Assembly: GCF_963921235.1 (NCBI RefSeq)
Contig: NC_086097.1
Span: 159,962,001 to 160,026,000, forward strand
Direction: 5' to 3'
DNA: 64,000 nucleotides
Origin: Mobula hypostoma
Lineage: Eukaryota
The translations under genes and the position numbers were made by a program. The notes below the pieces were generated by a model. That model was given only the letters and a program-made list of their open reading frames with translations. It ran no database searches and was not told the DNA's origin. This document shows positions 1-64,000 of this stretch, in pieces. Numbering within the stretch: the first letter of the stretch is position 1; each line of letters begins with the position of its first letter.

Positions 1-781
1 TAGAAACATAGAAACATAGAAACATAGAAAATAGGTGCAGGAGTAGGCCATTCGGCCCTTCGAGCCTGCACCGCCATTTATTATGATCATGGCTGATCAT
101 CCAACTCAGAACCCAGCCTTCCCTCCATACCCCGTGACCCCTGTAGCCACAAGGGCCATATCTAACTTCCTTTTAAACATAGCTAATGAACTGGCCTCAA
201 CAGTTTGCTGTGGCAGAGAATTCCACAGATTCACCACTCTCTGTGTGAAGAAGTTTTTCCTAACCTCGGTCCTAAAAGGCTTCCCCTCTATCCTCAAACT
301 GTGACCCCTCGTTCTAGACCTCCCCAACATCGGGAACAATCTTCCCGCATCTAGCCTGTCCAATCCCTTTAGGATCTTATACGTTTCAATCAGATCCCCC
401 CTCAATCTTCTAAATTCCAACGAGTACAAGCCCAGTTCATCCAGTCTTTCTTCATATGAAAGACCTGCCATCCCAGGAATCAATCTGGTGAACCTTCTTT
501 GTACTCCCTCTATGGCAAGGATGTCTTTCCTCAGATTAGGGGACCAAAACTGCACACAATACTCCAGGTGTGGTCTCACCAAGGCCTTGTACAACTGCAG
601 TAGTACCTCCCTGCTCCTGTACTCGAATCCTCTCGCTATAAATGCCAGCATACCGTTCGCCTTTTTCACCGCCTGCTGTACCTGCATGCCCACTTTCAAT
701 GACTGGTGTATAATGACACCCAGGTCTCGTTGCACCTCCCCTTTTCCTAATCGGCCACCATTCAGATAATAATCTGTTTCC
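1..781 (-). mobile_element. CR1 LINE 3' fragment (young), RT C-terminus plus 3' UTR and (TTTCTATG)n tail
   Basis: ORF 106..918(-) has LYKALVRPHLEYCVQFWSP, LEFRRLRGDLIETYKIL and FFTQRVVNLWNSLP with no stops over ~225 codons; (CATAGAAA)n at 1-30. Confidence 0.95.
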
Positions 782-891
782 CAGGAGGTCCGGGAAGAAA
801 GACAAGGGGGGGGTGACCCAGAGGACGGGCAAGAGGTATATTCAGAGGGACAGAGGGAGAAAAAGGAGAGTGAGAGAAAGAATGTGTGCAT
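782..891 (-). mobile_element. Penelope 3' UTR fragment fused to the 5' end of the CR1
   Basis: Near-identical reverse complement of 4960-5070 (differs in the G-run and one substitution). Confidence 0.9.
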
Positions 892-2149
892 TTTTTGAAG
901 CTCGCACCACATCTGCACACTACCTCTGATGCCTTCCTGTAGTAGTGGGCAACACGGTAGGGAACAAGTCCAGCTCTACCACAATCGAGATCTGTAGTAC
1001 TTAATATCCAGCACTGTCTTGGGATTGTAAAAAAAATGATGTAAAGGATGGGCAATTACTCCTTAGTTTGGACCCAGGGAGTGATTGAACATATCTCCTT
1101 CTTAACAGACCATTGGAAAAAGCAGTGCTGATAAGTATGTTAAAACAATGCTTTATCTGTACCTGCTCCTGTAGCTGTTATAAAATAACACAGTTTTTTT
1201 TGTGCATTGACAAAGCAGATTAGTTATTCAGTCATTTCATTGTTTATTGATAGGATTTTCCAGATGAAAAAAACAGCTACCTCAATAGCCATTGTATAAG
1301 GTATTAGTAAATTGTGTGTGAAGTGCTTGGGGAGTTTCTGAGAGGTGTGATAATGCACTGCAGAAACACAAGTCTTTCAGTGTTGCTTCCTGACATGGTT
1401 CCAGTTTGATGCTTACTGCCTACTCATAATGCAAAAGCTGCCTGTTCCCTGTAAGTACATTGCATGCTACATTCTAGAGCAAATCCATCCATTAGGGCCT
1501 GCTGATCCCCAGATCCCTATGTTCAAATTCATTTATTAAAAGTTGCATATTAAGCAATTAAATAATCTTCAATAGAAAGTTGTTCCATTTCCCTAAGAAC
1601 AATGTGTTCAGTCAACCCACCTCACCCCCAGCACCCCCAGTGCATCATTGTTTAATGTTGTGTTGTTCCTCCCCCCCACACCCTCTTTTTTTCTGATCTT
1701 TTCACTCAATCATCAGGAAACCGGAAAACTGAATTGCTTCTTCAGCACTTGACCGTTCATCAAAGCATTTAATTAGAGCTGAAGAAAGACGGTCTGGAAC
1801 CATGGATTAAACCATATGTAGTAATTACTTCTTTTTTGTTTAATAAGCTAAAAAGTAAATTTGTCTTTTATTTTGCAGTTTATTTGGAGAGATTACAGTT
1901 TAGATATACAGTCAAAGCCTGTACATATCAGAAAGCAATAGCTTGACTGAATAGTTGTGAAAACAGAATTGTGTGTTTAGCTCTGATAACAGTACGTTTT
2001 TAGCCAGCTCTATCAAGATTCAGCAGGTTTCTTTTCAATTAAAACTGCAGCTTGTGCTTTGGCCCTTTGAATATTCATAAAGCTATTAATCCTTTAGAGA
2101 TAAAAGTAACCTTTCCATTAAATTGAAAAACAAATGTATGTTATTCAGA

Positions 2150-2265
2150 AATATGCAGATGCTGTAAGTCTGAAAATAGTTTAAAATGCTGAAACTACTC
2201 AACAGGACATCTAACACTGGTGGAGGAAGAAACAGTTAATGATTCAAGCTGATGACCTTTCAATG
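2150..2265 (-). mobile_element. Old Penelope terminal-repeat (pLTR)-like fragment
   Basis: gcagatgctg...aaaatgctg...ctcaacagg...aacagttaatg...gacctttca layout resembles 3082-3178 and 63200-63340. Confidence 0.45.
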
Positions 2266-3081
2266 GGGATAACTATGATAGATGGCACCTGACAGCATCT
2301 CTCAAACAATGGAGTCAAACTGAATAATGGTAGACAAATCATCAAAACAGAATTAAATGTTGGAATCAGCAAAAGCTGTAGAATATCTTCTTCTACTCAT
2401 TGTAGGCAAAAGAACATTGTGTTTGTGTTCCTTGGTAATTGAGGCCACACAGAGAAATAAATTATTGTCACCAGCCAGTAATATGGGACACGTCCTTAGA
2501 TTACGTAATACTCTGAGAAAGGTGATACGAGTTCCTGATATTCCATCTTGACTGTGCATGATCTAAAGGTATAATGAAGACTTCCGCTGAACCTCAAAAT
2601 TTGACAAGAAAATGATATTTCTCTTGCTTTGTTTCCCATGTAAATGCTGAGAATATATAAATGATGTACAGACCTTGAGGAAGATTATATATAATCTAAC
2701 AGTGCCTTTAGATATGCTCGCTGTCAATGGATCATAATCCAAATTGTGTTGAGCAAACTGCTGAAATTATCTCTTTTTCCCAACTCGTATGTACAGTAAG
2801 CATCTCTGCCATCACATTAAAAACATTTGTCGAACAACCAGTTAAAACTGACATTGAACTGGAAGTCTGGTTCCGTGGAACAACCTGAACTGAAAATTTT
2901 TGATCTGAATCCTATATCTTCTGTGTTTGTATTGGGTTCCCCAGGGTGAGAATTATATTTCAATGGTGCTGGATTTGAAGAAATGCGGTTAGTTTTAACA
3001 CAAGAGTTTAATTCCCCATTGTATTTTCTCATTTCCCTTATGCAGACTCTGTTACATTGCAACCTAGTTTATTGCAATGCT

Positions 3082-3178
3082 ACGCACACAAAATGCTGGA
3101 GGAACCCAGCAGGTCAGGCAGCATCTATGGAAATGAATAAACAGCCGATGTTTCAGGCCGAGACCCTTCTTCAGGATT
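3082..3178 (-). mobile_element. Penelope pLTR fragment with degenerate hammerhead
   Basis: Minus strand reads CTGAAGA-AGG-GTCTCGG-CCT-GAAA-CATC, homologous to 5213-5309. Confidence 0.85.
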
Positions 3179-4109
3179 CCTTATCCTGAATGTATTGCTG
3201 ATGTTTTCCCCTGAATGACAGATCAATAATTTTGCTTTTTTCTAAGTCTTAAAGAAAAAAAGTAGGGAAAGATATGGTCAATGTGGTCAAACCTAAAGTG
3301 TGTTCTTTCTGCATGTGTTTGCTTCTTTGTTTAGAAATAGAGGAAGTTATTGCGAATACATTTCCAATCTTACATCACGGAACTGAGAGAACATTTCAAA
3401 GCAGTTCAATAAGAGGCAACTTATACGAAATATAGAAATGCACAGTGGATTCATCCATCTGCAGGTAAGACATTGAGGATAAACAGCAAGGGGTATTAAC
3501 AGTCAGATCTGACTTCAGCATCAACTAAAGTGGGTGGAAACAGGTGTCTGAGGAATGATCACCCTGGTTAGTCTGCTCAGGACTAGACGCAGACGACAAT
3601 CTGAGAGGCATCAATGGGGGACCATGACAATATAGCAATCATCAGTTGGGCTCAGAATCTGTGAGTTGGCAGTAGTTTAAGCAACATATAATGTGGTAAG
3701 AGCACGGACAGTATCTGTAGAAGGTATGAAACATAATCTCAGTAAAGTTCAAACTGTCTTATTATAAACACAGGACAGAAACCCCAGCCACCAGGTGAAG
3801 AGCAGCACGGTTGCCAGAGCAGATAAACTGCTGAATAACTAAACCATCATGGAGAAGTTTTTCTCATGGGAATTGATAACTCACCTCCTTTACCTTGGAA
3901 GAGGATGGTATTCTGTGGGCTCTCAGAGATGCCATAATAGCAACGAAGGAGGCATCCAATTGCAGAAACTACAGAGCCTGATTCAACCCAATTGTATCTG
4001 ATTGTTCATTTCAATGGCCTGTTCCTCCACTCTTCGCATGCTTGTCGATTTGCTGGACATTAACAATTAGAAATACTTCCTTTTTGAAAATGTTTAATGA
4101 TCTAGTCAG

Positions 4110-4570
4110 TATGGAAGTAGGCCTTTCAGCCCAAATCTTCCTTGCCAACCAAGATGCATACCTAAACTAAGTCTAATTTGTCTGTGTTTAACCCTCTAAA
4201 TCTTTCCGATCTGTGTGTGTGCCTGTTTAAATGTCTTTTTAATGTTGTTTTTGCACTTGCCTCAACCACTTCCTCTGGTAGCTCCTTACATGCACGTTCC
4301 AACCTCTGTGTCAAAGAGTTGTCCTTCAGGTTAGTATTAAGTTTTTCACCTCTCGCCTTAAACCTTCACCCTCAGTTTCTTACTTGCTCAACACTGAGGA
4401 AAAAAATGTGTGCATTCGCCCTATCTGTTCTCCTTATGGTCTGATAAGATCTTACAAGATAATACGTATGATCGCCATAAGATCACACTGGCAACCTCCT
4501 ATGCTCTAAGGAATAAAGTTCGAACCTAACTAATCTCTCTCTCTAACCCAGACCTTCGAATACTGGCAAA
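4110..4570 (-). mobile_element. Decayed CR1 3' fragment
   Basis: Similar to other minus-strand CR1 ends (cctcaaccacttcctctgg...ctctcgccttaaacc). Confidence 0.75.
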
Positions 4571-4592
4571 ATCCCCCAAACAGTCCTTCCAG

Positions 4593-4919
4593 GTGAGGCA
4601 TCACTTCACCTGTGAGTCAACTGGGGTGATATACTGCGTCCGGTGCTCCCGATGTGGCCTTTTATATATTGGTGAGACCCGACGCAGACTGGGAGACCAC
4701 TTTGCTGAACATCTACGCTCTGTCCGCCAGAGAAAGCAGGATCTCCCAGTGGCCACACATTTTAATTCCACATCCCATTCCCATTCTGACATGTCTATCC
4801 ATAGCCTCCTCTACTGTAAAGATGAAGCCACACTCAGGTTGGAGGAACAACACCTTATATTCCGTCTGGGTAGCCTCCAACCTGATGGCATGAACATTGA
4901 CTTCTCTAACTTCCGCTAG
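4593..4919 (+). pseudogene. Penelope GIY-YIG endonuclease domain (open frame, RT part missing)
   Basis: VIY...CxxC...YIGET, R...EH, HF, E and GMN motifs of PLE GIY-YIG/CCHH. Confidence 0.9.
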
Positions 4920-5212
4920 GCCCCACCTCCCCCTCGTACCCCATCTGTTACTCATTTTTATGCACACATTCTTTCTCTCACTCTCCTTTTTCTCCCTCTG
5001 TCCCTCTGAATATACCTCTTGCCCATCCTCTGGGTCACCCCCCCCCCCGTCTTTCTTCCCGGACCTCCTGTCCCATGATCCTCTCGTATCCCCTTTTGCC
5101 TATCACCTGTCCAGCTCTCGGCTCTATCCCTCCCCCTCCTGTCTTCTCCTATCATTTTGGATCTCCCCCTCCCCCTCCAGCTTTCAAATCCCTTACTCAC
5201 TCTTCCTTCAGT

Positions 5213-5250
5213 TAGTCCTGACGAAGGGTCTCGGCCTGAAACGTCGACTG
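5213..5250 (+). ncRNA. Minimal type I hammerhead ribozyme (Penelope pLTR)
   Basis: Stem I AGTC 5214-5217/GACT 5246-5249; core CTGACGA 5218-5224; stem II AGG/CCT with loop GTCTCGG; GAAA 5238-5241; palindromic ACGT stem III; GTC cleavage triplet ending 5245. Confidence 0.85.
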
Positions 5251-6059
5251 CGCCTCTTCCTATAGATGCTGCTTGGCCTGCTGCGTTCACCAGCAACTTT
5301 GATGTGTGTCACAATGTATTGTATTCAGATTTTACTTTTCTGTCATCCTTATCAGGTCTGGTTATTTGTGACTCAAGCACCACCATGATGTGATTGTCTC
5401 CCATTTGTCCTCTAAATGGCAGACCAAGCCACAGTAAGGTTGGGCAATAAACAATGGGCCTTGTCAAAGATGTTGGGCTAGCTGCAAAATACTCCCAACT
5501 TTTTGTTTAGTAAGTCACCTCCACTTTTCTGCAGTTACAACAGAAGTCTTGCAAAATCTAAAAGAATATCCATCCTTTAACTAATTAGCATTCATGGAAA
5601 TAATCAACAATGTAATTATTTTAAGTGTTTGGCTATTCATGTATGTTTTTCACTGCTTCAGTGAGTGAAAGATGTGCTGCCAAATGAGGCAGAAAATGAG
5701 AAGCTGTTGTTAACAGTTTCAGCTTTTGGTCTGAGTGCATAAAGTCTTTCTGGTCTTTGGAAAAGTGATTATTAGCACTAATGTTCTCACATTACTGTGA
5801 TACTAACTACATAATAACAACAGTTGAGTTTGTTAGTGGTTCTTAGTGCTGAATGGTAGTGTAAAAATATCTCCCAAGCAAATATCATTTGTCACTGGTC
5901 ACTTCCACAAACTCTGTTCATCACACATTGAATCCATTAGTTTCCTTGGTCACTGTATGAAGTCAAACCGTGTATTGTATTGCAGCTATTGTACTCTCTG
6001 ATTCTTGGCCATTTTCAATGCTATACCCTCTCCATTAGTAGGAGTCCCAACTTTCAGCT

Positions 6060-7150
6060 TTATAATATTATTTAACCGAAAAGATCCAGCACTATCTCCT
6101 CCTCAAACTCAAAATGTCTCAACATATCTGCATGTCCTTTTTTTGCATTCCCTACTCTCCAAATCCATCTCTTTGGTACATTCTGACACAAATTATTTAT
6201 TTAGTACCTCAGTCTCTTGTTCTGACTACAAGTACAAATCCCGCCCCCCGCCGCCCCCCCCCATCATTCTTTAGTGAACTTCCTCTCTGCTTATTCATGC
6301 TCTTTTTTGTAATAGAAGTACAAAGTGCCTTAGGACTCTCCTTGATCCTGCTCAGTAAGGGCTTTTCATCGCACCTTCTAGTCTTCTAACAGCACTTTCT
6401 TACTGTTTTGGTATCCAACAAGGGCGTGCACTAATTTTAGCTTTTTGAAACTTCCACATGCTTCTTTTCCCTTCCTGACTAAATTTAGATCATCTCCAGT
6501 CCTTAACTTACTATCCTTGTCTTTACCTCTTCCTGGAACATGCCAATGCTGAACTCTGATCAGCTAGTTTTTATATATCCCTTACAAGTCAGATGTGAAT
6601 TTACCTGACAGTGGTTGCTGCTACTCATTGTCTCCTAGCCCCTGTTTTACCCTTTTGTAATTTTCCCTCCACCAATTTAGTACCTTCCTGCATGATCTGA
6701 TTTTATCCTTACTCATTACTGACTTACTGTGACTAGAGACCTAGCTAAGAATGGTCAGAGCCCAAGTGCTGGAGTATCTGAGACTAGAACTGAGACATGA
6801 CACGAGACTGAGATGAGAACAGGGTATCAAACTGGACAATAATCCAAGCAGAAATGACGACTGAGCACCGGACCTCAGTTCAGGTGCTCTTTAAAGATTA
6901 AAATCCTAGTGCCAAAACACGGCCACCAATTGGCAGGGTGCACCTGAATCTTTAAAGGAGCCGTGCCAACTATCGATATTCCGGAGAGTTAGGGCATCTA
7001 ATCCGTATCAGCTGGCTTGTTTGGGTGCAAATTTTGCCACTTACAATATAATGAGTTGTGGTCAGCATTCCCAAATTGTTCACCAGTTTATCACCTGGAC
7101 TGGCTCATTTCCCTAATCAGATCCAGTATGGTTAGTCCTCTAGCTGAAAT
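6060..7150 (-). mobile_element. Old CR1 ORF2 fragment, interrupted by an LTR-like insert (~6728-7035)
   Basis: Similar to 28330-28980; CR1-like sequence resumes at ~7040 (gagttgtggtcagcattcccaaattgttcacc). Confidence 0.55.
6728..7035 (-). mobile_element. Probable Gypsy LTR fragment
   Basis: Starts TGT, short gagact/gagaca repeats, compositional break inside the CR1. Confidence 0.4.
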
Positions 7151-7164
7151 ATCTTCGTCTGTTT

Positions 7165-10100
7165 CAAGAGGTGGAGGTGTGTGTTTCATGATACACTCTT
7201 GGATGATCAAGTTCCACCTATTCTATTTACCAAGGGAGTTCTCCTCCATAATTCTGACCATGGTTTACATACCACCAGCAGCTGACTATAATCAAGTGCT
7301 TGAGATACTGCATGATGCCCTCTCCAAACAAGAAACAGTTCATCCTGATGTATCTCAAATCATGAGGTCCCCGACTATGAAGAAAACCTTGCCCAATTAC
7401 AATCAGCATATCACCTAAATCTTTAAAGGAATCATGCCAGAAATGGTTGTTGTGATGTAACTAGTGTGGTAGTGCTTGTCGCTCTCACTTTCAGCTTCCA
7501 CCGCTGGTAAGTCTTGCGAAAAGGAGAGATGAATGTGTAAGACTCTCCCTGCCAGTACGTAGCCTCTCCAACAGCAGGCCTCATATAGTGCCTCCTCGTT
7601 GGAGAACATAGAAACTGAATTCCTTTTGGACCCAGGTGGAATTATGGAGAGTAGGGAGGAGGTCTGGCCCCTACACATGAAGCACGCAGGCCCACCGGTG
7701 TGTGGGCTTGCCCTGGTGGTCATGAACCAGATCCCCAGCTATGTGTTAATAGCCTCCTGCCTTGTGGGCAGCCCTGGGAGAGACAAACGCTACGGGAGTA
7801 AATCCTGACAGCAAATCTAGAGTGGAGCCCCTTAGGTGGCTGGACATCATTGAACACCCTTCCAGCAGCTCCTGCAGCCAAGCTGGTGTCAAACGTATTG
7901 CTTTATAAACTTTCCTTTGGACTACACTAGTGAGGCTGAGAGGGAGATCTTGATGACTGGGCATTTCAGGATCTCCATATCTTCTGCCCAGGCCTGTGAT
8001 GATCATCGTCATTACCCATTGCCCTTCAAGGCAGTTGGATACCAACAACCATCACCCGTAACACCAGAGGTACCAACACACCAAACCACTGTTGTAGGAA
8101 ATGCCTAACATTCCACACACAGACCGTAGTTCAGTAAATCAGATCACAGGCTGTCCTTCACCTATCCTCATACAGGCAGAAGTTAACAAGCAAAGCTCCA
8201 GAGATTAGGACAACAAAGAGGTGGTTGTGAGAGGCTGAGGAGTGGGTATGGGATTGGTTTGAGTCAGTGGACAGGGCCACGTTCAAGGACTCATTTGTGG
8301 ATCTGAATGAATACACCATGGTTGTCATGGACTTTATCAAAATAGCCATAGATGAGTGTGTTCCAACAAAATCATTCAGTCTTCCCCAGTCAGAAGACCT
8401 GGATGAGCCATGAGATCCATAATCTGCTGAGGGCCAGATCGCAAGGCATTCAGGTCCGGTGACCAAGGAAGTTAAAGTGGTTCAGGTACAATCTGCAGAA
8501 AGCCATTTCATGGATGAAGTGGCAATCCAGACTAAACTTGAATCGATGAAAGATGCTCTACGGCTGTGGTAGAGCTTGTATCCTATCACCTTTTATAAAA
8601 TTAAATCAAGCGACATAGGTAACAGCAGGTCTTTTCTTTCAGATTACCTCAATGCCTTCTACATTCCCTTTGACCATAAGGGAAACACCATGAACTCCCA
8701 CCGCCTCCGATGATCCTGTGATTTCAGTCTCTGAGGCCGACGTGCGAGCAGGAGAGTGAACCCACAAAAAACATCCAGTCAAAATGGGGTACCTGGCCAA
8801 ATGCTAAAGACCTGTGTTAATCAACTGTGCTGATCAACTGGCTGAGATAATTAACCTCTCGCTTTGGCACTCTGAGGTATCCACCTGCTTCAATTATACC
8901 AGTGCCTGAGAAGACCATGGTAACCTGCCTCAATAACTATCGTCAATTAGCACTTACATCCACTGTGATGAAGTGTTTTGAGAGGTTGATGATGAAACTC
9001 ATCAACTCCTACCTCAGAAGCAACTTGGATTCATTATAATTTGCCTACCAGTGAAACAGGTCCACAGCAGATGTCATCTCTTTGGCTCTGCAGTCAACTC
9101 TTGAACATCTGATCAGCAAAGATGCATACATCAGATGCTCTTTATCAACTATAGTTCTGCATTCAATACCATTATCCCCTCAAATCTAATCAATAAGCTT
9201 CAAAGCCTTGGCCTTAATACTTCCTTGAGCAATTGATCCTTGATTTCCCCACTAGCAGACCATAGTCAGTGCACCAGAAGACTGTGTGCTTAGCCCCATG
9301 CTCTACAATTATGACTCTCTTGCTAAGCACAGCTCCAATGCCATATTCAAGTTTGCTGATGAGACCACTGCCAAAGGCCAAATCAAAGGTGGTGATGAAT
9401 CTGCACATAGGAGGGAGATTGAAAATCTGGTTGAGTGATGCCATAACAACAAACTCTTATTCAATGTCAGCAAGACCAAAGGACTGATTATTGACTTCAG
9501 GAGGAGAAGACTAAAGGTTCCTGATCCAGCTCCCATCAGAGGATCAGAGGTGGAGAGGGTCAGTGTTATCATCTTGGAGGACCAGTCCTGGGCCCAGCAT
9601 GTATGTGCAATTATAAAGAAAGCACGGCAAGCGTTTGCGAAGACTTGGCATGATATCTAAAATTTTGACAAATATCAATAGATGTCATGGTAGAGAGTAT
9701 ATTGGCTCGCTGGAACATAGCCTGGTTCGTAAACACCAAAGTCGTTGAACAGAAAATCCTACAAAAAGTAATGGACACAGCCCAATCCATCACGGGTAAA
9801 ACCCTTCCCACTATTGAGAACATCTACATGAAGTGTTGTCACAGAAAAGGAGAATCCATCACTGGGGACCAATTTCCACCCCCCCCCCACCTTCCCACCC
9901 AGGACATGCTTTCTTCTCATTGCTGCCATCAGGAGGAAGGTACTGGAGCCTCAGGACTCACAGCATCAGGTTCAGGAACAGTTATTACCCCTCAACCATC
10001 ATGCTGTTGAACCAAAAGATAACTTCACTCAACTTCACCTGTCCCATCATTGAAATGTTCCCACAACTTATGGAATCATTTTCAAGAACACTTCATCTCA

Positions 10101-10340
10101 TGTTCTGAATATTTATTGGTTACTTGCTTATTATTATTATTATTATTATTTCCTTCTATTTGTATTTACACAGCAGCTTGTTGTCTTTTTCACACTGGCT
10201 GAACACCCAGTTGGTGCGATCTTTCATTGATTCAGTCATGGTAATTATACTACGGATTTATTGAGTATACCCGCAACAACATAAATCTCAGGGTTATATA
10301 TGGAGAGATATATGTACTTGGATAATAAATTTATTTTGAA
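7165..10340 (+). mobile_element. Rex1/Babar-type LINE, near-complete decayed ORF2 (APE + RT) and 3' UTR
   Basis: GGGVCFMI, FYLPREFSSIILTMVYIPP (APE); LNNYRQLALTSTVMKCFE, KFAD, SKTKGLIIDFR; HPGHAFFSLLPSGGRY; aataaa and ttgaac-like tail ~10325-10340. Confidence 0.88.
7416..8050 (+). mobile_element. Non-autonomous RTE-related element inserted in the Rex1 ORF
   Basis: TSD ATCACC (7410-7415/8051-8056) restores the Rex reading; CAA-type tail; shares gggagtaaa and a 3' domain with 41205-41724. Confidence 0.7.
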
Positions 10341-10431
10341 CATTCAAATTTACTTTGAATTTTGTTGTTTTCCGCTCAGCTAGGGGAAACATTCACCCTG
10401 CATCTACAAAGTCAACCTCCATAGAAACTGT

Positions 10432-11310
10432 CAGAAGGGTGGGTTGGCAAGTTTGCAGATGACACAAAGGTTGGTGGTGTTGTGGATAGTGTAGAGGATT
10501 GTCGAAGATTACAGAGAGGCATTGATAGGTTGCAGAAGTGGGCTGAGAAGTGGCAGATGGAGTTCAACCCGGAGAAGCGTGAGGTGGTACACTTTGGAAG
10601 GACGAACTCCAAGGCAGAGTGTAAAGTAAATGGCAGGATACTTGGTAGCGTGGAGGAGCAGAGGGATCTGGGAGTACATGTCCACAGATCCCTGAAAGTT
10701 GCCTCAGGGATAGGGTAGTTAAGAAAGCTTATGGGGTGTTAGCTTTCATAAGTCGAGGGATAGAATTTAAGAGTTGTGAGGTAATGATGCAGCTCTATAA
10801 AACTCTGGTTAGGCCACACTTGGAGTACTGTGTCCAGTTCTGGTCACCTCACTATAGGAAGGATGTGAAAGCATTGGAAAGGGTACAAAAGAGATTTACC
10901 AGGATACTGCCTGGTTTAGAGAGTATGGATTATGATCAGAGATTAAGGGAGCTGGGGCTTTACTCTTTGGAGAGAAGGAGTATGAGAGGTGATGTGATAG
11001 AGGTATACAAGATATTAAGAGGAATAGATGGAGTGGATAGCCAGCGCCTCTTCCCCAGGGCCTCAATACAAGGGGACATGGCTTTAATGTAAGGGGTGGG
11101 AAGTTCAAGGGGGATATTAGAGGAAGGTTTTTTACTCAGAGAGTGGTTAGTGCATGGAATGCACTGCCTGAGTCAGTGGTAGAGGCAAATTCACTAGTGA
11201 AGTTTAAGAGACTACTAGACAGGTATATGGAGGCATTTTGAGGGTTGGCACAACAATGTGGGCCAAAGGGCCTGTACTATGCTGTACCATTCTAAACTCT
11301 AAACTCTAAT
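10432..11310 (+). mobile_element. CR1 3' fragment
   Basis: KFADDTK, WQMEFNPEK, LVRPHLEYCVQFWSP in ORFs 10482..10718 and 10736..11092; (TCTAAAC)n tail. Confidence 0.93.
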
Positions 11311-12294
11311 CATGGAATGACAGCTTTGAATGTATTTGTAAAACAAACTTTCATCTTCTAAATTCCAGCTTAGTTTGCTTAATCACTCCTTATCTCAAAA
11401 AAAACCATCTGGTGAAATTCTGTCACACTCTACTTCACAATCACATTCATCCTAAGTAGAGAGGAGAGACCTAATCTGTACACAATATTCCAGGGATGAT
11501 CTCATCAGGAAACTAAATTCTGTATAAAGTACTCAAATGCATATATCTTTGTTAATTGCACTTTTTTTCTGAACTTTCCACATTATAAGATAGAGTGACT
11601 TTAATGTCTGTTGACATCTCCAGACTTGCTTTTCTCTGCTAATTTACCAATGTTGTGACCTGACACTACTGTCAAGAAAAAGTAAAGATGCTGCTGTGAG
11701 GGGAAGATTTTTTTTAAAAAGCAAGCCCCTTATAAGGTAGAAAGATTGATTGTCCACTTTCCTTTCATACTCCTGCTCACAGCAAAGGCAGACAGTGGAC
11801 CTTAAAGGTCATTTTTTATCATCATTTGGAATTGAGCTATTTTTTTGGTCTCTACTTCTACAGCAGTACACTGACAAACGTATTAACCACTCTAAGAGAG
11901 CCTTAATACTGAGAGCTATGTGAAGTTATTCACATGTGAGATTTTGCCATGTTAGGCTTCAGAGTCATACGATCTCACTTTGAATATTTTATCTGTATTT
12001 CTCACAAGGTGCTGAGAGCATTGTAACTGTTTTCAAATTATATTCTCCCTTTCTTTGTGAGGAAGGCTTTTAGAGTCCATAGTAGTAAAACAATGCAGCA
12101 CAGATATGGGAGTTTCAACCTAATGAGGCTCTGCCTATCTATCATGTTGTCCACACAGCTGGTCCCAATTTCCTGCTTTTGGCCCATATCCTCCAGTCCC
12201 TCACCCTCATGCACCGATCCAAATGTTTCTTAAACGATACAACTGTATCTGCCTCAACCATTTCCTCTGGCAGCTCATTCCCTATTACATATTC

Positions 12295-13691
12295 TAGTAA
12301 ATGGTGCTGCATATGCAAGGATATTGTTTATCAACTTCAGCTTGGCATTTAACATGATCATCCCTTAGAGGCTGGTGGGTAAACTTCAGAGGCTGTTGGC
12401 GCGTGGCCAAGTGGTTAAGGCGTTCGTCTAGTGATTTGAAGGTCGCTAGTTCGAACCTTGGCTGAGGCAGCATGTGTGTCCTTGAGCAAGGCACTTAACC
12501 ACACATTGCTCTGCGACGACACCGGTGCCAAGCTGTATAGGTTCTAATGCCCTTCCCTTGAACAACATCAGTGGTGTGGAGAGGGGAGACTTGCAGCATG
12601 GTCAACTGCTGGTCTTTCATACAATCTTGCCCAGGCCTGCACCCTGGAAACCTTCCAAGGCTCAAATCCATGGTCTCATGAGACTAACGGATGCCTATTT
12701 GGGGCTCAACACCCCTCTTTGTAAGTGGATCTTGGACTCCAGTCAGTCCAAGTTGGAAGCAACATCTCAAGCGCCATCATACTGAGTACTGGTGCCCCCC
12801 GCAAAGCTGTGTGCTCAGCCCACTGCTGTTCATGCTGCTGTCTCACATCTAACTGCACTGCCAGATCCAGCTGAAACCATTGAAACAGTAATTGGCCTCA
12901 TTAGCAACAATGATGAGTCGGCATACAGAGAGAGGGTAGAGAGGCTTGTGAAATGTTGTGAGAACAACAACCTGATTCTCAACGTGGACAAGGCAAAAGA
13001 ACTGATTATGGACTTCAGGAAGGCACATGTTAACCATTCTCCCTTGCACATTGATGGCTTTGCCATAGAGGGAGTGAAGAGCACAAAGCTCCTAGGTGTG
13101 CACATAATGGACAAACTAATCTGCACTCACAACATCTTCACAACACAGCATTGTCTTCACTTTCTGAGGATAGTGAGGTACGCAAGGCTCCTGCCCCTAT
13201 TCTAACAACGTTCTACAGGAGCATCACTGGGAGTGTCCTGTCTGGCTGCATCATTGTCTGGTATGGAATCTACAAGGTATCAGACTTCAAGACCCCACAG
13301 AGGATAGTAAAGATGGCTGAGAGAATCACTGGGATCTCCCTCCCCTCTATTTGTGGCATTTACTGGAAGTATTTTAGATGAAGGGCTTGAAGCATTGTTG
13401 AGGATCCGTACCACCCATGGGTAATAACTTCCTCCCTCAGGAAGTGAGGCTAATGAATACCCTGCCACCACTGAGGTCTCATCACTAGGACAATGAGCTG
13501 TTTTCAGTTTACTGTTTACCTGTACTGTGCATTACAGGAATTTTTGAATTATATTTTATTACCTCATGCACGGTAATATTTTGTTTTATGTGCTGCGTGT
13601 GATATATTGTGTGGATGCATCGTAGACCAGAGGAACATTGTTTCTTTTGGTTGTATATATGTACAGTCAGGTGACAATAAACTTGAACCTG
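12295..13691 (+). mobile_element. Rex1/Babar LINE 3' portion
   Basis: GLISNNDESAYRERVERLVKCCENNNLILNVDKAKELIMDFRK; TFYRSITGSVLSGCIIVWYG; ends gacaataaacttgaac. Confidence 0.85.
12388..12699 (+). mobile_element. tRNA-derived SINE with CORE-like segment and RTE-related body/tail
   Basis: Box A TGGCCAAGTGG, box B AGTTCGAACC, gtgtccttgagcaaggcacttaacc; interrupts the Rex ORF. Confidence 0.8.
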
Positions 13692-14589
13692 ATTCTCACT
13701 AACTTCTGCATATATAAAATTTCCCTCAGGTCCCTTTTAAATCTTTCCCCTCTCACCCTACATCTGTGCCACCTAGTTTTATCTTGCCTTCTCTAAGATA
13801 AAGACTGTTACCGTCCACTTTATCTGTGACTCTCAGAACAAACAGTTCCTTAAGGCTGCACCCCCCCCCCGCCCCATCCTCCTTCATTCCAGGAATAAAG
13901 ACCTAGGCAGGCCAAACTCTCCCTATAACTCTGGCCCTCTAAACCTGGTTAACATTATCATAATTTTTTTCTGTACTTTTCCTAATGTAACTACAACTTT
14001 CCTATAGCAGGATCACCAAAGCCACGCACAGTACTCTAAGTGCGACCTTACCAATGACTTGTGCAACTGCAACATAATGTTCCAACTCCTGTACTCAGTG
14101 CCCTGATCAATGAAGGCAGGGTGCCTGATGCCCTTTCACCACCCTGCCTACCTGTGATGTAGTTCATTTCTACCTTCCTCGTTATTTATCTTCTTGCTTT
14201 CTTTCTTCCTCTAAGATCCAGAAGTGGAAGTGATATTACTCTTTTTTTATGATTTGAAGACATTTTGAGGCAGCTCTTGGTACAATGAATGCATGCTATG
14301 GTGATTGGGAAGAAGGTCCCAGTTTTGTTAAATCACTTTTCTGTCGAAAAGGCCAATATAATTTCAGAGTTACAACAGGACCTAATAATATCAAGGGATA
14401 GGCCGACAATCCTAGAAAAAAGATAAACCATATATAATGGTTATTATGCTTCTGCTAGCACCTTGAAAAAGTAAATCAATTTACCCTCACTCTCTTCTTT
14501 CCCCATAGCTTTTCAAAATAGAAAACTGCTGAAAGAGTAATAATATTAGCTAAAACAGTAATGAAGAAAAGAGTGAAGGGTAATAAATA

Positions 14590-14750
14590 AGAGATTCTGG
14601 AGATGCTGGAAATCCAGATGCTGAAGGAACTCAGCAGGTCAGGCACAACCCATGGAAATGAATAAACAGTTGATGAAGGGTCTTGATCTGAAACATCAAC
14701 TCTTTATTCTGACTGACTTGCTGAGTTCCTCCTGCACATGTGTGTGTTAC
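14590..14750. mobile_element. Palindromic element made of two inverted Penelope pLTR arms
   Basis: Left arm gaaggaactcagcaggtcagg...aataaacagttgatg; right arm tgatgaagggtcttgatctgaaacatcaac...gctgagttcctcc. Confidence 0.8.
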
Positions 14751-15972
14751 TAAGGGTAATGAGTGTTATAAAAGTTCTCATTGCCACTGGTACTTAGGCC
14801 ATTGTAGAATAAACTTAGTTAACTAGGCCTATCAGAATCTACACTGAAAACAGAAATGAAATTTACATTTGAGAACTTCAGCTTAAAGAGGCCCTGGGTC
14901 ACAAAATGTTAAATTAATAACATATTTAGCATGAGAAGTAAAATTATTGATGTGTTCAAGCAAAATAATACATGAAAAGATCATTGCACCAAGTGATAAT
15001 GTAGAACTCTGGGAATGTAATGGGTACAAACTTTTCAATGTATTTTTCCCATCTGCATTATAAAATTATGCAATTCTGCATAAAACTGGACAAGAGTGTG
15101 AATGGATGTGCAACTGGGATAACAGGCGCCTGATCCCAGCCCTACCCATAAAGAAACAACAAGGACCACCTGTATTATACTCCCCTTCAAACAGCTTCCA
15201 TCTTCATTCCATAGTTCCAGGTTGTTGATCTTATGTATATTTACCAGGTATGCAAATTGACACAACAATGTTATGAAACTCCTTGGTATTAGAGACGAAC
15301 ATCAGGAACTCACGGTTGCCAATGTTCTTACGCAGCATCACAGTTTAATTATTTTTACAGTGAAACAGACTTGGTAAAGTAATATGCATTTATACGTCTT
15401 TGTTATACAAATTGTCTGCTGAAATTTTTGTCACTTGACTGCATTCATAATATATGAACAGTCTCAGGATAGTTGCCAAGTGTTATTTTCTATTTATTCT
15501 TTCAAGCACAGAGAATGGAAGAAAAAAAAATAATTTTGTAAGATTGTTCTCCTTGTGCGAGTGAAGCTCAAGTTTCAGGTAAAAGCCAGATGTTAGTTAA
15601 ATAAGCAGCACAGTACAGTACAGTACAGTACCAAATGAAAGGGACGGATGATTCCTAATGTGTAATTTGCTGCTTTCTCCAGGATTACTACCAAGCCTTT
15701 TCTTTACTGTGAACTAGGGAAGAGGGGTCAAAGTATGTGTAGATGGCAGATGTACCAGTTGGTATTTTCTTCTCAAATCCCTCCTTGTAAGTACAATTCA
15801 GCCTCATAATGCCTGGTGGGAATTGTATCGTAAAACATAAAAAGCCATTGTTATAGCCTGGAGGTAAAACTAGTCCCATTGTTAAGTTTTCCAGACTTAT
15901 ACCACTGTTTTATAGAAAATTAAACAACTGTAACTACAGGAAACCTGAAGTAAAAACACAAATTGCTGATAA

Positions 15973-16960
15973 TCATAAGACCATAAGACATAGCAGCAAA
16001 ATTGGGCCATTCAGCTCATTGAGTCTGCTCTGCTATTCCATTATGGCTGATCCTTTTCCCTCTGAACCTCGTTCTCCTATCTTTTCTATATAACCTTTTA
16101 TGCTCTGAAGAACCTATCAACCTCCACCTTAAATGCACCCAGTGCACTGGTCTCCACAGCCACCTGTGACAATGAATTCCACAAATTCACCACCCTCTGG
16201 CTAAAGGAATCCGTCCTCATCTCTGTTCCAAATGAACGTCCCTCTATTTCGAGGCTGTGCCCCCTGGTCCTAGACTCCCGCATTAAGGAAGCATCCTCTT
16301 CATATTCAGTCTATCTAGGCTTTTCAACATTAAATAGGTTTGGGGTTAACACTTCACTCTTTTAAATTCCAGTGAGTACAGGCCCAGAACCTTCAATCTC
16401 TGCTCACACAATAAACCTTTCATTCCCAGAAACATTTTCGTGAATCTCCTCTGAACCCTCTCCAATGTCAACACATTCTTTCTAAAATAAGGAACCCAAA
16501 ACTGCTCACAATACTCCAAATGAGTCTTCACCAGTGCCTTGTACAGCCTCAAAATTATATCCTTGCAATTATATTCTAGTCCTCTTGAAATGAATGCTAA
16601 CATTGCATTCACCTTCCTCATCACCGAATCAACCTATAAACTAATCTTTAGGGATCTCTGCACAAAGAGTGCCAAATCCCTTTGCACTGCGGGTTTTTGA
16701 ATTTTCTCCGTTCGGAAAATAGTCTATTCTTTTATTCCTTTTATCAAGGTGCAGGACCATACACTTCCCACTACTGTACCCTTTGACCATCTTCCTAGTC
16801 TGTCCAAGTCCTTCTGTAGCCTTTCTGCTTCCTCAACACTACCTGCCTTCTACCTATCACCTGTGGAATTCCACTAGTCACTGGAAGCCAATCTGCAAAG
16901 GTCCTCTGTTTCCACTCTTTGCCTCTTACCGATCAGCCAATGCTCCACCCATGCTAATAT
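15973..16960 (-). mobile_element. CR1 3' fragment with internal deletions
   Basis: ORFs 16098..16283 and 16346..16624 (LYKALVKTHLEYCEQFW); (CATAAGAC)n tail. Confidence 0.9.
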
Positions 16961-17645
16961 CTTTTCTCTTTTCAAATCTTTTTATTGTTATATTATACAA
17001 AAGAAATAACACGAGTACATTGAAGTAACAACACTTACAATGTCTCAAAAAAGACATTATCTTAAAGACTGAAAAAAAATTGTGATAACAAGAAAAACCT
17101 ACTAAGCAGAAAAAGTGAGGGAAAAAGAACCCATTAGGTGTACAACCCCGGAGTCATGTGTCATTCAAAAAGCTTCTAAAAATAAACTTCAAACTGCCAG
17201 CAAGAAAAGAAAATATACCAAAAAATTTACAATTAGATCGTGGAAAAAATCTATCAATTAGCTCAAATGACAATAACGAGCAAATGGGCCCCATTTTTTC
17301 TCAAAATCAAATAAAGGTTCAAAGGTTCGACTTCTAATTTTCTCCAAACTAAGACATAGCATCACTTGAGAGAACCATTGTGACAAAGTGGGAGCTGATG
17401 TATCCTTCCACTTCAACAAAATGGCCCTCCTAGCTTTCAATGTAACAAATGCAATAACATGTTGGTCAGACACAGAAATACCATGGATATTTTGAGGAAT
17501 TATTCCAAAAAGCAGAGTTAATTTATTAGGTTGTAGATTAATTCTAAGTGCTTTAGAAATTGTTGGAAAAAACGACTTCCAGAACTGTTCCAATATAGAA
17601 CAAGACCAAAACATATGTGTCAGTATAGTTTTACATCTATCACAA
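16961..17645 (-). mobile_element. L1-clade LINE 3' end (ORF2 CCHC region, 3' UTR, AATAAA)
   Basis: CDRCK..LTHMFWSC, ARRAILLKWK...P, LSLEKI in ORF 17258..17827; tttattg and T-rich end at ~16961-16990. Confidence 0.85.
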
Positions 17646-17679
17646 TGACTATCAACATTATCTTCTCTATAATACTCCC

Positions 17680-18138
17680 CAAGTATCGACCTATTGACCT
17701 GCCCGTACTCCCACAGGAATACATCGCCTTCTGTAAAAGAGAAGGCAGAACTCTGCTGCATCACAGACCACACGATTGTGTGATTGACCCCCACCCCCCA
17801 CACCTCCAGGGCACCATCACTCTCCAAGAACTTCTATTCTCCTTATCCCCTCCTGAGCTCCAAGCCATAAATGACTGTATTGCTGAAGCACTACAGCATG
17901 TCTTCATTTGAATATCCCAGTCTCAAGCCAGTGCAGAATTTTTCTTTGTCGAAAAGAAAGATGGGGCTACAGTGGACTCAATAAAATCACCATTAAGATC
18001 TATGACCCTCTCCCTTTGAAACATGCCACGGGGCCCAGAACTTCACTGATCTGGATTTACGGAGCATGTAAACCTGATACTCATCTGCTAGGGGAATGAG
18101 TGGAAGATGGCATTCTTAACACCCACTGGCCACTATGA
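17680..18138 (+). mobile_element. pol: Ty3/Gypsy (sushi-like) RT N-terminal fragment
   Basis: HRPHDCVID, FSLSPPELQAI, FFFVEKKDG, LNKITIK..PLP, EWKMAFLTPTGHYE across frameshifts. Confidence 0.85.
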
Positions 18139-18139
18139 A

Positions 18140-18830
18140 TTCTTGGAGCAACTTGAATCCACTTCAGTTGGCCTATTGTCGCAACAGGTCAACAACACAT
18201 GCGTTTTTATTGGCTCTTTGCTCAACTCTGGAAGATTTTGACAGAAAAGATACATACATCAGGATGCACTCCAGTGGCTACACCTTGGTATTAAATACTA
18301 TCATCACCTCAAACAAAACAAGAAGCTTCAAGACCTTGGCCTTAATACCTCCTTCTTTAACTGGATCCTCAATTTCCTCACTTGCAGATCCCTGTCAATT
18401 TGGATTGGCAACAACATAGGTGCACACAGGGCAATGTGCTTGGCTCCCTGTTCTACTTGCTTTACACTTATGACTGTGTGGCTAAGCACAGCTCAAATTC
18501 CATAGTTAATTTTGCTAATGACACCATTGCCATTGGTCGAATAAAAGGTGCTGACAAATCAGTATACAGAAGGGAGACTGAAACCTTAGCTGAGTGGTGC
18601 CTCAGCAACAACCTCTCACTGAATATCAGCAAGACCAAGGAAGTGATTATTGACTTCAAGAGGAGGAAATCAGAGGTCCATGAGCCAGTTCTCATCAGAG
18701 GAGGCAGGGGTGAAGAAGGTCAGAAACATTAAATTCCTCGGTGTCATCATTTCAGAGGATCCGTCCTGGGCCCTGCTTATAAATGCAATTACAAAGAAAG
18801 CACAGCAGCCCCTCTACTTAGAAGTTTGCC
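18140..18830 (+). mobile_element. Rex1/Babar RT fragment
   Basis: LNPLQLAYCRNRST; QGNVLGSLFYLLYTYDC; FANDT; NNLSLNISKTKEVIIDFKR. Confidence 0.85.
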
Positions 18831-18889
18831 AAGCTGTCCCACAATCTACACACCTCCTCTGCTATGGATATGTCACCCTTTGAAGTGCT

Positions 18890-19272
18890 TCAAAATTCAA
18901 AGTAAATTTATTATCAATGAACATACAGTATGTCACCATATACAAACCTGAGATTAATTTTCTTGTGGGCATTTTCAGTAAGTCCATAACAGAAAAATAA
19001 CCATACTAGAATCAATAAGAGTCCGCACCAACTGGATGTTCAACTGGTGTGCAAAAGGCAACAAATTGTCCAAGTACAAACAATAAAGAAAATATAATAA
19101 TAAATAAATAAGGAATAAGTATTGAGGACATTAGATAAAGGGTCCTTGGGTCCTTGGGAACATTTCAGTGATGAGGCAAGTGAATTTGAGTGCAGTTATC
19201 CCCTTTGATTCAAGAGCCTGATGGTTGAGGGGTAATAAGTGCCCCTGAATCTAGTGTGGGAGTCCTGAGGCT
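18890..19272 (-). mobile_element. Rex1/Babar 3' end
   Basis: Reverse-complement similarity to 9950-10340 (caaagtaaatttattatc...). Confidence 0.75.
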
Positions 19273-19276
19273 ACGT

Positions 19277-21790
19277 AGCAATACACGCAATGTGCTGAGC
19301 ATTCGAGCAGGTCAGGCAGCATCCATGGATGGGAATAAACAGCTGATGTTTCAGGATGAAACCCTTACTCAGGACTGGAAAGGAAGGGGGAAGAAGTCAG
19401 AATAAGAAGGTGGGGGCCAGAAGGAAGAAGTATAAAGGTGGCAGGTTATAGATGAAACCAGGAGAGGGGGAAGGGTGAAGTAAAGAGCTGGGAAGTTGAT
19501 TACTAGATAAAGGGCTGGAGAAGGAGAAATCTGATAGGAGTGGACAGAAGACCATGGAAGAAAGAGAAGGGGAAGGAGCACAAGATGGAGGTGATGAGCA
19601 GTTAAGAAGAGAAGGTGCATGAGGGAAACGGGAATGGGGAAAGAGAGGAGGGGGAGCAATTACTGGAAGTTCAAGAAATCGATGTTTATACTACTGGGTT
19701 AGACACTACCCAGATGGAATATAAGGAGTTGCTCTTCTATCCTGGCAGTAGAAGAGGTCATGGACTGACATATGGGAATGGGAAGTAGACTTGAAGTGGG
19801 TGGCCACCAGGAGATCCTGCTTTTTCTGGAGGATGGATTGTAGGTGCTTGATGAAGCAGTCTCACCAATATACAGGAGGCCACACCAGGAGCAGTGGATA
19901 CAGTAGATGACCCCAACAGACTTGTAGGTGAAGTGTCACCTCACCTGGAACGACTTGGAAGGACTGTTTGGGGCCATGCATGGTCGTGTGGGAGGAGGTG
20001 TAGGAGCAGTTGTGACACTTGTACTGCCTGAAAGGGTAAGTGCCAGGAGGGAGGTCAGTGGGGAGGGATGAGTAAACAAGGGAGTCGTGAAGAGAGCGGT
20101 CCTTGTGTAAAGTGGGAAGTGGGGGCGGGGGGGGATATGGTGGAGGATGTGCTTGGTGGTGGGATCCCTTTGGAGATGGCAGAATTTATTGAGAATTATG
20201 TCCTGGATGTGGAAGCTTGTGGAGTGGTGGGTGAGGATGAGGAACCCTATCTCTGCTGGGGTTGGAGTGGCAGGAGGATGGGGTGAGGACAGATGTGCAT
20301 GCAGGTGAGGATAGCATCAATGGTGGAGAAGAGAAGCCCCTTTCTTTGAAGAAGGAGGAAATCTCAGTTGTTTTGGAATGAGAAGCCTCATCCTGAGAAC
20401 AGATGTGGCAGAGACAGAGGCACTAAAAGAAGTGAATGGTGTTTTTACAAGTGACAAGATGAGAAGAGATATAGTCAAGATAGTTCTGAGTCAGTGGTTT
20501 TATAAAATATATCAGTAGATAGACTATCTCCAGAGATGGAGACAGGGAGATCAAGAAAGGGGACAGAGGTATCAGAAATGTTCCAAGTAAATTTGAAGGT
20601 TCAGTGGAAGTTGGAGGTGAAGTTGATGAAATTCATGAGCTCAGCATGACTGCAGGAAGCAGCACCAATGCGGTCGTCAATGTAGAGGAAGAGTTGGAGA
20701 GCGATTCCGGTGTGGGCTTGTATTATGGACTGTTCCACATAGCCGATGAAAAAGCAAGCATAGTTGGGACCCATGCAAGTTCCCATGGCTACACCTTGGG
20801 TTTGAGGGAAGTGGGAGGTGCTGAAATAGAAATTATTGAGAGTGAGGACCAATTCCACCAAATGGAGAAAAGTAGTGGTGGAGTGGAACTGGTTGGGTCT
20901 GTTGTCCAGAAAGAAGCAGAGAGCTTTAAGGACCTCCTGATGGGAGACAGAGTGTATAGGGACTGGACGTCCATAGTGAAAATGAAACAATCAGGATCAG
21001 GGAACTTAAAGTAATTGAAGAAATCGAGAGCGTGTGAAGTGTCACAGATGTAGGTAAGAAGGGACCGAACCAATGGGATAAAACAGAACTGAGATACGCA
21101 GACATGAGTTCAGTGGGGCAAGAGCAGCCTGAAACAATGAGTCTGCTTGGACAGGCAAGTTTGTGATCTTGGGTAAGAGGTAGAAATTGAAGGTGTGGGG
21201 TAAGGGAAATATGAGATGGTAGCAATGGATGGGAGATCACCAGAGTCGATGAGGTTGTTGATTGTGCTGGAGACAATGGCCTGATGCTCCTTAGTGAGGC
21301 CCTGTTCAAGGGGTAAGTAGGACGAAGCATCTGAGAGTTGCCATCTGGCCTCAGCAAGATAGTCAACCTGCCAGACTACTGCAGTACCCTTATCTGTGGG
21401 TTTGATGGTGAAGTCGGATTAGTGCAGAGACAGTGGAGAGCAGCACATTCAGAGGGAGTGAGGTTAGAATTGGAGAGAGGAGTGTTAAAGTTAAGATGGT
21501 TAATGTCTCATTGGCAGTTAGCAAAGCAGGCAAAAGACCAGGATGGGGTGTCCAAGAAGAAGAGAAGGGTTGAAGACTGAAGAAGGGGTCATCGATGTGG
21601 GCTGGAAAGTCATTGCCAAAGAAGTAGGCATGAAAATGGAGTTGACGGAAGAAGAGCTCGGTGCCATGGCGGGTGGGGAAGACACTGAGGTACGGACTCA
21701 GTGGGACAAAGATGAATCCCTTACTGAGAACAGAATGTTTTGCCTCAGAGATAGGAAGGACAGAGGGAATTGGGAAGACCTGACATGGTT
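19277..21790 (-). mobile_element. Penelope-like retroelement, near full length, decayed (N-terminus, RT, GIY-YIG, pLTR)
   Basis: VLSKGFIFVP, SRLIVSGCSCPTE, FTMDVQSLYT, GVAMGTCMGPNYAC, YIDD; GIY-YIG ~19670-19960; degenerate hammerhead ~19341-19376. Confidence 0.92.
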
Positions 21791-22667
21791 GAGAGCTGGG
21801 ATCAGGGAGTAGTCTACTAATACCAGATAGAGTTTCCAATTCTGGTGAAAACTTGGCGTGAAATAGCACAAGGTCATTAGCAGATCCAATGCTACATCAA
21901 GGTCGTTACCAAACATCCTCCCTTTCATACAACACCCAACAAGCTGTTTTAAAAATGCTCCTTTAGGTAGTTCACCCAATGCTACAAAAAGGCAGACTAA
22001 CTTTTCAAAAGCAAATAATCTACCTGTTTAGACAAGACTGACAGATGCCAATGTACTAACCTATCTGAAAATCCTAGTGGTTGGTTTTTATGGGGAGCAA
22101 CCACAGTTTCCTTCCAATTTTACTGAATTCACTGCTCTTAGATATGGCTGAGGAGTGATGAACATGAGTGCCCACTTGCACAAGCATAAAGAAGCAAATG
22201 GCTTCCTATGCTAGAATGTTCTTTGAGAATCGATAAATTTATCCAAGGAATAACTAAACCAGGAAATCCAAGGAATTTTCCCTGGGAATACGCAGAATTG
22301 AATGTGAGTAGCGTTGGATTAATGTAAATGGGTGTTTGATTTGCTGGATCAAAGAGCCTGTTTCTTTACTGTATGACTCTCTGACTCCATGATATGGGAT
22401 TTAAAATTCCTAGGTGCAGATGAAATGGTCTGATTGTTTTTCACTCAAAAATGATCTTCAACCTTAAGCTTGAGTCTGCTGGAATTTAGAAGAGTGATTG
22501 GCTCATATGAAATGCTAAGGGGTGGAGAGAGTTCTTTCTCTTGTGGGAGAATCTAAACGAGGAGATATTATTTAAAAGCATGTTATGACCTATTATGGTA
22601 TTAAGGCCGAGGCAGTGTGTTTTCCTTTGCTCTCAGAGGTTTGCAAGTCTTTGGACCTCTCTTCATC

Positions 22668-22800
22668 AAACAGTCCTGCTGAAGGGTCTCGGTCCAAAAC
22701 ATCAACTGTACTCTTTTCCATAGATGCTGACTGGCCTGCTGAGCTCCTCCAGCATTTTGTGTGTGTTACTTAGATTTCCAGCATCTGCAGATTTTCACTT
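22668..22800 (+). mobile_element. Penelope pLTR fragment, degenerate hammerhead
   Basis: cagtcctgctgaagggtctcggtccaaaacatcaactg...gatgctg...ctgctgagctcctccagcattttgtgtgtg. Confidence 0.85.
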
Positions 22801-22869
22801 GCTCCTAAAACAGTGCTGGATCTTGGTCTCTGACTATTTTTAAAGTGGAAATAGTTATGTGCTGAGAGT

Positions 22870-23590
22870 TATAAGACCATAAGGTATAGGAGCAGAATTT
22901 GGCTATTTGGTGCATAGAGCCGCTGCCATTCCGTCGTGGATAATTTATAGTGTCAGATAAAAGTAGAGCGCAGAAAGTCCCATTCAGTCCATCTACTCTG
23001 TGCCGGACCACTTGAACAGGCTACTCCATTGACCTGCACTGGGCCCATGGCCTTTCATACCCCGACCTTTCCAAGCTTCTCTTTAACGTTGAAATCAAGC
23101 TCACATGTACCACTTCCAGTGGCAGCTCACTCCAAACTCTCACAACCCTCTGAGTGAAGAAGTTTCACCTCATGTTTCCCTTAAACTTTTCACCTTTCAG
23201 CCTTAACCTATGACCTCAAGCTCTAGTCCAGTGGAAAAAGTCTGCTTGCATTTACCCTATCTGTACCCCTCATAATTTTATATATCTCTATGAAATCTGA
23301 CCTTATTCTCCTATGCTTCAAGCATGTCCTAACCTATTCGACAATTCCCTATAACGCAGGTTCTCAAGTCCTCCAACATCCTTATAAATTTTATCTATAC
23401 TCTTTTAATCTCTTTCATATCTTTCCTGTAGGTAGGTGACTATAACGTACACAGGACTCTACATTAGGCGTCACCAATGTCATATACATCTTCAACATCC
23501 CAACTCCTGTACTCAGTACCTTGATTTATGAAGGACAATTTGCTAAAAGCTCTCTTTACAACCCCATCTATCTGTGACAACAATTTCAAC
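22870..23590 (-). mobile_element. CR1 3' fragments (probably two abutting ends)
   Basis: ataagaccataag tail then CR1 3' UTR/RT-like sequence. Confidence 0.75.
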
Positions 23591-23888
23591 GAGCTACAGA
23601 TATGAAGTCATTTCTTGTCATGAAAGATTGCTTAGGAAAAATCCTCTTGGATTTCTATGCATGTATTTTTGTGAAGATTGAGAATAATGAGTCTTTCTGA
23701 ATATCAAGGGAACAAAATCCACTGAGGCAAAGCCAGAAAGGACACAGTAGCATGCAATGTGAGATTTTTCATTGTGCATTAAATTTTTGGCTTATATCAA
23801 CATTAAAATGGAAGTACTCCTGAAAGAACATGAAGCTAATAATGTAATTTAAGTGTTGTCCCAGAGTGTTGTCAATATTTTTTAGTAG

Positions 23889-24611
23889 TGTTACACGTCC
23901 ACAGTTTCATTTTCCTGGGAGTCCATAGTTTTGTTTTACTGGGAATCCACAGTTTTGTTTCTGTGAGCGTTACCTTATGACGTATGCCGACGGTATAAAA
24001 GAAATCTGGACATAGTGCTGAGAAGGCGTTGAAGGAAAGAGAGAGAGAGAGTGAAGACTGCAGACTTCAAGCTATCAGGAAACACGATTGAGAAGCGTCT
24101 AATGCTTACCCATACCCAAAGGATTGAGTTACTCAGCGACGCACTGTGCACTGTGGAGACGTGTCTGTCCTTCGTATGATCAATGGGTGTGGATTTTGTG
24201 ACAGTCACTTTGTGAAATCGCTCTTCCTGAACTTTGGAACAATATTCCTCAGCTGGGATCTTCGGTAACTGTTTCTTCATTCGCTAGCCGTGGAATCCTT
24301 GGAATTTGTTGTGATCGCCTTGTCCCTGCACTCTGAATCCACAAGTCTCTCCTCTCACCTATTTCGTGAATTACTGGGACTCTCTGAACCGCCACTTTAA
24401 GACTGTGCTTGGGTAAGATTTGTTAGGAATGGGTTCTAAGTCTGACTGTAAGGGAGCTATAGACGCATAACACTGTTAACTTCTGTTTAAGAAAGTGGTT
24501 CATTTAATTTTCTATATTTTTGGGTAGATGTAAATAAATATAGTGGTTTTAATATTAAAACCCGACTCAATTTGTCATCCCTTGCTGCTGGTACGTTACA
24601 AAATCATAACA
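23889..24611 (+). mobile_element. Solo LTR (Gypsy-like) with 4-bp TSD
   Basis: TGTTA...TAACA termini; GTAG at 23885-23888 and 24612-24615; TATAAAA at ~23995; AATAAA at ~24533. Confidence 0.8.
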
Positions 24612-25903
24612 GTAGGATATTGGAGTTTAAACCTAATTGTTTAACATGCTTGCACTGTGATTTCTTGGCAGATAGTTAGTTTAGCCTCCTAGGCAAATAG
24701 CTCAAAGCAAGAAGCATGCTATTGTCAAATCACAATTATAGTAACCTAAGTGTATCTTCTCTCATTGTCCAATTTTGTGTTCACAAATCACAAATATGAC
24801 CATCACAGCTAAACTCACATTCAGACAAACCATTCTAGGATGCCTTCTGATCACTTATCAATTCTGATCTTCGCAACTTTTCTTTTGTGTGAACTGGTGA
24901 GAACTCTGTTAGCAAGTGAGATCATTATTGATATTTCCTCATCAGTCTTGGGCAAAAAGAGAACGCTCAGTCTTCCATATCAAAATATGAAAGAATACCT
25001 GGACTGTGATAAAACCTCTGTTTCAATTTCCTTCTCACCCAAGCAATAAATTACATTTAATGAAACAAATGTCAATATATAACAAGTCTTCTAGTTCAAG
25101 ATGGCACCATTAATGTTTACAGGTCCTCTCTGAGAAGAAACTTATTTTGGTCACTGACTGTACGTATACACAAGAGTGTCTGCCATCAATTCTGGGCATC
25201 TCAAATAAACAAATTTTATAGGTGCAGCATTAGGCCTGGGGTAAAATGAACGAACCTCTTCACTTTCTATTGCTTCTCTGGTGCACACTATAAGATATCT
25301 ATAAACTTTCTAGCACCTGAAGCTCATCATCAATTTAACAATGGCACACTTGATGCCACCTTTGCTGATGTTTCTGCACATAGCTCCAAAAATTCCTTTC
25401 AGGCATCGTGACTCATTTGAGATGATAATTCCTTTCCTTCCTTGAGACAGTTGTAATCCATCTTTCTGGTGTGTAAAAAATAAACTGAGGATGCTGGATA
25501 GCCTGACTATAAAGTTATCATGATAATTCCAAATGAATCAGGCAGAGAACTACATGAATCTTTGGTTACTGAACGCTGCTTACAATTTGTATAAATTACT
25601 GTGAAAGGTGTGTGGTGTTACCCAGCACTATATCATTCAACCACTTTCTTCATATAATGCGGCATTAAAAGCTTGCACGTTTCTTGCACACTTACTTATA
25701 GAATGTTCCCTGTTTTCTGTGCAGGTGCATAAACAACTACAATAGATCTTGATATCTATGGGAAACCAGGCAGAGAGGCAGATCTGTTTGACAGCTTTAA
25801 CTACACTTATATCTAGAAATACCTGTGTTCAGAGTCAACGTCTGGGAGATGACTGGGCCACCAAAAGGGCCCTATCCTGCAGATGGAATTACATGCTAAG
25901 AGG

Positions 25904-26975
25904 TAAGACCATAAGCCACAGGAGCAGAATTAGGCCATTTGGTCCATTGACTGTGCTCCGCCATTCAATCATGGCTGATCCTTTTTTTCCCTCCTCAGCA
26001 CCACCTCCCTAGCCTTCTCCATGTAACCTTTGATGCCGAGACCAATCAAAAACATACCAAGCTCTGCCTTAAGTACATCCAAATGATCTGGCCGCCACAG
26101 ATGCCCGTGATAATAAATTCCACAAATTAATCACCCTCTGGCTAAAGAAATTTCTCTGCATATCTGTTTTAAATAGACGCCCCTCTATCATGAGGCTGGT
26201 CCCTCTTGTCCTAGACTCCTCCATCATGGAAAACATCTTTTCCACATCTGCTCTGTCTAGTCTTTTCAATATTCGAAAGGTTTCAGTGAGATCGCCCCTC
26301 ATCCTTCTAAATTTCAGCAAGTGCAGACCAGGAGCTATCAAACGTTCCTCATTCCTGGAATCATCCTTCTGAACCACCTTTGTATCCTCTCCAATGCCAG
26401 CACATCTTTTCTAAGATGAGGAGCCCAAAACTGTTCACAATACTCAAGGTGAGGCTTCACTCATGTCTTATAAAGCCTCAGCATCACATCCCTGCTCTTG
26501 TATTCTAGACCTCTTGAAATGCATGCTAACATTGCATTTGCCTTCCTCACTTGCGACTCTAGCTGCAAGTTAATCTTTAGGGTGTTCTTCACAAGGACTC
26601 CCAAGTCCCTTTGCATCTCAGATTTTTGGACTTTCTCCCCATTTAGAAAATAGTCTGCATATTTATTTCGACTACCAAAGTGCATGACCATGCATTTTTC
26701 AATGTTATATTTCATTTCCCACTCTTGTCCATTCTCGTAATCTGTCTAAGTCCTTCTGCATCCTGCCTGTTTCCTCAACACTACTTGCCTCTCCACCAAT
26801 CTTCGTATCATCTGCAAACTTAGCAACAAAACCATCTATTCCATCACCAAAATCATTGATATGCAACATAAAAAGAAGCGGTCCCAATACCGACCCCTGT
26901 GGAACACCATTAACACTGACAACCAACCAGATAAGGATCATTGTATTCCCACACAAGGATCCTTTTATTCCATAA
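25904..26975 (-). mobile_element. CR1 3' fragment
   Basis: GVPQGSVLGPLLFMLHIND, KFADDTK, RRMRGDLTETF in ORFs 26069-27025; taagaccataag tail. Confidence 0.93.
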
Positions 26976-27387
26976 TAAATCAAAACCAAAATCACTTTTA
27001 ATATCAGTGGCATACAGTATGTCATGAAAGTTTTTTATGTGGCGGCAGTATATTACCTGTACAATATATAATAAAAACTATAAATCACAGTAAGAAATAT
27101 ATATCCATTTTTTAACAAAATTAAATTAAGTAAGAGGTGCAAAAAGAGAAAGATAGTGGTGAGGTAATGTTCATGAGTTTAATGTCCATACAGAAATCTG
27201 ATGGCAGAGGGAACAAAGCAATTCCTGAATTGTGTGACTTCAGGCCTCAGACATGCTGAAAATGGGTGACATGCCCTTGGCTCTTTTCCTCTCTGTACCC
27301 TCCTGCTATGATCCTCTCTCCTGTAAACCCTCACCTGCTTATTTACCCAAACAGTGCCTTTCTGTCTGAGACACTGGAGGATCTTTG

Positions 27388-27642
27388 GATGCTGGAAGTC
27401 TCAAGCAACACAGACAGAATGCTGAGTAACACACACAAAATGCTGGGGGAACTCAGCAGGCCAGGCAGCATCTATGGAAACAAAGTACAGTTAATGTTTT
27501 GGGCCGAATGCTTGAGGAGCTCAACAGCTCAAGCAACATCACTTAGGCAGAGACCTTTCATCAGGAATTCTGAAGAAGGAACTTGGACCAAAACATCAAC
27601 TCTTTATTTCCCTCCATAGATGCTGCCAGCATTTTGTGTATG
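27388..27642. mobile_element. Palindromic Penelope pLTR pair with back-to-back degenerate hammerhead cores
   Basis: Minus arm ...gacctttcatcagga, centre GAATTC, plus arm ctgaagaaggaacttggaccaaaacatcaac...ccatagatgctgccagcattttgtg. Confidence 0.75.
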
Positions 27643-27779
27643 TCTCTCTAGGTGTCCTTCTTTTGTGCACCATTCTTCTAAATCTTCGTACATGTAGCTA
27701 TCTTGTGTTCATCTCTTATATATGCACCTATAATGGGCATACATCACTTCAGTGCAATTCCCATTTTGCATACCCATTT

Positions 27780-28152
27780 TCCATGCAATCCTCTTCATTT
27801 TGGATGCTGATCCTACCTCAGAAAGGCACTCTGAATGGTGATGGCTTTGCCCCATCAAAACTACCCAAGACATCTTATTAATTTGAAATCCTTAATACTA
27901 CTACTCTCAGGCTATGAGACTGATGAATACCTTACCTCCACTGAAGTCTCTTCACTGGGACAGTGAACAGTTTACTGTGCGCTGCATGCATTTTCAATTA
28001 TATTTTATGAACTTATTTGTTTACTCTTTTGTTTTACAAGCTGTGTGAGATGTACTGTATGTTTTCTGGGGTCACCACAGTCCAGGGCAACATTGCTTCA
28101 TTTGGTTGTATACTGTATATGTACAGTCAGATGACAATAAACTTGAACTTGT
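27780..28152 (+). mobile_element. Rex1/Babar 3' end (same family as 13400-13691)
   Basis: Ends gtacagtcagatgacaataaacttgaacttg. Confidence 0.75.
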
Positions 28153-28980
28153 ACTCCTGCTTACCCACTCCAGGCACCTAGCACTCTCCGCATAAAAAAA
28201 AACTTAATCTTAACATTGCCTTTAACCACACCCCACCCCCTTCCTACCTTAAACGCATGTCCTCTATTTATTTCCACCTTAGGTAAAGATTACTTATCTA
28301 TACCTCTCAAAATCTGCTAATCTCCATTGCTCTGGGATTTAGCCTGTTACTAGTAAAGACACAAAAATCTTAGTCAAAGCCCAAGCAATCTCTTCACATG
28401 CTTCTTGCAATATTATGGCATATATGCTAATAGGACCTAGAGACTTATATACCTTAATGCTTTTCAGAAGACCAAGCTCTACCTCTTCCTCAATCTCAAA
28501 ATATCTCAGTGATTAACATGCCCCACCCTGTCTTCACTATCTTCCAAATTTTTCTCCTTGGTAATTACTAACTAAAAGTTCTCAGTTAATATCTTAGCCC
28601 TGTCTCTGACTCTAAACACAAATTACCTCTTTTATTCTTGAGTTAACCTATCTTCTCTTTAGTTATCCACTTTTTCTTAATGTAAGTATATAATGCTTTG
28701 GGATTATTGTTGATGCACTCTTTTTGGTTTTCCTTATCACCTGCTTGAGCACTTTCCTTCTATCTTAATACTCTACAGGGATCCATTTCTAAATTTAGCT
28801 ATCTAAACCTTACATATGCTTCCTTTTACTTCCTGACTAAATTTAGGACCTCTTGGGTCCTTACTGCCAACTGGAATATGCTGATCCTTAACTGAGATCA
28901 GCTGGTCTTTAAAGAACTCCCACATGTCATTTGTGGACTTGTCTGACAGCAGCTGCTCCCAATCAATGCCCCAATGCATG
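28153..28980 (-). mobile_element. Old CR1 fragments
   Basis: Similar to 6060-6720 and other minus-strand CR1 pieces. Confidence 0.55.
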
Positions 28981-30229
28981 TGTTAAAATGTTAAACCATA
29001 TCCTCGTGCTTAGTCCTGCCATCTGTTGGAATATTGGCTCCTGTCCAACACCTTTCACACCGACCAAGACATCACACCTTTTTTTTTAATATCTGACTCA
29101 ACCTAATCCCAGCTCTGCTAGGAACTCACATTCATACAACCACAAAATTTATGGCAGACAAGGAGGATATTTGACAAAGAAAGTCTGTTTCAAATACCCA
29201 ATAATCAATTCTGCTTTCATTACAATATAATAGCACCACTTAATCACATTATCAATTAGCTGAATCCTACCCTACAGCAATATGACCTTCCACTCAGCAT
29301 GGTTCCTACCTTAGATATTAACATATTGATGCTTATCTGTAGGCCAACATGATGCCTTTAACATCTGCTTTATGCTTGAATGCTGCCTCATAAATCTTTG
29401 GTCTTTTTGGTTTTCTGCCTCAGTATTTTGCAGATAAATTAGAGGTTAGATCATGGATCATATCCTTGCACTGAAATTGAGACCAGAGTTTCAACCAGCA
29501 CCATGACAGGGTCAGATATATGTGTAAGGATTAAGAACATATGCATCAAAAATCCCCATTCTCAGAATTTTAATTTAACCAATTTGTTTCTCCAGCTAAT
29601 TGTAGGGTCCATCTAGGTTTCCAGGCAATGTTCCAACTTTAGCATGATACTTAAGCTATTCAGACAGCTTTGTAAATTTAAACCTGTTAAGAACATCTCT
29701 AAAAGAACCTATTTCTTTTGTAGTGCAGGAGTGAAGTTGGAAATTATTTTCTTTTATGGGATGTGAATAACTAAAACTCTCTCCTCAAAAATCTATGAAC
29801 ATCAGAACGCTTGAAAATTTCACCAGCAAGATTGATAAATATTTATTAGGGATAACAGGCAATGAATAGGAATCAGAGGTGTGCAAAAGATGTTGAAGTC
29901 TAGACAAGCTATGATTTAGTAAAAAGGAAGAAGAGTTCAATTGCTGAATTCCTGAATCTTGGTCCTAAGTCCTTTCCAATAAGACCCAGTTCACAATCCA
30001 CATTCTTTTCATTGTGCTTATGGTGATGCAGAATTTTATTCACTTTAATTGAATACATAAGGTAAACAACCCTTTATTAATGCATATGTATTCAGTGATG
30101 GCTATTTTAATAAATAAATGGATATATTATAGCTAACAATTTCTGTTAAAAGAAAGATTTATTGAAGTAAACTTATGACTCCGTACTGTACATAACTTCA
30201 GCCAATACAAATTTTTCAATGTAACATGT

Positions 30230-31260
30230 CAAATGTGGCATCAAGAAGCCCTGGACAGTGAAAGGATATCAAGAGGAAAATATTGGAATGTTTGGAATCA
30301 TGCCTCACCCAAAAAAGGCTATTGTAGTTCCTAGAGGTTAATCATCCAAACCCCAGGACATCATGGGCAGATTTCCTCAGGGCAGTGTCCTATGCTCACA
30401 TAGCTTCTACAGCTTCAGTTACCTTCCTTCCATGATAAGGTCAGATGAAGAGACATTCATGGATTATTTCACAATGAACATAAAGCGGTACAAACCAGCC
30501 TGCCCCAGGACGCGAAACAATATTCAGGCCTGCACAGATAAGCAGCAAACAAGATGCACACCACCAAAATGCCAGTCAATGGTCGTTTCTAACAAAATAG
30601 GATCTAACCCCACCCTCCCCCATTCCTTTCCTAATGTTCAATGATATTGCTGTGGCAAAGGACAATACCATCAGCATAGTTATCACCATATACCTGAAAC
30701 TCAATTGGACCAGCCACATAAACGCTTCTCACAAAGGCGGGTCAATAATTGAGTATTCTGCACTGAGTGACTCACCTCCCGACACCTCAAAACTCTTCCG
30801 TCATATACAGTAGAAGGTACAATTTAGAATGGAATTCTTCTCTTACCAGCACAAGGTCAGCTCAGCTCCAACAACAGTCAAGAGGCTTGATGCCATAGGG
30901 AAAAAGTAGCACACTTGTTCGCTGCTCCATCCATAACCTGAAAGATTAATTCCCTCCACAGATGACACATTGGGTCTACATTGTGTACTATCTATAAAAT
31001 GTAGTGCAGTTACACATCCTGGATCAGTAGGAACTCCAGTAAGGAAAAGGGCAGCAAATCAATGGAAATGTCTACTCAAAGACACATGCTATCTCCATGT
31101 TGAAGTTGTTCACTATTCCTTTGTTGTTCCTTGATCTAAATCTTGCTACTCTATATAAATATTGTAGGGGTACTTTTAGCAAAAGGACTGTTACAATACA
31201 GCTCAGCGTCACCTTTCCAAGGGCATGAATGATGGACAATAAGCGTTAGCTTTGTCAAAG
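30230..31260 (+). mobile_element. Highly decayed CR1-group LINE (RT region to 3' end)
   Basis: PQGSVL, IQACTDKQQ...PPKCQSM motifs in ORF 30363..30644. Confidence 0.6.
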
Positions 31261-31485
31261 GTCTCTACCTTGAAAGAAAAAAAGCTACTTTGAAATATTT
31301 CAATGTACTACAAAGAAAAGTTTATCTTACATCCCTTTGATATTTTGTTTCAGATGTTCTTCCTTGTCTAGCCATGACTTCTCATTTAAAAGTTCACTTT
31401 TTGTATGCCAGCATTTTATATTTCATATACTTTTCTCTGGCAAGGCTTACAAACGTTCTCCAAGACTGCCTTGTACAAGAAAATG

Positions 31486-31793
31486 CCACAGTAGCGTAGC
31501 CGTTGGTGTGACACTATTGCAGCTCAGGGCATTCCAGAGTTTGGAGTTTAATTCCAGCACCATTCTGTTGGGAGTCTCTTGTCTGTCTGCCCCATGGAAC
31601 GTGTGGGTTTTCCCCAAGTGCTCCGGTTTCCTCCCACAGTGCAAAGACGTACTGGGTAGGTTAATTGGTCATTGTATATTGTCCTTTAAAATCAGGGTTG
31701 TGGGGTTGTTAGAGTGACGTGGCTTGAAGGGCCGGAAGCGCCTACTCCGCTGCATTGCTAAATATATATACAAACAAACAAATAAATAAATAA
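31486..31793 (+). mobile_element. V-SINE (HE1-like)
   Basis: V domain gtgtgggttttccccaagtgctccggtttcctcccacagtgcaaagac; (AAAT)n tail. Confidence 0.85.
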
Positions 31794-32494
31794 GACACAC
31801 AGGGTCACTTTCAACTAACATTGCTCATTCTTTGTGGCTAATTATGTCTTCACTAGATCAAATAGCTTATTTTTAAGGAAAAGTAAGTATCCATTGGCTG
31901 ACAGCGTTTTTTTTACAATGCACCATGTGTGAAGAAAAAATGCCACTAATATTACCTTGATGCAGCATCTACATGAACAAACTCTGTCATTCCATATACT
32001 GACTGACCAAGTTTTATTCCCCAAAACTACTGAACACCTGACTCTTATGAACACGCAAAACTGACATAGAAAAGTTGAGTTTTTGCTCGTTCAGAGAAAT
32101 TCGAAATTTAATTATTATTTTTAAATGCTCCCAAACTTCTAATAAGACGGTGGCGATTCACCTTTTAAAACTGCTGCCATCTTTATGCTGAAAGTACTTG
32201 ATAGACGAAGAGTGCTGAGATTCTGAGGTGGTGTATTTGTAAATCAGGATGGTGATGTTCTTGGCTGGAATATTCTCACACACAGTTGTTTTGGTAGGGT
32301 GTTCTCTCATTTTGGTGCCATGAACTGTTTGACACCTTAAAGAGGAGGAATAGGACAGTGAAGTAACACATGGATATAAAAATGAGTTTTGTAGAGTTTA
32401 AGGCAAAAATAATTACATAATTAATGCTTAGATCATACTAAATACTTCTGGACACACTCTGAAAAGCTGCATCTTGTTTTTGTTTTGGCTAGCA

Positions 32495-32836
32495 CTGAAG
32501 CACAGTTTGAAGAGACGCCACCCCACAGCACCTGAGACTCGGGTTCGTTCCTGAGGTCGGATGGTGTCTGTGAGGAGTTTGCACATTTCCTGTGACTCTG
32601 TGGGTTTCCTCTCAAATCCCAAACACATGAGGTAGGTATGTTATTTCACCACTGTAAATTGCCCTTAGTGTGCAGGTGTATCTGGTGTATCTGGTGGATC
32701 ATAATGGAATCGGATGGGGTGAGAATAAAGATTGCGATTAATGCAGGATTACTATAGATGAGTGGTTGATCATTGATGTGGACCTGGGGGGGGTGTGAAA
32801 GGGCCTTTTTTCTGCGCTGTATCTTTCTCAAATAAT
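32495..32836 (+). mobile_element. V-SINE (HE1-like), decayed
   Basis: gggttcgttcctg...gtgaggagtttgcac...gtgggtttcctc...tgtaaattgcccttagtgtg...ctgtatct. Confidence 0.75.
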
Positions 32837-33657
32837 TAGACTAATGAACAAGGCAGTTCTATTTCCTTGTCCTTCCTTATTTCATGATGATGCTGAGATA
32901 TATCCTGGGATGTGCTGGGACCTGGGATCATCAGGTGTATTGGGTCTTTCAAAATCAGACACCCTCATTTAGGCTACCAGGCCAGGGTTGATCATGCCCC
33001 ACCTTGTGTTCCAGCAGCATTGGTCCATGGGACATACCTCTTGATCCATGGCCATCTGGAGGCGTGCTCAGCAGCCTCTGTGACAGTCCAGATGGCTCTT
33101 CTCCTTGCAGCCCCCATAATGCCAAGGAGAGAGTGGGTTGTGCAGAGCAAGAAGCCAGCAAGATTCTATAGTCTCACAGCATGCTCTCCACCCATGTCTC
33201 TGGCACTGCTCAACTAGCTCCTGGTATTTGGCATTCTTACACTTGAACACTTCCTCAATCCGGTCTCGCAAGGCACTGTCAGTTATACCATGACCATCTG
33301 CTTCCAGGTTTCTGACAATGATCATGTCAGGCCTCAGTGATGATGATCTGATGAAGTCAGGGAACTTCAGTTGCTTGCAAAGAATGATATTCAGTTACCA
33401 GTCAGACGCTGTCGCAATCAGGCTTGGTGGTGATTTGGGCTGAGGCTGTGGTTAACCTCCAGCTTTGAGAAAGGCACTGGCTTTTTGGGTTGGTCTACTT
33501 GCTTACTGTTGTTAGTGGCCGAGGAGATATTTTCTTCCACTGCCTACTGCACGTAGTCATGGTGCCACTGGTAGCGGCCTTCTCCCAGGGCTTTTGGACA
33601 GCTGCTGAGGATGTGTTCTGGGTCCCTCTGCGACACAGCCTGGATCATGAACTTAAT

Positions 33658-34415
33658 GCTCAAAGCTCAAAGTAAACTTTATTTCAGAGCACATACATGT
33701 CACCACAGAACCCCAAGATTCTTTTTCTGCGGGCATACTTAGCAAATCTATAGAACAGTAACCATAAACAAGATCAATGAATAACGATCTGTGCAAATGC
33801 AAATTTAAATAAATAGCAATAAACAATGAGAGTATGAAATAACAGGATAAAGAGTCCTTAGAGTGAGATCATTGATTGTGGGAACACAGAAATAGAATGA
33901 GTGTGGTTATCCTCTTTCGTTCAACAGCCTGATGGTTGAGGGATGGTATCTGTTCTTGAACCTGGTGATGTGAATTCTGAGGCTCCTGTACTTTCTATGT
34001 GATGGCAGCAGTGAGAAAAGGGCATGGCCTGGGTAGTGAAGATCTTTGATGATGGATGCTGCTTCTCTATGGCAACATATCATGCAGATGTTCTCAACAG
34101 TTGGGAGGGATTTACCTGTGATGCTCTGGGTCAAATCCACTACCTTATTTAGGATTTTCCACTCAAAGGTATTGGTGTTCCCATACCAGACTGCAATGCA
34201 GCTAGTCAGTACACTTTCCACCACACATCGATCAAAGTTTGTCAAGGTTTCTGACATGCCAAATCTCTGCAGACTCCTGAGGAAGTAGAGGCACTGTCGT
34301 GCTTTCTTTGCTATTATATTTATATGATGGGTCCAGGACAGGACCTCCGAGATAGAGGCACCCAAGAATTTAAAGTTACTGACCCTCTCCACCTCTGCTC
34401 CTCCAATGAGTACTG
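33658..34415 (-). mobile_element. Rex1/Babar 3' fragment inside HERO
   Basis: ORF 33907..34392 ERVSNFKFLG...KKARQCLYFLR...PGHALFSLLPSHRKYRS. Confidence 0.9.
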
Positions 34416-35276
34416 GCTCATGATTTCTGATGCTGGGGTTCTGCCTGCCAGATTTTGAACCAGCAGATCATCAGGATGAACGCACCTTCCCACCTTGTCC
34501 AAGCTCGCTGCTGCCCCATTCCTGCCTTACTGATGGTATGCACTTCCTCGACAGCAGCTTGCATCTCTTTCTGGACCAGTTTTTACACTCTTCTTTGACT
34601 GTCTTAACCAGCATGTTCATGATCACTGAGAAGAGCCTGAGCCAGCTTGATGTGTTCTTTCTTGAGGAGATTCTCAATCTGAAGTTACTATAGTAGTCCA
34701 GGATGAGGTCCTTTATCTTCCTTGGAACATGATGCTGGTTCAGCGCGATATCCACCAGTTTATGTGGTAATGACCCGTACACATTGGCAAGGTCTAGCCA
34801 CAGTAACACGAGGTCTCCCTTTCCTTCACACACTTCCCTGATCAGGTAGGAGACCACACTCATCTGTTTCAGGTACTCTGGCACACTGCGAATCTATTCT
34901 TTCTGTACAGATGTATCAATGCAGACATTTTTGAGTGGAAACCCAGTCAGATGCTGGGAACAATACTGAAAAATATCTTTCCTTCTACACTGAGCAACGA
35001 GATGGGTCTAAACTACTCATTGTCCTGGAAGGTCTCCTCCTTAGGGATCCAGACTCCCTCTGCACAACTCCACTGGTCTGTGGTGTAGGCCAGATGACCC
35101 TAAGGAGTTTCCAAAGTAGCTAGAGGAGCTTAGGACAGTGCTTCTACACCTTGTAGGGTACTACGCCGGAACCAGAAGCAGAACTACTGTAGTTCTGGCT
35201 GCTCTGACTATGTCCTGGATCTCCTTCCAGCTGGGCTTCTTGCCACTGAACTTAACTGCAGGAGAAGGAGGATTTA

Positions 35277-36186
35277 GAACATAGAACATAGAATAGTACA
35301 GCACAGTACAGGCCTTTCGGCCCACAATGTTGTGCCGACCCTCAAACCCTGCCTCCCATATAAGCCCCCACCTTAGATTCCTCCATATACCTGTCCAGTA
35401 GTCTCTTAAACTTCACTGGTGTATCTGCCTCCACCACTGACTCAGGCAGTGCATTCCACGCACCAACCACTCTCTGAGTAAAAAACCTTCCTCTAATATC
35501 CCCCTTGAACTTCCCACCCCTTATCTTAAAGCCATGTCCTCTTGTATTGAGCAGTGGTGCCCTGGGGAAGAGGCGCTGGCTATCCACTCTATCTATTCCT
35601 CTTATTATCTTGTATACCTCTATCATGTCTCCTCCCATCCTCCTTCTCTCCAAAGAGTAAAGCCCTAGCTCCATTAATCTCTGATCATAATGCATACATT
35701 CTAAACCAGGCAGCACCTTTCCAATGCTTCCACATCCTTCCTATAGTGAGGTGACCAGAACTGGACACGGTACTCCAAGTGTGGCCTAACCAGAGTTTTA
35801 TAGAGCTGCATCATTACATCGCGACTCTTAAACTCTATCCCTCGACTTATGAAAGCTAACACCCCATAATCTTTCTTAACTACCCTATCCACCTGTGAGG
35901 CAACTTTCAGGGATCTGTGGACATGTACCCCGAGATCCCTCTGCTCCTCCACACTACCAAGTATCCTGCCATTTACTTTGTACTCTGCCTTGGAGTTTGT
36001 CCTTCCAAAGTGTACCACCTCACACTTCTCCAGGTTGAACTCCATCTGCCACTTCTCAGCCCACTTCTGCATCCTATCAATGTCTCTCTGCAATCTTTGA
36101 CAATCCTCTACACCATCCACAACACCACCTACCTTTGTGGCATCTGCAAATTTGCCAACCCACCCTTCTACCCCCACATCCAGGTC
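35277..36186 (-). mobile_element. CR1 3' fragment inside HERO
   Basis: ORFs 35342..35716 and 35701..36177; (CATAGAA)n tail; ATTTA duplicated at 35272-35276/36187-36191. Confidence 0.93.
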
Positions 36187-36971
36187 ATTTACTCAGATGC
36201 TACGGTGTCCTAGCTCTTGCTCCCTCTCTGAGTCGCTGAGGGAGTTCTGGAGCTGTAGATCCACCTGCTGTTCGGAGCATGCAGCATGCAGCCTGCCTTC
36301 TATGCTTCTGTCCTAGCAGCTGCTTGGTGAACCCATAGTGGTTTGCAAAAAAGGCAGCTCATTTTGTGGCTCTCCCTATTCCCCTTTTTCTTTGCCTTTC
36401 TGCCCTGCGCAGTGCTATAAGCTTACCTCTGAGGATGTTACAGAGCTCTGCAGGTGGTAGCTTCTCTTCTTCACTTGCCCCCTTGTACTGTTTAGTCAGG
36501 AATCAGGTATATTTTGGCCACCGTACGGTTTATCAAGTAGGGGACTTTGTTGGCTTTCATCTCTACTAGGCCGAATCTCTCAGTAGCAAAGCTGACAATG
36601 ATAGTTGACATGATTTGGAGTCATCTATTGACATCTCCTTTACCTGTTGCCTCAATGATATGGGCTATGGGCTTCTCAAACTGCAGCCACACCCTCTTAC
36701 GGCTTGCTGGAGGCCACATAACCCACTGGTGATCCACTACTCTGCCCGGTGTGGGAATTTCTGCACTGTGGGCTGACTCCTGGCCAGGTTCCTCCTGTGT
36801 TTGAATATTTTTATCAAGCGTTCTGTACATCTTTTGGATAAATTGAGGTCTTTTTAAATAGGTTATTGAATTTTAAAATGCCGCTTTCCAATCTTTGAAA
36901 TACATTAATATCAGCAATTAAATTAGCAAACTGCACACCTTGAAACTGAGTACCTATTTGAAAACAAGTTC

Positions 36972-37024
36972 ATAGATAGATAGATAGATAGATAGATATA
37001 CTTTATTAATCCCGAGGGAAATTT
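36972..37024 (-). repeat. (GATA)n microsatellite attached to a LINE 3'-terminal stub
   Basis: Minus strand reads aatttccctcgggattaataaagtata(tcta)n. Confidence 0.7.
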
Positions 37025-38549
37025 GGAAATTTGGATTGTCTTAGGAAAAGTAAATCAATTAGCTGAACCATGATAAATAGTATAAATTGCAGCAACTCCT
37101 CTGAGTACAAAGTGACATTGATTTATGAATATGAAGATATCCCATTGGCTATTGACATAAACTGAATAGAATAAGAAATTGTTCAATGATATTGCATTTA
37201 TTCTAAACTGCTTTCCTATCAATAGCTTTGGAAAAAAACATGGGTTATTTTGAGTACTCTAGGAAGTTCAATTTATTCTGCATTGAAATTTTTATCTCAT
37301 TTATCCCAGCAAAAAGGATAAGATAAGCAATCAGATCCATCTATTGGAGATGCAAAATGCACTCATTTGAACTAAATGGCAGAATAAAATTAACACTTCT
37401 TCCCGCTTTATATGTCATTCATTGTACTTTTCACTAATTGAGCTTTCATTCAAAAATACTGAAATCTTTTTCTTCTGGAGGTTGGCTTATTGTAATGTAG
37501 CAATTTGACAATGGGTAATTAATTTGAAATTATAGATACTATGTAATGTACTCTTCCAAAGTTACAATCTTCATAAAAACTCTATGTAAAGTGTGCCGAA
37601 TTTTTAACTATGTACTTCCATCAAAAGGATGTGCCTAAAGTGAGGATATTACTATTTGATTCTTGAAAATAATCATTTTATTCTCAATGTCACCATATTG
37701 TTTTAATATGCCAGAGGTGAGGATAAAAGTAAAATGCTGGAAATAGCACTTAGCTATATATTAAAATTTTATGATTAAGCACTGAGGAGTGGTGTATCAG
37801 AAAATAAGGCCATGAGTACAAGGTGCAAATGTAGAAAATGTGGCTATAATTCTCTAGTTCTGTGGAGAGAAAGACATTTCTAGAGAAAAACAGTTGATGT
37901 TGATAACATTTCACTAAAGTTGGAAGTATATAGAGATAAAGCAAGGTTTAGGATGCATGGAAATTGTGAAAAGTGGATAGAGCAAATAGGGAGATGCGTA
38001 AGAGACTGGAAGGTAGCAGAGATTAAACTGCAAATGGAGAAGTAGGAAGTGTTGGGGGAACAGGAGTGTAGAACTGCAGATGTTCAAAGTTCAAAGTTCA
38101 TTTATTATCAAAGTATGTACAGTATTCTTTATACAACCTTGAGATTCATGTCCTTACAGGCAGCCACAAAACGAAGGAACCAAAAATAACCCATTAAAAT
38201 AACAACCATCAATAGGTTCCTGAAAAAGAATGCACAGCCATGAAGCCTGTCACCACTTCACCTAATTCAGGAGATGAGTAAACCTCAAGGAGCAGCAAGC
38301 TGAATACTGGCATGTCCTTTCCCTCCAGCATGACACCCTGACTTTTTCAATCTGGTCCGGCACTTAAATCAGCCAAACCTCAGGTCGTTCCTCGTTCTTG
38401 ACCCAGGCAGTCAATTCGATTCTCTCAATTCACCCTGCACCCAACATTTCCAATTCAGCCTAGCACTTAGATCGGCCAAACCTCGGTCTTCTCTCACTCT
38501 TGGGCCGAACCAGGCCCCACTGCCTCGATTCTGCCTTGTCTGCAAGCTA

Positions 38550-40390
38550 GCAAACTAGCAAACAATATCAAAGTGGATAGAAAAAGCTTTTTCAAGTACG
38601 TAAAAAAACAAAAGAGAGATGAGAGTGGATATAGGACCACTAGAAAATGAGGCCAGAGAAACAATAACAGGGGTCAAGGAGATAGCAGATGAACTAAATG
38701 AGTATTTTGCATCAGTCCTCTGTGGAAGACACTAGCAGTGTAGTAGATGTTGAAAGGTGCAAGGGAAGAGAAGTGAGTGCAGTTACTATTACAAGGGAGA
38801 AGGTGCTCGAAAATCTGAAAAATCTAAGGGTAGATAAGTCACCCAGACCAGATGAATGGCACCCTAGGTTTCTGAATGAGGGAGCGGTAGAGATTGTGAA
38901 GGCATTAGTAATGATATTTCAAAAATCATTGGACTCTAGCATGTGCCAGAGGACTAGAAAATTCTGCTCTTTAGGAAAGGAGGAAAGTGGTAGAAAGGAA
39001 ATTATAGACCATTTAGACCTTGGTGGTTGAGAAGATATTGGAGTCATTTGTTAAGGATGAGATTATGGAGTACTTGGTGACACAGGACAAGATAGGACAA
39101 AGTCAGCATGGTTTCCTTAAGGGAAAACCCTGCCTGACGAACCTATTGGAATACCTTGAGGAGATTACAAGTAGGATAGGTAAAGGGAATGTAGTGGATG
39201 TTGTATATTTGGACTTTCAGAAGGACTTTGACAAGCTGCCACATATGAAGTTGCTTACCAAACTAAGAGCCCATGGTGTTACAGGAAAGTTACTAACATG
39301 GTTAGAGCATTGGCTGATTGGTAGGAGGTAACAAGTGGGAATAAAAAGATCCTTGTCTGGTTGGCTGCCAGTGACTAGTGGTGTTCCGTTGGGGTCATTG
39401 TTGAGACCACTTCTTTTTATGCTGTACATCAAAGATTTAGATGATGGAATAGATGGCTTTGTGGCCAAGTGTGCAGATGATATGAAGATTAGTGGAGGGG
39501 CAGGTAGTGTTGAGGAAACAGGTAGGCTACAGAAAGACTTAAACAGATTAGGAAAATGGTCAAGAGAGTGGCAAGTGAAATACAATGTTGGAAAATGCAT
39601 GATCATGCACTTTGGTAGTAGAAATAAATGTGCAGACTATTTTCTAAATGGGGAGAAATCCAAAAATCTGAGATGCAAAGGGATTTGGGAGTCCATGTAA
39701 AGAACACCCTAAAGGTTAACATGTAGGTAGAGTCAGTGGTGAGGAAGGCAAATGCAATGTTAGCATTCATTTCAAGGGGTCTAGAATACAAGAGCAGGGA
39801 TGTGATGCTGAGACTTTATAAAGCACTGGTGAGGTCTCACCTTGAGTATTGTGAACAGTTTTGGGCTTCTCATCGAAGAGAAGATGTGCTGTCATTGGAG
39901 AAGGTTCAAAGGAGGTTCACAAGGATGATTCCGGGAATGAAAAGTTTATCATACGAGGAACATTCGATAGCTTTGGGTCTGTAATTGCTGGAAATTTGAA
40001 GGATGAGGGGTGGGATCTCATTGAAACCTTTCAAATGTTAAAAGGCCTAGACAGGGAGTTTTCCAAGTTGGGGGCATCAAGGACAAGAGGGAAAAGTCTC
40101 ATGGTAGAGAGGCATCCATCTAAACAGAGATGCGGAGAAATTTCTTTGGCCAGAGGGTGGTAAATTTGTGGAATTTATTATCTCAGGAAGCTGTGGAGGC
40201 TAGGTCGATAGTTGTATTTAAGGCAGAGCTTGATAGGTTTTTGATTGGACACAGCATCAAAGGTACAGGGAGAAGGCCGTGGAGTGGGGCTGAGGTAGGA
40301 AGGAAAGGATCAGCCAGGATTGAATGGTGGAACAGATTTGATAGGCCAAATGGCCTAATTATGCTTCTATTTATTATGGTCTTATGGTCT
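38550..40390 (+). mobile_element. CR1 ORF2 RT region plus 3' UTR
   Basis: DKSPRPD, QHGFLKGKPCLTNLL, DVVYLDFQK, ADDMK, LEYCEQFW; tcttatgg tail. Confidence 0.93.
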
Positions 40391-41204
40391 CATTTATGCT
40401 GCATCAAGTCACCTCCACAATGGTTTGGCTCCAGTAATGGCCAAACATTGGTTTTTCCCCACTTTCGGTGCCAGGCCCCACTGCATCAATTCAGCCTGTA
40501 CGTGACACACTACAACTGTCCTGCACCTTTGAGACTTCAGTTCACACTGCAAAAGTACAAGGTTGTACAGGCAATTCAAACGATCAACCTCAAAAGTGAA
40601 GTTAAAGGCTACTGATTACAATGATCATATTCAAGAAAGTGTGATTAATTCAGTAATTTATTGTTTTATAGATGTAAAGTTACAAAACAAGAGACAAGGG
40701 TCAGACTAGAGGAGACCAGAAGTACAGTGCATTAGGTAATGCATCCAACAATTAGGTATTCAGGGAGTTTAAGAGAAGGAATAAGGTGAAAAATGTTAGC
40801 AATTTCAGAAGAGGCATTTGCTATTCTGGGGAACAGGTATGTAGCATACCTTGGCACTAGATCAAAGAAGAGTAAAGAACCTACACTTGCAGGTCTAGGC
40901 CGATATTTATCCCATAACCAACAGCTGAAAATCTAAGATCCTGTTTGAGGGATCTTATGTACACAAACCATCTGCTGCTGTTACTGTATTACAACAATGA
41001 TAAACTCAAAATTATTTCCTTGGTATGGGATATCCTGGAAGAGAAGAATTTGAAAAATGCTTTATAAATACAAGTCTTTATTGTATGGCAAATTGAAGAT
41101 GGTATCCTCTCCAGGAATAAGGAAAGGGTGTCTGAAATGATAAAAAATATATAGTTCTCCAGATTCTTTTGTTATTGTATAAGAATATTCAGGTGATCCA
41201 CATA

Positions 41205-41724
41205 CCTGGGTTCCTTAAAGTTTGTCATAGCCAGGGAAACTAGTGGGGATAAGCTCCCACTTTCTATTAACCAACTCCAGTTCCTGGCCTTCATGTGTGG
41301 CTTAGCTACTAAGCCCAGCAGAACCGTTTTCTACTGACAAAGGTGGGTCATTGCTCCTTAAAACCAGTCTCTTCAGGCAAATGGGCTCATCATCCATGGT
41401 TGGCAGCTGATCTAGGAGAAGGAAAACTGATCTCAAACCTTCCCTGCCATTCATGGGGGAAGTCTTTGGGAGTAAAACTCGAGGAAAAATCCAGAATTGC
41501 AGTCCTTTGTTGAGGTCACTGCTAACAGGCAACTCCTGTGACACCGCTGGTACCAAACTGTAGCGGTCTCTATCGTTCTGTTGGATTCATCAGCTGCAAG
41601 GAGAGCAGGAGACCGTTGCACGAGTAGAAGCTTCCTCTCCATATCGTACTGCCCTGGCTTGTGTATCATGTAGACAGATAGGAAGCAATATCCATGGTCA
41701 ACTCTGATCAATAGAGGGCCTCAT
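41205..41724 (+). mobile_element. Non-autonomous RTE-related (5' UTR + 3' end) element
   Basis: ggagaaggaaaactgatctcaaacc and gggagtaaa motifs; 3' domain shared with 7865-7995 and 12510-12640. Confidence 0.65.
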
Positions 41725-42207
41725 AAACGTACACTTGTCTCAAAATGGGTACTCAACAGCGTTCACAATACCCTGACACATGCTACTTCAGCACTCTCAA
41801 TAGATCAGAAGGAGTGTACCAACAATGCCAGGAGATCATCTAAAATGTGTTCATCTTGCATTTTCTGGTGAGCTTAGCTCATTTGTGAACAGATAATACT
41901 GATATTGCCAACATTACTATTATTATTTGAGCTGGAGTCGTGTGCTGTAGGGTTAACATGTCAGCATTGTTAAATGAGAGCCGACACAGTGGATTTCTAG
42001 ATTTAACACTAATATCAAAGCGGTGAAAGTTTAGTTTTTCTGGAAATCACAGGAGATTACAATATATAAGACTAAATATAAGTGGTTATATAACTAAATA
42101 TAAGTGGTTTGACTTTCAAATGGTTATGCTGTGTCAAACTTGCTGCTGTTTTCTACTCTTTACCCTTTACAGTTTGTCTGTAGGACATTGTCTGTGTGAA
42201 ATCATAT

Positions 42208-42747
42208 CTGCTCACTGGTCACTTTATTAGTTGCCATTGTGTGTAACTTCACCTGCAGTAGCTCTTTCATTTCAAGGTTCGATATGTTGTGCATTCAGAG
42301 ATGTTCTTCTGTACACCAATGTTATAATGCATGGCTATTTGAGTTGTGTCTTCCTATCAGCTTGAACCAGTCCAGTCATTCTCCTCTCACCTCTCTCAAT
42401 AACAAGGTGTTTTTGTCCACAGAACTGCTGCTCAATGGATGGATTTTGTTTTAAGCACCATTCTTTGTAAAGTCTAGAGACCTTTTTTGTGTGCATATCT
42501 GAGGATTTCAGCAGTTTCTAAGATACCCTTAACCACCTCATTTGGCACCAACAATCATTCCACACTAAAGTCACTTAGATCAAATTTCTTTCCCATTCTG
42601 ATTTTTGACCTAAACAACAACAACTGAATATTTTGACCATGTTAGCATGCCTTTATGCACTGAGTTGCTGCCACGTGATTGGCTGATTAGATACTTGTAT
42701 TAATATGCAGGTGTACAAGCGTACCTAATAAAGTGGCCACTGACTGC
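42208..42747. mobile_element. Tc1/mariner-derived non-autonomous element
   Basis: Imperfect TIRs ctcactggtcactttattag / ctaataaagtggccactgac. Confidence 0.75.
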
Positions 42748-43670
42748 AATTGTGCATTTGACAATAAGCTCAAATTTGACTTTTGACTGTCTATTTGATC
42801 CTTGGAGATTAACTTCACATTGGCTCATTACTGGTGCTTAGTTAGAAAAAAACACCCCCTACCTAGCTGAATGCAAGTATTTGACCAAGACTGCTTTGAT
42901 AGCCCAGGTCTGTTCTCCCGTATTTGTTGCAAAAAAAAGGATTAATTCAACTAAACAAGCGTTTCCCCCTTCACTTCCTCAATATTGAACTAATACATTT
43001 CATCTTATGCAAAGAGCCTGCTTTCTTTCATGCATCCCAATTGCTTTGTACAAACAGGAGTTTCATTAGAAGGAATTCCCTTTGTCGGATTCCATTAAAT
43101 TTATTGGGGAAATGCAGCAAAACAGACTGAAAATAAAGAATTAATATTCTTTGAACTGATGCTCAACAATAAACATTGACTCTAAACTGACAAAATTGAT
43201 GATTGACAACTATTGACAATAAACATTTTAAATTAAATTTTGAGGTAAGGTATATTTCATTAAGAATTAGACACAGATGAGTAGCGAAAAAGCAGAGAAG
43301 CAGAGTACAAAAGAAGAAGTTTTCCTATATGGGCCCTTCCACGCAATGTCATACACTTTCCTATTTCATAGTGTTAATTTGAGAGAGTTGGTTCTTGTAA
43401 ACCAAGGATTCTCTTTCAATTTTCTGTAAATTACAAGTTAAAATATTCTAACAGGTTGTCACTGTCCTGGAGCACAGGAATAGTAAAAGTCACACACAGC
43501 TCTAAACTGTCTTTTACTAAGGTTATTGAAAAGAAAATTAACCATTTTTTATTTTACTTACAGACTTTCAAGTCAATTCAATGATGTTTTTTGACCTATG
43601 CAACTCTGCTGTTTATATTACAGCTATAAGTCAGATTAATTTTTTCATAATTTAATGTAGAAAATTGAAT

Positions 43671-44303
43671 GGGAGGAGAAGATGGCGGTGTGACGCAGCG
43701 CGCGCAGCTCTCCGGTGAAATGATATCGTATTTGTAAGTAGGATGCCGTACACAATTCTGATTTGATGGAGACAGATGTGAGAAGTACAGAGGAACATCT
43801 GGAGAAATTTCTGAAATGCCCGGTTCGCTGCCACTGTTACTGTGCGATCAAGAATCTCTGGAGGGAAGGCCCCAAAATCCCCGGCTCTGCCTGCTGCTGG
43901 TGACCGGGGCTGAAGTCGAAGCGTTCGGCAGAGATGGTACTCGGTACTTGGTGTCGGAGGGCTGGTCGGGGGCTCAGAGTTTTCGGACGACTCAGAGTGG
44001 GACTGTGGTCGGACATGGCAGGGAGAGTTTTCTTCCTTCTCCCGTTTGAGTGAGATGTGGGACTTTCGAGAGACTTTGAAATTTTTTTACTGTGCCCATG
44101 ACCTGTTCTTCATCAAGGTCTGGTATTGTTTGCACTGTTGTAACTATATGTTATAATTATGTGGTTTTTGTTAGTTTTTCAATCTTGGTCTGTCCTGTGT
44201 TTCTGTGATATCACACCAGAGGAATATTGTATCATTTCTTAATGCACGCATTAGTAAATGACAATAAATCGAACTGCGTGTCCTCATAATCTAATCTAAA
44301 AAA
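43671..44303 (+). mobile_element. CpG-rich non-autonomous retroelement with Rex-like 3' end
   Basis: Starts gggaggagAAGATGGCGG; 3' end gaggaatattgt...atgacAATAAAtcgaac resembles 13625-13690; (ATCTA)n/A tail. Confidence 0.65.
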
Positions 44304-44789
44304 AATCCTTAAGTTTAACATTCAATCCAATGATGGATGTTCAAAGCAGTTTGACTAACAGTATGCTTAATGTACACTTTGCTATGTATTTTTCATCAAT
44401 AAGCTGCCACAATGTGATCTACAAAGTGGAACAAATGTGCAGCTTTTGGAATTAGCTAAAAAGCTTGTTTATCTTGTCATTACCTTTGGGGTGCATAATT
44501 ATGATTAAATGAAACATGAAGAAACAACTTGATGAGCTCTTTAGGGAACAGATCTGTGCAAGTGAGATCTTTCCATATATAACAGGCAGTTTGTATTGCG
44601 AAGTTGTCCATTCCTCCTTGAGGTTCTTGGCTATTCAATAACATCATTCAGTCTTATCCAGTAATAGCACAGAAACCACTTTCATGCACTGTCCTGGTTT
44701 TTTTTTTTGACTCCCTTGCAATTTATCTGTTAAGCTCTGCCTGAGTATTACCAATGATTCTGTTTCAATAGCTCCCTAAGGCAGGGAAA

Positions 44790-45122
44790 TCCAAAGACTG
44801 ACCTGAGGAAGGGGCTCGGTGCACATGCTCCTGCTGCTTCAGGTTCCTCGGAGTGAAGATCAGCAATAGCCAGTCCTGGTCCAACCACCTTGATGCCATG
44901 GCCAAGGAGGCTGAAGAAAGTTGCACGTCCCTGTTGGCTTTTACCAATTTTTATCAATGCAACATAGAAAGCTTTCCGTCTGGATGCATAAAGACTTGGT
45001 ATGGCAACTGCTCTGCATATGACTGCAATAAACTGCACAGAGATGTGGACACAGCTCAATACATCATAGGAACCAGCATCACCTCTATGGACTCAGTCTA
45101 TACCTCTCACTGTCTCAGCAAA
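44790..45122 (+). mobile_element. Rex1/Babar fragment cut off by the Gypsy element
   Basis: TNFYQCNIESFPSGCIKTWYGNCS...AQYIIGTS; a Rex-like 3' end follows the Gypsy at ~48940-49000. Confidence 0.75.
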
Positions 45123-45279
45123 GCCTTGTTGTCTGTTGTGTTTAGTTTCTATTCTGTCTTGATTTGTGGCCCCTCATGGCTTGTTACTTTGTGCTCTATT
45201 ATTAAAGTTGTCTTTAACCACTGAATTGTCTGTGCTACTCTGTTTTTGGGGTCAAACCTCCTCTATATTTCCTGACAGG

Positions 45280-46140
45280 ATGAGTGAACCAAAGATTGAA
45301 CCAGCAGAGTATGCTCACCTCAAGGAAGTCGTCCACCAACACGAAGAGACGATTCAGAAGCAGCAGGAAACCATTGATCATCTGGCCGCCACTTTCATCC
45401 ATCTCTCTGCCTCGATGCAGCAATTCCGTGCTAGTCAACCTCCTCCCTCTGAGCCCCAGATTCCTGTGCCCAAATGCTTCAACAGATTGCCATCCTGATG
45501 CTACAACTTCACCCCTCAGTGCATGTTCCACTTCGAGCTCGAGCCATCCCTGTATTCTATGGACTGGGCCAAGGTCTCCTTGCTCATCTCTCTCTTGACT
45601 GAGCAAACTCTGACCTGGGCCACTGCTAACTGGGACAATAAAACCACCATCACTATTTGCAACAAATACGGGTATTTCACCGCTGAGATGTGCCGGATTT
45701 TCGACCATCCAGGAAGTGGAAGGATGGTAGCAGATCTGATACTTGACCTGCACCAAGGCTCATGCTCTGTGCTGGATTGCACCATGGAATTCTGGACCCT
45801 CGTGGTGGAGTGCAGCTGGAATGTGAAAACACTGCTGTCCCATTACCATCACAGCCTCAGGAGGTGCTAAAAAGATAAGCTGTCTACCCGAGAGATGCCC
45901 ACTGACCTCAAAAGCCTCATTAACATGGCTCTTTGTATTGGCAAGTGTCTTATGGAATGAATCTGCAGATCACCAGTGCCTCCAAAGCCCAGACAGTTAG
46001 AGAGAGCTTTCTTAATGCCCCCTCCACCCTACCAAGAGCTTGAGCATCAGTGGAGAAATAACTTATGCACTTACTGTGGAGCAGTTAAGCACCAATGCAT
46101 CAAATGCCCATTGTGCTCGGGAAAATGGCACTCCAGGTAG
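45280..46140 (+). pseudogene. gag: Sushi-like gag with CCHC knuckle (frameshifted)
   Basis: AKVSLLISLLTEQTLTWATA, LHQGSCSVLDCTMEF, CTYCGAVKHQCIKC. Confidence 0.85.
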
Positions 46141-46344
46141 AAACTAGGGTTTCCTATCTGGAAAGTTCTCCCTGGCCCCTCATTCCAGCACTATAGCCCA
46201 TCTCATCCTTTCTGTCCTCCTCCACTATCCATTGGCTCTACATGAACAGGAGGCTCTGGGCTCTGGTGCATCGGATAACTTTCTGGATCGGAGCTTGGAT
46301 TCCTCACTTAACCTATTTCTCACTCCTTCAACATCATGGCCATT

Positions 46345-46640
46345 GTCGGTAGGATAGAGATTAGCACAACGCTATTTCATCTTGGGGCTTTGGATTCCAG
46401 AGTTGAATGCTGCCATCCCCTGCAAGAAATCTTTGTACATCACCCCCGTGGAATGCTTGGGTTTTCTCAGGGATCTCCAGTTTCCTCCCACAGTCCAAAA
46501 ATGTTCCTGGTAATTTAATTGGTCATTGTAAATTGGGTCATGATTAGATTAGGGTTAATTGGGGTTGCTGAGGTTTGCTGTGTGGGGTGGCTCAAAGGGC
46601 TGGAAAGGCCTATTCTGCGCTGTATCTCTAAATAAAAAGA
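46345..46640 (+). mobile_element. V-SINE inserted in Gypsy pol
   Basis: gggttttctcagggatctccagtttcctcccacagtccaaaa; ends ctgtatctctaaataaa. Confidence 0.8.
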
Positions 46641-48329
46641 TGAAATAAAGTTCAAACTGTTGTTGAATGACCCTGACTGCACAACCTCAATCAGCTGCAG
46701 TGCTTCCTGTGTTTCTTCAACTTATAACACCATTCCATCAGAAACTACAGTCAAATCATCACTCCTCTTACCTACCTCATCGATAACCTGGCTGGCTGTC
46801 ACGGACTATGCTTCTGAGAGCTCAAGAGACACTTCACCACCAGTCCCATTCTGTGCCATCTGAACCCCTCAGGTCTTTTGTGAAGAAGTGGACACACCTG
46901 ATATGGGCACTAGGAACATCTTCTCTCAGCAAGGAGCCGACAGGAAGGCATGTCCTTGTGCCTTTTTCTCATGCAAGTTCAATTCTACACAACGCCCCTC
47001 TGGAGTGTGAGACAGGGAGCTCCTTGGAGGAATGGAGACATTGGCTGATGGGAAACACTGAGCCCTTCCTGATCTGGACTGACCACCAGACCTCATATCC
47101 ATACAGCAGACCTCCCACCTCAACCCACGCTGGGATCTCCTCTTCGATCAATTCAACTTCACCATCTGCTTCTGACCCAGTTCCCAGAACACAAAGATGA
47201 ACACCCTGTCACAGCAGTTCAAACTAGCTGAGATGGAGATTAGCCCTCAGTCCATCAGTTCAGATCTTCGCCCCGATTATCTGGGACCTTGAGAACCAGA
47301 TCTGGCAGGCCCTGCAGCACCAGCCTGCTCCAGCTGACACACCTGACAACCACATATACATGTTGGTGGCTGTGTCCTCTGATACATTCCAGTGGACCCA
47401 CTCCTCACCCTTTCCCCCCATCGAGGTGCACAACATGCTCTGGGTTTTCTGCAATGCCTGTTCTGGTGGCGCACCATGATCACAGATATACAACAGTTAG
47501 TTGCTGCCTGCCCTCAGTGTGCCCGGCACCATTCCTCCGACCATCAGCCCTCTGGGCTCCAACTAAAGGGCCCTCGACACTCATTCATTACCCTCCCCAA
47601 ACGTCCATCAGCCACTGAGACAGCAGACCTGGTTCTCCAACATGTAGTTCAACTCCACAGTTTCCCTCAGGACATTGTCGTGGACCAGGCACCACAATTT
47701 GCCTCCCGCTTCTGGTGAGACTGCTGCTCCCTCCTTTGCACCACGATGGGCTATCATCCGTAGACCAATGGTCAGTCAGAAAGAGCCAATCAGCAAATGG
47801 AGAAGCTTTTGTGATGCCTGTAACCTTTCCACATGGAAGAATTATCTGCTCTGTGCCAGTCTGTCCCACAACCTACACACTTCCTCTGCCATGGGTCTGT
47901 CACCTTTGAAGTACATCATGCCTCCCAGCCCCCTTTGTTCCCTGTAGAGGAGTCCACGGTGGAGGTCCTGTTTGTGAGGGCACTGGTTCACCACTGCTGG
48001 AATGCTTGGAGGAAGGCATGGGAGGGCCATCCCTGCTGTTAGCCATGTAATCTGCCACCAGACCAACCACTGTCGGCACCCAGCCAGACGACTCTGACCT
48101 GGGGAATGTCTAGCTGACCACCTGAGATTTGCCACTCTGTACAGACCCCTGCAAGCTCTTGTCCGAGTTCATTGCTTCCTTCAAGCTCACCCATCGCATC
48201 AATCCAGTCACTTACTATCTCCAAATGGCGAAGTTCCTCAGGATCACACCTATCTTCTATGTATCCTGTCTGAAGCTCATTGCCTGTGCACCACTTCACC
48301 CACCCGAGCCTGCATCTCTGTAACTCAGG

Positions 48330-48520
48330 ATGGTGGAAGGTGGTCTAGTGTACATGATTTGCCAGTTGATGGATTCACGTCACCATGGGCGGCGTGTGCA
48401 GTACCTTGTTGACTGGGCAGGGTCAAGCCCAAAGGAGAGATCTTGGATGCCGTCCAATTACATCTTGAATCCATCACTCATCGGTGAGCTCCAGCTGATC
48501 CATCCGAATAACCTGGGCTA
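48330..48520 (+). pseudogene. Integrase C-terminal chromodomain
   Basis: YMICQLMDSRHHGRRVQYLVDWAGSSPKERSWMP...ILNPSLI. Confidence 0.88.
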
Positions 48521-49659
48521 TCAGGGGCCCTCCGAGGGGGTGTGGGGGTAGGTGGAGGTCCTGTTGAACCTGCTCCTGCAGCTGCCTCCCAGCTTGCACA
48601 TGCAGGCAATTCCCATTCTCCTGCAGTCAAGTGGCGCTCATTCCAGACTCATCACCTGAATCCCATTTCACCCCAGTTCACACCTAGAGACCTTGTTCAC
48701 TCATCAAATCAGCCAGCCTCAACCAATTGCTCCTAGCTTTCTCTCTTCTTGCTTAAAGTTTATCTTGCTGCCTATTGTGTTTAGTTTCTCTTCCTTCTTG
48801 TTTTGTGGTCTCTTGTGGCTTGTTATTTCATGATCCACTATTAAAGTTACCATTCACCGCAGAATCATCTCCACTGCTCTGCTAGTCCCAACCTTTTTTG
48901 GAGCTAGTCCGTCAAGCCTCCTCTACATTTCCTGACATAAAGAGTCTGCAAGACAAGTGTTTTACTGTATCTTAGTACGCATGACAATTTAAGCTAATGA
49001 CAATACGAAAGATTCATGACCTCCTGAGATTAGAAATTCCCCCCCATCCCTGTCTCAGATTGTCAACCCTTCATTCTGAAACTATGCCCCTTAGATCTGG
49101 ATTTCCTCACAAGGAAGAAAGATCTACTTGCATCCACCCTGCAAACCCACTCAGTGACTCTATGTTACAAGATCATTCCAAAGTAATCGTGAATGAGTAT
49201 AGTCCTAATCTACTCAACCCTTTTCATTCTCAACTATTTTGTTCCAGAAATCAGCCTTGTGAACCTTCAATGCTGCACTTCCAGTGCAGACATACCCTTC
49301 CTTAAAAATGAAGATGAAACTTGACCGTACAATCCAGGCCCAGACTCACCAGCACTCTACAAAGCTTCATTACTTCACCACAAGCTAAATTATTGATTGC
49401 TTGCTCTACCTGCATGCTGACGTTTCACTCAGTTAAGGTAAATGCACATGATCTTTCTCTTAGGGTTGAGAATCAAGAGCTACAGGTCACAGGTTTAAGA
49501 TGAGAGAGTAAAGAATCAGCAGGAACTTGAGGGGAGTCATTTTTTTACTCAAGGGTAGCACATATGGGGGATGAGTTGTCAGAAGGAGTAGCTGAGGCAG
49601 ATAAAATAACAACATTTAAAAGACAGTTGAATAGGTACATGGATTACAAAGGTTTTGAA

Positions 49660-49743
49660 TAGGGGTTCCCGACCTAGCGTCCACAGACCCCTTGCTTACT
49701 GGTATTAGTCCTTGGAATTAAAAAAAAAGGTTGGGAATGCCTT
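49660..49743. mobile_element. Tiny hAT (Charlie-like) MITE inside a CR1 3' end
   Basis: TIRs aggggttcccgacct / aggttgggaatgcct; 8-bp TSD gttttgaa / gtttagaa. Confidence 0.75.
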
Positions 49744-51853
49744 GTTTAGAAGGTTCTGGGCCAAATACTTGGATGGGCATCTTGGTCAACATGGGCCAGT
49801 TGGTTTGTAAGACCTGTTTCTGTACTTTATGACCCTATGACTGCAAGATTCCATTGTAATTAATCATTTCATAGTTTTAATATAGTTAAACTTTTCATTG
49901 GCATTCTATTTTCCAAATGGGAAAAACCAACCCTTTGAATGCTATTGCTCACCTAACATTATCTATCCCTATGCAGGCTCTTTATGTTCTCCTTCACAAC
50001 CTACTTTTGTATCATCAGATGATTTGTCTAAAGTACAGTCAGTGTCTTCATCCAAGTCATTTATTGATGCCCTGTGACACTCCAACAGTACTGATCTACA
50101 CCTAATTTATTAATTTTTCCTACTTGGCTCTGTCTGACCTCACATAGACCAATAACCCCACCAAATATCAGACAACTGGCTTTGTTCCCAAATCTATCCC
50201 CACCTCTGATCCTTTGTGATGGAGGCCCTAATCTGGAATTGCTCCTGCACTCATCACTGACTTATCTTTTCTATCCCAGTACTGCCACTCATCTCCAGTA
50301 GCCACTCCACTGATCACACCCCCCATCCTTCTTTCTAGATGGGGGAATAGTATCTGTCGGCAAGCAGCCTGTAATGGAAAGATGTGCACATACTTCTTCT
50401 AGAAACAAGACAAGCCACTGTCATATTGCACAACAGGAAGAAAGGCCTTAGGAAAGAGAGCATGTCATTGATTGGAAAGTAGACCAAAGCAATTTTGTGA
50501 TTTTCTTCAAAGTGATTGGTGTCATAACCTGAAGAGATGCCGTGACATAACATCAATATGCTCAAGCCCTCAAAGTCACTTATTAGATCTGCCACAGAGA
50601 ATGCCATTTCCTGTTTGATTTCTACTACTGCCATCCACCCCTCAAGCTTGCAAAATATCTCTTATCCATTGCCATAACAACTGGCTACAAATATTCTGAA
50701 ATCTCTACTGATTCAAAAATATGAGTTATACCAAGAGGACATTTCTTAGTGTCACTATCTCCAAGCCATCATTTTATTGAAGCCTGATGCAGACAATAAT
50801 TATTGGCCAGAAATACTGTCCTCTGTCATGTTTTGAGGACACTAAAATAAAAAGAAGCAAATTGCCATTAAAGATAAATTTGCATTGAAATATGTTTATT
50901 TACTTTCATAAATAGCCAAGGTCTTCTGCAAAAACAAAGAATATTCAATTAGAATACAATTAGCAGTTAACTTTATCTCATTACTCTGCCACATGAAAAG
51001 GTGACAGAGCAAATGGTGAAGCTAACACATTATTAAATAACTGCATATGAAACATAATTTGATTAAAATACTTTGTCAAAATATCACATTGCAGTCACCC
51101 TGTTTCCTCAACACTACCTGCCCCTCCACCTATCCTCGTATTGTTCACAAACTTGGCCACAAAACCATCAATTGCTTAATCCAAATCATTGAATAGAATG
51201 TAAAAAGAAGCAGTCCAAACACTGCCCCCTATGGCACATCACTAGTTATAGTCAGCCACCAGAAAATGCCCTGTTTATTCCCATTTTTTGCCTCATGCTA
51301 GTCAGGCAAACTTCTGTCCGTGCCAGTACCTTTCCTACAATATTATAGGCCCTTATCTTGTTCAGCAGTCTCATGTGTGGCACCTTATCAAAGGCCTCCT
51401 GAAAATCCAAATAAACAAACATCCATTGACTTTCCTTTGCTATCCTGACAGATCCGTCAGGCAAGATTTCTCTTGAGAAAACCATGCTGACTTAGGCCTA
51501 TTTTATCATGTGCTTCCAAGTACCTCAAACATCATACATAATAATAGACTCTAACATCTTTCCAATCACTGAAGTCAAGCTAACTGGCCTAAAATTTCTT
51601 TTCTTTGAGCTCCCTTTTAAAGAGTGGAGTGACCATTTCAATTTTCCACTCCTCCAGAACCATTCTAGAAACTAGTGATTCTTGAAAGATCACTACTAAT
51701 TTCTCTACAAGAACTCTTTGGCTACCTCTGTTAGTACCTTCAGTTGAACTCTGTCTTTTTGTGTGCTTTCCCCTAGCTGTCAGTCTGTGGTTTTGTATTA
51801 CCATGTGCTCCTGTCCCCACTCCTGCTCTACTCTGGCTCCTGTATTACTGAGG

Positions 51854-54800
51854 ACTACTACTATTACTACTACTTCTTCCTCTTCTTCTTCCTCCTCTTC
51901 TTCTTCTTCTCCTGCCAGTTTAGACGCATCTAGGTGTATTACTGCCCTCCGCAGGACGTATAATTAATTATAGGAGAATTTCAAGGAACTCAAATTCTCG
52001 AATATGACCCAGTCTCACGTATAAACTGTAACGTGGTTTCCAAATAATTGCATTGCCTCAAATCACATTAATTTCATTTGAATCATTTATAAAACTAAAA
52101 GCTTCTTGTTTGAGAATATTCATTATCGCATGCTTAACTTTTAAAATTGCTGTTTTCCAAGTCTATCTGCTATTTCCAAGTTTTCCTTTTCTTGAATCAA
52201 AGCCTGTAGTTGTTTATCGATATCTTGAAGTTCTTCCTCAGTTATTTCCAAGTTTCCATTTTATAATCCGAATGTAGATAATTCACTTTGCAACAAATTC
52301 ATTTTCCCTTTTGTAACTTTGGAATAAGTTCCTCCATTTTCAATCTGTTTTCCATGTCACTGAATTTTTGATCACAAGCATCTTTTTCAGTTACATACTT
52401 CATAAATTCTTGATCATTTGTGATAAGACTCCTTGCATTCCTTTGTGATATTATATGATGCTTATAGGGGTGTATTATAGACTAGCTAATGGGGACCGAG
52501 AACTGGAGGAGCAAATTTGTAAGGAGATAGCAGATATTTGTAGTAAGTACAAGGTTGTGATTGTGGGAGGTTTTAGTTTTCCACACATAGACTGGGAAGC
52601 CCATTCTGTAAAAGGGCTGGATAGTTTGGAGTTTGTCAAATGTGTGCAGGATAGTTTTTTGCAGCAATACATAGAGGTACCAACTAGAGAAGGAGCAGTG
52701 TTGGATCTCCAGTTAGCGAATGAGACAGGGCAGGTGACAGAGGTATGTGTTGGGGAGCACTTCCGGTCCAGTGATCACAATACCATTAGTTTCAATATAA
52801 TTATGGAGAAGGATAGGACTGGACCCAGGGTTGAGATTTTTGATTGGAGAAAGGCTAACTATGAGGAGATGCGAAGGGATTTAGAAGGAGTGGATTGGGA
52901 CAATTTTTTTTATGGGAAGGATGCAATAGAGAAATGGAGGTTATTTAAAGGGGAAATTTTGAGGGTACAGGATCTTTATGTTCCTGTTAGGTTGAAAGGA
53001 AAGTTTAAAAGTTTGAGAGAGCCATGGTTTTCAAGGGATATAGGAAACTTGGTTTGGAAAAAGAGAGGGATTTACAATAAATATAGGCAGCTTGGAGTTA
53101 ATGAGGTGCTCGAGGAATATAAAGAATGTAAAAAGAATCTTAAGAAAGAAGTTAGAAAAGCTAAAAGAAGATACGAGGCAGCTTTAGCAAGTAAGGTGAA
53201 AATAAATCCAAAGGGTCTCTACAGTTATATGAATAGCAAAAAGACAGTGAGGGATAAAATTGGTCCCTTAGAGAATCAGATTGGATGGCTATGTGCAGAG
53301 CCAAAAGAGATGGGGGAGATTTTGAACAATTTCTTTTCTTCGGTATTCACTAAGGAGAAGGATATTGAATTATATAAGGTAAAGGAAACAAGAAAGGTAG
53401 TTATGGAAATTATGATGATTAAGGAAGAGGAAGTAATGGCGCTTTTAAGGAAAATAAAAGTGGATAAGTCTCCGGGTCCGGACATGATATTCCTTAGGAC
53501 CTTAAGGGAAATTAGTGTGGAAGTAGCAGCGGCTCTGACAGAAATATTTCAAATGTCATTAGAAACAGGGATGGTGCCGGAGGATTGGCATATTGCTCAT
53601 GTTGTTCCATTGTTTAAAAAGGGTTCAAAGGGTAAACCTAGCAATTATCAGCCTGTGAATTTGACGTCAGTGGTGGGTAAATAGATGGAAAGTATTCTTA
53701 GAGATGGTATATATAATTATCTGGATAGACATGGTCTGATTAGGAACAGTCAACATGGATTTGTGCGTGGAAGGTCATTTTTGACAAATCTAATTGAATT
53801 TTTTGATGAGGTTACTAGGAAAGTTGACGAGGATAAAACGGTAGATGTTGTCTATATGGACTTCAGTAAGGCCTTTGACAAGGATCCACACGGAAGGTTA
53901 GTTAGGAAGGTTCAATCGTTAGGCATTAATATCGAAGTAGTAAAATGGATTCAGCAGTGGCTGGATGGGAGACGCCAGAGAATAGTGGTGGATAACTGTG
54001 TGTCAGATTAGAGGACGGTGTGTAGCGGTGTGCCTCAGGGATTTGTACTGGGTCCAATGTTATTTGTCATATATATTAATGATCTGGATGATGGGGTTGA
54101 AAATTGGATTAGTAAGTATGCAGATGATACTAAGATAGGTGTCGTTGTGGATAATGAAGTAGGTTTTCAAAGCTTGCAGAGAGATTTAGGCCAGTTAGAA
54201 GAGTGGGCTGAAAGATGGCTGATGGAGTTTAATGCTGAAAAATGTGAGGTGCTACATGTTGGTAGGACTAATCAAAATAGGACATACATGGTAAATGGTA
54301 GGGCATTGAAGAATGCAGTAGAATAGAGGGATCTGGGAATAATGGTGCATAGTTCCCTGAAGGTGGAATCTCATGTGGATAGGGTGGTGAAGAAAGCTTT
54401 TGGTATGCTGGCCTTTATTAATCAGAGCATTGAGGATAGGAGTTGAGATGTAATGTTGAAATTGTACAAGGCTTTGGTAAGGCCAAATTTGGAGTATTGT
54501 GTGCAGTTGTGGTCACCGAATTATAGGAAAGATGTCAATAAAATTGAGAGAGTACAGAGGAAGTTTACTGAAATGTTGCCTGGGTTTCATCTCCTAAGTT
54601 AAAGAGTTGAACAAGTTAGGTCTTTATTCCTTGGAGTGTAGAAGGTTGAGAGGGGACTTGATAGAGGTGTTTAAAATTTTGAGGGGGATTGATAGAGTTG
54701 ACATGGATAGGCTTTTTCCATTGAGAGTTGGGGAGACTCAAACAAGAGGACATGAGTTGAGAGTTAAAGGGCAAAAGTTTAGGGGTAACATGAGGGGGAA

Positions 54801-56420
54801 TTTTTTAACTCAGAGAGTGGTAGCTGTGTGGAACAAGCTTCCAGCAGAAGTGGTTGAGGCAGGTTTGATGTTGACGTTTAAAGTTAAATTGGATCGATAT
54901 ATGGACAGGAAGGGAATGGAGGGTTGTGGACTGAGTGCAGGTCGGTGGGACTAGGTGAGAGTAGGAGTTCAGCACGGACTAGAAGGGCCAAGATGACCTG
55001 TTTCTGTGCTGTAATGGTTATATGGTTATTTATATATATATATTTATACAGCCATTAATTTCCTGCCTTTCTTGCCTGTGAACTGTTTGATCCTCTATTC
55101 AGCGTATCTTTGACTGCTTCTCACTTAAGCCCTGTAATACCAAGGTATTTTTCTGCAGACTTGACTATAATTTGATTTTTTTCAGTTCTTTTGTCTGTTT
55201 GCGCTGAACAGTTAATTGCATCTGCCATAAACAGTACGAAATCCTTCTTACTCATAATTAGTGTATCTTTATTTATCATATTACAACCCTCACAATTCAC
55301 CAGTTTATTATTCCCTGTATTTGTTTGCTTGAAAGCCTTCTCTTTTCCAGCCAATGCTTTCACTACCTCTACATAACTGATCCCTTGAGTTACTTTTACA
55401 TATTGTATCTCAGCTTCTTTCTTGCTAATAATGCACTCTTAATAAGCTACACTGTGTTCCTCACCACAATTGCAGCATTTCAGCCTAGCTCCCACCTGAC
55501 ATTTCCCATATTCATGTTCTCCAGCGTATTTCCACATCTTTGTTTCCCTCTGCAGACCACCACAATATGCCTGAATTTCTGACATTTAAAGCGTCCTAAA
55601 GGCGGTGGTATATATATTCTGACCTCATAACACATGTACCTTAAATAAATTTTAGTCGGCAATCTCTCTTCATCAAAGTTAATCATAACCGATAAACTAT
55701 CACACTTTTTCCCGTTTCTTGTAGCTTTTAAACGTTTGGACTCAATAATTTTTGCTCCTTTTATGTTCTGTTTAATCTCATCCACAGTAACTTTTGTTGG
55801 TATACCTGAACTAACTCCTCCAGTCCACTTTCTATTGTTGGGTATTGAGCATTGTAGTTTTTGCCGTTTATTTTATTTAATCTTATCACTTTGCCTTGTT
55901 GAGAACTATCCCGACAAATCATTAATAGTGATCCATTTCGTAAAATCTTTGCTCTTTTGACTTCACCTATAAGTTTGTTGATTATCTTTGTCAAATGAAT
56001 CGGGTTCCATTCACAAAAAGATGCTCCGTCTTCGCTCAGTGTTATAATTGCTTTAATCTCATCTTCTTTCCGTTGTTTTGCTATCCTATTTTGTTTGTCT
56101 CCTGACTCCTCTGAATTTGACATCTCATACCTCTGTTTTCTTTTCTCACTCTTTCCACTATATTCCTCTTTCTCGCCAACGTCCATCTCTAACTCACGCC
56201 CACTATCTGTCGACCAGCCGTTCATCCTGTGGGATATTCTCTTTATCAACTCAGCAGATGAGGCCTCCCTACTCGTCTCCTCTTCATCAGTTCCACCCAC
56301 GATCAGCACTCCGGTCTGGCTGGAACCGTTGATGAAAACAAGCTACATTGTCACTCTCCATTCCTTCCTGCCCATAACGTGCAGGCTGGGTACTCCACAA
56401 TTCGGCTCTATTCGTTCAAT
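51854..56420 (-). mobile_element. Nimb/I-group LINE, internally deleted (ORF1 plus ORF2 termini)
   Basis: ORF1 pieces 55121-56309 with Gag-like knuckles (FKCQKFRHIVVVC, CCNCGEEH); ORF2 start QRNARSLITNDQEF; ORF2 end FIRETGSYSRI*; (GAA)n(TAG)n tail. Confidence 0.75.
52455..55029 (+). mobile_element. CR1, near-complete ORF2 (APE + RT) with stops
   Basis: IGVYYR, PTREGAVLDL, SDHN, KSPGPD, QHGF, GVPQG, YADDTK; (TATGGTTA)n tail. Confidence 0.95.
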
Positions 56421-57825
56421 TGGCCTCTCATTTCCCAACTAATACATTCAACTATGTCCTGCCTGAGTCAAATTCAGCCGTTTTCAAACTCAACCCCAAC
56501 CAACTCAACCGTCTCCATTCAACTCGCTCACCTGTCTGTTGCCAGATTGTGCAAGGGAATTTTCCTGTGCCGTTCCAGCATTTAGTTGTATCTGTACTCT
56601 GTTTGTCTGAATATCAACTCTGCCTGCTTCCCAATTCTGTTTTTTGGATTTCTTTGGATGTTTTGATCTCTGCCCGATCTTTGACGCCGACTTTGTTTGC
56701 ACCTCGGGATTACTCAATTAATACCACTGTGTGCAAAGTACTGGGTCTGCAATTGGACCCCTGCTCCAGCGCCCTGACAACCTTTTTCAGAATCCTGGGT
56801 CGTGGTCCATCTGGTCCAGGTGCCTTACTTACATTCATACCTTTCAGCTTCCCAAGCACCTTCTCCTTAGTGTTAGCAATGACACTCACTTCTGCCCTCT
56901 GACATTCTTGCATTTCTGACATACTGCTAGAGTCTTCCACAGTGAAGACTGCCACAAAGTACTTAGTAAGTTCATTCACCATTTCTTTGTCCTCCACTAC
57001 TGCCTCTCCAGTATCGTTTTCTAGTGGTCCAATATCCAATCTTGTCTCTCTTTTAACCTATATATATTTCAAAATACTTTTTATATCCTCTTATCTTATT
57101 GGCTAGCTTACCTTCATATTTCATCTTTTCTTTCTTTATGGCTTATTTAGTTGTCTTCTTGTGTTTAAAAGCTTCCTGATCCTTTAACTTCCCACTAATT
57201 TTTGCTATATTTTATACCCTCTCTATTCATTTTATGCTGTCTTTGACTTCCCGTGTCAGCCATGGTTAACTCATCCTCCCTGCGGAATACTTCAATTTTG
57301 GGATGTCTTTCCTGTGCCTTCCGAATTCCCCAAGAAACACCAGGCATTGCTGTTCTGCCATCATCCCTGCTAGTGTTCCCTTCCAATCAATTTTAAAGGT
57401 AGTGGGAGCTTATCCCTGCTACCACCCCGCTATGACAACCTTAAGGAACCAAAGTTTTACTAATATTTTCAAAAACTTAAAACACACAGATATTGCTGTT
57501 TCAAGGAGAAACACAGAGTGGATGGAGATGTGTGTCTTTCCACCCTGTACTTCAAAATGAATCAAAACTAACCAGCGCAGGAAATGGTATGAAAACAGCT
57601 TATGTATGGGAAGCAATGTTCATACAGACTGATCTGTGACTCTAGAGGCCAAAACAACATCAGTGTACTGATGTGATGAAATGATCCACATGGATGGCAT
57701 ACAAGTTTGTTCACTGCACCTTGGTACTTGAGACATTAATAAACCAATTTAATTTACAAATATATACTTGGAAGTATATGATCAGTTCTTCATATTCTCT
57801 GGATTTAAATTCTGGAAACACCTAC

Positions 57826-58260
57826 TCAGATCTGATTCAGATTCATATTCAGATTTATTTATCACATTTATATCGAAGCATATAGTGAAATGGGTAAAAT
57901 ATGTTAACAAACAACACACTGAGGGATGTGCTCAGTCAGTTGCAAGTGTAGCCACATATTCCAGTACAAACATTGCAAAAACACATGAGATTTTGCAGAT
58001 GCTGGAATCCAGAGCAATGCTGCATGCTCACAATGCTCGGTAAAACAAAATGCAGCACAACAAACAACAAAACAACAACATCAAGACGAGTCGCTTTCCT
58101 CACTTTCCTCCCTTCCCTCTCCCTCCCACCCATCTGCACACAGGGACTGGCCTCCAGCTTCCCGGATTTGGCCATCATATTTTCATTTCTGGACTTCAGA
58201 CTCCGATTTTCAGTATCAATCCACAGTAGAGTGGGGTACCATCACATGAGAAGCAGAAGT
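57826..58260 (-). mobile_element. LINE 3'-end derivative with (ATTCAG)n tail and a pLTR stub at ~57975-58020
   Basis: tcagattcatattcagatttatttatcac; gcagatgctggaatccagagcaa. Confidence 0.55.
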
Positions 58261-58869
58261 TGTTAATAAAGTTAACTCGCCACCATTTTGTCAAGAGCAT
58301 TTAGTGATAGACTATAAATGCTACTCCTACTGGTGACACCCAGTTCCCGAAAAATAACTAAATAAGAAAAGAAAGACTTGTTCTTTGTTGCACACAACAG
58401 ATGGGGTAACCAACAAGTAGAGTAAACAAAGATTCCACCGAGTGAACATTATATCAAACAGCTTGAGGTGACATTAGTCACATTTACTCCATATTGTGCA
58501 AAAAAAAACTAGACAATGAAAAATTGTATTACTTTATCAATTCCCTTCTGGCACAGTTTAAATGACTGAACAATAGCAAAGCATCCATCAACTTTTCTAG
58601 CCTAGTGAATATGAAACTAACATAACCAAATTAGATGTGACAGCCATAATCTAAGGATAACCACAGAGTAAAAGTATGCCTCTCCTCAGGAACATATATA
58701 TATTTCTTTTATTTTTACTGAGTGACCCTGAAAACAAACGAGTGTTTTATCAGATTATGATTATTTGCTTTCTTCCTGAGGCTTTTTGGATAAAGTATCT
58801 TTCTCAAACTTCATTTAATGATTAGAACTGAATGAAGTCAAAGATAGTTAGCCATCCCTATGTTATGTG

Positions 58870-59880
58870 GGGCATTGGGGGGAGGAGATTCTGCAAGACA
58901 AGGTCTATCTGTTTTTGGAAAGGCATGGACTGACAAGGGACAGCCAACATAACTTCGAGTGTGGTAAATTGTATCTCATAAATTTTCTTGAATTCATTGA
59001 AAAGGTGACCATGAGGATTAATGAGGAAATGGTGGAAGACATTGTCTACATAGACTTTAGCAAGGGCTCGTGATGGAAAGCTGATTCAGAAGGTCAGATT
59101 ACATGAAATCCAAGGTGTGTTAACCAATTGGATACAAATTAACTTGGTAGATGGAATTTGAGGGTGGTAATGGAGGGTTGTTATTAGACTTCCAATCTGC
59201 GCCTTATAAGGCATGAAAATGCCCTATGCAGGCCTCTCATGGTCTGAGTCGATGTTCCTTCCCCTTTCAGACTGGATGTCTGTGACCAGTGTTGTGCCAC
59301 AGGAATTATTGCTTAGTCATCTGCTGTTTGCCATCTACATTAATGATTTGGATGAGAAGGAGGTGGCGTGGTTGGTAAGTCTGCAGATGAAACCAAAAAT
59401 GACAATGTAGAAGACAGTGAAGAAAATTGTCTAAGGTTACAGCAGAATATAGACCTACAGGGAAGGTGGTCGAAGGAATGACAAGTGGAATTTAACTCAG
59501 ATAAGTGTAAAACCAGGCATTTAGGGGAGTTAAACAGAACAGGGCATACACAGTAAATGCAGCATTCTGGGGAGTGTTGTAAAGTGGAGAGACCTAGAGG
59601 TACAAATGCACATTTCCCTGAAAGTGGGGACTTAGGTAGAAAGGGTAGTGAAGAAGGTATTACCTACGTCAGTCAGGGCACTGAGTGCGGGAGATGGAAT
59701 GTCATATTACACCGTATAAGACTTGAATTATAGTGTACAGTTCTCATTGCCTAGCTATAGGAATGATTTACTGTAATTGAACTAGAGAGGGTACAGAAGA
59801 GGTTCATAAGGATATTGCATAACACGGACAGCTTGAGTTATAAAGGTAGACTATTTAAGCTGGAGCTATTTTCCTGGGAG
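58870..59880 (+). mobile_element. Old CR1 RT fragment
   Basis: DIVYIDFSK, VTSVVPQE...IYINDLDE. Confidence 0.8.
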
Positions 59881-60110
59881 AGCAGTGAATTGGTAAATTG
59901 GTAAATTTGCAGAGTATAGTGAACATAGCACAGCAGATTACTGAAACCACACACCTCTCCATGGAATCTGCTTAACTTCACACACCTCAGAAGAGCAGCC
60001 AACATATCAAAGACTCCACTCGCCACCAAAATTTCTGTCTTCTCCCTCCTCCCATTGGGTAGAAAATACAAAAACCCAAAAGCACCAGGTTCAAGGACAG
60101 TTTCTGTCCC

Positions 60111-61550
60111 AGGGAGCAGGAGTGAGTGCCATTTCTATTACAAAGGAAAAAGTGCTAGGGAAGCTCAAAGGTCTTAAGGTGGAAAAGTCACCTGGACCAG
60201 ATGGACTAGATGGACCAGAGTCTTGAGAGAGTTTGCTGAAAAGATAACAGATACTTTGATCATGAATTTTTAAGACTCTCTTGATTCTGGTATGGTCCCA
60301 GAGGACTGGAAAATTGCAAATGTCATTCCACTCTTTCAGAAGGGTGGAAGGCAAAAGAAAGGAAATTATAGGCCAGTTAGCCTCATCTCAGTGGTTGGTA
60401 AAGTGTTAGAGTCTATTGTTAAGGATGAGGTTTCAGGATACTTGGAGACTGATAATAAAATAAATCAAAGTCGCCATGGTTTCTGTGAAGGGAGATCTTG
60501 CCTGACAAATCTGTTAGAGTTCTTTGAGAAGGTAATAAGCAGGAGGGACAAAGGAGAGGCAGTGGATGTCATTAGCTTGGTTTTCAGAAGGGGTTTGATA
60601 TGGTGCCACAAATGAGGCTGCTTAACAGGATAAAATCTTATGGCAATGATTTGGATAATGGAATTTATGGCTTTGTAGCAAAGTTTGCAGGTGATACAAA
60701 GATAGGTGGAGGGGTATGTAGTGCTGAGAAAGCAATGCGATTGCAGCAGGACTTAGACAAATTGAAAGAATGGGCAAAAAAGTGGCAGATGGAATACAGT
60801 GTTTGGAAATGTATGATAATGCATTTTGGTAAAAAGAACAATAGTGCAGACTATTATCTGAATGGGAAGAAAATGTAACATCAGAAGTGCAGAGAGACTT
60901 AGGAGTCCTCGTACAAGACTCAGAAAGTTAATTTCCATGTTAAAAAGGCGAATGCAACATTGGCATTTATTTCAAGGGGAATAGAATATAAAAGCAAGGA
61001 GATAATGCTAAGGCTTTATAAGACACTAGTCAGACTGCACTTGGAGTATTGTCAACAGTTCACGAGGTTGATTCCGGGAAAGAAGGCGTTAACATATGGG
61101 GAGCATTTTGGCAGCTTTGGGTCTGTACTCACTGGAGATTAGAAGAACGCATGGGGATCTCATTGAAACCTACCAAATGTTGAAAGGACTAGATAAGGTA
61201 GATGTGGAGAGAATGTTTTCTATGATGGCGGTACCCAGAACTAAAGGGCACGACCTCAAAATTGAGGGGTGACCTCTTAGAACAGAGGTAAGGAGGTATT
61301 TTTTTAGTGAGAGAGTAGTGAATCTGTGGAATACTCTGCCACAGACTATGGTGCAGGCCAAGTCCATGAATATATTTAAAGCAGAAGTTGATAGTTTGCT
61401 GATTGATCAGCGCGTCAAAGGATATGGCGAAAAGGCGGGTGTATGAGGTTAGGTGGGATCCGGGATGAGCCATGATGGAATGGCAAAGCAGACTCGATGG
61501 GCTGAACGGCCCAATTCTGCTTCTATGTCTTATGGTCTAATGGTCTTATG
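60111..61550 (+). mobile_element. CR1 fragment inside a Rex1 3' end (59905-60110 and 61552-61890)
   Basis: VPEDWKIANV, NYRPVSL, CLTNLLEFFE, KFAGDTK; tcttatgg tail; Rex 3' sequence on both sides. Confidence 0.9.
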
Positions 61551-62094
61551 AGACCATTGAACCGTGCCCTGGTATGATAACATCACTCGCTCCATCACTG
61601 AACTGTTCCTACAACCTACGGACTCATTTCAAGTACACTTCATCTCATGTTCTCTATATTTCTTGTTTATTTATCTTATTATTAATATTATTATGATGTT
61701 TTATTTTTCTTTTGTATTTGCACAGGTTGTTGTCTCCGGCACATTGGTTGTTTGTCCATCTAGTTGGGTACGTTCTTTTATTGCTTCTATTGTGTTTCTT
61801 AGACTTACTGCCAATGCCTTCAAGAAAATAATTCTCAGGGCTGTACGTGGTGATATATGTGTACTACTTTGATAATAAATTTACATTGTACATTGTACTT
61901 CATACTTTGATAAGATGGACTTTTGTCCTTACAATCTACTTTCTTATGACTTTGCATCTTACCGTCCATTTCTTTATATCTGTATTTGCATTTTGTTATT
62001 GTTTTAATCTGCACTAAGTGCACTGTTGCAATGAAATAATCCATATGGATGGTATGCAAGAAATTCTTTCACTGTACCTCAGTATACACTATGA

Positions 62095-62750
62095 CCATAG
62101 GACGTAAGAGCAGAATTTGGCCTTTAGGTCCGTCGAGTCTACTCTGCCTTTCGATTATAGCTGATTTATTTTCCCTCTCAACCACATTCTCCTGCTTTTT
62201 CCCTTATCCTTTGACACTCTTGCCAATCAAGAACCTGTCAACCTCCACTTTAAATATACCCAATGACTTGGCCTCCACACCTGTCAGTGGCAATGAATTC
62301 CATACAGTCACTACCCGCTGGCGAAATAAATTCCTCACTGTCTGTTCTAAATGTGACCATAATAAGGCAATTTACCAATATACCAATGGGGAGAGACTGG
62401 TTGAGTTGGGGCTATTTTTCCTGGAGCGTAGAAGGTCCGAGTGTGAGTTGGTGAACTTAGAGGCATATTAAATCATAAGGGGCATAGAGAAAGGGTCATG
62501 GTCTTTTCCCCAGGGTAGGCAAGATTAAGACTAAAGGACATAGGTTTGAAGTGAGAAGGGCAGGATTTTCACATACAGAATGAGCAGCCAGAGGAAATGG
62601 AAGAGACAGGTAAAATTACAATATTTGAAAGAGATTTAGACAGGTACGGATAGGAATGACTTAGAGGGAAATGGGCCAAATACAGACAAATGGGACAAAC
62701 TCTGATAGGTATGGTGGTCATCATAAGCATATTAGGCAGAAAGCTTGTCA
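62095..62750. mobile_element. Two CR1 3' fragments in opposite orientation (62095-62350 minus; ~62380-62750 plus)
   Basis: Similarity to other CR1 ends; LGLFFLERRR. Confidence 0.7.
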
Positions 62751-63199
62751 CACACCAAGAGCTTTGCCAGCCTAGTCATCCCAGAATGTGGTCACATTAC
62801 AGCAGCATTGCTGCAAGTGCATAGCCAGCCTATTAGCATCTTATATGGAAATGTTAGGCTAGCATAACTCTCCTGTAAATTAGGGAATCTTCAGCGGACT
62901 GGTAAAGCAAAAATGAGGTCCATCACTGCACTTAGTTGTACAACAACTTAAGAAAAAGGAACATAATTAAACATCAATATTTCAGAGTTGCTGGCCAGAT
63001 TACGCTGTTCTAACATTTGCTTAACAAAGCACCACTTAGCTATCAGATTTACATTAAGATACTATGAAGTTTCTGAGTTACTCTATTTGCATAATATAAA
63101 TAACAGAAACGCAATAAAAAGCCAAGTCTTTACAAGGTTAAGTACTCTTTTACAATAACTGTCTGGCAGCGCAATTCAAACTATTATGCACCAAAAAAT

Positions 63200-64000
63200 A
63201 ACAAACACAAAAGATTCTACAGATGCTGAAAATCCAGAGCAACTCACACAAAATGCTGGAGGAGTTCTGCAGATTAGGGAGCATCTACAAAGAGGAATAA
63301 ACAGCTGATGCTTCAGGCAAAGACCCTTCATTATGACTGAAAGGAAGAAGGAATTTTCCAGGGGCAAGATTACACAAGGACTGCTCTCTCCGTGGTTCCT
63401 TTCTCCATTTGTCGCTCCCCACTAAGTACTACACCTGCCCATTCACCTTCTCCCTCACCTCCATTCATGGACCCAAACATTCATCCAAGTGAGGCATCAT
63501 TTCACCTGTGAATATTTTGTGGTTGACTACTGTATAAAGTGCTTATAATGTGACCTTGTCTACATTGGTAGGACTCAATATAGATTGGTGTACTCCTTTG
63601 TTGAACACCTCTGCTCCTTCTGCAAACATCAGGATTTTCCAGTAGCAAACCATTTTAATTCCTATCCCCATTCCATTCTGACATGTTGTTGAATTGCCTC
63701 CTCTTCTGGCACGATGTGGCCACCCTCATTTTAAATGAGCAACACTTCATAGTCCTTCTAGGACCTGATGGCATGAACATTGAGTTCTGGTCATTTTCCC
63801 CCTCCCCCCTCCATCTTCTTTAATTCCCCATTCTGACCTCTTAGCTCTTCTCCTCTTTGCCTATCATCTCCCTTGGTGCACCTCCTTCACCTCTCCCAGG
63901 GTCTACTTGCCTCTCCTATCAGATTCATTCTCCAGCTCTTTACCTTCTCCACCTATCACCTCCCAGCTTCTTACTTTGTCCACTCTCCCCGACCCACTTG
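63200..64000 (+). mobile_element. Penelope: inverted pLTR (63200-63340, minus) followed by decayed GIY-YIG and 3' UTR (plus), running off the window
   Basis: gaggcatcatttcacctgtga...tacattgg...cctgatggcatgaacattga homologous to 4593-4919. Confidence 0.85.

Follow-up and report, generated by a model that had tools for sequence, protein, structure and literature searches.

Penelope-like elements (PLEs) of metazoans carry a class of minimal type I hammerhead ribozymes (min-HHRs) in their pseudo-LTRs (pLTRs), as described by Cervera & de la Pena in 2014 (PMC4209133). The published consensus consists of a U-rich flank, CUGANGA followed by one extra base, GAAA, a palindrome and NUH, with a stem II usually opened by a G10.1-C11.1 pair that is highly conserved, not invariant (PMC4209133). 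Single min-HHRs are reported to show no cleavage, and dimers or trimers low cleavage (PMC4209133); according to a review, a tandem layout appears to be needed for cleavage (PMC6765202). The ribozyme of an anole element is reported to cut only with protein, and no ends were reported for it in RNA-seq (PMC11167929), while the role of min-HHRs for PLEs is described as an open question (PMC8557442).

Here we describe a motif of this class in the ray Mobula hypostoma, within a window of 64,000 nucleotides (the whole stretch of DNA that was analysed). It resembles the min-HHRs of Cervera & de la Pena in its type I topology, its CUGANGA box with an extra nucleotide, its short stem I and its C-G palindrome in the place of stem III, and likewise in its setting, with a U-rich 5' flank, a position after a GIY-YIG ORF and mostly solo occurrence in 5'-truncated copies (PMC4209133). 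It differs in host group, since no cartilaginous fish figures among the 56 rows of the Fig. S3 alignment, and in its stem II, which in the ray is short (4 bp) and closed by G·U where G10.1-C11.1 is the published rule. With PAc, the Poseidon element of Anolis (PMC11167929), it shares its nature as a vertebrate PLE hammerhead near a repeat end, and PAc insertions end at alternative points (an optional tail) as happens behind position 5309 in the ray (PMC11167929; PMC8557442). PAc cleavage has been assayed and is protein-assisted (PMC11167929), whereas cleavage of the ray motif is a prediction, and Poseidon elements lack the CX4CxxC linker that relatives of the ray element carry (PMC8557442). Animal non-LTR retrozymes (PMC7229834; bioRxiv 10.64898/2026.07.22.740005) also have type I hammerheads and a link to PLE pLTRs, but they are non-coding tandem repeats, whereas the ray copy is single and joined to an endonuclease (EN) fragment. 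Hammerhead retrozymes are reported in the one chondrichthyan sampled (bioRxiv 10.64898/2026.07.22.740005), and the main text of PMC7229834 does not mention sharks. Our search, which most subscription journals lay outside, found no published Penelope hammerhead from a ray or shark, so that unpublished status is unproven.

The motif class and its place in PLEs have been known since 2014, and the ray copy is a further member. As a single locus of a published class, and a copy that is probably silent, it carries little weight; its use is that of a clean natural substrate that can be dated, being young and matched by an empty site in a relative, and that comes from a host group not represented in the published alignment.

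A minimal hammerhead motif in the window

A genuine minimal type I hammerhead motif is present at 5214-5249 on the plus strand, within the terminal repeat at the 3' end of a young PLE (Table 1). The initial annotation held that every hammerhead core nucleotide is present, and all 11 core positions are indeed found without mismatch, H17 being C. Read in order, the segments are AGTC (5214-5217), CTGACGA (5218-5224), the stem II region (5225-5237), GAAA (5238-5241), CGTC (5242-5245) and GACT (5246-5249). Stem I, previously given as 4-5 bp, has 5 bp once the terminal U·G formed by T5213 and G5250 is counted as the fifth pair, the topology is type I, and a palindromic ACGU at 5241-5244 (15.2-16.2) replaces stem III, as had been proposed.

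Table 1. Features of the young insertion and of related copies in the window.
Positions	Strand	Feature	Basis
4575..5309	+	5'-truncated Penelope-like insertion (EN+, probably Neptune/Nematis-type), 735 nt	empty site in organism B, family contig limits
4575..4919	+	3' end of ORF: GIY-YIG endonuclease carrying a CCHH motif; 114 stop-free codons followed by TAG	Pfam, protein matches
4920..5309	+	3' pseudo-LTR / 3' UTR, pyrimidine-rich	after ORF stop; same order in older minus-strand copy
5199..5211	+	upstream strand; in the predicted off fold it pairs with 5218-5229 and masks the catalytic core	pair probabilities 0.68-0.81
5213..5217	+	stem I, 5' strand	motif letters and descriptor search
5218..5224	+	core C3-A9 (CUGACGA)	motif letters, copy comparison
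5225..5225	+	unpaired extra A, placed after A9 and before G10.1 as in the family	published consensus and folding
5226..5237	+	stem II: 4 bp (G·U, G-C, G-C, U·G), 4-nt loop; 11.1 = U	folding, copy comparison
5238..5245	+	G12-A15.1, zero-loop palindrome ACGU (5241-5244), cleavage nucleotide C17 (5245); predicted cut 5245/5246	
5246..5250	+	stem I, 3' strand	motif letters and descriptor search
5251..5309	+	downstream end module; ends before optional tail of other family copies	family contigs continue behind 5309
3079..3179 (motif 3143-3178)	-	older solo copy (motif and end), core intact, 15.2/16.2 mismatched	
14616..14750 (motif 14666)	.	decayed copy with inverted arm	
19277..21283	-	older, longer, broken element copy with RT and EN remnants, at least to 21283; decayed motif 19341-19376	
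22670..22791 (motif 22672)	+	decayed solo copy (motif and end) with longer tail	
27425..27644 (motif 27566; partial 27425-27508)	.	cluster of decayed copies arranged head to head	
63216..64000		decayed terminal repeat in inverted orientation (minus, 63216-63353, motif 63303-63338) joined to plus-strand broken EN remnant (63352-63808)	

Core letters alone match three times in the 64-kb window against 6.5 matches expected, which is not above chance. A minimal-hammerhead descriptor that also demands a zero-loop palindrome together with stems I and II matches a single locus in the window, 5214-5249, and on dinucleotide-shuffled windows the same full descriptor finds any match in 3/1000 and a match with a stem I of at least 4 bp in 1/1000. 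The hammerhead search that had been suggested as a check came out positive with the descriptor and negative with the Rfam covariance models, which, hammerhead families included, gave no match at E <= 1 across the whole window. The exact motif pattern occurs at no locus in the metagenome, viral and prokaryote collections searched.

The motif was compared among the seven full-length copies in the window (5214-5249 included) and one partial copy, and folded as an isolated 38-mer. Stem II, which the initial annotation drew as three base pairs (AGG/CCT), has to be redrawn: folding favours a G·U-closed 4-bp register that opens with G5226·U5237 and leaves A5225 unpaired (pair probability 0.96 vs 0.02), and we rejected the A-U register on this result and on the published consensus (PMC4209133). 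As isolated hairpins the two registers are nearly equal (-2.5 vs -2.2, 0.3 kcal/mol apart), and the seven window copies fail to separate them (89% vs 86% paired). The 10.1-11.1 pair is G·U in this copy and G-C in two of the seven; by our own count G·U also stands there in 8 of the 56 rows of the Fig. S3 alignment (PMC4209133), so the change is compatible with membership of the min-HHR class and does not break the copy. No motif position occurs among the 40 of 115 difference rows listed for the contig comparison; if these rows rank by share (the lowest listed for the element near 60%), T5237 would be widespread in the family instead of peculiar to this copy.

Four of the five CpG-type sites examined in this copy read CG, and the fifth, 5237-5238, reads TG. 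Across the seven full copies the latter site is TG in five and CA in two, with CA also in the partial eighth and CG in none. This is the pattern of a lost CpG, and the 11.1/12 site would most likely be one, lost in this copy or in its source, so that the earlier description of the only window copy with all CpGs intact is probably wrong on the CpGs; it is still the sole one of the seven full copies to combine an unbroken core with CG at 15.2/16.2.

The host element and its age

The motif lies in a 3' pseudo-LTR after a GIY-YIG fragment, 294 nt from the TAG at 4917-4919 to 5214, which agrees with the earlier placement in a Penelope terminal repeat about 300 nt past the GIY-YIG stop. Frame 4575-4916 matches PF01541 (GIY-YIG) with an E value of 0.00057 and 20.6 bits, under the 22.6 cut-off. 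Identity of the endonuclease fragment is 93% to a protein of Mobula hypostoma, and 70-86% to the five Hypanus sabinus proteins with a coverage of 96% or more. In 6/6 aligned endonuclease sequences the CCHH residues (C24, C27, H62, H68) and the catalytic-type Y, G, R, H, E and N are invariant. Some ray proteins that match the endonuclease at 63-80% are labelled divergent protein kinase domain 1C, mucin-2 and receptor-transporting protein 3-like (P0003, P0005, P0006), and these host-gene names are probably annotation artefacts.

An RT domain precedes the endonuclease in relatives (P0021) and in the older window copy and is missing from the copy at 4575-5309. Just upstream of where this copy begins, 5/5 aligned relatives have a CX4CxxC linker, and a CX2-5CxxC linker between RT and EN is described as a trait of Neptune and Nematis, not of Penelope/Poseidon (PMC8557442). 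On the linker of these relatives a Poseidon-type element was rejected, and the element is tentatively placed with the Neptune/Nematis type. With one motif joined to an EN fragment and no tandem non-coding units, the copy does not have the layout of a retrozyme.

The age and limits of the insertion were assessed by comparing four of 24 listed sequencing runs with positions 3250-5650 of the window; the raw-read run X21 contributed no reads. In a relative (organism B), the 735-nt element is absent: one contig, of single-copy depth, matches 4262-4574 on one side and 5310-5650 on the other, and 69 unrelated letters separate the two parts. The flanks differ from those of organism B at 25 of 1684 letters (about 1.5%), so the insertion is young, as the initial annotation had it; the CpG observed/expected ratio agrees, at 0.46 for the element against 0.23 for the older copy and 0.25 for the whole window. 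Family contigs run on both before 4574, marking the 5' truncation, and behind 5309, where the optional tail lies. In the flanks of 4575-5309 no target-site duplication was seen. The simplest reading is that the insertion occurred after the split of both species, with a small target deletion, and loss of the element in organism B is less parsimonious. The 69 letters at the organism B empty site (4574/5310), absent here, represent either a target-site deletion or an independent insertion in B. Selection on the motif copy was rejected as an explanation: all 18 differences listed for the element lie outside the 38 nt of the motif, a distribution that chance allows.

Older copies and their decay

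The older minus-strand copy keeps the order RT, EN, pyrimidine tract, motif and end module, its 3' part at 19277-19955 being arranged like that of the young insertion. Across the seven full window copies, which are few and come from one window, the covariation score of 0.225 was reached by 102/500 shuffles; the other six show decay by CpG-type changes, not covariation. At 15.2/16.2 the CpG has become CA in 6/6 of them, and in the partial copy, and never TG (two-sided p 0.016), and at the 17/1.1 site CA is found in 5/6 and TG in none. Random decay should yield both CA and TG, and the palindrome may therefore already have been broken in older source elements when they spread.

Four of the seven copies, all of them solo (3176-3195, 14616-14675, 22655-22672 and 27507-27569), begin just before the motif, and each has a short or long inverted arm at its 5' end, which suggests fold-back at this point during copying.

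Predicted folding, transcription and cleavage

Cleavage after C5245 (C17), as predicted previously, is supported by the motif letters as a prediction that needs a dimer formed via ACGU. In its own context, the pairing of 5199-5211 with 5218-5229 has a probability of about 0.8, a level reached by 4/300 flank shuffles. For the 38-mer, the dimer with hammerhead pairing has an energy of about -11 kcal/mol, two monomers -22 and the best inactive dimer -30; these nearest-neighbour energies omit the non-canonical hammerhead core and protein help, so that the active fold is under-rated and the values are indicative only. By descriptor, the 64-kb window holds no second intact motif that could act as a tandem partner.

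The unique flanks on both sides of the element have depth 0 in the presumed-RNA run X6, a weak absence as it concerns contigs of one run. Element depth in X6, which is no measure of copy number, exceeds that of the unique flanks by orders of magnitude. In one X6 contig the end module is followed by sequence from 4857 onwards, a junction of tandem type, which shows that such arrangements exist elsewhere in the family. An X6 contig that ends at 5245 was rejected as a sign of cleavage: RNA ends are not visible in contigs, and branching of a subfamily near 5214 would in any case place contig ends about 30 nt further on. A Pfam search of 300 of the 388 non-repeat ORFs (608 in total, at least 45 aa) found only mobile-element domains above cut-off and no host domain, weak hits under the cut-off being disregarded; the element may still be intronic, the Pfam scan being blind to short exons. 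An exon-like stretch at 3334-3470 (plus strand, AG ... GTAAGA) has stops in the three plus frames by eye and no coverage in the presumed-RNA run.

The proposal that the motif would cut any plus-strand transcript through it is not supported: this is a solo copy whose core is predicted to pair upstream (about 0.8), published single min-HHRs showed no cleavage, the anole ribozyme needed protein, and no transcript through the locus was seen in X6, the one presumed RNA run.

A probable silent passenger and the rival explanations

Our preferred reading, to which we give a probability of roughly 0.88, is that the locus is a silent passenger, intact because it is young and not because it was selected. 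An active PLE has recently placed a 5'-truncated copy here, as its limits, the empty site and the open EN fragment show, and with it came the minimal type I hammerhead of the family, which sits in the 3' pseudo-LTR. In a tandem transcript of the parent, by extension from other families, two such motifs would build a common stem III of 4 bp from their ACGU palindromes, swap stem I strands and cut after C17, probably with the help of the element's own protein. The copy would be chemically competent in principle; given one motif, no RT, no sign of a transcript and a favoured fold that hides the core, we infer that it is almost certainly silent in vivo.

Were the motif a chance look-alike of a hammerhead, the bare core letters being no commoner than in shuffles and the missing Rfam match would follow, but just 3/1000 shuffles pass the full descriptor, the motif stands at the very place where PLEs are known to carry hammerheads, and the shuffle test and the fit to the published min-HHR consensus together refute an origin by chance, which we consider next to impossible. 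Cleavage in vivo by trans pairing with other family copies, or with the element protein, would shorten a host transcript, and several observations are compatible with it: all core letters are present, other copies offer the same palindrome and a compatible stem I, DNA and the presumed-RNA run both show the family to be highly abundant, the end-module junction to 4857 occurs in one X6 contig, and protein-assisted cutting is published for the anole element (PMC11167929). We nevertheless think it very unlikely, since X6 has no flank coverage, no host gene was identified by the domain search, the off fold dominates, even cis dimers are reported to cut weakly (PMC4209133) and the anole RNA-seq data are reported to contain no ends (PMC11167929).

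The motif could also be a vestige or a protein-binding structure in this lineage, with no working ribozyme even in the parent element. The occurrence of CA and never TG at 15.2/16.2 in all six other full copies and the partial one (p 0.016) favours this, as do reports that hammerhead cleavage is not needed for insertion in vitro (PMC11167929) and that Naiad elements thrive without canonical hammerheads (PMC8557442). Against it, no core letter is missing from the youngest copy, which also keeps the palindrome, and seven copies from a single window make a small sample in which some may go back to a common source. We rate this explanation as very improbable.

The pyrimidine-rich strand directly upstream of the motif might act as a built-in, sequence-specific safety catch that silences this hugely amplified family in host RNAs until the element protein or a partner copy refolds it, a model that would account for the many solo copies starting exactly at the motif, and that we hold to be very unlikely. 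Pairing between core and flank exceeds that of flank shuffles in two of the three copies that keep their own upstream sequence (4/300 and 2/150 shuffles reaching it), whereas in the third, which has three core changes, 84/150 do, and this shuffle test was chosen after the fold was seen. Fold-back during copying can create upstream complementarity without function. The predicted off hairpin offers one cheap test that bears on the role of min-HHRs.

Other mobile elements in the window

A LINE RT copy, which we take to be CR1-like, occupies 1-781 on the minus strand, with a truncated 5' end and a pentamer tail at 1-30. Joined directly to this 5' end is a 110-nt piece (782-891, minus strand) that is 96% identical to 4960-5070 of the young element, and the two are possibly a template-switch chimera. 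LTR-type retrotransposon remnants extend over 45499-48548 on the plus strand, with an integrase zinc-binding domain at 47383-47715 and a Tf2-like SH3 domain at 48126-48320, and, below the Pfam cut-off, a chromodomain at 48324-48548 and DUF4939 at 45499-45867. A LINE remnant at 52449-54293 (plus strand) retains a 411-codon open frame with an endonuclease domain below cut-off, followed by RT.
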